Source: Phyllobates terribilis (lineage: Eukaryota). From it: a stretch of 64,000 nucleotides of DNA. The notes under the pieces were generated by a model. The model searched no databases and was not told where the DNA came from. It saw only the letters and a program-made list of their open reading frames with translations. The translations under genes were made by a program, and so were the position numbers. Each line of letters opens with the position of its first letter. The stretch's first letter is position 1. The DNA lies in contig NW_027362762.1 of NCBI RefSeq assembly GCF_046119375.1, positions 666,066,001 to 666,130,000 on the forward strand, written 5' to 3'. This document shows, piece by piece, positions 1 to 64,000 of this stretch.

Positions 1-474
1 ACTGTGTAGCCGAACAACTCCTTTTGTTACAGAAACATATCCTACAAGACATATGTGGTTGACTGGCCTGATATTGATGTGAATGGTCCCTGTTCCTCCT
101 GCACTTTCTCCTTTGCCACTGCCTCATCCATCATTTATCACCTGAAGTTTTCTTTTAACGGGAGTCATAGAACTGGGATAGTAGCAGGAAAACATCCAGC
201 AATCCTCGGAGGACGTAGGATATGCACCAAAACACTGACCACCTTAGGCCTTGCCGCTACTACATACATGTGCTTGCATTCCAAGAAAACAAAGCAGATG
301 CTAACTTCTATCATCATCATCATGCTCCTCACCTTGGCACTCTCAACTCCCCTGATGGAGAAGCCAGGGCCCACCGGAGGAGTCTGGTTCTCTGGTGGGC
401 TCATCCAATGCTGCCCTAAAGCAGGCCGGGCTAAGAAAAGTATGTGGGGGGTGTCCCAAGGAGAAATAGGGGCA

Positions 475-660
475 GCTGGGGACCGTTTATGGACACCCGG
501 CTGCCCCCAGGCGGCTGGGGACCGTGTGTGGACACCCGGCCGCGGGGTGGCTGGGGACCGAGTATGGACACCTGGCCGCCCCCTGGCGGCTGGGGACCGA
601 GTGTGGACACCCGGCCACCGGGCGGCTGGGGACTGAGTATGGATTCCAGGCCGACAACGC
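475..660 (+). repeat. G-rich minisatellite, alternating 39/36-bp units, 5 copies
   Basis: GCTGGGGACCG(T/A)GT(G/A)TGGACACCCGG core at 475, 514, 550, 589, 625. Confidence 0.9.
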
Positions 661-982
661 AGCCATGACGTGGTGGCCAGATTCTGCCTCCACATGCCTA
701 AAAGGCTCAATTTCAAGTGCAAGCAAGCAGTATGGTATTGCAGCCTGCGGGTGGGTGGGTGGCAGGCTGCAGACTTACGCTTGCATTCCAAGAAAACAAA
801 GCAGATGCTAACTTGTATCATCATCATCATGGTCCTCACCTTGGCACTCTCAACTCCCCTGATGGAGAAGCCAGGGCCCATCGGAGGAGTCTGGTTCTCT
901 GGTGGGCTCGTCCAATGCTGCCCTAAAGCAGGCCAGTCTAAGAAAAGTGTGTGGTGGGAAGTTGACAGGAGAAATAGAGGCG

Positions 983-1130
983 GCTGGGGACCTTTCATGG
1001 ACACCTGGCTGCCCCCGGGCGGCTGGGGACCGTGTGTGGACACCCGGCCGCGGGGCGGCTGGGGACCGAGTATGGACACCCGGCCGCCCCCTGGTGGCTG
1101 GGGACCGAGTGTGGATTCCAGGCCACCAAC
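983..1130 (+). repeat. Second copy of the 39/36-bp G-rich minisatellite, 4 copies
   Basis: Same core at 983, 1022, 1058, 1097. Confidence 0.9.
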
Positions 1131-1493
1131 GCAGCCATGACGTGGTGGCCAGATTCCGCCTCCACATGCCTAAAAGTCCCAATTTCAAGTGCAAGCAAGG
1201 TAGCAGTATGGTATTGCAGCCTGGGGGTGGGTGGGTGGTTGGCTGAATATTTGCGCTTGCATTGCAAGGAATGGGGGAGGTAAAATTGAACAGTGCCCTG
1301 GGACAAGAATTTGCACGGGGATAGTTGCAAGTCTGCATCTTCTGATGCGGCAAGGATGACTTCTGATGGGCACACTTTTAGGCAGTGACCTGGGTGTCAG
1401 AGATGCTTCCAGGGGTCTTCCCCATGCTGTTCCCATGTCTTTTCAGCACTGTATGCACGTGTCACACAGCACATGGCCAGATAAGGTTGTAAA

Positions 1494-2156
1494 TAGTGTT
1501 GAGCGAGCACTAAAATGCTCGGGTACTTGAAGCTCGTCAAGAGCTCGCCGTGATACTCGGGTGCTCGACCCGAGCAACGAGCCCAATGTTAGTCTATGGG
1601 AGACCCGAGAATTTTTGCGGCGGCACCCCAGGCAGTCTAAAAAGCCTAACAAGTGCCCAAAACGATAGTGACAGTGCTCAAATGACATGGGACAGCATGG
1701 GGATCGCTCCTGGAAGCATTTCTGACCCCCAGGTCACTGCTTTCAACAACGTGGTCAGAGGTATTAAGCCACTTTTAAGGGCTCACAATAGAACGTTCAA
1801 AAACGAAACTGAAACTGCTTTCCTGTGAAATATGTTAAGGAAGTTCCTTTCCAAAGACTTGTGTATAAGGTAAAATAAATAACCAAAAAAAAATACTCCT
1901 CCACACCTTGGGCTATGTTCACAAGTAGCATTTTTTATGCGTTTTTGCACTTTTGTATTGCTTTCAACCGTGACAAATGCATTCACCTGGAAATGTCATT
2001 TTAACATTTTACAACCTTATCTGGCCATGTGCTGTGTGACACATGCATACAGTGCTGAAAAGATATGGGAACAGCATGGGGAAGACCCCTGGAAGCATCT
2101 CTGACACCCAGGTCACTGCCTAAAAGTGTGCTCATCAGAAGTCATCCTTGTCGCAT
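1494..2156 (-). mobile_element. Right end of the same hAT family (copy B) in inverted orientation
   Basis: Begins with TIR TAGTGTTGAGCGAGC (same as 18435). 2008-2156 is the reverse complement of 1345-1493. The preceding 8 bp GTTGTAAA fit the nTnnnnAn hAT target pattern. Confidence 0.75.
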
Positions 2157-4193
2157 GAGTAGATGTGATATCTGTGATATCAGAGCTATTTCTATAAATT
2201 CTATTTAATTCCCCATAGGGGATTGAATTCACAGTATGGGTGGGGTGGCAGCTGTCTGCTCTAAGTGTAGTGTTCCCACTAATAGGTTTTCTATAGTTGC
2301 GATATCTAACCTTTTGTTGTTTTACATCCCCCATGAGATACAAATCCAAAAAGCTGATTTTATCCTGCGGTAAAGTATAAGTAAATTTTAAATTTACATC
2401 ATTAGCATTGATATAGGATAAAAATATGGGATTTTTTCACTTCTCCTACCCATATTAGTAAAACATCGTCCAAATACCTAACATATATTCAATGTCATTT
2501 TTAAAAGGATTTTTGTCTGTGAAAATAGTGCTTTCTTCCCACCATGATACAAAAAGTACGGCTAAAGATGGGGAGAAACATGAGCCCATTGGTCAACCTT
2601 TGATTTGGAAATAATATTCTTCATTGAACATAAAAAAATTATGCTCAAGGAGGTATTCAATACTACGGATAATCATTTCCTTCGTTTCGTCCGCATAGCC
2701 GCTATATTTTTGCAAATGGTGGAACACAGCAGTTAATGCTAGATTATGTGGAATAGATGAAAACAGATTTACCACATCACATGACAGAAATTTAGATTTT
2801 TCAGACCATTTTACATTTTTTATATAATGAATTACTGATGACGTGTCTTTTAAGTAACCCGGTGTTCTGGAGATTAATGGCTGTAGACAAAAATCTACCC
2901 ATCAACTTAAATTTTCATTCAAAGAAGAAATACTTGTTATACTGGGGCGTAAAGGTGTAGGAAATTCTAGTGTGTGGGTTTTCGGGAGCCCATGAAAAAT
3001 TGGTGTTATCGGATTATCAGGTATAATATTAGAACTAATTTTTTCAGTAAACACCCTCATTTTTTCTCCGTCTTGAACCAATTTACTCAAGATTTTTCTG
3101 CATGATTCTGTAGGATTAAATTGTATCCTTCTATACGTCTCATTATCATCCAGGATATCATAAACACATTTTTCATAGAGTTTCTTATCCATAAGAACAA
3201 TGCAGCCTGCTTTGTCGGATTTCTTAATCACCAGGTCATCTCTTTTGGATAAGCTGGTGATTGCTTTCTTCTCATCTATAGTTAGATTTTTTTTTTATTT
3301 GATGCACTCTGTTTAATTTTTTGAGAAAGTTCTATCAAATCTCTTTCAATTAAATACTGAAAAGTTGAAATGCATTCAACCTTAGAATCTTTTGGATAGA
3401 AAGATGGATTCAAAATGCGAAAATCCTTTGTATCAACATTTATTAGATCGACTTCACCTGATTCACCTTTTAAATCCTCCAAAGTAAGCCGCACACATTG
3501 TTCATCAAACATCAATTGTGCAAGGGTTTCACAATTATCCTCCTTATACAATTCCCCAGGGACATTGAGATCATTATAAAAATGTTTTTTTACTGTCAAT
3601 AATCTGGCTAGTTTATTTACATCTAGAATCATTTGAAATAAATCAAAATCCTGATTAGGAACAAAATTAGTCCCTTTATTTAAGATATTGACCCTTGTTC
3701 AGAGAGAATTGTAGGGGTAAGCATGATAACACTGGACCATGGGTTGTCTACTTTTTCTTGCCCCTCGTATTGAAACTTGGGGGAACTGGATTTCCTCCTC
3801 CTCCTCCTCCTCGGTCGCTTCTCCTGTCGTTCTTTGAAGCAGGATTATCACAATCTCCTCCTGTTCCATTTTCTGAGCTCTCTGCATTGATATCTGAAAA
3901 ACCTTCCTCAGATGAAAAAGTTACATTTCTGGATGGAGTTTTGTCATCTATATTATTCTTCAAAATAGATTTTAAGTCAGTTTTATCCCTCAGTTTTTTT
4001 TGATTTTGGGAAATAGATCTTATATTCCTCTTACAATCATAAACTTTATCATGTTTATAATCCAAACAGTCTCTTTGAGATGTATTCCCAACCTGAATGA
4101 TCTTTTAAATTATTTTGTAATAAATTGACAATTTAATTATTTTTGGGACTCACCAAAATTATTTTCTTATGTGAAGCCATAAGTCATAGCTAC
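2157..4193 (-). pseudogene. Penelope-like element (PLE) ORF, N-terminus plus reverse transcriptase, fragmented
   Basis: Minus-strand ORFs carry PLE RT motifs: IKKSDKAGCIVLMD, PIFHGLPKTH..PLRP, VNLFSSIPH..HNFFMFNEEYYFQIKG, YRKPISGNTTLRADSCHP..SIPYGELNRI. Multiple stops and frameshifts. Confidence 0.85.
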
Positions 4194-4616
4194 TGTTAGA
4201 ACTCTCCTGTTGGTTTTTTTCTAGTTTGCTGGTCACATGACCTTTTTTGCCTATTTAATCCGGCTCCGCCCTCCTGGCCTTGCTGGACTTCATTGTAATT
4301 ACTACTCTTGAGCTAGCTTGGTGCTCTGTTACCTTTCTCTGTTAGTTTTGCTAGGTCTTCTGACCTCTATGTTCTATGTTGTGTGTTTGTCTTTTACTGC
4401 TACTATTTCTGCTAGGAGGTGTCCTACTTTATCCCAGTCCCTAGTTCTTGTAGGGATCCCTCCCTTGCATCTATAGGTCTTCGTACAGACTAGCTGAGGA
4501 CTTTAGCGGGTCTGATCGCAGGATCAGGTTCCCCGTTACATCGTAGGGATCCAGTTTAGTTCTATTGTAGGGACAGATCTCCTGTCTTTCCTTAGTGCTT
4601 GTAGCAGATCATAACA
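4194..4616 (+). repeat. 5' LTR of Gypsy copy 1
   Basis: TGTTAGAACTCTCC...GCAGATCATAACA, matches 8758-9180. Confidence 0.97.
4252..4258 (+). promoter_or_regulatory. TATA-like box in the LTR
   Basis: TATTTAA lies 30 bp upstream of the inferred transcription start at ~4282 and is conserved in all three LTR copies. Confidence 0.55.
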
Positions 4617-4618
4617 GT

Positions 4619-4627
4619 AAGTCCAGC
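4619..4627 (+). other. Self-priming-type primer binding site
   Basis: AAGTCCAGC, 2 nt after the LTR, is the exact reverse complement of LTR 4282-4290 (GCTGGACTT). No TGG-initiated tRNA PBS is present. Confidence 0.7.
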
Positions 4628-4675
4628 CTAAAAAAAAAAAAAAAATTCTCTAAGGAAAGACCTCCAGTTTCCATC

Positions 4676-7600
4676 ATGGTCTCGGTTCAAGATTTGTCTC
4701 AACGCTTGCAGGGACTCTCTCTGGAGGTGGCCGAGCTCCAACAACACGTGAGTAGCTGTTCTGGAGTATATTTTGTGGAGCCAAAGTTACGTCTGCCTGA
4801 TCTATTTTTTGGTGAACAACAAGATTTTTTTTCTTTTAAAAATGCTTGTTTTTTGTATTTTCGTTTTAGACCCAGATCCTCGGGTGATGAATCACAGCGC
4901 ATAGGGTTCATAATGTCACTTTTGCGCAAAGATCCTCAGGGATGGGCCTTTTCCCTCCAACCTAGTGATCCGTGCTTTAGATCAGTGGATAGCTTTTTTT
5001 CTGCTTTGGGTTTGTTGTACGATGATCCTGATCGTGTCTCATCTGCTGAGTCTGAATTGAGACATCTGAGGCAGGGATCAGGTAATGTGAAAAAATATTG
5101 TTCTCACTTCCGTCGGTGGTCTGCCCAGGTGGGGTGGAACTATTCAGCTTTGAAAAGTTTATTTCTTGCAGGGCTAGATGAAAGGGTTAAGGATTTGCTG
5201 ATTGCTTATCCCACACCTGGAAACTTGCAGGAGGCAATGCAATTAGCTATACAGGTGGACAGGAGACTGCGTGCAAGGGTTAATGAGAGTAAATCCTCTG
5301 CCATGTCAGCTCCGAGTCTTGAGAGGGTCTGTGCTGACAAAGGAGAGCCGATGGAGATTGGGGCGATGGCACCCTTCTCTCAGGAAAAAGACCGCAGGCT
5401 TTCCGGAGGTTTGTGCTTCTATTGCAGAAATTCTGGTCATTTCATTAAGAACTGTGCGCTTCGTATGAACAAAGAAAAAAAAATGGTCAGTCATGCACGT
5501 ATAGCCTGTTTAAATACTAAGGGAGTATTCCTATCTGCTACTACCACTGCTCAGGAAGAATTAATTGAATTTCGGGTATTTGTGGATTGTGGTTCTACTC
5601 TGAATGTGATTGATGGGGGATTCTTGGAAAAACTTAAATTAAAACCTAAACCTTTGTCATCCCCTATTGCTGTGGTTTCTGTTGATGGCTCTCCCTTGAA
5701 GAGTGTTACTCACAAGGTCAGTGAATTTCCCCTCACTATTAATGGTATTCATCAAGAGAATTTGGATTTGGTAGTATTAAATAATTTGCCTTCTCCAGTA
5801 ATTTTGGGGTTGCCTTGATTAAAATTGCACAATCCTGTACTGGATTGGTCTACCAATGAAATTAAGTCCTGGAGCTCTGAATGTTATGACAAGTGTTGTA
5901 ATGGACGTATTGCTGCGGTGGAAAAAGGGGAATTACCTGTACCTATTCAGGATTTTTGGAGAGTTTTTTCTGAGGAGTAGTCACAAATTTTGCCTCCCCA
6001 TAGAGACTATGATTGTACCATTGAATTTGTCCCTGGAGCGACTCTTGGTAAAAGTCGTTTATTTAATCTTACTATTCCTGAGAGAAAGGCTTTGGAGGAA
6101 TACATACAGACAAGCTTGGCCGCCGGTCACATTAGGCCTTCCAAGTCTCCTGTGGCTGTTGGATTTTTTTTGGTAAAAAAAAAAGATGGCGGTTTACGTC
6201 CTTGTCTGGACTTTCGTGAGATTAATAAAATTAATGTACGCAATCCTTACCCACTGCCATTGATTCCTGATTTGTTTAACCAGTTAGTGGGGGCCAAGTG
6301 GTTCTCTAAAATTGATCTCCGGGTGGCATACAATTTGTTGCGCATGAAGGAGGGTGATGAATGGAAGACTGCTTTTAACACTCCTGTGGGTCATTTTGAG
6401 AATCTGGTTATGCCTTTTGGTCTTACCAATGCTCCAGCATTTTTTCAGAATCTTATTAATGACATCCTTAGACCTTTGATCGTCAAAAATGTGGTTGTGT
6501 ATTTGGATGACATTCTGATTTATTTGCCTGATCTGGAGTCTCATTGGCGGAGCGTACGTGAGGTTTTACAGTTATTAATGGACAATTCGCTTTTTGCTAA
6601 GCTAGAGAAATGTGAGTTCGCTGTACAGAGAATTAGTTTTTTGGGTTACATTGTCTCCAGTGAAGGTTTTGAGATGGACCCGGTTAAAGTTCAAGCTGTG
6701 CAGGAATGGCCTAGGCCTATTGGTTTGAAATCGATACAGAGGTTTTTGGGTTTCGCCAATTATTACAGAAAATTCATAAAAAAATGTTCTATTATTGTCA
6801 AACCGCTGACCGATCTCACCAGGAAAGGTGCTAATGCTGTTCAGTGGACTTCTGAGGCCATTGAAGCTTTTGTGTTTCTAAAGGAGAGGTTCACCTCTGC
6901 TCCCATCCTTATGCAGCCTGATGTGACTAAGCCGTTTTTGGTTGAGGTTGATGCTTCTTCTGTGGGGGTCGGTGTGGTGTTGTCTCAGGAAAGCAAGGAT
7001 GGAGTACATCCCTGTGCCTTTTTTTTCAAAAAAATTTTCTGAGACTGAACTTAATTACGATATTGGTAATCGGGAATTGCTGGTTATTAAACTCGAATTT
7101 GAACACTGGCGTCATCTCTTGGAAGGTGCTGAATTTCCCATTCAGGTTTTCACTGATCATAAAAATCTGATCTATCTTGATGCTGCCAAGCGCTTGAATG
7201 CCCGTCAGGCTAGGTGGGCACTTTTTTTCTCGCGGTTTAATTTTTCCGTTACTTACATCCCGGGTACCAAGAATGTTAAAGCGGATGCTTTGTCTCGCAG
7301 CTTTTCTCCCATGGTCGGTGCTGAGGAGGAGGAGGAGAGAATTTTACAAGAAGGTGTTGTGATTGCTGCTTTAGACTCCGTTTTGGAGGATGAGATTCTT
7401 AAAGCTCAGGAGAATGCCCCATCTAACACTCCCCATGGGAGGTTGTTTGTGCCTAGGACCTTTAGGAGAGATTTGTTTGTTAAGTGTCATGAGTCTCGGT
7501 TGGCAGGTCATCCAGGAATTTCTGAGACCAAGAGACTTGTGGGTCGCAGTTTTTGGTGGCCTGGATGGCAGAAGGAAGTCATTAAGTGGGTGCGTCAATG

Positions 7601-8746
7601 TATGGTGTGTGCTAGATCTAAGTCTTCGCATGCTCCTGCTGCGGGGTTGCTTTGCCCTCTGGAGGTTCCTAGTGCACCTTAGACACATCTGGCTATGGAC
7701 TTTATTACTGACCTTCCCCCCTCTGAAGGTTTCACGGTCACCTGGTGGTCGTGGACCGTTTTAGCAAGATGTGTCACTTGGTTCCCTTCATCAAACTGCC
7801 TTGCGCTAAGACACTCGCTAAGGCCTTTGTCAAGGAAATTGTCAGACTACATGGCTTTCCTACTGACATTGTTTCTGATAGGGGACCTCAGTTCGTGGCT
7901 CGTTTTTGGCGTGCCTTTTGTGACAGGTTGGGAGTTCATTTGCCGTTTTCATCCGGATATCATCCTGAGTCTAATGGCCAGACAGAAAGAAAGAACCAGG
8001 ATGTTGAGCAGTTCTTGCGTTGCTTTGTGGCAGACAATCAAGAGGGGTGGTCTGAGTTTCTGCCACTTGCTGAATTTGCTCTTAACAACCATATATCCTC
8101 TTCTGCTGGGTGTTCGCCTTTTTTTTGTTGTTCTGGGAGACATCCGTCTTTTGGGTCATTCTCCAAATTGGTATCGGCTGTGCCTGAGGAGGAGAGTTTT
8201 TCCGGTGATTTGGAGAGAGTTTGGACGGATGTGCGTGATAATCTTCAGGAGGCTAACAAAAAATCTAAGAGGTACTTTGATAGGAAACGACAAGAGGTTT
8301 CGTTTGCTATTGGTGACATGATTTGGTTGTCCTCTAAGAATCTGCGATTGAGGATTCCTTCTAAAAAATTGGGTCCCAAGTTTGTAGGGCCCTTTAAGGT
8401 GCTTCAGATAGTTAACCAATCTGCTGTTAGGTTGGAGGTTCCTACCTCCTGGAAGATTAATCCGGTGTTTCATGTTTCTCTGTTGAAAAGAGCTGATGTG
8501 TCGGTTGGTGACGCCTCTGCCACTTTTCCTCCGGTGGTGGAGGATGGGGAATATGAAATTTCCCGCATCCTAAATTCTAGACGGTATAGAGGGAGTTTGC
8601 AGTATCTCGTCGCTTGGAAGGGTTTCGGACCCGAGGATAACTCATGGGTGAGGGCGGATGATGTTTCTGCTTCCAGACTTGTCAGAGCGTTTCACAGGAG
8701 GTTTCCTGATAAGCCCAGGCCTAGGGGATCCGGAGGATCCTCTTAG
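4676..8746 (+). pseudogene. gag-pol: gag-pol polyprotein (capsid, CCHC knuckle, aspartic protease, RT, RNase H, integrase, chromodomain), disrupted
   Basis: CFYCRNSGHFIKNC knuckle; FVDCGST protease; VYLDDILI RT; EVDASS and DHKNL RNase H; H..H/C..C and DFI..SDRG..E integrase; YEISRIL..QYLVAWKGFGPEDNSW chromodomain. Stops at 5816, 5978, 7680; frameshifts near 7030 and 7745. Confidence 0.95.
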
Positions 8747-8757
8747 AAGAGGGGTAC

Positions 8758-9180
8758 TGTTAGAACTCTCCTGTTGGTTTTTTTCTAGTTTGCTGGTCAC
8801 ATGACCTTTTTTGCCTATTTAATCCGGCTCTGCCCTCCTGGCCTTGCTGGACTTCATTGTAATTACTACTCTTGAGCTAGCTTGGTGCTCTGTTACCTTT
8901 CTCTGTTAGTTTTGCTAGGTCTTCTGACCCCTATGTTCTATGTTGTGTGTTTGTCTTTTACTGCTACTATTTCTGCTAGGAGGTGTCCAACTTTATCCCA
9001 GTCCCTAGTTCTTGTAGGGATCCCTCCCTTGCATCTATAGGTCTTCGTACAGACTAGCTGAGGACTTTAGCGGGTCTGATCGCAGGATCAGGTTCCCCGT
9101 TACATCGTAGGGATGCAGTTTAGTTCTATTGTAGGGACAGATCTCCTGTCTTTCCTTAGTGCTTGTAGCAGATCATAACA
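8758..9180 (+). repeat. 3' LTR of Gypsy copy 1
   Basis: 423 bp, preceded by the polypurine tract. Confidence 0.97.
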
Positions 9181-9299
9181 GCTATTGGTTGGAGACCCAC
9201 AACATTGTAAGACGGACTGAGTCATATAAATAGGACACGGTGAGGCTGCTCTTTTTGTTTAAAAATTATTTCATTTGTCTTCACGGATAATTGTTTTCT

Positions 9300-9500
9300 A
9301 AAACATTGGCTGAGAGAGGGACAAGAATAAACAGCAGAAATAGAGCTAAGTATTTGACCTTGGAATCCGAATTTGGCTAAGGTTGCAAAGGTGCAGCTCC
9401 AATGAAAATGGTCAAAAGCTTTTTCCACATCGATTGACCTCAAGGCCACATTTCCCCATGATGTAGCATATTTTGAACTAACAGACAAGAAGGACATCAC
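9300..9500 (-). pseudogene. LINE-1-like reverse transcriptase fragment
   Basis: SIDVEKAFDHFHWSCTFATLAKFGF..ISAVYSCP resembles the L1 RT SLDAEKAFD motif region. Confidence 0.7.
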
Positions 9501-9751
9501 GATTCAGAAATTTAACACATAACACAGCAAAAGCCATTGAAATTATATATTTAGATGTCGAATCATGCTTTTCAGCAATCGTGGCAAAATGTAGTTAACG
9601 TCAAGCACTGTAAATGTGTGCTGCAAATATAGCGCAAGCACCAAAATAATCTCCACACTATCAACGGGTGAATGTCATAAACAACATATTCAGTATTTCT
9701 GCACGCAGGTGTGAATTAGGCCTAAGTCTGTCTGCATCAGAGGTAGAGATA

Positions 9752-11276
9752 CAGCTGCTTCTCACAAAATTAGAATATCATCAAAAAGTGAATTTATTTC
9801 AGTTCTTTAACACAAAAAGTGACTCGTATATTATATAGAGTCATTGCAAACAGAGTGATCTATTTCAAGTGTTTATTTCTGTTAATATTGTTGATTATGG
9901 CTTACAGCCAATGAAAACACAAAAGTCATTATCTCAGTAAATTAGAATACTTTATAACAACAGCTTGAAAAATGATTTTATAATCCAAAATGTTTGCCTA
10001 CTGAAATGTATGTTCAGTAAATGCACTCAGTACTTGGTCGGGGCTCCTTTTGCATCAATTACTGCATCAATGCGGCGTCGCATGGAGGCGATCAGCCTGT
10101 GGCACTGCTGAGGTGTTATGGAAGCCCAGGTTGCTTTGAAGGTGTCTGGTGTCTCTCATCTTCCTCTTGACAATACCCCATAGAGAATGGGGTTAAGGTC
10201 AGGCGAGTTTGCTGGCCAATCAAGCACAGTGATGCTGTTGTTTTTAAACCAGGTTTTGGTACTTTTGGCAGTGTGGATAGGTGCCAAGTCCTGCTGGAGA
10301 ATGACATTTCCATCTCCAAAAAGCTTGTCAGCAGAGGGAAGCATGAAGTGCTCTAAGATTTCCTGGTAGACGGCTGCGCTGACTTTGGTCTTGATAAAAC
10401 ACAGTGAACCTACACCAGCGGATAACATGGCTCCCCAAACTATCACTGATTGTGGAAACTTCACCCTAGACCTCAAGCAGCTTGGTTTGTGTGCCTCTCC
10501 ACTCTTCCTAAAGGCTCTGGTACCTTGATTTCCAAATGAAATGCAAAATTTACTTTCATCTGAAAACAACACCTTGAACCACTGAGCAACAGTCCAGGTC
10601 TTTTTCTCCTTGGCCCAGGTAAGACGCTTCTGACGTTGTCTATTGGTCATGAGTGCCTTGACGCAAGGAATGCGACACTTGTAGCCCATGTCCTGGATAC
10701 ATCTGTGTGTGGTGGCTCTTGAAGCAATGACTCCAGCAGCAGTCCACTCCTTGTGAATCTCCCCCAAATTTTTGAATGCCCTTTTCTTAACAATCCTTTC
10801 AAGGCTGCGGTTATCCCGGTTGCTTGTGCACCTTTTTCTACCACACTTTTTCCTTCCACTCAACTTTCCACTAATATGCTTGGATACAGCAATCTGTGAC
10901 CAGCCAGCTTCTATAGCAATGACCTTTTGTGGCTTACCTTCCTTGTCGAGTGTGTCAATGACTGCCTTTTGGACATCTGTCAAGTCAGCAATCTTCCACA
11001 TGATTGTGGAGCCTACTGAAACAGACTAAGGGACCTTTTTAAACACGTAGGAAGCCTTTGCAGGTGTTTTTTGTTAATTATTCTAATTTACTGAGATAAT
11101 TACTTTTGTGTTTTCATTGGCTGTAAGCCATAATCATCAACATTAACAGAAATAAACACTTGAAATAGATCATTGTTTGTAATGACTTTATATAATATAT
11201 GCGTTTCACTTTTTGTATTGAAGAACTGAAATAAATTAACTTTTTGATGATATTTTAATTTAGTGAGAAGCACTTA
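9752..11276 (-). mobile_element. Tc1-like DNA transposon (DD34E type) with ~200-bp TIRs
   Basis: TA|CAGCTGCTTCTCACAAAATTAGAATATC and its inverse at the right end followed by TA; transposase ORF on the minus strand. Confidence 0.92.
10156..11001 (-). pseudogene. Tc1 transposase, C-terminally disrupted
   Basis: HTH region with GRKR, FSDESKF, QQDLAP, WPANSPDLNPI; 34 residues between the second D and the expected E; the E codon is lost. Confidence 0.9.
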
Positions 11277-12039
11277 TATGTTTGTAGGTGTGCTTGTATG
11301 CATGGGTTAGTACAGAAAAGTCATAAGTAAAAAGTATTCATGCTAGGAAAGACACAATGGACATGGTGGTTCCCAATAAAAAGGTCAATGAGTAAAGGAT
11401 TGTTGTTTTAATTAGCATTTTTATTGATACTAATGTTCTTTATTTGCTGTTATCTACACAATACAGGTTGTATTTGTTTCCCGATGTTTAATGTGGATAA
11501 TGGGTGCCATTTTCTATTATCTTTGCCCATCAGATTGCTAGAGATGCACTTTGGTTATTTAGGGGACTGTTTATTTTGTTGTAAATTTCTTAATTTCCTG
11601 TTTGCTGTGTGTTAGGTTACATTTAAACACATTTTTTACTACATTTTCTTGGTTTAAAATATGCCAGCATTTTTTTTTTACAGTTTTTGGATCCTTTTTT
11701 TTAATACATTTTAGTTTTTTTTTTTACATTACAAATCATATGATTTAACACTTTCATTGTCAAAGATTTCTCAACATTTTTCATCTCTGGTAGCCAGGAC
11801 AATTTTTGTATGATTGATGTATACAAATAAAACCTAAATTACTAAACAAAAAAAATGAAGGGGTGGTCTGACATACAAATTAATTTTCACCCCAAATTCC
11901 TATCCATTTAGCGCCATAATCTAAACTATTTCCTGATATACTTGAAATAAAAATTTAGTTGTCTTCCCTAACTACACAATCTACCTTTCTTTTTTTCCTA
12001 CTTCCTTTTTGATTACGCTTTGTTTGAGAATCCCAGTGC

Positions 12040-12960
12040 ATGCTGGAATACTCAAGTGAAGAGTAACCAGGGGGCGGCGCTGGTCTCTTCTGACAAGAGA
12101 GAAGAACCCGGGGAGCCCTATCTACAGCATATAGCGGAATAGAACTTCATTCCCAAACTTTTGCAGCAGCCAGGATTTGATGAATTCAGTAGGCTGGGGG
12201 CCCTCTGATTTTTCAGGAAAGCCCACAATTCTGATATTATTGCGGCAGAGCCCATTTTCTAGGTCATCTGCTTTGGATCATAGCACTGTTACGTCTTCAG
12301 TCGATCTCTTAGAGTATTTTCGCATCCTGGTGAGACCATCTTCCAAGATGGAGACCCTGTTTTCAATAGCGCTAGTTCTTTTGCACACTTTTGGCACGTC
12401 CAACCTTATGAAATTCAGGTCCTCTCATATGCTGCTTACATGCAGGGACAGCATGGTGATTTACCTATTACACTGTGAAATAGCAGACAATGTCCCACAG
12501 AGTGGGTTCTTTAGTATGCTTTCTGGTACCTTTTTATGGTGTTTTTCAGCCACTACGCAATGATGGCGCCCACTTTGTAATCTTGTCAGACTGGCCATCT
12601 TAAGATGAGACGTCGACTATATCGGACTCAGTGGCCTCACTCCTCCAACCCCAGTCATCAGCCATCAGAGAGTCAGCTTCATCTCCTTGTTTACGAGCAA
12701 ACTTCTCCAGCTTTGCAGCAATCTCACACCATTTTCCTTCCGCTCTGGCAGTAACAAGATTCCCATTGGCACCATCTCAGATGGTCGTGTCTACATCGCC
12801 TCGGTACTGGTCTCTTCTGACAATGGGCACTAATAGTGCGCTCTGTTGCCGACTCATTACTGCTGATCTGAGCCGGTGAGAGAGTGTGCTAACATTGTGG
12901 ACATCGCACAGTGCACATCACGCAGGGAGTAGCCCAGACCCTGAAACGAAGGTCACCGAT
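12040..12960 (-). pseudogene. LINE-1-like ORF1 / 5' region remnant
   Basis: Manual minus-strand translation near 12170-12370 gives IENRVSILEDG..ADDLENGLCRNNIRIVGFPEKSEG, like the L1 ORF1p RRNNIRI motif. Confidence 0.6.
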
Positions 12961-13029
12961 GACGCTTTGTTTCAGGGAGGGGGCAGGGTCTGCAGCAGTG
13001 ACCGCAGACTCTGGATGGAAACAAAATGC

Positions 13030-14742
13030 TGGAGAGTTCTGGAGTAGCCATGAATGAGTCCGGATCTAAATCCTATTGAACACCAGTGGAGATATCTTAA
13101 AGTTGCTGTTTGGAGAAGGCACTCTTCAAATATGAGAGACCTGGAGCAGTTTGCAAAAGAAGAGTGGTCCAAAAAATTCCAATTGAGAGGTGTAAGAAGC
13201 TTGTTGATGGTTATAGGAAGCGATTGATTGCAGTTATTTATTCCAAAGGGTGTGCAACCAAATATTAAGTTGAGGGTGCCAACAATTTTATCCTTTCCAT
13301 TTTGGGGGTTTTGGGAGAAATTATGTCCAATTTGCCTTTTTTCTCAGTTTTTTTGTGTTGTTCTGTGGCGCCCCTGCGGGTTCAGTCGCCACAGAGGTAC
13401 TGCATCTCATCCAGAGGTGTGGTATCTCACTCTCAGGTAAGGATAGAGTGCTACCCAGGACCCTAACACCTACATCCAACACTACACTACTCCAGACCAT
13501 CTGGAGGGGCAAGATGTGTCGCGCTTCCTGCTGAGCCCTGACCCTGGATGGAGTGGGGAGAACCAAAGTAGGGGGAACCATGTAGTGGGTGTGGGTGGAG
13601 GACGTAGACCAGGGGAGCACTTGTAGAAGTGATATAAAAGAGGGAACCATCTTGGAAAGACAGGTCAGTCAGACAGATCAGTCTGAGAGGAGAAGTAGTG
13701 GGAGCAGGAGCTCTGCTCGGGAGGAGGGCCTAGTAGAGAGGCTCAAGACTGAGAAGGAGAGGAGGAAGGAGAGAGGAGCAGGAGAAAGGCTCCAGTAACA
13801 TGAAAGGGATCCCAGGGGTACGAGCAGTGCTGGAGGCCACCCGTACACCCGAATCTGCCAGGCGGTGGAGGGATCAAGCCGCAGAGGGGACCGGCCCCTG
13901 ACCAGTGAGAATTACAAGGTTCAACTGGAAAACGGAGGCTTCTGTACTTTCAGGGTGCAGTTGCCACATCTGCACTCAAGTCGCCAAAAAGGTAACCACA
14001 TAGGATCCAGGGAACTCCTGGTTGCCCACAAAAATCTGAGGATACCGGCTTGGGACATTGTTTGGTGAGGCGCAGGGCAAGAAGGGTGAGGGCCAGAGCA
14101 GAAAGATGGCTGAGAAGGTCATATAGAACGGGGTCTTGTCAGGCACTCTTGAAGCACCTGGGAGTTTGCTGAACCCCTGCCTGGTGAACGCAGCGCGACG
14201 TGGGAGGCTGTAATCTGGACAGTGCAACTTGAGGAGCTTAACAACTGTGAGTAAACTCTGAAGACTGCACCCCACTGTCTCTGTGAAGTTATTGCTGTGC
14301 CATCACCCCCTGCACTACACCGCAACATCCATAACAACTCAGCACAGCCCTGGAGCTAAGCTCTACCTGTGGAGAACTAAACCAACTCTGCTGCATTTAC
14401 ATCAGCTCCAGAGGACCTGCTCCGCAGCGGCGGCTCCATATAGCTGCATACCACAGGTGGCGTCACGAACTGTATATAAAAACTATAAATCCCCTGTAAA
14501 TAACCCCCTTTTGATTGACCGCCCTGGGTCACGGACCGGGTCACCGCCACTGTGACATCTCCCCTAGCAACGACCAGCCCGGCACCGAGTACCCCACGTG
14601 CCAGGGGGCGCGTCAGTTCCATTACACACAAAGGAAATAAACATGTGTATAACAAAACATGTGTAATTGCAATAATTTTATGGGAGCAATACTTCATTTT
14701 CAGGAACAATTTGAAGGGTGATAACACTTTCGGCCATGACTG
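13030..14742 (+). mobile_element. 3' fragment of a Tc1-like element, interrupted by a solo LTR
   Basis: 13040-13268 encodes SPDLNPIEHQWRYLKVAVWRRH..DLEQFAKEEW..KGCATKY*; the TIR resumes after 14615 and ends GGCCATGACTG|TA. Confidence 0.8.
13364..14615 (+). mobile_element. Solo LTR, 1252 bp (TGTGGCGCCCC family)
   Basis: TG...CA termini; 4-bp TSD GTTC on both sides; termini shared with 49120-50460 and 54232-55243. Confidence 0.85.
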
Positions 14743-16914
14743 TATTTTGTCCCTAAAAAATGAATGTGTAGCAGTTGGCAAAAAGTGGCTATTACAATTT
14801 TTTGCCTAATTAGGATTTTTATTGCTGTTGATTGTGTAGCATTAGTAACCTAATAACTTTATTCTGTAGATCTGCACGATTAAGGTGATACCAAATTTAT
14901 ATCGTTTTTTTATTTTAGTTTTATCATGTTTGCATATTAAAAATACTTTGTAAAAAATATGTATTTTTGTGTCACCATATTCTGAGAGACTTAACCTTAT
15001 AATGTTTCTGCTGAAGGAGAAAATAGCTTATATTTCTGCATGACAATTTATAGTTGTTACTGGTACCATCTTGGGGCATATCGGAGTTTTTGATTGCTTT
15101 TTATTCCATCTTTTGTGAGACAATGTGATGTATACACAGTGATTCTGAGGGTGGTTTGGTCTTTTTAATGAGGTTCATTGGGTGGAATAAAGAGTCTGCT
15201 CATTTTATAGTTTGGATATAATATGGAGATTTGCGCTCTTAACAAAGATCTGGTCTTCACAGGTAATTTGAATAAAAAGAAAATGTATTTAGAATAAGTG
15301 ATACAATTAAAATATATTAGATAACAATAAGAGGTTAAAAGATAAGCTGCGTACAGATAGATTACGATTACAGAGAAGTCCGATTGCTTCCCAAATGGTG
15401 CAGCTTTTAACCGTTTCCCGACCGCCGACTGTACATAAACGTTGGCACTTGCTGGGCTCTGTGCAGCGCCAACGTTTATAAACGGTCGGTGGTCCCGCAG
15501 ACCTCAGGACCCCCAGGGACATGCAAGCGCTGCGGGTGCGGTGCAGAGCGACAGCTTTGACAGGGGACATCATCGGGACCTAACTGGATCAGGTCCTAAT
15601 GATGTTAACCCTTTGCTATCTTCTATATGCCGTGATCTATAGTCATCTCGGCATTTAGAAGATAGTGAGAGGAGAGGGGGTCGTCCACTTACCTCTCCGA
15701 TGGCCCCCTGATGTCTGAAAGGACCTGCCGTTGTCATGGCAGCCGGAGGTCACATGACCGCCTCCGGGTCTGCCATGTACGGTGTCCTGATAGATTTCAG
15801 CCTGCAGCTGAAGTCTAGCAGAAGACACAGACAGTGTGAAACTGTCAGCAAAGCTCTCATGCAATGCAATACATGTCTATTGCATTGCATGAGAACAGTG
15901 ATTAGAAAAATAAAAATTAATGTCCCATACAGGACTAAGTAAAAATGTAAAAAAAAAGTCAAAAAATGTTTTCAAACTGTAAAAAAAATCACAAAATAAA
16001 TAAAAATAAATAAATAAAATATTAAACCAATAAATCTGTATATTTATGCAAAAACAAAAAAAGTACACATATTTGGAATCACCGCGTCTGAAATAACCCG
16101 ATCTATAAAACTGTAGCACTAATTAATTCCTTCTGTGCACACCGTAATAAAAATAAATAAAAAACGGAGCAAAAAACTATGCTTTTTCATCATATCGCCA
16201 AACAAAAAGTGGAAAAAAAATGTGATCAAAAAGCAAAATGGAAATAAAACTGGTACTGCTGAAAACGTCATCTTGCTCCACAAAAAAAAAGCCACAATAC
16301 AGCTCCATCAGCCGAAAAATAAAAAAGTTATAGCTCTCAGAATAAAGCGATGCAAAAAAATATTTTTTCTATAAAATTGTTTTATTGTGTAAAAGAGCCA
16401 AAACATAAAAAAAATATACGGTAAGTGTAGTATCGCTGTAAACGTACTGACCCGAAGAATAATGCTGCCTTATCACTTTTACCACACGCAGAACGGCATA
16501 AAAAAAAACCTCAAAAAACAATTCCTGAATTGTTGGTTTTTGTTAATTTTACCTCCCAAAAAACGGAATAGAAAGCGATCAAAAAATGTCACGTACCCAA
16601 AAATGATACCAATAAAAATGTCAACTCAAAAAACAAGCTGTCACATGACTCTGTCGGCCGAAATATGGAAAAATTATAGCTTTTAAAATATGGCAATGCA
16701 AAAACTAGATTTTGTAAAAAAAGCGTCTTTTAGTGTGTGACAGCTGTCAGTCATAAAAACCCGATATAAATCTGGTATCTCTGTAATCGCACCGACCCGA
16801 AGAATAAAGTAATCTCATCACTTATACCACCGCACGAGGAACGGCGTAAAAAATAAATTAAACCAATTCTTCACCTGCTACTGATTTGTTTATTATGTCT
16901 CCCAAAGATCGCAG

Positions 16915-17300
16915 TAAGGCTCTGCTCACATTTATCCTGCGCTCTGCGCTGAGCACTTACACCAGAGTTTCCGTGTAAATCTCTGAAATACGTGATTCAG
17001 ACGGAACCCATGACGGCAGATTCCCTGTAATGAGGCAGATATAGGCCACTGTGGATGCCATCTGGCCTGTGATCCCACGGTGTCAGTTTTTTTTAGGCGT
17101 GCATAAAAGTGCGGTTGGCCACAGTTTTGTGCACTTCTGAAAAAAAGGACACCGCTAAACAGAGGCCAGACGGAGTCCAGAGTAACTCTGCTGCCCCATT
17201 ACAGTGAATGGAACCCGCAGGGGTTTCATCTGAATTACATCACTTGGAAATTTAGATGGAAACCCCGATGTAAGTGCTCAGCATAGAGCGCCAGATAAAC
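16915..17300. mobile_element. Fold-back MITE inserted in the piggyBac-type element
   Basis: Imperfect inverted arms 16931-17010 (TTTATCCTGCGCTCTGCGCTGAGCACTTAC) and 17220-17300 (GTAAGTGCTCAGCATAGAGCGCCAGATAAA). Confidence 0.55.
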
Positions 17301-17499
17301 AATATGTAAAATGTTCCCAATAAAAGCTTCAACTCAGTCCTCAAAAAAAGCTTGTGCCCACTCAGGTCCGTTATCTGTTAAAAATATAAGGGACTTCCAA
17401 GTTACTGGTAGCAGAAAGGCTCTGGAAAAGCGAAATGGCCCTTGCCCCCCTAAAGAAATTCAGAAAAATTTTGTGCTCCCAAATCCAAATGCCTATTCT

Positions 17500-18434
17500 A
17501 CAAAAATGTGTTCTCCAATTGTCAAATAGCGCTCCTTCCTCCCAGATCTCGCGGTATGGCTAAGCGGTACGATACAGCCACATATGGGGTATTGCCACTT
17601 TTAGAAGAAATTGTGTGACACATTTCAGCACCATTTTTACCCATTGCCCTGTGTGAAAATGTAAAATCTGAGGGAAAAACATTTTTTTGTGGTAAAAATA
17701 TAATTATGTTCTCTTCACTGCCCAATGGAATAAATTTCAAAATTAAAAAACACTCACTACTTCCCTAGATTAATTCCTTGAGAGGTGTAGTTTACAAAAT
17801 GGGGTCACTTGTGGGGCTTTCTGCTGTTTCGGCATGTCAGCGACTCTTCAAATGTGACATGGTGTCTGCAACCTATCCCAGCCAACATAGCGCTCCTTTC
17901 TCTTCCGAACCCTGCTGTACACCAAAGCAGTGGTTTTCCCCCACATATGGGGTATCGGCGTACTCAGGAGAAATTGCACAACAAAGTTCATGGTGCAATT
18001 TCTTCTGTTATCCTTATGATAATGCAAAATTAGGGGATGAAAAACATTTTGTGTGGGAAAAATGTGAAAATTATATTTTTACGGCTCAACATTATAAACT
18101 TCTGTGAAGCACCTGAGGGCAAGGTGCTCACCACACATCTAGATAAGTTCCCTAAGGGGTCTAGTTTCCAAAATGGCATCACTTGTGGGGGGTTTCCACT
18201 GTTTAGGCACATCAGGAGCTCTCCAAACGCAACATGGCGTCCACTAATTATTCAAACAAATTTTACATTCAAAAAGTCTAATGGCGCTCCTTCCCTTCCG
18301 AACCCTGCAGTGCACCCAAACAGTGGCTTTCCCTCACATATGGGGTATCATCGTGCTCATGAGAAATTACACTACAAATTGTGTAGTCCATGTTTTCCTG
18401 TTACCCTTGTGAAAATAAAAAAATTGGGTCTAAA
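17500..18434 (+). repeat. Degenerate ~360-395-bp internal tandem units of the piggyBac-type element
   Basis: CATATGGGGTAT motif at ~17581, 17944, 18336; the same units recur at 62812-63600. Confidence 0.75.
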
Positions 18435-19079
18435 TAGTGTTGAGCGAGCATGCGCGACACTGCTCGTTACTCGACCGAGCATCAAGCTACTCGGGATGTT
18501 CGGCGAGCATCGAGCATTTCCGGTTTACTCGGGCGGGAGCTCAGGTCTCCGCCCTGCACGTTTGACGCTCTTTACAGAGCCAATGAACATGCAGGGATTG
18601 CCAGCCAGTCACTGTAATGCCGCAGCCATGTTGATTGTGGGCATTACAGTGATTGGCTGGCCGCACAGCGTCACCTCGAGTATTTAAAACCTGGCGCCGT
18701 CATCTTGGACACAGTCGCTTCGAATCAGCCAGTCTAGTGTTAGTGCTGCTGAGTTAGGGAGAGATATATAGTGCGAAATAGGTAGTGTAGGGTCTCTAAA
18801 GGCTGCCAAATGAAACAAACAGTCCTTCTCAGGACTAATATCCATTGCAGATATCAGGCAGGCTGTATAGGAGACGCAATGGTTATACCAGCAAACGCTG
18901 CATTACAGTCCTGTGTGCTCCTGTTGGTCAAATTGCTAGACTTATCACCTAGGTCTCAGGGGCCAGGAAAAATATATTTTTTTTCATCTAAATCCTTTTT
19001 TTTTTTCTTCAGTCAGACTTTAGAAATACCCGTCTTATTAACCTTTTGGTATTTTTTCCACCTTCCAAAAAAATTGAGT

Positions 19080-21520
19080 GTGTCTGTGACTGTTCAAACA
19101 CCAATATATCTGTTTAAAAGATTCCACGGGTCAAATCTCTGTATTATCCTGTTTTTGGCATTTTTTGCCGTAAAAAAAACTGTAATAGTGACCCTGACTG
19201 TTTAGACACCAATATATCTGTTTAAAAGATTCTGGTGTAGGCCAGAAAAATAGAACTGTGGTTTTGCAGTTCCACGGGTCAAATCTCTGTATTATCCTGT
19301 TTTGGGCATTTTTGCCGTAAAAAAAAACTGTAATAGTGTCTCCCTGACTGGTCAGACACCAATATATCTGTTTAAAAGAGTCTGGTGTAGACCAGAAAAA
19401 TAGAACTGTTGTTTTGCAGTTCCACGGGTCAAATCTCTGTATTATCCTGTTTTTGGCATTTTTTGCCGTAAAAAAAACTGTATTAGTGTCTCCCTCACTG
19501 GTCAGACACCATTATATCTGTTTAAAAGAGTCTGGTGTAGGCCAGAAAAATAGAACTGTGGTTTTGCAGTTCCACGGGTCAAATCTCTGTATTATCCTGT
19601 TTTTGGCATTTTTTTGCTGTAAAAAAATGTGTAATAGTGTCTCTCTGACTGGTCAGACACCAATATATCTGTTTAAAAGAGTCTGGTATAGGCCAGAAAA
19701 ATAGAACTGTGGTTTTGCAGTTCCACGGGTCAAATCTCTGTATTATCCTGTTTTTGGCATTTTTTCCCGTAAAAAAAATTAGTGTCTCCCTGACTGGTCA
19801 GACACCAATATATCTGTTTAAAAGAGCCTGGTGTAGGCCAGAAAAATAGAACTGTGGTTTTGCAGATCCACGGGTCAAATCTCGGTATTATCCTGTTTTA
19901 GGCATTTTTTGCTGTAAAAAAAACTGTAATAGTGTCTCCCTGACTGGTCAGACACCAATATATCTGTTTAAAAGAGTCTGGTGTACGCCACATAACTATA
20001 ACTGTGGTTTTGCAGTTCCACGGGTCAAATCTCTGTATTATCCTGTTTTTGGCATTTTTTGCCGTAAAAAAAAAACTGTAATAGTGTCTCCCTGACTGGT
20101 CAGACACCAATATATCTGTTTAAAAGAGTCTGGTGTACGCCACATAACTATGACTATGGTTTTGCAGTTCCATGGGTCAAATCTCTGTATTATTCTGTTT
20201 TTTGCATTTTTTGCCATAAAAAAACAGTAATAGTGTCTCCCTGACTGGTGAGACACAAATATATCTGTTTGAAAGAGTCTGGTGTAGGCCAGACAAATAG
20301 AACTGTGGTTTTGCAGTTCCATGGGTCAAATCTCTGTATTATCCTGCTTTTGGCATTTTTTGCCGAAAAAAAAACCTATAATAGTGTCTCCCTGACTGGT
20401 CAGACACCAATATATGTGTTTAAAAGAATCTGGTGTACGCCACATAACTATAACTGTGGTTTTGCTATTCCACGGGTCAAATCTCTGTATTATCCTGTTT
20501 TTGGCATTTTTTCCCGTAAAAAAAATTAGTGTCTCCCTGACTGGTCAGACACCAATATATCTGTTTAAAAGAGCCTGGTGTAGGCCAGAAAAGTAGAACT
20601 GTGGTTTTGCAGATCCACGGGTCAAATCTCGGTATTATCCTGTTTTAGGCATTTTTTGCTGTAAAAAAAACTGTAATTGTGTCTCCCTGACTGGTCAGAC
20701 ACCAATATATCTGTTTAAAAGAGTCTGGTGTACGCCACATAACTATAACTGTGGTTTTGCAGTTCCACGGGTCAAATCTCTGTATTATCCTGTTTTTGGC
20801 ACTTTTTGCCGTAAAAAAAAAACTGTAATAGTGTCTCCCTGACTGGTCAGACACCAATATATCTGTTTAAAAGAGTCTGGTGTACGCCACATAACTATGA
20901 CTATGGTTTTGCAGTTCCATGGGTCAAATCTCTGTATTATTCTGTTTTTTGCATTTTTTGCCATAAAAAAACAGTAATAGTGTCTCCCTGACTGGTGAGA
21001 CACAAATATATCTGTTTAAAAGAGTCTGGTGTAGGCCAGACAAATAGAACTGTGGTTTTGCAGTTCCATGGGTCAAATCTCTGTATTATCCTGCTTTTGG
21101 CATTTTTTGCCGAAAAAAAAACCTATAATAGTGTCTCCCTGACTGGTCAGACACCAATATATGTGTTTAAAAGAATCTGGTGTACGCCACATAACTATAA
21201 CTGTGGTTTTGCTATTCCACGGGTCAAATCTCTGTATTATCCTGTTTTTGGCATTTTTTGCCGTAAAAAAAACTGTAATAGTGTCTCCCTGACTGGTCAG
21301 ACACCAATATATCTGTTTAAAAGAGTCTGGTGTACGCCACATAAATATAACTATGGTTTTGCAGTTCCACAGGTCAAATCTCTGTATTATCCTGTTATTG
21401 GCATTTTTTGCCATAAAAAAAAACAGTAATAGTGTCTCCCTGACTGGTCAGACACAAATATATCTGTTTAAAAGAGTCTGGTGTAGGCCAGACAAATAGA
21501 ACTGTGGTTTTCCTCTTCCA
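19080..21520 (+). repeat. ~150-bp satellite, ~16 units, with a duplicated 747-bp 5-mer block
   Basis: GTCAGACACC anchors give periods 150,151,145,150,152,149,151,145,150,152,149,151,150,151. Confidence 0.95.
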
Positions 21521-23622
21521 CGGTTCTAATCTACTTTTTATTACCCTTTTTCTATTGATAGTGCGAGTATAAGCTATTTTACTTCATTTACAATGGGCAA
21601 GGCACGTGGCAAGGGACGTGGAACTGGACTTTCTGGTGATGTTGCGTGTAGAGGACGGGGCCGTGGCCAAGGTGAAAATGTGCCACAACCAACAGCCACA
21701 TCTTCTCGCTCCCACTTCTTGACCGAATTACTAGGGAAGCACACTACAACACCAGTATTGCGAACTGATCAGTGTGAACAGGTTATAAATTGAATAGCAG
21801 ATAATACTTCCAGTTACCTGGGGACCACCACCTCCGGTCTGTCTTCCACAAGGTCAAGTTTTAGTAGCCGTGAGTCTGGACCGCATACTCCTCCTCACCC
21901 TGATCCTCCTTCCTCCCACCATGCCGAGTGTCGTCAGACAGCAACTGATCCCACACTTGGACACTCTGAAGAGCTGTTCACTGGTCCATTTCCATATTTG
22001 TGCCCCTCGCCTGCTCCACTTGAAGTGGTGGAAGAGGAGATCCCATGTAGCAATGCCCAAATATTTGAACAGCCACGGCCAGAGGAAGTCGACGCTGGCA
22101 ATTTGTCACAAGAGGTGGACGATGAAGAGACACAATTGCCACGAAGTGAGGAGGAGGATCGTGGTGCACAAGTGGAAGAGGAGGAGGTGGTGGATGATCT
22201 AGTAACTGACCCAACGTGGCAGGAGGACATGCATAGTGAGGCCAGCAGCACACAGGGGGAGGGAGGCAGAGTACCCCAACAGGCAGGAAGAAGCAGTGTG
22301 GTGGCCGCACACAGAAGGCGGACAACAGTTCCCCGTAACACCAACACAAGGGACGTTGCCAGTACAACCGGTAGGTCTTCCAGAGTCTAGAATTTTTTTA
22401 AAGACTCTGCTGATAACCCCAAAAAGGCCATTTGTACCACCTGCCATGCCAGCATCAGCAAGGGTGACAAAACTACCAGCCTGACCACAACAAGCATGAT
22501 CAGGCACATGGCAGCAAGGCACCCGACTTTGTGGGGCGAACCCCAGGGTCCACGACCAGTGTCAGCGGGTGTCACCACAGCTTCTTCCGCTGTTGTGCGT
22601 GTAATAGAACCCCCTGTTGTGAGTGCAAGGCAATCCCCTGTCCATACTGCATGCAAAGATGGCCCCTCCTCTCAGTCTTCATTTGTTATGGCAGTTTCTC
22701 AAGAAACAGCATCAACGTCCACGTCCACGTCCCACCGCAGCATTCAATTGTCCATATCCCAGAGCTATGAACGAAAGCGGAAATTCGCAGCCAACGCCCC
22801 ATAGGTCACAGTCCTAAATTTGCACATTTCACGACTGCTTGCGTTGGAAATGCTGCCTTTTAGGCTGGTGGAGACGGAATCCTTGCGCAACCTTATGGCG
22901 GTGGCCATCCCTCAGTACTCGGTCCCCAGCCGACACTATTTTGCCCGGTGTGCCATTCCCGCACTACACAAGCACGTGTCCCAAAACATCAGCCGTGCCC
23001 TCAACAACGCAGTTACTGGGAGAGTCCAACTGACAACGGACCTGTGGACAAGTGCTTGTGGCCAGGGACGGTACATCTCCCTGATGGCACACTGGGTAAA
23101 CATAGTGGAAGCCGGGACCCAGTCGGACCTTGGGAAGGAACACATCCTCCCCACACCAAGGATTGCGGGCCCTATGTCAGTCAGAGTTGCCCCCCAGTTT
23201 CCAGCTCCTGCGCATCATCTTCCTCCTCCTCATGTTCAGCCTCCATCTCAGATATCACCACATCAGTTACAAGCTGGAAGCACTGCAGTGCTGCCTCAGC
23301 CAAGCGGCAACAGGCTGTGCTGAAACTCATAAGCTTAGGTGATAAACCACACACTGCTTATGAGTTGTGGACAGCTGTGAAAGAGCAGGCAGATTTGTGA
23401 CTGAGACCACTGAACCTACATCCAGGCATGGTTGTGTGTGACAATGGCCGTAACCTGGTGGCGGCTCTGAGGCGAGGCGAGATCACACACGTACCATGCC
23501 TGGCTCATGTGCTTAACCTCGTGCTTCAGCAGTTTCTTAAATCGTACCCCGAGTTGCCAAATCTGCTCGTCAAAGTACGCCGCCTGTCAACTCATTTTCA
23601 CAAGTCGGCTACAGCTTCCGCC

Positions 23623-24046
23623 TGTTATGATCTGCTACAAGCACTAAGGAAAGACAGGAGATCTGTCCCTACAATAGAACTAAGCTAGATCCCTACGATG
23701 TAACGGGGAACCTGATCCTGCGATCAGACACGCTAAAGTCCTCAGCTAGTCTGAACGAAGACCTATAGATGTGAGGGAGGGATCCCTACAAGAACTAGGG
23801 ACTGGGAGAAAGATGGACACCTCCTAGCAGAAACTGTAGCAGTAAAAAGACAAACAAACAACATAGAACATAGAGGTCAAAAGACCTAGCTAAACTGACT
23901 GAGAAAGGTAACAAAGCACCTGGCTAGCTTAAGAGTAGAAATTACAATGAAGTCCAGCAAGGCCAGAAGGGCGGAGCAGGATTAAATAGGCAAAAACGGT
24001 CATGTGACCAGCATAATAGAAAAAAACTAACAGGAGAGTTCTAACA
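23623..24046 (-). repeat. 3' LTR of Gypsy copy 2 (424 bp)
   Basis: Reverse complement of TGTTAGAACTCTCC...ATCATAACA, clearly more diverged from the copy-1 LTRs than they are from each other. Confidence 0.95.
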
Positions 24047-27000
24047 GTACCCCCTCTTCTTTGAGGATCCTTCGGATCCCCTAGGCCCAGGTTTATCAGG
24101 AAACCTCTTGTGAAATGCTCTGACAAGTCTGGAAGCAGAAACATCATCTGCCCTCACCCATGAGTTATCCTCGGGACCAAAACCTTTCCAAGCGACGAGA
24201 TACTGAAAACTCCCTCTATACCGTCTCGAATTAAGGATGCGGGAAATTTCATATTCCCCGTCCTCCACCACCGGAGGAACAGTGGCAGTGGCGTCTCTAT
24301 CTGATACATAAGCTTTTTTCAATAGAGAAACATGAAACACCGGATTAATCTTCCAGGAGGTAGGAACCTCCAACCTAACAGCAGATTGGTTAACTACCTG
24401 AAGCACCTTAAAGGGCCCTACAAACTTGGGACCCAATTTTTTAGAAGGAATCCTCAGCCACAGATTCTTAGAGGACAACCAAACCATGTCACCAACCGTA
24501 AACAAAACCTCTTGACGTTTCCTGTCAAAGTACCTCTTAGATTTTTTGTTAGCCTCCTGAAGATTACCACGCACATCCGTCCAAACTCTTTCCAAATCAC
24601 CGGAAAAACTCTCCTCCTCAGGCACAGCCGATACCAATTTGGAGAATGACCCAAAAGACGGATGTCTCCCAGAACAACAAAAAAAAGGCGAACACCCAGC
24701 AGAAGAGGATGTATGGTTGTTAAGAGCAAATTCAGCAAGCGGCAGAAACTCAGACCACCCCTCTTGATTGTCTGCCACAAAACAACGCAAGAACTGCTCA
24801 ACATCCTGGTTCATCCTTTCTGTCTGGCCATTAGACTCAGGATGATATCCAGATGAAAATGACACATGAACTCCCAACCTGTCACAAAAGGCACGAACTG
24901 AGGTCCCCTATCAGAAACAATGTCAGTAGGAACACCATGGAGTCTGACAATCTCCTTGACAAAGGCCTTAGCGAGTGTCTTAGCGCAGGGCAGTTTGATG
25001 AAAGGAACCAAGTGACACATCTTGCTAAAACGGTCCATGACCACCCAGATGACCATGAAACCCTCAGAGGGGGGAAGGTCAGTAATAAAGTCCACAGCCT
25101 GATGTGTCCAAGGTGCACTAGGAACCTCCAGAGGGCAAAGCAACCCCGCAGCAGGAGTATGTGAAGACTTAGATCTAGCACACACAGTACATTGACGCAC
25201 CCACTTAATGACCTCCTTCTGCCATCCAAGCCACCAAAAACTGTGACCCACAAGTCTCTTGGTCTCAGAAATTCCAGGATGACCTGCCAACCGAGACTCA
25301 TGACACTCAACAAACAAATCTCTCCTAAAGGTCCTAGGCACAAACAACCTCCCATGGGGAGTGGTAGATGGGGCATTCTCCTGTGCTTTAAGAATCTCAT
25401 CTTCCAAAACGGAGTCCAATGCAGCAATCACAACACCTTCTTGCAAAATGCTCTCCTCCTCCTCAGCACCGACCATGGGAGAAAAGCTGCGAGACAAAGC
25501 ATCAGCTTTAACATTCTTGGTACCCGGGATGTAAGTAACGGAAAAATTAAACCGCGAGAAAAAAAGTGCCCACCTAGCCTGACGGGCATTCAAGCGCTTG
25601 GCAGCATCAAGATAGATCAGATTTTTATGATCAGTGAAAACCTGAATGGGAAAATCAGCACCTTCCAAGAGATGACACCAGTGTTCAAATGTGAGTTTAA
25701 TAGCCAGCAATTCCCGATTACCAATATCGTAATTAAGTTCAGTCTCAGAAAATTTTTTTGAAAAAAAGGCACAGGGATGTACTCCATCCTTGTTTTCCTG
25801 AGACAACACCGCACCGACCCCCACAGAAGAAGCATCAACCTCAACCAAAAACGGCTTAGTCACATCAGGCTGCATAAGGATGGGGGCAGAGCTGAACCTC
25901 TCCTTTAGAAACACAAAAGCTTCAATGGCCTCAGTAGTCCACTGAACCGTATTAGAACCTTTCCTGGTGAGATCGGTCAGTGGTTTAACAATAATAGAAA
26001 AATTTTAATGAATTTTCTGTAATAATTGGCGAAACCCAAAAACCTCTGTATCGATTTCAAACCAATAGGCCTAGGCCATTCCTGCACAGCTTGAACTTTC
26101 ACCGGGTCCATCTCAAGCCCTCGCTGGAGATAATGTAGCCCAAAAAACTAATTCTCTGTACAGCGAACTCACATTTCTCCAGCTTAGCAAAAAGCGAATT
26201 GTCAATCAATAACTGCAATACCTCACGTACGCTCCACCAATGAGACTCCAGGTCAGGCGAATAAATCAAAATGTCATCCAAATACACAACCACATTTTTG
26301 CAGATCAAAGGTCTAAGGATGTCATAAATAAGATTCTGATAAAATGCTGGTGCATTGGTAAGACCAAAAGGCATAACCAAATTCTCAAAATGACCCACAG
26401 AAGTGTTAAAAGCAGTCTTCCATTCATCACCCTCCTTCATGCGCAACAAATTGTATGCCCCCCGGAGATCAATTTTAGAGAACCACTTGGCCCCCACTAA
26501 CTGGTTAAACAAATCAGGAATCAATGGCAGTGGGTAGGGATTGCGTACAGTAATTTTATTAATCTCGTGAAAGTCCAAACAAAGACGTAAACCGCCGTCT
26601 TTTTTTTAACAAAAAAAAATCCAACAGCCACAGGTGACTTAGAGGGTCTATTATCACCGGCGGCCATGCTCGTCTGTATGTATTCCTCCAAAGCCTTTCT
26701 CTCAGGAATAGTCAGATTAAATAAACGACTTTTAGGAAGAGTCGCTCCAGGGACAAATTCAATGGTACAATCGTAGTCTCTATGGGGAGGCAACATTTGC
26801 GACTCCTCCTCAGAAAAAACTTTCCAAAAATCCTGAATAGGTACAGGTAATTCCCCTTTATCCACAGCAGCAATGCACCCGTTACAACACCTGTCATAAC
26901 ACTTAGGGCTCCAGGACTTAATTTCATTGGTAGACCAATCCAGTACAGGATTGTGCAATTTTAACCAGGGCAACCCCAAAACTACTGGAGAAGGCAAATT

Positions 27001-27549
27001 ATTTAATACCACCAAATCCAAATTTTCTTGCTGAATGCCATTAATAGTGAGGGGAAATTCATAAACCTTGTGAGTAACACATTTCAAAGGAGAGCCATCG
27101 ACAGAAACCACGGCAATAGGGGATGACAAAGGTTTGGGTTTTAAATTAAGTTTTTCCAAGAATCCCCCATCAATCACAATCAGAGTTGAACCACAATCCA
27201 CAAATACCCGAAATTCAATTAATTCTTCCTGAGCTGCGGTAGTAGCACAAAGAAATACACCCTTAGTGTTTAAACAGGCTATACGGGCGTGACTGACCTT
27301 TTTTTTTCCTTTGTTCATACGAAGCACACAGTTCTTAATGAAATGGTCAGATTTCCCGCAATAAAAGCACAAACCTTCAGAAAACCTGCGGTCTTTTTCC
27401 TGAGAGTGGGGTGACATCGCCCGAATCTCCATCGACTCTCCAGTGTCAGTACAGACCCTCTCAAAACTCGGAGCTGACATGGCAGAGGATTTACTCTCAT
27501 TAACCCTTGCACGCAGTCTCCTGTCCTCCCGTATAGCTAATTGCATTGC
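23623..27549 (-). mobile_element. 5'-truncated Gypsy chromovirus (copy 2, same family as 4194-9180)
   Basis: 3' LTR 23623-24046; PPT at 24047-24060; minus-strand ORFs match copy 1 PR, RT, RH, IN and chromodomain; similarity ends in gag at ~27549. Confidence 0.95.
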
Positions 27550-28919
27550 AAGATGGTCAGTGGCGATGACGCCATCATTAGCGTCAGCATCCCACTTGTC
27601 TATCTTTTGCAATGCTCTCTGCAGAGAATTAAAGTGGAGGCATTGCAGCCAGAGTATGATGAGATGGATCAAGAAGCCGTTATGGGCGATTACACACAGC
27701 CCAGCCTCATCTCATCCCAATGTGCATTGGGGGACAATGAGGGAGAGGAGGAGGTGGAGAAGGAAGAACAGGAGCTGGTATCATGCACTGTAGACGGTAG
27801 CACCTGTACAACTGTCATACAGTCGGTTCAGCATGGGTGGCCTGAGGACAGGGGGAGGAGGAGGAGGAGAACATGGTCAGTCGTCATCTTGGTGAGGACA
27901 CGGAAGTCTTGCCCGTTACCAGTCTGGCACGCATGGCTGACTTTATGTTACGCTGCCTTAACCATGACCCTCGCGTTGCCAAAATGTTGGGTGACTGTCA
28001 ATACTGGTTGGTGACACTTTTAAGCCCCCGCTACAAGGAAAACTTTCACTTTCTTATTCCTGAGGTGGAGAGGTCTACAAAAATGGGGCAGTACCGGAAG
28101 GCCCTTGCTGCAGAACAGTTAAAATAATTCCCATCTAAACACGCTAGCGGCAGAGGTCAAAGTTGGTTGACCAACCAAGGCGTACAGGCGAGAGAGATGC
28201 AACTCAGATCCAGCAGAGGCAGGGGAACACTGTCAACATTCTGGGACAGTTTTCTGAGACCCGCCCAGCTTATAGGCCCTGAGGCGTGGGGTACTCTCAC
28301 AAGGAGTGGAAAGTTTCAAAAGATGGTGAGGGAGTACCTTGCCGACCGTACCAGCGTCCTCCGTGATTCCTCTGTGCCTTTTAATTATTGGGTATCCAAG
28401 CTGGACACTTGGAATGAACTCGCTCTATATGCCTTGGAGGTCCTGGCCTGCCCTGCCGCTAGCGTGTTATTGGAGTGTGTTTTTAGTGCCGCTAGGGGAA
28501 TTATAACTGATAAGCGCACTCACCTGTCAACTGACAATGCTGACAAGCTGACCCTTATCAAAATGAACAAGGGCTGGATTGGGCCAGACTTCTCATCACC
28601 GCCAAATGACAGCAGAATAACATAAAGTCAAATCCACTGTGTTATTTCGGGAGGTGTATTCCCATGCACCGCTTCACACCCACAAATGGATATACGCTTC
28701 CTCAATTCGGCTTTTTTTTGCTCTTCTCCTTATCCTCAACCTCCACCACCACTATACCACCAGGGTGACCGTGGTCCGTGTTGCCAGCATTGCAAGTTCC
28801 TCCGTCCTAATTTTGGGCAGCTTTTGCTTGGAAGGCATAGGCATAGGCAAAGACTATGGGAGACCCACTCCCCAATAATGGGAATAATGTTTTTTATATG
28901 CTGTACTGCATGGCTCTTG

Positions 28920-31900
28920 TAAGGAGAATTAAAACCGTCTTGTTAAACCACTCTGACCTCCACGTCTCTTCCAAGGGGCATTTAAACCGTGTTGTTAAGC
29001 TACTGCAACCTCCACGTCTCCTCCAAGGGGCATTAAAACCGTCTTTTTAAGCTAATGCGACCTCCACCACTTTTCCAAGGGGCATTAAAACCGACTTGTT
29101 AAGCTACTGCGACCTCCAACACTTTTCCAAGGGGCATTAAAGCTGTCTTGTTAAGCTACTGCGACTTCCACCACTTTTCCAAGGGGCATTAAAGCTGTCT
29201 TGTTAAGCTACTGTGACCTCTACCACTCTTCCAAGGGGCATTAAAACTATCTTGTTAAGCTACTGCAACCTCCACGTCTCTTCCAAGGGGCATTAAAACC
29301 ATCTTGTTAAGCTAATGCAACCTCCACCACTTTTCCAAGGAGCATTAAAACAGTCTTGTTAAGCTGCTGCAACCTCCACGTCTCTTCCAAGGGGCATTTA
29401 AACCGTCTTGTTAAGCTACTGCAACCTCCACGTCTCTTCCAAGGGGCATTAAAACCATCTTGTTAAGCTAATGCGACCTCCACCACTTTTCCAAGGGGCA
29501 TTAATACCGTCTTGTTAAGCTACTGCGACCTCCACCACTTTTCCAAGGGTCATTAAAGCAGTCTTGTTAAGCTACTGCGACCTCCACCACTTTTCCAAGG
29601 GGCATTAAAGCTGTCTTATTAAGCTACTGTGACCTCCACCACTCTTCCAAGGGGCATTAAAACCGTCTTGTTAAGCTACTGCGACCTCCACGTCTCTTCC
29701 AAAGGGCATTAAAACCATCTTGTTAAACCACTCTGACCTCCACGTCTCTTCCAAGGGGCATTTAAACCGTGTTGTTAAGCTACTGCAACCTCCACTTCTC
29801 CTCCAAGGGGCATTAAAACCGTCTTTTAAAGCTAATGCGACCTCCACCACTTTTCCAAGGGGCATTAAAACCGTCTTGTTAAGCTACTGCGACCTCCACC
29901 ACTTTTCTAAGGGGCATTAAAGCTGTCTTGTTAAACTACTGCGACCTCCACCACTTTTCCAAGGGGCATAAAAGCTGTCTTGTTAAGCTACTGTGACCTC
30001 TACCACTCTTCCAAGGGGCATTAAAACTGTCTTGTTAAGCTACTGCAACCTCCACGTCTCTTCCAAGGGGCATTAAAACCATCTTGTTAAGCTAATGCAA
30101 CCTCCACCACTTTTCCAAGGGGCATTAAAACCGTCTTGTTAAGCTACTGCAACCTCCACGTCTCTTCCAAGGGGCATTTAAACCGTCTTGTTAAGCTACT
30201 GCAACCTCCACGTCTCTTCCAAGGGGCATTAAAACCATCTTGTTAAGCTAATGCGACCTCCACCACTTTTCCAAGGGGCATTAAAACCGTCTTGTTAAGC
30301 TACTGCGACCTCCACCACTTTTCCAAGGGTCATTAAAGCAGTCTTGTTAAGCTACTGCGACCTCCACCACTTTTCCAAGGGGCATTAAAGCTGTCTTATT
30401 AAGCTACTGTGACCTCCACCACTCTTCCAAGGGGCATTAAAACCGTCTTGTTAAGCTACTGCGACCTCCACGTCTCTTCCAAGGGGCATTAAAACCATCT
30501 TGTTAAACCACTCTGACCTCCACGTCTCTTCCAAGGGGCATTAAAACCATCTTGTTAAGCTAATGCGAACTCCACCTCTTTTCCAAGGGGCATTAAAACT
30601 GTCTTGTTAAGCTACTGCAACTTACATCACTCTTCCAAGGGGCATTAAAGCTGTCTTGTTAAGCTACTGCGACCTCCACCACTTTTCCAAGGGGCATTAA
30701 AGTTGTCTTATTAAGCTACTGTGACCTCCACCACTCTTCCAAGGGGCATTAAAACCGTCTTGTTAAGCTACTGCGACCTCCACCACTTCCCCAAGGGGCA
30801 TTAAAACCGTCTTGTTAAGCTACTGTAACATCCACCACTCTTCCAAGGGGCATTTAAAACGTCTTGTTAAGCTACTGCAACCTCCACGTCTCTTCCAAGG
30901 GGCATTAAAACCGTCTTGTTAAGCTAATGCGACCTCCACCACTTTTCCAAGGGGCATTAAAACCGTCTTGTTAAGCTACTGCGACCTCCACCACTTTTCC
31001 AAGGGTCATTAAAGCTGTCTTGTTAAGCTACTGCGACCTCCACCACTTTTCCAAGGGGCATTAAAGTTGTCTTATTAAGCTACTGTGACCTCCACCACTC
31101 TTCCAAGGGGCATTAAAACCGTCTTGTTAAGCTACTGCGACCTCCACGTCTCTTCCAAGGGGCATTAAAACCATCTTGTTAAACCACTCTGACCTCCACA
31201 TCTCTTCCAAGGGGCATTAAAACCGTCTTGTTAAGCTAATGCGAACTCCACCTCTTTTCCAAGGGGCATTAAAACTGTCTTGTTAAGCTACTGTAACTCA
31301 CACCACTCTTCCAAGGGGAATTAAAGCTATCTTGTTAAGCTACTGTGACCTCCACCACTTTTCCAAGGGGCATTAAAACCATCTTGTTAAGCTACTGCGA
31401 CCTCCACCGCTCTTCCAAGGGGCATTAAAACCATCTTGTTAAACCACTCTGACCTCCACCTCTCTTCCAAGGGGCATTAAAACCATCTTGTTAAGCTTCT
31501 GTGACCTCCACCACTTCTCCAAGGGGCATTAAAACCATCTTGTTAAGCTACTGTAACATCCACCACTCTTCCAAGGGGCATTTAAAACGTCTTGTTAAGC
31601 TACTGCAACCTCCACGTCTCTTCCAAGGGTCATTAAAACCGTCTTGTTAAGCTAATGAGACCTTCACCACTTTTCCAAGGGGCATTAAAACCATCTTGTT
31701 AAGCTACTGCGACCTCCACGTCTCTTCCAGGTGTTTTTTATACCGTCTTGTTAAGCTACTGCAACCTCCACGTCTCTTCCAAGGGGCATTAAAACCATCT
31801 TGTTAAACCGCTCTGACCTCCACCTCTCTTTCAAGGGGCATTAAAACCATCTTGTTAAGCTTCTGTGACCTCCACCACTTTTCCAAGAGGCATTAAAACC

Positions 31901-32090
31901 ATCTTGTTTAGCTACTGCGACCTCCACGTCTCTTCCAAGGGGCATTTAAACCATCTTGTTAAGCTACTGCAACCTCCACGTCTCTTCCAAGGGGCATTAA
32001 AACCATCTTGTTAAGCTAATGCGACCTCCACCATTTTTCCAAGGGGCATTGATATTGTCTTTTTATTCCACTGCAAACTCCACCATTCTT
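28920..32090 (+). repeat. 52-bp satellite, ~60 units, with a 780-bp (15-mer) higher-order repeat
   Basis: Unit CCAAGGGGCATTAAAACCGTCTTGTTAAGCTACTGCGACCTCCACCACTTTT. Variant AAACC(A/G)CTCTGACC at 28945, 29725, 30505, 31181, 31441, 31805. CCAAGGGTCATTAAAGCAG variant at ~29543 and ~30323. Confidence 0.95.
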
Positions 32091-33075
32091 CCAACGGGCA
32101 TTGCATTTCCTCCTAATTTTAGTCAGCTTTTGGTTTTCAATGCATAGGCGAACACTAAGTGAGACCCACTCCCCAATAATGGGTAGAAGGTTTATAGTAT
32201 GCTGTTATCCACGTCTGTTTCAAGGGCCATTGCAGTTCCTCATAATTTTTGGAAAGCCTTCCATTCACTGCTTAGGCCAACAGTGCACAGGAGACCCAGT
32301 TGCTATAAATGGAAAAAACGCTTTAGTTAAGGCCCTCTGACCTCCACGTCACTTCCAAGGGGCATTGGAGTGCCTCGAAATTTTTGGTAGGCATTGCACT
32401 CACTGCATGCCCTATAACTGTTTAGCCGAACCTCTCCTTTTGGTACAGAAACATATCCTACTAGACATGTTTGGTTGACTGGCCTGATATTGATGTGAAT
32501 GGTCCCTGTTCCTCCTGTTCTTTCGCTTTTGCCACCACCTCATCCATCATTCATCACCTGAAGCTTTGTTTTAACGGGAGTCATAGAACTGGGATAGTAG
32601 CAGGAAAACATCCAGCAATCCTCGGAGGAGGTAGGATATGCGCCAAAACGCTGACCACCTCAGGCCTAGCCGCTACTACATACATGTGCTTGCATTCCAA
32701 GAAAACAAAGCAGATGCTAACTTCTATCATCATCATCATGCTCCTCACCTTGGCACTCTCAACTCCCCTGATGGAGAAGCCAGGGCCCACTGGAGGAGTC
32801 TGGTTCTCTGGTGGGCTCGTCCAATGCTGCCCTAAAGCAGGCCGGGCTAAGAAAAGTGTGGGGGGATGTTACAATATGTCACCAAAAAAAATATCAGAAT
32901 CAGGGGAATCCGTTGAAGTGTTCCAGAGTAATTACTTCATAAAGTAACAGTGGTCAGAATTGAAAAAATTGGCCTGGTCACGAGGGCAAAAACAGGCTCT
33001 TACGCGAAGTGGTTAAAACAAAATTCTGCCACACAGAGGCTTTTGCACAAGTCTAAAAAAAAAATTGCACTTTAA

Positions 33076-34138
33076 CCCCTTCACAACGTATATTTTCATC
33101 ATCGGCTGTGTCCCTGCCCAGAGTGTGAACCCACATCTTTAACCGCACTTTATGGCTGATTTAATCAGCCATCAATTGCTTCTAACAGCAAGATCCACCC
33201 GCGGCTTTTAACTAGTTAAATACCGCTGTCATTCACTGACAGTGGTATTTAGCATGCACAGGCAGGAAGCACATCATTGATCATGCCAATCGGCGCACAC
33301 GATACATGATCGTGGGTCGCCGATGGGTTGTCATGACAGCCGGGGGTCCACTGAAACACTACTATGTATAGCACAGGCGATCATACGATTGCAGCTTCAG
33401 GTCTCCTAAGAGAACTATTAAATACAGTAAAAAGGAAAAAAAATTTCAATAATGTAAAAAACTCCACAAACATTACCCCCCCCCCAAAAAAACTCCAAAA
33501 AATACACATATTTGGTACTGCCTCATTCAGAAATGTCCAGTCTATCAAAATATAAAATAAATTAATCTGATCGGTAAACGACATAAGGAGAAAAAAATCA
33601 AAACACCAGAATTATATTTTTTTTGGTAGGCAATTAAAGGCGATTAAAATATTGTATCCTTCCCAAAATTGTATGAGTAAAAATGTAAGCTAAGGGCACA
33701 AAAAATAAGCCATAATACAGCCCCCGATCCTGAAAAATGAGGACGTTACGGGACAAAAGTGGAAAAAAGTTTTTAACAAATTTTTTTCACCACTTAAATA
33801 AAAAAATTATACATATTTGGTATCTACGTACTCATACTGACCTGGTGACTCACATTGTCAGGTCAGTTTTACCATATATTAAACATGGTAAATAATAAAA
33901 AAAAGAACTATTGTGGAATTGCACTTTTTTGCATTCTCACTGCCCTTGAAATCTTTTTCCCTTTTTTTCAGTACACTAAGTGACAGAATGAATGATGTCA
34001 TTGAAAAGTAGAACTCATCCCACAAACAAAATGCAAGCCCTCATACGGCTATATGACTGGAAAAATACAAATGTTATGGCCCCTAGAAGAATGAAGGGGG
34101 GTTGACGAAAAATGAAAAATCGCCAGGAGGTGGAAGGG
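33076..34138. mobile_element. Non-autonomous piggyBac-type element, ~1.06 kb
   Basis: TTAA|CCCCTTC...GGAAGGG|TTAA. Confidence 0.75.
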
Positions 34139-35205
34139 TTAAGCAACAATCAAGCAATGCATAAACAATCAGTTTACAAGGCTTATTTACTCCAAAGACA
34201 TACTGATAGGGAATTTAGATTGTGAGCTTCAATGGCAACAGTGTGGATGATATCTGTAAAGCACTGTGAAATTAATAGTGCTTTATAAGGGAGTAAAGTA
34301 AATAATAATAAATGAATTTTATGCTGGATAGATCACATGATGATAACCAAGTTAACATTGTCCTTGAGCTTTCAAAGGGAAAGACTGAACGACCAGACAA
34401 GAAAACTGCATCCTCGGTCATTCTAACAAAAACATCTTTTTCGGTGGAAAATAGAGAAATGTACAATGCTGTATCTATATATATAATCGTCTTATCCCGT
34501 CTGTCTGTCTGTCTGTCCAGGAAATCCCGCGTCGCTCATTGGTCCGGCAGCGGCCAATCAGCGCCGGGGGATTTCTAAAAAAAAGATGGCGGCCGTTAGC
34601 GGCTCATCTCCCGGCCGGCAACAGCAGAAGGAACCCGACCGCCGGACCCATCTGCGGGACGGAGATGCAGCCGGGAGATGAGCGGCGCGAGGCGCTCATC
34701 TCCCGGCCGGTATCAGCGGAAGGACCGCCGGCGCCACTGACCTCCATGCGGAAGGGAGGACCGGGGAGCGGCGCTGCGGGTCGGGATACTTCTGCTGCGA
34801 GACCCGCGATGTCCCGGGTTCTCGCAGCGTAAGTAGCCGCACAGGCAGCGCCGCTCCCCGGTCCTCACCAAGACGATTCGATGATTGGTCGCGGTCTTCG
34901 GACCCGACCAATCACTGATCTTAGCGCAAAACTTAAACACCGCTGTGCTGATTGGTCGCCGACGCTGCCCGCGACCAATCACCACAGCGGTGTTTAAATG
35001 TGGAGCCAAGATCGGTGATTGGTCGCGGCTGATATTTAAATTTGGCGCCCAAATCGGTGATTGGTCGCGGTCAGCGTCCGCGACCAATCAGCACAATAGT
35101 GTTTAACTTTGGCGCCAAGATCAGTCATTGGTCGCGGGCCAAGACAGCGACCAATCACCGATTTGTGCGGCAATTTTAAATAGCGTCCGCGACCAATTGG
35201 ATGTC

Positions 35206-35751
35206 AGCGCCGCTGCCTGTGCGGATACTTCCGCTGCAAGAACCCGGAACATGAGCGGGCGCTCGCAGCAGAAGTATCCGGACTCGCAGCGCCGCTCCCC
35301 GGTCCTCCCTTCACACCGTAGCCGCTGATGTCCCCACTGTATCCGCATGGTGTTACAAAGGTCCGGAAATTTGTGTTAAAAATCGCTGATTGGTCGCTGG
35401 CGCTGCCCGCGACCAATCACCTATTTGGGCGCCAAATTTAAATATCGGCCGCGACCAATCAGCAGAGCGGTGTTTAAATGTGGAGCCAAGATCAGTGATT
35501 GGTCGCGGCCGATATTTAAATTTGGCGCCCAAATCGGTGATTGGTCGCGGGCAGCGCCATCGACCAATCAGCGATTTTTAACACAAATGTCCGGACCTTT
35601 GTAACACCATGCGGATACTGTGGGGACATCAGCGGCTAGGGTGTGAAGGGAGGACCGGGGAGCGGCGCTGCGGGTCGGGATACTTCTGCTCCGAGCGCCC
35701 GCTCATGTCCCGGGTTCTCGCAGCGGAAGTAGCCGCACAGGCAGCGGCGCT
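35206..35751. repeat. 256-bp-arm inverted repeat with a 34-nt spacer inside the Helitron
   Basis: 35206-35461 is a near-perfect reverse complement of 35496-35751. Confidence 0.9.
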
Positions 35752-35859
35752 CCCCGGTCCTCACTAATACGATTCCGCTCCCCGCTCCTCATCAATACGA
35801 TTCGCTGATTGGTCGCGCTCTCCACACCCGACCAATCAGTGATCTTGGCGCTAAAGTTA

Positions 35860-37345
35860 AACACCGCTCTGCTGATTGGTCGCGGCCGCTGCCCGCAACC
35901 AATCACCGATTTGGGCGCCACATTTAAATAGCGGCCACGACCAATCACCGATCTTGCCGCCACATTTAAACACTGCCGTGCTGATTGGACGCGGACGCAG
36001 GACGCGTCCAATCAGCGAGATTGGCGCCAAATTTAAACAACGCTCTGCTGATTGGTTGCGGACTCCAGCCGCGACCAATCAACGAGATTGGCGCCAAATT
36101 TAAGCAACGCTCTGCTGATTGATCGCGGTCCGCTGGCCGAGATCAATCAGCAGTATTGGCGCAAAATTTAAACACCGCTCTGCTGATTGGTCGCGGTTGT
36201 CGGCCGTGACCAGTCAGCAGTATTGGTGCCAAATTTAAACCTCACTCTGCTGATTGGTCACAACCACCGGCCGCGACCAATCTGCGTTTTTTGTGCCAAA
36301 ATTAAACAACGCTCTGCTGATTGGTCACGATCGCCGGCCGCGACCAATCAGCAGCATTGGGGCCAAATGTAAACCCCGCTCTGCTGATTGGTCGCGGTCG
36401 CCGGCCGCGACCCATCAGCATTATTGGTGCCAAATTTAAACCCTGCTCTGCTGATTGGTCGCGTCCGCCAGCCGCGAACAATCAGCGAGATTGGCGCCAA
36501 ATTTAAACACCTCTCTGCTGATTGGTAGCGGTTGTTGGTCGTGACCAATCAGCAGTATTGGCGCCAAATGTAAACCTCACTCTGCTGATTGGTCGCAACC
36601 ACCGGCCACGACCAATCTGCGCTTTTTGTGACAAATTTAAACACCGCTCTGCTGATTGGACGCGGCCGGTGACCATTCAGCAATTTTGGAGCCAAATTTA
36701 AACCCCACTCTGCATCGCTCTGCTGATTGGTCGCGGTCGCCGGCCGCGACCAATCAGCACTATTGTCGCCAAATTTAAACACCTCTTTGCTGATTGGTCG
36801 CGGTCGCGACTAATCAGCGATTTTGGTACCAAATTTAAACACCGCACTGCTGATTGGTCGCGGCCGCCATCCGCGACCAATCAGCGAGATTGGCGCCAAA
36901 TTTAAACAACGCTCTGCTGATTGGTCGCGGTCGCCGGCCTCGACCAATCAGCGATTTTGGCACCAAATTTAAACAACACTCTGCTGTTTGGGCGCGGCCG
37001 GCGACCAATCAGCGATTTTGGCGCCAAATTTAAACCCCGCTCTGCATCGCTCTGCTGATTGGTCGCGGTCGGCGGCCGCGACCAGTCAGCAGTATTGGCG
37101 CCAAATTTAAACACCGCTCTGCAGATTGGTCGTGACTAATCAGCGATTTTGGTGCCAAATTTAAACACGCTCTCCAGTCCTCACTAACATGGTTCGCTGA
37201 TTGGTCGCGGCCGCCGCCCGCGTCCAATCATCGATATTGCCGCCAAATTTAAACACCGCTTAGCTGATTGGTCGCGGTTGCCGAACGCGACCAATCAGCG
37301 ATTTTGGCCCCAAATTTAAACACAGCTCTGCTGATTGCGCCCGGT
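35860..37345 (+). repeat. 67-bp palindromic tandem repeat, ~20 units
   Basis: Consensus CTCTGCTGATTGGTCGCGGTCGCCGGCCGCGACCAATCAGCAGTATTGGCGCCAAATTTAAACACCG; the 67-bp period also shows in the ORF track (36187, 36254, 36321). Confidence 0.92.
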
Positions 37346-37420
37346 CGGCCGCATACCTATTCTAGAATACCCGATGCATTAGAATCGGGCCACCATCTAG
37401 TGCATATATATATATATATA

Positions 37421-37990
37421 TACTACTCAAAAAAATAAAGGGAACACTAAAATACCAAATCCTAGAGATGACAGAATGAAATAGTGGAATGCGTTGAGAA
37501 CAATAAAACATTAAAATGATCAATGTAAATAAAAATTAATATTCAATGGAGGTCTGGATTTGGAATGATACTCAAAATCAAAGTCGAAAATCTAATTACA
37601 GGCTGATCGAACTTCAGTGGAAATGCCTCAAGAAAAGGAAATGATGTTCAGTAGTGTGTATGGCCTCCACCTGCCTGTATGACCTCCCTACAACGTATGG
37701 GCATGCTCCTGATGAGGCAGCGGATGGTCTCCTGTGGGATCTCCTCCCAGACCTGGACTAAAGCATCCGCCAACTCCTGGACAGTGTGTGGTGCAAAGTG
37801 GCATTGGTGGATGGAACGAGACATGATGTCCCAGATGTTCTCGATTGAATTTAGGTCATTGATGATTTTTGTGTGATTTTGATGTCAGCACATTCAACTT
37901 TGTACAGAACAAAGTATTCAATGAGAATATTTCATTCATTCAGATCTAGGATGTGTTACTTGAGTGTTCCCTTTATTTTTTTGAGCAGTG
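37421..37990 (-). mobile_element. Internally deleted Tc1-like element (~570 bp)
   Basis: TIR (C/T)ACT(G/A)CTCAAAAAAATAAAGGGAACAC flanked by TA; the minus strand encodes DLNSIENIWDIM..QELADALVQVWEEIPQE. Confidence 0.85.
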
Positions 37991-38824
37991 TATATTTATG
38001 CTAACAGAAGCATAATTTAATAATTGATTAATTAAGCAAAGCAATATTGGAGACTTATAATACACTATTCAATATTATAATTGAAACACCAAGAAGGAAA
38101 AGTCGGGATATAATTGAAATCATAGGGTGAAAAGACATGTTAATGATAAGAAAAAAAATGAAAACAAAATTTTCAAAATATCTCGATTTATTTAGTATTA
38201 AGTCTGAGCACCATGAAGGGTTCATGAAACCGATTAACACTTTTCTGATTCTGGCGATCAGGAGGTATCATCATGGTATGCTTTCAGAACTTTTCATCTC
38301 CTCTACTGTGAGGCTACATCGATCTCCCCAGGGCAGTAGCTGCTCTCTTCATTTCCACTTTTTACACTGATACTACATGATTTGTATTGTTTGTTATTCA
38401 TCTGTTGATGCAAAGTACTCAGTATAAATAGATTTGATTTCTGATCCCCGAAAACACAGCAATGACCCAATACAAAGTGGTTAATGGAAAGCAATTGGTA
38501 AACCAAGCCACAACATTTACATCTTACTCATGCTTCGAAGCAAGTGATACAACTTATACATCTAAATAATTAATAAGGAATATGATCTGAAATAACCTAA
38601 TTAAACAAGTAACTCAGCCATTGCGGCAATGGACCACAAAGGAAATTATCCACAGTCAATAAGTAAAAACCTAAACCATGATGGATTCCTAGGATAGGAC
38701 TGTATTATAGACAATATATCAAACACACAAATATCACAATCTAAATGCTTAATAAACTGCCTAACGTCTTAGGTGAAGGTGCATTCTCACATACTGTATG
38801 AACAGCAAAAGTGCATGTACTTAA

Positions 38825-39279
38825 AGGGGTTATCCAGGGCTATTGTCTTTTTTTCTCACGGGGCTAACAACTTACAGGCAGGTAGTTACTTGTTAATGAC
38901 CACAGTGTGAATGTGCACCTACACATTTCACTTATAACAACATGTGCTCCAGCTCATTTCTTTGTCTTTCCTTTAATTTTTGTGCTTCATACAAACAGAG
39001 GCAGCTTCCATTTTTGGGCTGTGCTTTTAGTTTATACAGCTTTCAATGGGCAGGTATTTAAACAGTTCGGCCTGGGTCCTGCTCTGCCCCTTCTATTGAG
39101 GTCTGTTGGCACATAGAGAGGTTTGGGCACACCTTGTCGCAGTGGGATGGCTTTTATGCGCTTTTTCAATCAAAACAGTGTCAACTAAGTACCCTAAATT
39201 ATTTTCATGTAATATTACTATTTATTAGTTACTTCTTAGACCAATGAGAAAAAAACTACAAAAGTTCCAGATAACCCCT
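38825..39279. mobile_element. Kolobok/T2-type MITE
   Basis: TTAA|AGGGGTTATC...GATAACCCCT|TTAG. Confidence 0.65.
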
Positions 39280-39707
39280 TTAGATAAATTACTGTCATTT
39301 TATGATATGGTTTTTAGTTGCGTAGCTTCTATAGGAAAAACAGGCATGCACTATTTGGCTTAATGAAACACTATTGGTGCTATATGGCTCATGAGAATGC
39401 ATACTTAGACCTCATTCAGACATCAGTGTTTTTTAACGTTTGCAACAAATGTTCTAAGTGTCATCAGTGTTTCGTCTGTCAGTTTTTAACATCAATATTT
39501 CATCAGAGATTTTCATGTTTGGAAAAATAAATAAATACATTGCAAAGCTTATCCTATACATTGGCATGTTATTCACGAACAGCACATGGGTGACAATGTG
39601 TGCTGTCCGTGATTGATTTTCACAGATCCATAGACTTGTAAAGTTTATCCTTGACTTATGTCTAGGTGATTTTTTTTGCAGACACACAGTCATGTGAATA
39701 CCTAGAC

Positions 39708-39890
39708 CAGTGTTTCCCAAACTCCAGTCCTCACGGACCCCACAGGTCATGTCTTCAGGATTTCCTTAGTATTGCACAGGTGATGGAAGTATCATCAAGG
39801 CATCAGGAATTCTCTCACCTGTGCAATACTATGGAAATCCTGAAAACATGACCTGTGGGGTGCGTGAGGACTGGAGTTTGGGAAACACTG
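39708..39890. mobile_element. hAT (Buster/Charlie-type) MITE, 183 bp
   Basis: TIR CAGTGTTTCCCAAACTCCAGTCCTC; perfect 8-bp TSD ACCTAGAC with central TA. Confidence 0.93.
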
Positions 39891-39946
39891 ACCTAGACTA
39901 TAATGGATATGTGTTCTATCCATGAAAAAAATGGATAAAACATGTA

Positions 39947-41460
39947 CAGTACAGACCAAAAGTTTGGACACACCTTCTCATTTAAAGATTTTTCTGTATT
40001 TTCATGAGTATGAAAATTGTACATTCACACTGAAGGCATCAAAACTTTGAATTCACACATGTGGAATTATATACTTAACAAAAAAGGGTGAAAGAACTGA
40101 AAATATGTCTTATATTCTAGGTTCTTCAAAGTAGCCACCTTTTGCTTTGATGACTGCTTTGCACACTCTTGGCATTCTCTTGATGAGCTTCAAGAGGTTG
40201 TTACCGGAAATGTTTTTCACTTCACAGGTGTGCCCTGTCAGGTTTAATAAGTGGGATTTCTTGCCTTATAAATGGGGATGGGGCCATCAGTTGTGTTGTG
40301 CAGAAGTCTGGTGGATACACAGCTGATAGTCCTACTGAATTGACTGTTAGAATTTGTATTATGGCAAGAAAAAAGCAGCTACGTAAAGAAAAATGAGTGG
40401 CCATCATTACTTTAAGAAATGAAGGTCAGTCAGTCCGAAAAATTGGGAAAACTTTGAAAGTGTCCCCAAGTGCAGTTGCAAAAACCATCAAGCGCTACAA
40501 AGAAACTGGCTCACATGAGGACCGCCCCAGGAAAGGAAGACCAAGAGTCACCTCTGATTCTGAGGATAAGTTTATCCGAGTCACCAGCCTCAGAAATCGC
40601 AGGTTAACAGCAGCTCAGATTACAGACCAGGTCAATGCCACACAGAATTCTAGCAGCAAACACATCTCTACAACAACTGTTAAGAGGAGACTTTGTGCAG
40701 CAGGCCTTCATGGTAAAATAGCTGCTAGGAAACCACTGCTAAGGACAGGCAACAAGCAGAAGAGACTTGTTTGGGCTAAAGAACACAAGGAATGGACATT
40801 AGACCAGTGGAAATCTGTGCTTTGGTCTGATGAGTCCAAATTTGAGATCTTTGGTTCCAACCACTGTGTCTTTGTGCGACGCAGAAAAGGTGAACGGATG
40901 GACTCTACATGCCTGGTTCCCACCGTGAAGCACAGAGGAGGAGGTGTGATGGTGTGGGGGTGCTTTACTGGTGTCACTGTTGGGGATTTATTCAAAATTG
41001 AAGGCATACTGAACCAGCATGGCTACCACAGCATCTTGCAGCGGCATGCTATTCCATCCGGTTTGCGTTTAGCTGGACCATCATTTATTTTTCAACAGGA
41101 CAATGACCCCAAGCACACCTCCAGGCTGTGTAAGGGCTATTTGACCAAGAAGGAGAGTGATGGGGTGCTACGCCAGATGACCTGGCCTCCACAGTCACCA
41201 GACCTGAACCCAATCGAGATAGTTTGGGGTGAGCTGGACCGCAAGGTGAAGGCAAAAGGGCCAACAAGTGCTAAGCATCTCTGGGAACTCCTTCAAGATT
41301 GTTGGAAGACCATTTCCGGTGACTATCTCTTGAAGCTCATCAAGAGAATGCCAAGAGTGTGCATAGACATATTTTCAGTTGTTTCACACTTTTTTGTTAA
41401 CTATATAATTCCACATGTGTTAATTCATAGTTTTAATGCCTTCAGTGTGAATGTACAATT
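39947..41460 (+). mobile_element. Tc1-like transposon of DD38E (Intruder-type) family, 3' truncated
   Basis: TA|CAGTACAGACCAAAAGTTTGGACACACC left TIR; partial right TIR ends ~41460. Confidence 0.88.
40361..41363 (+). pseudogene. DD38E transposase with an early stop and a 3' deletion
   Basis: MARKKQLRKEK*VAII (TGA at 40394); WSDESKFE; QQD-38 aa-E counted in the ORF track; transposase-like sequence ends after MPRVC. Confidence 0.88.
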
Positions 41461-41499
41461 CACTTTTCCATCTAAACGGAGTTCAATGGATTCATTCAC

Positions 41500-41970
41500 A
41501 AGCTTAAAAATATGTATAGATTAATATCTGTTCAATGTCCTCCACACTACTGTCAGGTATGTGTAATAGCCTGACTAAATGCTAGCAATCTACACTAAAG
41601 AATTTATTTTCTTTATATCTCCAACACAGTATTACTTTGAATAGGTTCATACACAATGGTTTAATGAAGATTTTAAAGTGGATCCATTCCAAAAGTCCAT
41701 CGCAATCAATACAAATACACTTTGAATACTCTTTGTATTCAAAATAATGGCAAATCCAACTTGCCATTCACATGGCAAGTTTTTTGAGAGTTTTATTTCA
41801 GCAAAGTTGAAAACATATCGCGGTATCTCCTCCACTTCTGAAAATCTCAAGTGAAAAAGGCAGCAAAGTACCGTTAACGGAACAAAATGCTCCATAAACT
41901 GGTAAAAAAAGCACCTCCTAAAACCAAAAAAGTAGCATTTCCTGAAGTAGATTCCTGTTGAAACCTCCAT
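41500..41970 (-). pseudogene. Degenerate LINE-1-like ORF2 C-terminal remnant
   Basis: Weak similarity by eye to the L1 ORF2 tail (KNLPCEW..; downstream Cys-rich remnants); many stops. Confidence 0.35.
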
Positions 41971-42799
41971 GTGAGCCTAGCTTTATACTTATAGTAACAC
42001 TTGAATGTTATTTTTCTTGCTTTAGGACCTTCCCTCTCCATAATTTACACAGGGGTGAACTCAGATGTTCGTAAAGACAAAACTGTGATGCACGGACTGG
42101 CCGCAGGTCTATTGATGTGAATGCAACAGTTTCGTATATGCCCAAGAGGCTGTCAAGTTAGGAGACCCACGACCCCTCTGTGCATAATTGTTTTTATTTA
42201 GACTGTGCTTTACAGACGTCTGAATTCGCTCTCACACTGGGAAATATATAGTTTAAGGCAAGGATCTTGAACCCATTGTTCACTTGTCACATGGAGTCGC
42301 ATCAAGGTACCAAAAATGAACCAACCCTTCTCTTCCTGTAATAATGATAGGAAGAGGCAGAATGAAAATGTCAGCTGTTGATGCCAGTGATTTAATAAGG
42401 TGGCGATGCATCATACCATAATGGTATTGAAATAATCATATAATGAGACTACAGCTGTAATGTGACAGGCACGTCCAGCTCTATTCCTGTAAACAATATG
42501 GAAACCCGAACTATATGAAAAAAGTGACTAGCTAATAATATTTTTTTCCATGACTAGATTTAAGTGCAGCATAGTATAACATGTAGTCAAAATTGGCCAC
42601 AAGATAATCTCTTTAACCTCTTAAAGAAGATGTCCCATGATCCTTGGTAGGAGTGCACCGTTCCTGTTCCCTAGCCTCCCGACTTCCTGCTTTCTGGATG
42701 TGGGAACTCCTGCTTGAATGACATCCAGGACTGTGGGTATCATTACACTGATGCCCCAAAGTGTGTGCTCTTCAATGAAGCTGTATGAGTTAGCTTTAC

Positions 42800-43185
42800 C
42801 TCTGTGGGGCTCCATTCAGCATCCTTCCTCCCAGCAAGTGACACCACTGCAGGCCTCCGCGGAGTACTGGCAGAAGTAGACTATGGTATGTGCTCCTGGC
42901 CAGAGTGGCTCTACAGCTTCCATACGAAAAAAACTTTTGGCTAAATGAACTTAAGGGGATTTTTTCAAGATACAGCTTCAGGAGCTCATCGCTCCCAGTC
43001 TCTGAATTCCTTCTTTGCTGTGGGGCAGTGCACTCTTGGAGACTGTCAGTTCGGACTAGCTGCATGATTAAACCGCTGTTCTGAACTGTGCACTTTGCAG
43101 AGGTAACTTTGCCTGGGAAAAGCACTGGGACACTGAGGCTGGTTGGATCCAGTAATATGGCTAGCTTCTGAGGGGTGCAAGCAGG
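42800..43185 (-). CDS. Candidate internal exon of an unknown gene (386 bp)
   Basis: Minus strand TTTTATGTGTTACAG|CCTG acceptor and CAGAG|GTAAAG donor bracket a stop-free frame (PACTPQKLAILLDP..RMLNGAPQ). No TE motif and no protein recognised. Confidence 0.3.
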
Positions 43186-43515
43186 CTGTAACACATAAAA
43201 TCTGCTTACATTGCACACTCCTTACCTTGCTAACCGGTCACCATGCAGTCGCAAGACAATGAGCTGTACACTATATAATTGAAAATCTCTCCATTTTTTA
43301 GAACGGTGAGTATTTTTAATAAGAGGTGAATTTCAAAGTAGCTTTTTCTTTAAGCACTTTGCAATTTTTTCCCATTAATGAACTTGAGACAATCCCTTTA
43401 GCCCTCTCCTTCAACACATCTTTGGAAGCGGATTCCATTGCACAGAAACAATATAATACACAAGGAGAAGAGATCATATTTCCATTGGATTGACCCCACA
43501 CAATTGCTCACTTAA

Positions 43516-43919
43516 AGTGGTTGTCCCACAAACAAAGTTCATTTTAATCAGTAGATCTTGGAATAATAATAATTTTCACTATTGGATGTGTTTAGAAAAA
43601 TGTTCCTGTGGTGAGATAATCTTATAAATGTGCCCCTGCTGTGTACTGTGTAATGGCTGTGTCTCACCATGTCTGATCATACCACATCTCCTGCTTTACC
43701 TCACAAAAAGAATCAGCTGTGATCCCCTGCAGTAATGTCTGTATAGTCTTTTGCTTCCTCCCCTGCCCAGGAGATGTGGTATGATCAGACCATGTTCCTG
43801 CACGGTCAGACACAGCCATTACACAGTACACAGCAGGGGCACATTTATAAGATTATTTCAGCACAAGAACATTTTTTAAACACATCCAATTGTGTGACTT
43901 TGTTCATGGGAAAACCCCT
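43516..43919. mobile_element. Kolobok/T2-type fold-back MITE
   Basis: TTAA|AGTGGTTGTCCCA...TGGGAAAACCCCT|TCAA; long internal inverted arms 43570-43680 and 43780-43890. Confidence 0.7.
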
Positions 43920-46900
43920 TCAATGTAGAATGCTAAATGTGAGTTAAGATAATAATCCATGGTTAGATAGGTGATTCTTTACAGAGTGTTATTATGTACT
44001 TTTGTTTTTAAGTTAATACAATTTTGGTTTGTTTGTTTTTCTGCCATTTGTGGACCATTTCTAGGAATATTTTTTAAGACATATTGTATGTCATTGCTCA
44101 CAGTTCACACTGAAGTATCCCAGGAGTGGCTCTAGATGAGTTTTGTAAAACTTAAACATATTTGGTATTATCATGTCCATAAAAATTCTATAAAACACAT
44201 TAATCAATACACTAAATGGAAAAGCAAGAATAGCTTTTTTTGGTCACCTCAATTCCCCTCCTCATAAAATGCAATAAAAAGGAATCATACTTTGAAAATG
44301 CTATCAATAAAAGCAACATCTGGCTATGCAACAAACAAACCCTCACACAGGTGCATCAATGGAAAAAAAAAATATTCTAGTCACAGAAAATGGCAACACA
44401 AACCAAAAGTTTTTTTACAAAGTGTCATAGTAAATATTAAAATTTCTGAAGCCACATTAACCCCCTCTCTCCTCCTCTATCTGGTGCAGTAGCAAAAAGG
44501 GCTTGCAATCCACAAATCTCTTTTAGTAGTTGAATTACACAGTTTAACATATAGGAAATTAGTTAGAGTTGGAGAGTGAACATCTTAATTAACATGCAAG
44601 AGCTCCTTTTAGGACAAAATACCCCGGCAGTACTAATGAGGATGTCTATTGTGCATAGAAAAAGAGTTATAGATTGAACAGGTAATTGAAACAGGGGAAG
44701 TCTTTTCGAAGGGTTGGACAACAATGGGGTACAGATGTTTACACATAAACAGAGCAGTGGTAGCCCTTTTGTCCACAGGAAATGCATGTTGGATTCAGGT
44801 GACACTGTGGTTTCCTGCAGGGGTTATATTTACAACAGCCAGATTAGACTCCATGTCTCTGAAAGAAAATGTTGAATATCGATGCCTGTATAAATCCTAT
44901 AGTGATGGGACATACATTTTCAACATCAGGGCAAACCACGGAAGAAGATGCATATTTTCTCATAACTGTAACCCCTGCCTACAAGCCACAAATCAATAGA
45001 AAGCAGACCGCTGGCAACAGCCAGATCATATTTGGTCTCTGGGTAATAGTAAAATCCCAATAAAAAATATGGTGGCAATCTCGAACTTCTGCGATCATCC
45101 AGAGAGGAGTTATTGCATAAGTTGGGATTTTCATAAAATCCTAAGGGCTGAGGACAGCCCACAACCCAGCCCATATAGGTCATGACAGCATGACAGGGGT
45201 GTGTGTGGGTGTAACTCAGGTGCTTATCAAAGATCAAAGCAAATTATGATGTGTGTTCAATGCTGAGGAAGATGCACGTCAGTGTAGGCTTTATCCCGTT
45301 AACCAGATATTTTTATGCTGTATTGTTTTGTCTCCTTTGTAAAATCTTTTGTATATTTTTCATGAACATTGCCTCATTTTGGATTAAACATAAAATGTAA
45401 TAGTTCTGTTCCTTTTGTTCTGTAAACTGTGCTTTGAAGCCATACTCTACCTACCAGGCCTCTAGTCAGCCTGTCTAAAACCTGATTGGTGGTGGCAGCT
45501 AATAATCTTTCTTGGGTTATCATGGAATTCACAATGACCATTTTGGAGGTATACTCATATATTCCATGAGTTGGAATAGGAGGTGTATATATCATACGCT
45601 CACTGTTAGTTTCCCAATAACCAGATTAGTAGTGGTGACAGCCTGTGGCCTCCTCCACTAATCGTCGGCCAATTGTGTAATTGTCCGGACAATAGGGGGC
45701 AACAGAGAGCTGTTCATTCAAAAGATCACAGTGGGTGGATCTGTGTGACCTCCTAGGCTGATATCTTGACAGAAAGTTGGTCATTTTTTTAAATCACTAA
45801 AGTATAAAAAGAAAACCTTATCATTTAAATATCACACTAAATGTACTGACCTGAAGAATTATGTTGCCAGGTCACTTTTCTTACACAATGAACAGCGCAA
45901 AAACAAACCTAAAAGAACAATAGCTTTCACCATTTCACCCCATTTGTAATTTTTCCCATTTTTCAGTACACCATATGGTAAATCGAAAGGTGTGGTTCAA
46001 AACGACAACTTGTCAGGGAAAAAAAAATTACTCATACAGCGATGTTGACACAAAAATGAAACATTTATGGCTCTTGGAAGAAGGGGAGTGAAATAAAGCA
46101 AAACGCAAAATCAAAAATGTCTGTGGCAGGAATGGGCTAAGTAAACTCTGCTTTTACTGCTCATCTAACTGCATTTTAGAATCATGCATGCAGATAAAGA
46201 GAAGCAAATCCACTAGAAAATATTGGAAATTATCTCTGCCATTAAAGATGTGTAACTGTCTGGAAATATATACTCACTGATGTGACTGAAGCAGTGTCTC
46301 ATGATACCGCCACAGGCTTAAGAGAGATTTCTTCAGCTCGCAGTTCGATGAATCAATAGATGTGATAGACACTGTTCATCCTAACATCTATATAGTATGT
46401 TTGGGCTTAAAAGTTATAAGGTTGAAAAAATACTTCTGCAATAATATAATTTAAAACAAAAAAACAGAATATGTATAAATAAGGTGTGTATTCAGCACAG
46501 TATAAATTGTCTATATCCTATTGTGATTTACAATCATAAGTGCAATCGCAATGGCTGGTTGTAAAGTGTGCTTTAATTCATTGAGCAGAAAACCTTAAAG
46601 GAGCTTTCTGCTGCTTTTAATGTTATTGTTAATTGGCCTGTGGGGTGGAGGAGATGAAAAAATATCTTATGCACACGTCACATCACAAACTGTCACCACT
46701 CAACTAATTGGCTGCAGCGTGACACCCCTCTGGATGTTAATGAGACCAGTGGGGGACACAGTACCAAGTGCAGAGGAGTGACACCCATCCAGGAGGTGAA
46801 CCTGCCTGAGACCGTGTTAAAAAACATAAAAAAGAATGCACATGATGCATAGTGATGTCAGTGCGAGTTGCTGTGCATATTCACATTGGCGTCACTTTAA

Positions 46901-46934
46901 CACATGGTAAGGCTTTAATACTAGAGGTTAGGAC

Positions 46935-47232
46935 TAGTGATGAGCGAGCATGCTCATTACTCAAGATTTACGAGCATGCTCGGGTGTTTTCAGAGTATCT
47001 TCTGCGTGCTCGAATGTTATGTTTGAGTCACTCCGTGTGCATGATTTGCGACTGTTTGACAGCTTTAATACATGTGAGGAATGCCTGTTTGTTAGGCATT
47101 CCTCACATGTATTAAAGCTGTCAAACAGTCGCAATTCATGCACACACAGTGACTCAAACATAACATTCGAGCATGCCGCAAATACTAGGTGAGCACCCGA
47201 AAGGGTTAACAGAACACGCTCACTCATCACTA
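46935..47232. mobile_element. hAT MITE, fold-back, 298 bp
   Basis: TIR TAGTGATGAG; perfect 8-bp TSD GTTAGGAC; near-palindromic interior. Confidence 0.93.
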
Positions 47233-47872
47233 GTTAGGACCATCCCAATTTGGGTACACCTTGATGCAGATGGGGTGGCTTTTATGCTTTTCTTGATCAA
47301 AAACTGAGTTTACTAAATACCCAATGTTATTTATACAGTATATTGTGCTACTACACACTAAAAATGCTAATAAACTAACTTTTTAGCACTAAAGACTAAC
47401 TTTTTTCAGAATGAGTTGAATTATTTTCACACCATTTTGTGGTATATAACATTTTTTAACCGCTTTCTATTATGATGTTTGGAAGTCAGAATGAATACAA
47501 ATAGCAATTCACCAATTGCTTTTATTTTTTTACCTATCCACTGTGCAGTAAATTTATGACAACTTTATTTTTTGAGTCAGTTTGATTATAGCTATACAAA
47601 ATTTATATAGTTTTTTTTAATGTTTCTTTTGCACACTAAAAAGTTTTTTTACACAAAAAAAATCTTTTGTTTTTACGTCACCATATTTTTGAAAGCTGTA
47701 ACTTTTTTATTTTTCTGTTAACAGAGCGGTGGCTTGTTTTTTTGAGGGACAAGATGTTGTTTTCAGTGATAGCATTTTTCTTTACATGCAACTTTTTTAT
47801 TGTATTTTATTCCATTTGATGTGTAGCAGTATGATGAAAAAACTTTTTTTTGTAGTGTTCACAGCTTGGGTT

Positions 47873-48183
47873 TAGTGATGAGCGAGTATGTTTTGTTAAC
47901 CCTTTCGCCGAGTATACTCGGGCGAGCACCGAGTATTTACAGCGTGTTCGGGCTTTAAGTTTTCGTAGCTCCGTGAAAATGATTTGCAACTGTTCGACAG
48001 ATTTAATACATGTGAGGAATGCTGGAAAAACAGGCATTTCTCACATTTATAAAATCTGTTAAACAGTTGCAAATCATGTTCACGGAGCGACGAAAACTTA
48101 AAGCCCGAGCACGCTGTAAATACTCGGTGTTCGCCCGAGTATACTCGGGGAAAGGGTTAATAAAACATACTTGCTCATCACTA
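47873..48183. mobile_element. hAT MITE, fold-back, 311 bp
   Basis: TIR TAGTGATGAGC; perfect 8-bp TSD CTTGGGTT. Confidence 0.93.
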
Positions 48184-48269
48184 CTTGGGTTATATAATGT
48201 AACAGTTTTATAGTTCAGGTTGTTTTGGAACCAGTGATATCAAATATGTGTACTTTTTTATCTTTTTTA

Positions 48270-48514
48270 AAGTCATATGATAGCACATTTAATTGGTTGA
48301 AAGTAAGCTGTGTTAAAGACAAATTCAAGACATTGGTATGTTTATCTAATTTTAAACCAGTTTCCCGCAGTGAGTTGTCATTCCTAAAGATTTTATATTT
48401 TTGCGATTCAGCGTTTCTGGTGTTTTTTGTATGTCTGTGATTTTTATTTTTCCGAAAATATGATATATCATGCGGAGAATCATTAGAATCCAAGTTTTGG
48501 ATACTGTCGTCCAA
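48270..48514 (-). pseudogene. PLE N-terminal fragment
   Basis: NVLNLSLTQLTFNQLNVLSY resembles the PLE 'INLS..LT..E..VL.KG' block. Confidence 0.45.
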
Positions 48515-48889
48515 TGAATCTACATCAGAGGAACTGAAACTGACATGAGATCTAGAAGCATGATGCTGCTTGAGTATTGATTTTGGGGTACGATGGAATC
48601 TAGTGCATCTGCCCTATTCATATACTTGATTTAACTAATAATCATTCATATCCCACTGAAATTTGTGTTTTTTTCTGATCATAATATCCTCCTCCAATTT
48701 AGATACTGATTGTTATTTTTTTAATAAAAACACCTCCAATTTAGAGACTGATTATTGTTTTTTTTTTTAAGTAAAACCTCATATTCAGCATTTGCTTTGT
48801 ATTGCTCTAATGTCAGTTAGTCTCGTTGATCTCAGATTGAATTTCAGAAAATTTTTGTTCTTTATGTTTGACTATCAAAAAATTTAATG

Positions 48890-49119
48890 AGCAGGATGGG
48901 AAATGGAATTTTTGCATTCTACCTTGAACCATTTTTCCTCCAGTCTGGTTGGGTATGGTAGATACATAAATGACCTCTTCTTCATTTGGATGGGCTGTGT
49001 ATCTGTCGTATACAACTTTGGGGAAAATCTGGGACAACTGCGCACAGATAGGGTAGTACCATAAGGAACAAGATGGAGATGAGTGTGATGGTAGCTCTCA
49101 CCTGTAAGGGTTGTGTAAG
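48890..49119 (+). pseudogene. PLE reverse transcriptase fragment
   Basis: GGTAGATACATAAATGACCTCTTCTTCATTTGG translates to GRYINDLFFIW (RYxDD motif variant). Confidence 0.5.
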
Positions 49120-50460
49120 TGACGCGCCAAGGGGATGGGGGAACGACTCAGCGCCCGGGCCTTGTTGTTGGTTTTGGGGACGCCGCGGTGGCCGGCTCCC
49201 GGGCCCATACCCTGGGGTCACTCTTAAAAGCAAGAAGGAAGGGGGGAAAAGGTGTATGGGAAAGGGGAAAGTTCATGATGCCACCCGTGGTGTCTGGTGA
49301 GGATCACCAGTGCTGCTACAGTCCTCTGAGGCTGGTATTCAGGCAGCTTAGTTGGTGCGGCTCCCCACAGGTGGAGCAGGGCCTCAGGGCAGCGCAGGAG
49401 AAGAGATGCAGGATAGAGCGATGGCGGGTGCAGTGCCACGGAGAAAGGAACAGACAGAGGCAGTATTTGAAGTCATCCAAGTCTTTACTCACGGTGGTGC
49501 TTTCTCAGCTCAGAGCTTCTCTCTGCTGTCACACGCCAAGCTGTGGCCGCCAGGGTGGGGTTCAGCACACTCCAGGTAGTTCAGTAGCGCTTGACAGGAC
49601 CCCCACTCTAAAGTGTTCCTCTCCTGGTAAAACTTCTCAGGCCTTGTGTCCCCCACTGCGTCCTGTACGGGTACTGTGATGTCCTTGATGGGTAGCGTGT
49701 AGCTCCCGGACCGACTGGGTGCCCTTCTTGGTGACTGGTGGTGAGAACGTGGAGTAAGGCCGGGTCCCTCTGGATAAACTCAGATTAGGGCATACAGGTG
49801 GCGACTCCGCTCCATCCATATCCCCCTGGGATCCACATAAGCCTCCGGACTTTTCCGACAGAGACGTGAAGTGCAAAGTCAGATAATCGGGGACCGGTAC
49901 CCCCTCTTGCGGCAGGGTCTCTCTGGCAGGGCCAGAATAAGGTATGCAGGTGGCGACTTCGCACCCCCTGAGATCCTTTCGCCTGTGGAGCCTAACTCCT
50001 CTGCTCCCCTCCTGGGCCTTCTGGGTTGGACTATGACCGGGGACAGAGCCGGTTTAAACTCTGCCCCAGTCCTCCGTCTCAAGGCCTGAGACCGGGAACC
50101 GTGGACCCTGAGGCGATGGCAGCCTTGTGCTGACCTGCTGTCCCAAAGACCCACGACTAAAGACCCGGTTACTAAGATGGCCTCCAGTTAAATATGATTC
50201 TATTAAGTGCTAAAGTAAAGTGCTTCCTCACCCTCACTCACTACATGGTTCCCCCTAACTTTGGTTCCCCCAACTCCTCTATTCCGGACCAGGGGAGCAC
50301 TATGGTGCTTTCTAGGCCCCCTTCAGAACTGTAGTGGTGTAGTGTTGAGTGTGTGGTAGGGGTCCTGTGTGGTGCTCCATCCTTACCTTGGAGAGGAGAT
50401 ACCACACATCATTTTGAGGTGCAGTACCCCTGTGGCGACTGAACCCTCAGGGGCGCCACA
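49120..50460 (-). mobile_element. Solo LTR, 1341 bp (TGTGGCGCCCC family)
   Basis: Reverse-complement termini match 13364-14615; 4-bp TSD TAAG. Confidence 0.85.
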
Positions 50461-50851
50461 TAAGGACACAACACCTGTATAACCCTGATGTGCCATAGCT
50501 GCGTGGTTGGAGGAGAGTATCATCCAGATAACAGTTTGGCAAAGCAGAGATTACACAATATGTGGGCTGCACTCATGGAAAGGATGAGATCCAGAGTGTA
50601 CAAGCAAGGTTTTTTATTCACACAAAAGTTTCGGCGCTATGCTGGCACCTTTCTCAAAGTAAAAAACCACTTGTGCTTTTCTCTACATTGAGAAAGGCAC
50701 CGGTATGGTACCTAAATGCGTTTGTGAGAAGAAAAAAGAAAAACCTTGTTTTTACACTGCAGATCTCATCCTTTCTGTGAGCATAGCCTACCCATCATGA
50801 TAATCTCTGCTTTGCTATCATGCTCAACATTGTGGAATACCTCAATGGTAA

Positions 50852-52625
50852 CACTGGGGAACAATTTTGAACATAATTTTTGTTGACTTAGATTTTTCTG
50901 CTGATTTAGACTAAAATATGGATGCTGATTTCAAAATTCAGTGTCTCATCCAGTGTCTCATTCATCTGAAATTCCAGTGCCAGTTTTCTTTGAACATCAT
51001 TATGGTGAAAATCAAAGTTACAGCAATGATGAAGATTTTGAAATTTAAGATGTCTCAGTTCGTAAGTAATTTGACTCGGATGAGTTGAACAATTTGGCAC
51101 AAGATTTGCAACTGTCAAAAAAAGCTTCAGACCTCCTAGCATCAAGACTGCATGAGAAAAATTTACTTGAAAAAGGAGCAGAGGTATCCTACTTTCGATC
51201 CAGAGAAAGCGCATTTCTCCAATACTTTAGAAGTGACAGCGGCTTTGTGTATTGCCAAAACATACATGGTTTAATTGAGAAATTTAAAATTCCAATCTAT
51301 AACTCAAATAAATGGCGACTGTTCATCGGTAGCTCAAAGCAGAGCTTAAAGTGTGTCCTCCTCCACAATGGCAATTTATTTAGTGCAATCCTTATTGGCT
51401 ATTCAGTTTTCCATTATGAAGAATATTGAGACATAAAGAGAGACATTGAGTTGTTTCAATATCACAAACATAATTGGATCATCTGTGTTGAATTAAAAGC
51501 AAAGCCACAGTAAGAGGAATTAAAATTCCCCTTAAATTCAAGAATAAACATAGCAAAAAGGGGCAAAAGTATTTACCTGCCCAGGTCTCAGAACTAATGC
51601 ACTATCAGGATGCAGCAAACCCATATAATAAAGATGTCGGCAACACAGGTGCAAAATACTGAAGAGACAACCACTCACAGCCTACCAGTTCATGAAGGGG
51701 TGATTGCTTAGTATTAAAATTGCTCACAAAAAAGGCTTGTATAGCGCGCTGGTCACACACAGATAGTGCATGTTGGACAGCAGAACTCATGAGAAGAATT
51801 GGTCTCCAAGATCTGACCTCAAACCTTGTAATCCAAACATTCTTCATGAGCCACTTGTTGACGGAAAGAACATTATAATTCTACTTTTGCATATGAAACT
51901 GAGTCTCATTAATCAATTCGTTAAAAATTTGACAACTGAAAGAAGCTGTTCCAAGTACCTAATTTTGGCATTTCCTAGCTTGTCATTTAAAAAGATAAAG
52001 GCTGATGGTCCATATATGCGGCTGCTCCAAAAGAATGCTTGGTTATCATTCAAAGACCTTGTCAAGGACTTTCTTGGAAAAACATGAGCAAACAATTACA
52101 CCGAAATGATCCAGAAACTCTTGGACAGCTACAAAATGCTTGGTTGCAACATGAGCATTATGGTGCATTTTCTGTATGGCCATCTTGCTAACTTCCCTGA
52201 AAACCTTGGAGCAGTCAGTGATGAGCCAGGTGAAAGATTCCACCAACATTTGAAGATCATGGAGTAACGGTGTCAGGATAGTTGGGACGTACATATGATG
52301 AATGACTATTGTTGGAGCATCAGACAAGATTGTCCACAGATTGAACAGGAAAAGCTAGAAGCGCAATTTTTTTTATCTTGACTGCTACCTAACTTTACTA
52401 CTTGCACACAATTTGACTACAGTAATAATATATCCTTTGTATGAACATAATAGTTTTAAATAAACATTACAATCAGGTTATTTTTTGCATTATTTTCCAC
52501 TGTATGTACATTTTGTATGGTTTTGGAGACAAAGGAAGGGTAAAAACTGGTGTCACTTTTGGATTCAGAAGCAAAAAAGTTAGTCAAAAACAAGTGTCAG
52601 ATCTAACTCATTGTGTTCCCCAGTT
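50852..52625 (+). mobile_element. Chapaev3-like (CMC group) DNA transposon, decayed
   Basis: TIR CACTGGGGAACA with inverse TGTTCCCCAGT. Transposase remnants LAQDLQLSKKASDLLASRL, WRLFIGSSKQSLKCVLLHNGN, LHMKLSLINQFVK, AVSDEPGERFHQ. Family name is from recalled motifs. Confidence 0.7.
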
Positions 52626-52629
52626 ATAG

Positions 52630-53540
52630 TCTTAGATTCACCTCAACATTCCACTCTACACATATTTAATTTCTTTATTTACAACTTACGGGCATACATG
52701 ACAACATTATTTCTACTGCCACCTTTGTGTATTATGAGTAGCAATATTTTACACGCGCTCACAGCATTCACCCCAAATACACTATTCAAGCTCCAGTAGT
52801 AGAATTGACTAGATTTAAAAGAAATTGTAATAAGACCAGTAGTTTGGATTGGGAACTTGCGGAATCACAAAAAAGATTAGCAAAAAGGGGATAATCCTCA
52901 TGGATTTTGAATAGAGCCAATAATATAGTCCAGAAGAAAAAAACATAGTGATCTTATTAGGAACAAATAGAAATTTAGGCAAAACAACGAAACCCGTTTT
53001 GTCTTAACAGTATAGTCTCCAATTTAATCAGATTAAATCGACCCTATTGAAATTCATGCTACTTTTACATGAAGAACTGACTATTTCTTCGATATTAGAA
53101 ACAGGATGCTATATTGTAGCTAAAAGAGCTACTTCATACACTGATTGTAAAACATGGTTGTGTGGCAGAGGTTTTTACAAATGTGGTGCACTGTTAACCA
53201 ATGTAGAACCTATACATACGTGGGTTGTACCTCACGCAAACTTAAAATACGCGTTTAAGAACACATTACTGATAGTCAGTATTACAAAGAATATCGGACT
53301 GTTTTCCATGCATTAAAATATTTATCACTCGCGATCAACTGTGTTTTTAATTCATTAGTCACTGTTTGTTTTTTTATGTTTGTTTTTCCTTTTGTGTTGA
53401 TGTTATTACATTTACGATTGGTCAGTCATGTGATTTATTCACACACCTACACTGATTTCTTATGGACTTAATAGGACCCTAGGATTCAGTGCATCTCAGA
53501 CAAGGGACACCGGAGTGATTCTGAAATGCATAGCTGTTAC
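52630..53540 (+). pseudogene. Degenerate PLE 3' fragment (RT thumb to endonuclease region)
   Basis: Remnants resembling NILHALTAFTP, ELTRFKRNC, RLAKRG.. and GFYKCG; many stops. Confidence 0.5.
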
Positions 53541-54231
53541 TTGACATGCCATTGAAATTTGTTATGCTATTTTTGGGATTGTTATGGAGCATCCATTTTA
53601 ATTTTTTTCATTAAAGTTTATCATTTTACCTGGAGCAGGAAATTATCTTTTTCCATTACATACTTCACGCTTGTCAGAACGGATTTCCGTGCTACCACGC
53701 TATATACAGTATTGGGTGAGCTGGCTGCAACTTTTTTTCTTTTTCTGTATGCAACTTAGGTAACCAACTGCCATTTTTACAGCAAGAGTCATCGGTACTC
53801 TACACTCAGCAACCAAAGTATATAGTTCTCTACAGTTCAGTCCATAACTGTTAGGTTCAGTTGAGATAAATCTCTAATTTGTTCTAAGAGGGTGATGGAC
53901 CAATTTCCAACCTTCTGACAAGCTGTCTTTACATTCAATGATGAATTATGACATGGAAAGATTTAGAATTAGGGCTCGCTCACAAGAGCGTATAAATCGG
54001 ACGAGTGAAATGCGAGAAAACAATGCATTACACGCTGACCAATGTTATTCAATGAGCCAGTGCTCACCAGCGATTTTTTTTTCTTAGCCTTAATCAGACT
54101 GTGGAAAAAATCGCAGCATGCTGCAACTGTATGTGAGAATTAGAACGCCCTCGCCAATGTAAGTCAATGGGTGCAAGAAAATAGTCGGACGGCACATGGA
54201 CCATGCGTGTGCCGTCCGATTTCTATGCACA

Positions 54232-55243
54232 TGACTCGCCCCCTGGGCCGTGGGGCACTCGGGACCGGACTTCAGGGCAATGCTGGGAGTAGTAGTGGCG
54301 ACCCGGTCCCATGGCTCAGGGTGGTCAGACCAGTGGCAGCCTTTTATATGCTTTAGGTAATGTCCGACTACACCACCCGTGGATTGCGGTCAGGGAGGAC
54401 CGCCGCTGCAAGGCAGACCGCTGAGGCTGGTGTTGGGGATGCAGCAGGGAATAGTACAACTCCCCGCGGGAGAAGTGTTGCCTCAAGGCAGTGTAATAGG
54501 ATGCTGGGGGTGATGGTGCAGGCGCAGCAGTAACCACACAGAGTCCAATAATGCAGTCCAGGGTCTATTACTGCAGATCTTATCACAGACCCACCAGGAG
54601 TACAGGGTAGGAATGGACCTGGGTGTCTGAGGGCATTCGGGTGAGCTCCGCTGGTCAGGGTGAGTGGGTAGGCCAACCGTTCTCTCTCTGCCCTTGCTGA
54701 CTATCTCCCCCTTTAGTGGTACGATAGCCCATGTCCCTGAGCTTGTCGTGTACTACGCCTGTATGGCTTGCGACTTCAGCCTTATGTACCTGTGGCTTCT
54801 CCGTGCTGTACCGGTCGCTCTGTGTGGTGGAGCCTCCAGGCTTCTTAGGCCAAGGGACCTGAAATCCCTTGCGGGTTGGTTATCTGCTGCAGGACCTGCA
54901 ACCCTGACAGCCTCGGACCCCAGTGTCCGGTTGTGTAGTCTCTCTCTGCCAGGACCGGCTCTCGTCGCCTCTGTCCCTGGCTTTCCGTTCCTCCTTTGCC
55001 TCCTGGACTCCTCAGCTGCGGCTGACCTGTCCCTCTCTTCTGGGAACCCTTCTGGATGCTTCAGAAGTGGGTCCTGGTCTCTCTAACCCTGCCCTCAGTA
55101 CCAGTTTTTATAGGGGCAGCCTGCTCCCCCTACTGGCCTGGGACAGGAGGTGCTGCATGCAAATGGTCCATGACCAGAGAACCTCCCTCCTGCTCTCAGA
55201 CACAGCCTTACAAGTTTGTGGCATCCAGGCCTGGGGTGACACA
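54232..55243 (-). mobile_element. Solo LTR, ~1012 bp (TGTGGCGCCCC-related)
   Basis: Starts TGACTCGCCCCCTGGGCCGTGGGGCACTCGG (inverse of the family 3' end); ends GGGGTGACACA; TSD CACA, ambiguous because it lies in a CA run. Confidence 0.7.
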
Positions 55244-55338
55244 CACACATCTCAAAGGAGACCCAACATTTCATCATCCAAGTACAGTAAATTCACAGCC
55301 AAAACGCTGAGAATAGATGAATAGAATAGATATATTGA

Positions 55339-55339
<1 letters not shown>

Positions 55340-55384
<45 letters not shown>
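55340..55384 (+). repeat. (TAGA)n microsatellite, ~11 units
   Basis: Read directly from the sequence. Confidence 0.95.
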
Positions 55385-56294
55385 GGAATAGCTAGATGCC
55401 CGGTAGACATTTAATATCACAAGCCCCCTTCATATAATAAACTTTCACCCTTTGCCGCCAAGTCACGCTGGCCTCTATGAGACTCGGCGACTCTGATGAG
55501 CGGTGTAGTTACTGATGTCATCGCTGTTCAGAGCCGCTGGGTCTCACGGAAGCAGGCAACTCTGATTCTGTACTGCAACCATAGGTCACTCCCAGCCATG
55601 TCTCACGAGCGATGACATTACTGATGTAACAACGACGCTCCATAGGTTGCAGTACTGAATCAAATTTTTTTTTCATTAATAAATTGGTGAATGAGGGAGT
55701 ATTTCCTGTTTTTATTTCTTTACCTCTTTCTTTTTATGTCTTTCATGTTCCCATTTTTGGACTACGTCAGATCTTAATGGTTTGCTTTTTAATAAACTGG
55801 TGAACAAGGTTTGGGGGACTGTTTTTTAAAATACAATTTTTGTGTGTGTGTTTTTTCTTTTAACTTACCGGGTTCTTTTACTAACCCCTGTACTTGATGG
55901 CAGCTGACGTTACAATGCCGACATCAACCCCATAAATAATTACCCCGACTGCCACCACATCAGGGCAATTGGGAAGTGCCGAGCCAAGCACCAGAATTGG
56001 TGCATCTCATATGATGCGCCAATTCTGGGACAGCTGCGGGCTTGTAATTTTAGGCTGGGAAGGTCCCAATAACTAGGGACTTTCCCCACCTGATTATATA
56101 AGCCCACAGCTGTCTGCTTTACCATGGCTGGTTATAAAAAATATGGGGGACATGAAAGGCACTAAAGAGTGAAATTTTATTACTGTATATGTATGGGGCT
56201 TGTGAATTCTAGGTCTATGTCACGATATCTATCTATTTATTCTATTTATCTATTCTATTTAGCTATATATCCTATCTATCTATCTATATTTGTA

Positions 56295-57864
56295 CACTGT
56301 GTTCCAAATTATTATGCAAATAATATTTTCTCAGATTTTCCCAAATTACCTATATGAATTGCAGTCACTGTAATTTTCCAGTCAAATAACTATTAGAGTA
56401 CAATTGAAAGGATTTTGTACAAACTGCCTATGATAACAGTATATTTTTTAAAAAATAAAAAACTCAAACTGCACTCAAAATGCATGTTCTAAATTATTAT
56501 GCACAGCAGAGTTTTCAACCTTTTCATTTTAATAAAGAACAAAAAAATGTTAATTTTTGAAATTATAAGCATTAGCAGGTTATTACAAACTGAAATCAAA
56601 CAGTTTTTAACTCAAAACTTTATTCTAGGTGAAGTTACATTTGCACATAGGACCCCTTGTTCGAAAGGAGCTTCTGAACTCTCTCGTCCATTGAATTTGT
56701 CAGGTTTTGGATGGTTTCTGCTTTAATTGTTTAGCATGAGGACAGAATACCCTCCCAGAGCTGTTGCTTAGATGTGAACTGCCTCCCGCCATCATAGACA
56801 CTCCTTTTGATGATGCTCCAGAGGTTCTCAATGGGGTTGAGGTCAGGGGAGCATGGGTGGCACACCACAAGTTTGTCCCCTTTTATGCCCATAGCAGCCA
56901 GAGATGCAGATGTGTTATGTGCAGAATGAGACGGGGCATTATCTTGCATGAAATGATCTCGATGGTCCAGATGGATGGAGTAGAGGATGGCTGGTTGATG
57001 GACACCCCATGCAAACACGGCTACGGCGCTAACAAGGAGGAGGTGGAGTAATGTTTTGGGCTGGAATCATGGGGAGAGAGATTGTTGGCACTTTTAGGAT
57101 CCCTGAAGGGGTAAAGATGAACTCCATAATGTATGTTGAGTTTCTCAAACAGCACTTCCTTCCTTGGTTCAAGAAGAAGAACCGTGCATTCCGCAGCAAG
57201 ATCATTTTCATGCATGATAATGCCCCGTCTCATGCTGCACATAACACATCTTCATCTCTGGCTGATATGGGCATAAAAGGGGACAAACTTATGGTGTGGC
57301 ACCCATGCTCCCCTGACCTCAACCCCATTGAGAACCTCTGGAGCATCATCAAAAGGAGTGTCTATGATGGCGGGAGGCAGTTCACATCTAAGCAACAGCT
57401 CTGGGAGGGTATTCTGTCCTCATGCAATACAATTAAAGCAGAAACCATCCAAAACCTGACAAATTCAATGGACGAGAGAGTTCAGAAGCTCCTTTCGAAC
57501 AAGGGGTCCTATGTGCAAATGTAACATCACCTAGAATAAAGTTTTGAGTTGAAAACTGTTTGATTTCAGTTTGTAATAACCTGCTAATGCTTATAATTTC
57601 AAAAATTACCATTTTTTTTGTTCTTTATTAAAATGAAAAGGTTGAAAACTCTGCTGTGCATAATAATTTGGAACATGCATTTTGAGTGCAGTTTGAGTTT
57701 TTATTTTTTAAAAAATATACTGTTATCATAGGCAGTTTGTACAAAAACCTTTCAAGTGTACTCTAATAGTTATTTGACTGGAAAATTACAGTGACTGCAA
57801 TTCATATAGGTAATTTGGGAAAATCTGAGAAAATATTATTTGCATAATAATTTGGAACACAGTG
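56295..57864. mobile_element. Fold-back derivative of a DD37E (TRT-type) Tc1 element
   Basis: TA-flanked TIR CACTGTGTTCCAAATTATTATGC; arms 56295-56960 and 57199-57864 (666 bp each) both include transposase C-terminal coding sequence. Confidence 0.92.
56961..57524 (+). pseudogene. C-terminal half of a DD37E transposase
   Basis: DGPDGWSRGW..GGGGVMFWAG..FMHD-37 aa-E NLW..KGSYVQM*; an inverted partial copy lies at 56731-56960 on the minus strand. Confidence 0.88.
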
Positions 57865-58780
57865 TATATAAGATTGCTTTATTAGTTTTATAAACTAGCT
57901 TTAAATTGCATAGAGAATTACAGTATGTAAAAGATGATGTTAGAAACACATTGCATACGGATTGCATACACATGTCATGCAGATGTCATACGGATGCTAG
58001 TTGAGAAAAATCGCATTGTACTCAGATGACACTCACACTACTTTTCTGGATCAACATCAGACTGATTTTTTTTATACGCTAGTTTTACTCCGGCCTTAGA
58101 CTTACACTTAAACTTAATTATGGCTCATTACTGCAATAGCATATATAGTAACAAATAATATGACCATAATCAGACATATACTTGGAAGTATTTAAAGAAA
58201 TCCTTAAAGTCTTCCTGTGGTAAAGAGTATATATTTTGGTAAAAAAAAAACATTTTGATTGAGTCAACTGAGCTGCAATATAACGTGTGTTACTTTCTAC
58301 ATAAACCTTGTAAATATTATATTAGATGTTGGGGTAATTTGGCATTTTTTCAAAATGAAAGCTTTAGTCTTTGCTATCCATATGCTATTTGTTTAACTAT
58401 AAAGGGATAAACTGAACTAGACTAAATCCGGAAAGCATTACATTACAAAACAATAGTTGGGTCATATAAAGTTGCTAACAGCATTAGCAATGTGCAAGTT
58501 AAATCAGCATATCACATATACAAAATTAGTTAAAGTGTCGATCCCCGGCAGGAAACATGTGAGAGGAAAAAGAGAGAGAGCGCTACCTGAGGGTAGTAAG
58601 TTGGGTAAAATCAGCAGTATGTATAAATTGTATATGCTCACCAGAGCTGGTTGTGTAAATTAGGCATCTTTATCCGTGGTGTGCAGCTCATCCAAGAGCC
58701 GTGGAGGTGTGCATTTCCTTGCTCAACAAGTCACTCCACGTGGAGAGTGATAGAAAAATATGAAAAAATCCAGAAAAAAT

Positions 58781-59091
58781 TAATCTAAATTGCAAAAAGA
58801 ACTTCGTCACTCCATACATGAATATATAAGAAATATTGTATCTAAACTGATGTCACTTTGAAAAATGAAGGTTTTTTGCGCATAATTTCGCCAATTTACC
58901 AATTGACCTTTTGGTAGCGTAGCGTAGTTACCCATCATACGAAGGTGACCCTGTTGTGGTTGATGGGCACACATAAATTGGCCAAATTATGCGCGAAAAA
59001 ACTTCATTTTTCAAAGTGACATCAGTCTAGATACAATATTTCTTATATATTCATGTATGGAGTGCCGAAGTTCTTTTTACAATTTAGATTA
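58781..59091. repeat. 118-bp-arm inverted repeat with a 75-nt spacer
   Basis: 58781-58898 is a near reverse complement of 58974-59091; the spacer has its own CCCATCA/TGATGGG stem. Confidence 0.88.
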
Positions 59092-59145
59092 CTTTTTTCT
59101 TCAGAGCACCCGAATAGACCAGTGAGCGGCCCCTCTCTTTTTCCT

Positions 59146-59588
59146 GATGATGCTCTATGTGTCATCCGTAATATGCCCCTCTAGAAGTGACATTTTTTCG
59201 CCGCAAGAACCACGGTAGTTGCAACTAACCAAATCTTCATGCCTGTGGCTGTCAAAACTCTGAGGGAATCGATCAATCTCCGTCCAAGGGGGAAGGGAAC
59301 TATCTCGCTCCTTAGGATTCCAAAGCCCCCCCGGCGAGGAACAAAGTAACCCTGGACTCACTGAGAGGATGATGCTCTATATGTCATCTCTCATATGCCC
59401 CTCTCGAACAGACATTTTTCCACCACAAGAAACATGGCAGTTGCAACTTACCGGATTGCACATGCCTGCGGCTGTCAGAACTCCAAGGGAATTGAGCGAT
59501 CTCTGTCTAAGGAGGAGGAACCTAACTCACTCCCTGGGAGTTGGAAGCCCCCCGGCGAAAAACAGTAACCATGGAAACACTGAAAGGT
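59146..59588. repeat. Diverged ~222-bp tandem duplication next to the PLE 3' end
   Basis: GATGATGCTCTAT, ATATGCCCCTCT, GTTGCAACT and AAGCCCCCCGGCGA blocks each occur twice, ~222 bp apart. Confidence 0.8.
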
Positions 59589-59629
59589 ATTGTCAACCTG
59601 ACAACTCGTATTTAGACTGATTCCAACGT

Positions 59630-60450
59630 TTCATTGAGTATTTATGGATATAGACTCCCCAATCTATATATCCAGTAGGACTCTTTGGGGTTAAGAACTG
59701 ACTTCCTATTTCTGGTGAAAGATGGGATTTGTTCCAAAGGTGTTACTACTATTGAATCAAAGTTTTTATTGTGTGCAAGAGTGATATGTTTGGAAAGACT
59801 TTGTTTGAGAAACCCCTTTTTGACATTATGTCGGTGACCATTCATGCGGCTCCGCTATGTTTGGGTCGTCTGACCCACATATTGGAGTCCGCAATCGCAT
59901 GTCACCCCATAAATGACAAAATCTGTACTACACGTGAGTTCTTGAGTGAATCTGAACACGGTTTTAGAATTTTTAACATTTATGGTTTTTGACCCACAGT
60001 TGATGATCTTACAACAGTGACATCGCTTGCTTTCACATTTAAATACTCCTATTCTGTCTTTCTGTACTTCTGTGTTCTTATCACTTTCCAACCTATTTCT
60101 TATAAGACTGAGTGCTATGTTCTTCTTTATTGTCTTTCCTCTTCGGAATATAGTATTCGGTCTTGAGGGGACCAATTCTTTCAATATTGGGCCTTTCTTT
60201 ATAATATTTGTTCAATATTTTACGAATATTTTGGTTACCTTTATTGTATGCGGTAATAAAACTATATCTCCTTCTAGATGTATCCTCAACATTTTTAGAT
60301 ACAGTTTGTTTGTTTTTTAACCAGTCATTTTGTGTAAGAGCTAGATTCTTGTGATAGGCTGTCTGAACTAATGTTTTGGGGTATTTCTTTTCATCAAATC
60401 TGGAAAGTAGAGTTTTGGATTGCTCAGCATAATATAAAAAAAATGCCATC
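59630..60450 (-). pseudogene. PLE 3' part with GIY-YIG endonuclease
   Basis: FKCESKRCHCC..LTCSTDFVIYGVTCDCGLQYVGQTTQT and KESYWIYRLGSLYP. Confidence 0.9.
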
Positions 60451-60508
60451 TGGCATCCACAATTGAGAAGGATAAGTATAAATATCCCAAATGTTATATG
60501 ATTCTACA

Positions 60509-60549
60509 TACATCTGATGAAGGCTCATGGAGCAAAAACGCGTTGTGTA
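60509..60549 (+). ncRNA. Minimal type-I hammerhead ribozyme remnant (PLE-associated), probably inactive
   Basis: TACAT-CTGATGA-A-GGCTC atg GAGCA-AAAAC-GCGT-T-GTGTA: core CUGAUGA, stem II, palindromic ACGCGT stem III, stem I TACAT/GTGTA. The GAAA box reads AAAA. Confidence 0.6.
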
Positions 60550-60623
60550 CCGGTTTTTATAACTATCCATTTTTACTTTATTTTTAATATATGTAATGTT
60601 TTTGTCTCAATAGTGATTACTAT

Positions 60624-60923
60624 TAGTGTTGAGCAAGTATGTTCTATTAACCCTTTCGCTGAGTATGCTCGGGCCGAGCTCCGAGTATTTACAGCTGCTC
60701 GGTGATATGGTTGAATCGCTCCCGTGTGCATGATTTGCAACTGTTTGACAGGTTTATTACATGTGAGGAATGTCTATTTCTTACACATTCCTCACATGTA
60801 ATAAAGCTGTCAAACAGTTGCAAATCATGCACACGGGAGAGATTTAACCATATCACCGAGCAGCTGTAAATACTCGGAGCTCGGCCCGAGCATACTCGGA
60901 CAGAACATACTCGCTCAACCCTA
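60624..60923. mobile_element. hAT MITE, fold-back, 300 bp
   Basis: TAGTGTTGAGC...GCTCAACCCTA; TSD ATTACTAT/ATTATTAT with one mismatch. Confidence 0.88.
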
Positions 60924-62089
60924 ATTATTATCACTATCAATAAATTGCACCTTCTTTGTACCATTTGTGGCTATCCAAATTTCATGGGATACGGTTTAAA
61001 TACCCTTTTTCCAGAAATGACTACGCTGCCTACTATTTTCTGACATATTGGGATTTCTTAATTGGACGGAAGCGCCTCCGGATTTTTTCATATTTTTCTA
61101 ATACAAAATTACTTGCATGACTACTTCTGTAGCAGCTGTGGAATTTGTGGTGTCATGGAGCCTGGACCATCCATAACACAATGTCCAGACTTAATGCAGG
61201 TGGAGTAGGGTGTTGTATTTTAAAATGGAGGATGCGCAACATTGCTTACATTATGCATCTGTGTCAGTCCACTTTTTACTTAACTTAATAGAACACATAC
61301 AACATTTAGAACTAAAAAATAAGAACATTTAAGTTTTTTCAATTCTGAATATCTGGAAACATTCCACGAAATGTTCTAGATTGCCCCAAAAATGTCCATT
61401 TTTGAGTTGAGCTTTGCAAATACCCATGCCTGTCTGATTAAGAGGACTATTCCGACAAAATCAGGACTGCCAAGTATGTAAATATTAAAGGATCACCTAG
61501 TGAGGTGAATTCTCTAAGCCATTCATCTGGGTGAGCAACACAGACTGGTAGCAATGGTGCAGCGGAATGGGTCAGGACGGATGACATGTGGATCAACATA
61601 AACCAGATCAGCTAGATAAGAAAGATGCAAATAAACAAGTGGAGCAGGTACCACAGATGAAGCAGAGTCAGGTATGTAGATACACACGGAAACAGTGATC
61701 GTATAGGAAATTGGTATCATCCAGCAGGGAAGCAGGTAATCATAGTAATGCAGGCTGGTATTTTCCTCCACAGTAATGGTTAATAGCAACAGTGTAAAAA
61801 AAAAATAAATGCAGTGTGGTATTTTGCAACAGGGTCATGGTTAATAGCAGCGATGTAACACAGGTAAATGCAGTCTGGTGACTTCCAACTAGAAAATTGC
61901 CAATAACAGCGATATAACACAAATGAAAATGCAAGCTAGAGAAATTGTTGAGGTTGGAAACTTGTGTACCGAGAGGTTGGTGTGGACAACACCTAATAAA
62001 TTGGACCCAGCTTGGAAATAATTCTGGTTATAGCATGAAAGTCAGGAGAAACTGAGGAGATGATAGACATCGTGTTATAGATGACAAAC

Positions 62090-62437
62090 ATCTCTAATGA
62101 TTTAGAGATGATCTGCAAAGAGGAGTGGACCAAAATTCCTCCTGACATGTGCACAACCCTCATCATCATCAACTACAAAAAAGTCTGACTGCTGTGCTTG
62201 CCAACAAGGGTTTTGCCACTAAGTATTAAGTGTTATTTGCCAGAGGGATCAAACACTTAATTCTCACTGCAAAATGCAAAAAAAATTATCTAATTTATAC
62301 AATGTGATTTTCTTGATTTTTTTGGATATTCTATCTCTCAATGTTAAAATTAACCTACCTTTAAAATTATAGACTGCCTTTGTCAGTGGGCAAACTTACA
62401 ATAACAGCAAGGGATCAAATAATTATTTCCTTCACTG
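62090..62437 (+). mobile_element. 3' fragment of a Tc1-like element
   Basis: [27 protein letters not shown]; ends CACTG|TA. Confidence 0.75.
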
Positions 62438-62439
62438 TA

Positions 62440-63963
62440 TGTGGTATTGCTACGTTCAGCAGAAATTATGGGACAAATTTTGGTACCAGTTTTACCCATT
62501 TCCCTGTGTGAAAATGGAAAATCTGGGGCTAAAACAAAATTGTTGTGGTAAAAATACTTTACTGCCCAATAATATAAAATTCTGGGACACACCTGTGGTG
62601 TCAATATGATCACTGCACCCCTAGATTAATTCATTGAGAGGTGTAGTTTGTAAAATGGGGTCACTTTTGGGGGATTCTGCTGTTCTGGTACCTAAGGGGT
62701 TCTGTCAATGTGACATGACACCCTCTAATCAGTACAGCTAAATCCGAGCTCCAATATGGTGCTTCTTCCCTTCTGAACTTTGCACGGTGCCTCAAAAGTA
62801 ATTTTTGACCAAATATGGGGTATCGGTATACTCAGAAGAAATTGCACAACAAATTTTGGGGTCCATTTTGTGAGAATGAAACAAATTTGGTGCCAAAACA
62901 ACATTTTTGTTGGAAAAATGTGAGTTTTTATTTTCAAAGCTCTACGTTATAAACGTCTGTGAGGCACCTGGGGGTTCAGGGTGCTCCCCACACATCTAGA
63001 TACATTCCTTGAGGGGTCTAGTTTCCAAAATGGGGTAATTTTTGGGGAGTTTCCACTGTTTAGGCACATCAAGGACACTTCAAACATGACATGGCATCCG
63101 ATAATGATTCCAGACAATTTTGCATTCAAAAAGTCAAATGATGCTCCTTCCATTCCAAGCCCTGCTGTGCACCCAAACAGTAGTTTTCCCCCACATATGG
63201 GATATCGGCGTACTCAGGAGAACTTGAACAACAAATTGTATGGCGAAATTTCTCCTGTTACCCTTGTAAAAATGCAAAATTTGGGTCTAAAAGAATATTT
63301 TTGCACAAAAAATTAGATTTTTTTTTATTTTCACGGCTCTACGTTATAAACATTTGTGAAGCACCTGGGGGTTCAAGGTGCTCACCACACATCGAAATAC
63401 GTTCCTTGAGGGGTCTAGTTTCCAAAATGGTGTCACTTGTGGGGTGTTTCCACTGTTTAGGCACATAAGGGGATCTCCAAACGTGACATGGCGTTCCCTA
63501 ATGATTCCAGCAAATTTTACAATCAAAAAGTCAAATGGCACTCCTTCCCTTCTAAGCCATGTTGTGCGGCCAAACAGTAATTTTTCTCAACATATGGGGT
63601 ACTGGCGTGCTCAGGAGAAACTGCGCAACAAATTTTGGGGTCCATTTTCTCCTGTTACCCTTGTGAAAATAAAACAATTTGCGTCTAAATTTTTGTGAAA
63701 AAAAAAGTTAAATGTTCATTTTAACCTTCCACATTGCTTCAGTTCCTGTGAAGCACCTGAAGGGTTAATAAACTTATTGAATATGATTTTGAGCACCTTG
63801 ATGGGTGCAGTTTTTAGAATGATGTCACTTTTGGGTATTTTTTGTCGTATAGATCCCTCAAAGTCACTTAAAATGTGATGTGGTCCCTGCAAAATTGGTT
63901 TTGTAAATTTTGCTGGAAAAATTCACTGGTCATGAAGGTGAAAACAGGCTCGGGGTGAAGGGA
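62440..63963. mobile_element. Right part of a piggyBac-type non-autonomous element with ~380-397-bp internal tandem units
   Basis: Same units as 17500-18434; ends GAAGGGA|TTAA. Confidence 0.65.
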
Positions 63964-64000
63964 TTAAAACAACCTAGAATTTACAAAACTAAAACTTGCA

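What the first reader, a model, noticed from the sequence alone, without database searches (positions are those of the whole stretch)
34474..37400. Helitron built from a tandem NF-Y + E2F/CDE-CHR cell-cycle promoter grammar
Seen: each 67-bp unit has a 17-bp inverted repeat (CTGCTGATTGGTCGCGG / CCGCGACCAATCAGCAG) giving two opposed GACCAATCAG boxes, followed by TTGGCGCCAAATTTAAA, which contains TTTGGCGC on the minus strand and TGGCGC + 4 nt + TTTAAA on the plus strand. About 20 units plus earlier inverted blocks; CpGs largely retained. Established: RRCCAATCAG is the NF-Y consensus, TTTSSCGC the E2F consensus, and a CDE 4 nt upstream of a CHR (TTTGAA, variant TTTAAA) together with CCAAT boxes is the DREAM/MuvB-regulated promoter architecture. 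Inference: a mobile multimerised cell-cycle element that may time Helitron activity to S/G2, spread cell-cycle enhancers or titrate these factors. I know of no description of this, but could not search.
Basis: partly seen in the sequence, partly recalled or inferred. Interest (0 to 1): 0.85.

Follow-up and report, generated by a model that had tools for sequence, protein, structure and literature searches.

The report
Helitron carrying tandem CCAAT-box promoter modules
A 2.9-kb rolling-circle transposon (Helitron) copy in a vertebrate genome is filled with about 30 repeats of a short module that reads like an NF-Y/E2F/CHR promoter; the boxes were conserved while the array was built but are now decaying in this copy, so it is an intriguing but unproven case of a transposon spreading cell-cycle-type regulatory sites.

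Summary
Window 34474-37400 has the hallmarks of a non-autonomous Helitron: A|TC...CTAG|T and a 3' hairpin. Many contigs from other copies diverge at its 5' end. It carries a 67-bp array (20.8 copies) and a ~1-kb palindrome of older modules. The unit consensus has two ideal NF-Y boxes 24 and 43 bp apart, a GC palindrome fitting the E2F consensus, and GGCGC-N4-TTTAAA (CDE/CHR form). No composition-matched shuffle of 200,000 reproduced this combination.

Among 19 units, non-CpG box columns vary 5% against 20% for spacers. That difference lies in old variants shared between units. Unit-private changes hit boxes and spacers alike. About 30% of consensus CpGs are lost, mostly as TpG/CpA, and only 1 of 20 units keeps the full grammar.

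The family is very abundant (roughly 10^4 copies by a crude depth ratio), present in a sister species, and under-represented in RNA.

My reading is that the array is a multimerised NF-Y-based promoter or enhancer module of the Helitron family, selected in the active lineage and dead here. Cell-cycle gating is plausible but untested. Precedents exist in Helitron-borne HSF and PHE1 sites, E2F sites on Brassicaceae transposons, and NF-Y on LTR12.

The scan's first readers noted the same array on other DNA of this genome.

The parts
34474..37400 (+). Whole non-autonomous Helitron copy (2,927 bp), inserted between host A (34473) and T (37401)
   Evidence: 5'-TC and 3'-CTAG read directly. In DNA run X5, 23 contigs of other copies diverge from the window exactly at 34477 with unlike A/T-rich flanks. 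Summed depth falls about 13-fold after 37405. There is no ORF with a Rep or helicase domain in the element or the window.
34474..34519 (+). Left terminal sequence: TC followed by a TA-rich run
   Evidence: Same style as the TA-rich left end described for vertebrate Heli1Xen1 (PMC12001565).
34520..34575 (+). 5' palindrome (GGAAATCCC ... GGGGATTTC) enclosing two opposed CCAAT boxes (ATTGG 34538-34542, CCAAT 34554-34558, 16 bp apart)
   Evidence: Its right box region matches the array unit at 18 of 20 bases; 1 of 2,000 shuffles scores as well.
34583..34593 (+). Exact AAGATGGCGGC, the YY1 core-promoter motif (motif identity from my own knowledge), 25 nt downstream of the 5' CCAAT box
   Evidence: Single exact match in the whole window. 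Noticed post hoc.
34975..35988 (.). About 1-kb imperfect palindrome made of GC-rich hairpin blocks and about 11 older CCAAT modules in both orientations. Inner arms are 35206-35461 and 35496-35751.
   Evidence: Self-inverse at 84.7% over 1,032 bp. Inner arms are 256 nt at 96%. Modules are listed.
35869..37337 (+). Main tandem array: one 109-bp double unit plus 20 units of 60-75 bp (modal 67 bp). All are oriented ATTGG - CCAAT - GC palindrome - TTTAAA in the sense of the Helitron.
37338..37400 (+). Right terminal sequence: hairpin CCCGAT/ATCGGG (37370-37375 and 37384-37389), 7 nt, then CTAG (37397-37400)
   Evidence: The stem is predicted in both the MFE and centroid structures, but the fold is weak overall (z = -1.45).

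Best explanation
This is a dead, non-autonomous copy of a very abundant canonical Helitron family. Its internal minisatellite is a multimerised copy of the family's own promoter or enhancer module.

Each module has:
- two ideal NF-Y (CCAAT) boxes, spaced so that consecutive boxes lie 24 and 43 bp apart;
- a GC palindrome that fits the E2F/CDE consensus;
- a highly conserved A/T block (TTTAAA), which could be a CHR for MuvB/LIN54 or a TATA-like element.

Shown here:
- the Helitron anatomy;
- the motif content and spacing;
- the boxes were kept while spacers diverged during the building of the array;
- this particular copy is now decaying neutrally with methylation-type CpG loss.

Inferred:
- in transposition-competent relatives the module recruits NF-Y, a ubiquitous pioneer-type factor, to drive RepHel transcription. 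This would parallel the tandem monomers that form the mouse L1 promoter;
- the E2F/CHR part may add proliferation or S/G2 dependence. That would suit an element which needs host DNA synthesis for rolling-circle transposition.

I put NF-Y function in the active lineage at about 0.65 and genuine cell-cycle gating at about 0.3.
For: Helitron hallmarks and a multi-copy 5' boundary.

Motif density, element versus the rest of the window:
- RRCCAATSR: 44 vs 8
- TTTSSCGC: 12 vs 7
- GGCGC-N4-TTYRAA: 10 vs 0

In composition-matched shuffles of the unit, two or more NF-Y 9-mers occur at 0.08%, an E2F 8-mer at 1%, and CDE-N4-CHR at 0.07%. All three together occurred in 0 of 200,000 shuffles.

Conservation:
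- Non-CpG box columns are 5.4% variant against 20.3% for spacer columns, p = 4e-4 by column.
- Old shared variants: 7 types in 34 box columns against 13 types in 15 spacer columns.
- The CCAAT boxes and the TTTAAA block persist in the diverged older modules.

Spacing. Box distances of 24 and 43 bp coincide with two of the distance classes of double CCAAT boxes bound by NF-Y in vivo (24-27 and 43 bp; minimum 19 bp). The distances are measured from the unit consensus; the classes are from PMC4889920.

A related twin-CCAAT module plus an exact YY1 motif sits at the very 5' end of the element.

Literature:
- TTTAAA is a functional CHR, with the CDE 4 nt upstream and CCAAT boxes further upstream (PMC4176359).
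- In Xenopus, the 5' end of an autonomous vertebrate Helitron shows myb and foxn4 ChIP peaks (PMC12001565). Myb is a MuvB partner.
- Unverified first-stage notes place the same array upstream of RepHel elsewhere in this genome.
Against: - There are no binding, chromatin or TSS data.
- This copy has no ORF downstream of the array, so I did not see the array's position relative to RepHel.
- Only 1 of 20 units keeps the whole grammar.
- Unit-private mutations hit boxes as often as spacers: 16/646 vs 11/285, p = 0.29.
- About 30% of consensus CpGs are lost, 78% of them as C>T or G>A.
- The RNA/DNA depth ratio of the family is 0.0002-0.007, against 0.02-0.06 for the neighbouring Tc1-like repeat. 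This is a crude measure.
- Units are related by duplication, so the conservation statistics are not from independent samples.
- The motif classes were named after seeing the consensus.
- The E2F consensus is absent from the older type-B modules.
Confidence: 0.55

Rival explanations
1. Neutral Helitron-borne minisatellite. The array arose by slippage or template switching during rolling-circle replication. The resemblance to NF-Y/E2F/CHR sites has no function. The apparent conservation reflects recent amplification from a few founder units and gene conversion.
For: - Internal tandem arrays are common in Helitrons and Helentrons without a known function (PMC7492417; the 166-bp minisatellite of Heli2Xen in PMC12001565).
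- Higher-order 332-bp structure.
- Array length differs among copies (joints).
- This copy decays neutrally.
- Low RNA representation.
Against: - The joint motif content was not reproduced in any of 200,000 shuffles.
- Old variants avoid box columns about 4-fold.
- Boxes persist in modules that have otherwise diverged to about 75-85% identity.
- The 24 and 43 bp box spacing matches NF-Y-bound classes (PMC4889920).
Confidence: 0.22
2. Captured host promoter. The module is a fragment of a host cell-cycle or housekeeping gene promoter picked up by the Helitron and then multiplied. This is a statement about origin and is compatible with either function or neutrality.
For: - Helitrons capture host sequence, including promoters and exons (PMC12001565).
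- An unverified note in this genome describes another Helitron with a host-like promoter.
- The module looks like a complete CpG-island-type proximal promoter.
Against: - No host source could be searched with these tools.
- A related CCAAT module sits at the extreme 5' end next to the left terminus, which suggests an element-intrinsic sequence.
- No exon-like sequence accompanies it.
Confidence: 0.1
3. Structural role in transposition. The palindromic units form hairpins in the single-stranded intermediate. They would act on RepHel progression or termination, or serve as Rep-binding iterons, rather than as transcription-factor sites.
For: - Each unit holds a 15-17-bp inverted repeat plus a 10-bp palindrome.
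- The variable columns coincide with the loop and the linkers.
- Two units carry complementary double changes in both arms.
- The left half of the element is a nested palindrome.
Against: - Arm pairs: 245 unchanged, 33 one-sided breaks, only 2 compensated (about 0.4 expected by chance), so pairing is not maintained.
- The best-conserved block (CCAAATTTAAAC) is not part of the hairpin.
- No Rfam family reached its gathering score, which suggests no known structured RNA.
Confidence: 0.08

Closest known systems
Canonical vertebrate non-autonomous Helitrons, e.g. Heli1Xen1 of frogs, toads, caecilians, lizards and bichirs (PMC12001565)
   Same: - TC...CTAG termini, a TA-rich left end, and a CCCG-type subterminal hairpin.
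- Up to more than 20,000 non-autonomous copies per genome.
- A presumed 5' promoter, with myb and foxn4 ChIP peaks in Xenopus.
   Different: - The hairpin sequence differs (CCCGAT here, CCCGTTA there).
- That paper describes no CCAAT array.
Helitron-borne transcription-factor sites: HSF-1 heat-shock elements in Caenorhabditis Helitrons (PMC6927752) and PHE1 MADS-box sites in Arabidopsis Helitrons (PMC7329337)
   Same: A Helitron family carries and disperses dense, partly overlapping or tandem binding motifs for a host factor.
   Different: - Different factors, and invertebrate or plant hosts.
- Binding and gene-regulatory effects were shown there and not here.
- Here the cargo is a composite module in a long regular array.
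E2F sites amplified by transposons (mainly MITEs) in Brassicaceae (reviewed in PMC7329337)
   Same: A cell-cycle factor motif is multiplied by DNA transposons. The published suggestion is that binding may promote replication or repair and so aid transposition.
   Different: Plant elements that are mostly MITEs with single sites, not a Helitron array combined with NF-Y and CHR motifs.
NF-Y-bound LTRs (LTR12/ERV1, MER, RLTR10; PMC3730095, PMC12065363, PMC4889920)
   Same: Transposable elements with multiple high-quality CCAAT boxes that serve as NF-Y-dependent promoters.
   Different: - Those are retroviral LTRs with a 19-bp box spacing.
- This is a DNA rolling-circle element with 24 and 43 bp spacing and 40+ boxes per copy.
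CCAAT + CDE/CHR promoters of G2/M genes (cyclin B1/B2, CDK1, CDC25C; PMC4176359, PMC3287175)
   Same: Several CCAAT boxes upstream of a GC-rich CDE, a 4-nt spacer, and a CHR. TTTAAA is the cyclin B1 variant.
   Different: - Those promoters occur once, at a TSS.
- Here the module is reiterated about 30 times with no gene downstream in this copy.
Tandem-monomer promoters of mouse L1 (PMC9022269, PMC6454616, PMC11602158)
   Same: A transposon promoter built from a variable number of tandem repeats carrying host-factor sites (YY1). The number of repeats varies between copies, and methylation silences them.
   Different: - A retrotransposon with about 200-bp monomers.
- Promoter activity was shown experimentally there.
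Parvovirus P4 promoter driving NS1 (PMC6630270)
   Same: A replicon with an HUH-endonuclease/helicase replication protein, whose promoter needs E2F-family factors. Expression is thereby linked to proliferating cells.
   Different: A virus with a single promoter, not a chromosomal transposon array.

Membership tests
Canonical Helitron (non-autonomous) | 5'-TC and 3'-CTRR termini | tested here: met
   TC at 34474-34475 and CTAG at 37397-37400.
Canonical Helitron (non-autonomous) | Subterminal 3' hairpin about 10 nt before the end | tested here: met
   A 6-bp stem at 37370-37389 ends 11 nt before the last base. It is predicted in both the MFE and centroid structures, but is weak thermodynamically.
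Canonical Helitron (non-autonomous) | Insertion between host A and T without target-site duplication | tested here: met
   A at 34473 and T at 37401, with no duplication. No empty site was recovered among the joints shown (15 shown, 170 not shown).
Canonical Helitron (non-autonomous) | Many copies sharing the ends but with different flanks | tested here: met
   23 contigs diverge at 34477 with unlike flanks. Summed depth is 3e5-1e6 against about 15 for single-copy contigs.
Canonical Helitron (non-autonomous) | Autonomous relatives encoding RepHel | not testable with these tools
   No RepHel in the window. Only unverified first-stage notes mention it.
CCAAT + CDE/CHR cell-cycle promoter (DREAM/MMB target) | CHR (TTYRAA) with a GC-rich CDE 4 nt upstream | tested here: met
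   10 exact GGCGC-N4-TTYRAA matches in the element and 0 in the other 61 kb. Present in 6 of 20 main-array units.
CCAAT + CDE/CHR cell-cycle promoter (DREAM/MMB target) | NF-Y boxes upstream of the CHR at distances that allow double occupancy | tested here: met
   Boxes are 24 and 43 bp apart (unit consensus). The in vivo classes are 24-27, 36 and 43 bp, with a 19-bp minimum (PMC4889920).
CCAAT + CDE/CHR cell-cycle promoter (DREAM/MMB target) | CHR located at or near a transcription start site of a gene | tested here: inconclusive
   There is no downstream ORF in this copy. RNA contigs are short, of low depth and without direction.
CCAAT + CDE/CHR cell-cycle promoter (DREAM/MMB target) | Binding by DREAM/MMB and cell-cycle-dependent activity | not testable with these tools
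   Needs ChIP or CUT&RUN and synchronised reporter assays.
NF-Y-dependent transposon promoter (LTR12-like) | Multiple CCAAT boxes with NF-Y flanks (RRCCAATSR) | tested here: met
   44 matches in 2.9 kb against 8 in 61 kb.
NF-Y-dependent transposon promoter (LTR12-like) | Retroviral LTR origin | tested here: not met
   The element is a Helitron. It may work like LTR12 but is not a member of that group.
Tandem-monomer transposon promoter (mouse L1-like) | Variable number of repeats between copies | tested here: met
   Contigs of other copies skip 227-1,613 bp inside the array (table 5).
Tandem-monomer transposon promoter (mouse L1-like) | Array lies upstream of the element's own ORF and has promoter activity | not testable with these tools
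   This copy lacks the ORF. Only an unverified note (s1-234824) addresses this.
Helitron-borne satellite | Tandem array enclosed by Helitron termini | tested here: met

The most novel reading that the evidence does not exclude
A vertebrate Helitron family has wired RepHel expression to the NF-Y/E2F-DREAM/MuvB cell-cycle programme through a reiterated CCAAT-CDE/CHR module, so that rolling-circle transposition is confined to proliferating S/G2 cells. As a by-product it has scattered roughly 10^4 arrays, several hundred thousand NF-Y-grade boxes, that can act as cell-cycle enhancers or as a sink for these factors.
Probability: 0.15. Interest if true: 0.8.

Novelty: new variant of a known kind. 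Interest (0 to 1): 0.52.

Why it matters
Almost nothing is known about how animal Helitrons are transcribed or why some families reach tens of thousands of copies.

If the module is a working NF-Y/E2F/CHR promoter, three things would follow:
- It would be the first DNA-transposon counterpart of the tandem-monomer L1 promoter and of NF-Y-driven LTRs.
- It would link a replication-dependent transposition mechanism to the host cell cycle, as in parvoviruses.
- It would mark a very large, species-specific reservoir of cell-cycle factor sites in a large vertebrate genome.

All of this is directly testable by ChIP, ATAC and reporter assays. If the module is inert, it is one more Helitron-borne minisatellite.

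Tried and rejected
- Rfam scan of 34300-37600. Only sub-threshold miRNA-hairpin look-alikes caused by the palindromes; no RNA family.
- Hairpin maintenance of the 15-bp arms. 33 one-sided breaks against 2 compensated pairs, so this was rejected as the main constraint.
- Search for RepHel or a host gene in the window. Only Tc1-type transposases and LTR-retrotransposon pol/protease were found.
- Exact-pattern scans for the twin-box arm in viral and metagenome contigs. No hits.
- Search with the longest spurious ORF of the element (124 aa), intended to fish out other copies with flanks. Nothing.
- RNA evidence. RNA runs of the species hold about a third of the sampled words. When laid, they give only 130-200-nt contigs of depth 3-8. 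The RNA/DNA ratio is below that of neighbouring repeats, so there is no evidence of specific transcription.
- The 'other letters' table as a family-wide substitution map. It is confounded by cross-mapping between units. The 16 listed array positions split 9 box to 7 spacer, in proportion to the column numbers.
- Supplementary consensus of Heli1Xen1 for a family comparison. Not held.
- Literature searches for Helitron with CCAAT, NF-Y or E2F. No description of this array was found.
Full report
**What is there**

Window 34474-37400 is a 2,927-bp element. It begins with TC directly after a host A and ends with CTAG directly before a host T. A 6-bp-stem hairpin (37370-37389) ends 11 nt before the last base. 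There is no target-site duplication.

I laid Logan contigs of a DNA run from another individual on the region. 23 contigs of other copies match the window from 34477 rightwards and carry unlike, A/T-rich sequence to the left. Their shared last letters fit A|TCTA (table 7).

Summed word depth inside the element is 3e5-1e6. Single-copy contigs in the flanks have a depth of about 15. Depth falls about 13-fold after 37405. The tool warns that this is not a copy number. As an order of magnitude it points to about 10^4 copies.

The family is also present, with many contigs at least 99% alike, in runs of a second species (organism H).

No Rep or helicase ORF exists in the element or elsewhere in the window. 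The neighbours are Tc1-type and LTR-retrotransposon remains, and I saw no host gene nearby.

Structurally this is therefore a non-autonomous canonical Helitron.

**Internal anatomy**

- The left terminus is followed by a 56-bp palindrome (34520-34575) with two opposed CCAAT boxes.
- 25 nt further on there is an exact AAGATGGCGGC (34583-34593). From my own knowledge this is the YY1 core-promoter motif. It is the only such match in the 64 kb.
- Next come GC-rich hairpin blocks and a ~1-kb imperfect palindrome (34975-35988, 84.7%). Its inner arms are 256 nt at 96%. It contains about 11 older modules in both orientations.
- From 35869 to 37337 runs the main array, all in the sense orientation of the Helitron. 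TRF gives period 67, 20.8 copies and 72% matches, with a 332-bp five-unit higher-order period.

**The module**

The consensus of 19 units has the following parts:
- a 15-17-bp inverted repeat giving CTGATTGGTC and GACCAATCAG;
- a 7-nt loop;
- a short variable linker;
- ATTGGCGCCAAATTTAAAC;
- a variable linker.

The flanks of both boxes fit the NF-Y consensus RRCCAATSR exactly.

TTTGGCGC on the minus strand fits the E2F consensus.

GGCGC + 4 nt + TTTAAA fits the CDE/CHR form. The literature confirms that TTTAAA is a functional CHR (cyclin B1) and binds DREAM as strongly as TTTGAA. It also confirms that the CDE lies 4 nt upstream, that CHRs lie at the TSS, and that CCAAT boxes lie upstream of them (PMC4176359). 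G2/M promoters work through multiple CCAAT plus CDE-CHR elements (PMC4889920).

Counted from the central base, successive main boxes are 24 and 43 bp apart. In human NF-Y ChIP data, double boxes cluster at 24-27, 36 and 43 bp, with 19 bp as the minimum for double occupancy (PMC4889920). The array's spacing therefore matches two classes found in NF-Y-bound regions. The two boxes of the 5'-terminal palindrome are only 16 bp apart and could not be occupied together.

**Is it more than chance?**

Motif counts, element versus the other 61 kb:

| Motif | Element | Rest of window |
|---|---|---|
| RRCCAATSR | 44 | 8 |
| TTTSSCGC | 12 | 7 |
| GGCGC-N4-TTYRAA | 10 | 0 |

Because a repeat multiplies whatever its unit holds, the fair null is the unit itself. 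Among 200,000 composition-matched shuffles of the 67-mer:
- 0.08% had two NF-Y 9-mers;
- 1% had an E2F 8-mer;
- 0.07% had a CDE-N4-CHR;
- none had all three.

The reading is post hoc, but the coincidence is strong.

**Constraint**

Among the 19 units, non-CpG columns inside the named motifs vary in 5.4% of cells. Non-CpG spacer columns vary in 20.3% (Mann-Whitney by column, p = 4e-4).

Splitting the variants by age is more informative:
- Variants shared by two or more units are old and were inherited through unit duplication. There are 7 types in 34 box columns and 13 types in 15 spacer columns.
- Variants private to one unit are recent. They occur at 16/646 box cells and 11/285 spacer cells (odds ratio 0.63, p = 0.29).

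So boxes were spared while the array was being built, but recent mutation hits them about as often as spacers.

The best-kept blocks are TGCTGATTGG, GACCAATCAGC and, above all, CCAAATTTAAAC.

The CpG in the middle of the E2F/CDE core is the least stable motif position. The older 'type B' modules keep the CCAAT box and the A/T block but not the E2F consensus.

Pairing of the inverted-repeat arms is not maintained: 245 pairs unchanged, 33 one-sided breaks and 2 compensated. The constraint therefore looks sequence-specific rather than structural.

**State of this copy**

- CpG o/e is 1.24 at 56% G+C, against 0.45 for the rest of the window.
- Units retain only 6.3 of the 9 consensus CpGs. 39 of 50 changes at CpG columns are C>T or G>A, the signature of methylated-CpG decay.
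- Of 20 units, 18 keep the left box, 12 the right box, 7 the E2F consensus, 16 the CHR, 6 the CDE-N4-CHR, and 1 keeps everything.
- Several box-breaking letters are private to this copy, because other copies read the consensus letter. Cross-mapping between units weakens that table.
- RNA runs of the species contain parts of the element. When laid they give only short contigs of depth 3-8. The RNA/DNA depth ratio is 0.0002-0.007, against 0.02-0.06 for the adjacent Tc1-like repeat.

This is a crude measure, but it gives no sign of active transcription of the family in that sample.

**Interpretation**

The simplest account that fits both the conservation and the decay is as follows. The module is, or was, a working cis-element of the transposition-competent lineage, most likely an NF-Y-based promoter or enhancer unit. 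It was multiplied in tandem, much as mouse L1 promoters are built from monomers (PMC9022269, PMC6454616). This non-autonomous copy then carried it along as passive cargo and is being silenced and eroded.

Three points support an element-intrinsic promoter:
- A related CCAAT module next to an exact YY1 motif sits at the extreme 5' end.
- In Xenopus, the 5' end of an autonomous vertebrate Helitron shows myb and foxn4 ChIP peaks (PMC12001565).
- Unverified first-stage notes on other windows of this genome place the same array upstream of RepHel.

Whether the GC palindrome plus TTTAAA works as E2F/CDE-CHR is open. The alternative is a plain TATA-like element about 20 nt downstream of a CCAAT box. 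I put cell-cycle gating at about 0.3.

The idea is attractive because rolling-circle transposition needs host DNA synthesis. Parvoviruses, which also use an HUH endonuclease-helicase, drive it from an E2F-dependent promoter (PMC6630270).

**Comparison with what is known**

- Helitrons with internal satellites are well known (PMC7492417, PMC12001565).
- Helitrons that carry and disperse binding sites for a host factor are known for HSF-1 in Caenorhabditis (PMC6927752) and PHE1 in Arabidopsis (PMC7329337).
- Amplification of E2F sites by DNA transposons is documented in Brassicaceae, with the suggestion that binding may aid transposition (PMC7329337).
- NF-Y-bound transposons are so far retroviral LTRs (PMC3730095, PMC12065363).

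I found no paper describing a Helitron array of NF-Y plus E2F/CHR modules. The case is therefore a new variant of a known kind, not a new category.

The scan's first readers flagged the same array on at least four other stretches of this genome. Those notes are unverified and are not independent evidence.

**Limits**

- I could not retrieve other genomic copies with flanks, an autonomous copy, an empty site, or any chromatin or TSS data.
- The conservation tests rest on 19 related units of one array.

Noticed in passing
window 37423-37991: A ~570-bp Tc1-type deletion derivative abuts the Helitron's 3' flank after a (TA)n run. It has terminal inverted repeats (ACTCAAAAAAATAAAGGGAACAC and its complement). 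Part of it belongs to an extremely abundant family, with summed DNA depth of 1.6 million at 37668-37798.
   Followed up: partly
window 34583-34593: An exact AAGATGGCGGC (YY1 core-promoter motif, identity from my own knowledge) lies 25 nt downstream of the 5'-terminal CCAAT box of the Helitron. It is the only match in the 64 kb. A second ATGGCGGC core lies on the minus strand at 36863.
   Followed up: partly
window 36112-36179 and 35978-36044: Two array units carry complementary changes in both arms of the inverted repeat (ATTGATC/GATCAAT and GGACGCG/CGCGTCC). The first destroys both CCAAT boxes while keeping the palindrome. About 0.4 such events are expected by chance.
   Followed up: partly
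window 35703-35833: Runs X23 and X37 (kind unknown, same 2020 study, two species) show a 10-50-fold depth spike on this 130-bp GC-rich block. The whole-genome DNA run does not. The libraries are probably reduced-representation (restriction-fragment) libraries rather than a biological signal.
   Followed up: no
window 34131-34261: A separate short high-copy repeat (summed DNA depth about 216,000) lies 200 bp upstream of the Helitron. A low-depth stretch separates them, so it is not part of the element.
   Followed up: no
window 30002-32102: A 52-bp satellite with 40 copies at 87% matches. It lies inside the region another first-stage note calls a giant hAT.
   Followed up: no
window 40397-41524 and 10156-11001: Two ORFs with Tc1/mariner transposase domains (HTH_Tnp_Tc3_2 + DDE_3). 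24811-27672 (minus strand) holds LTR-retrotransposon protease, RNase H and integrase. The neighbourhood is transposon-rich with no evident host gene.
   Followed up: partly
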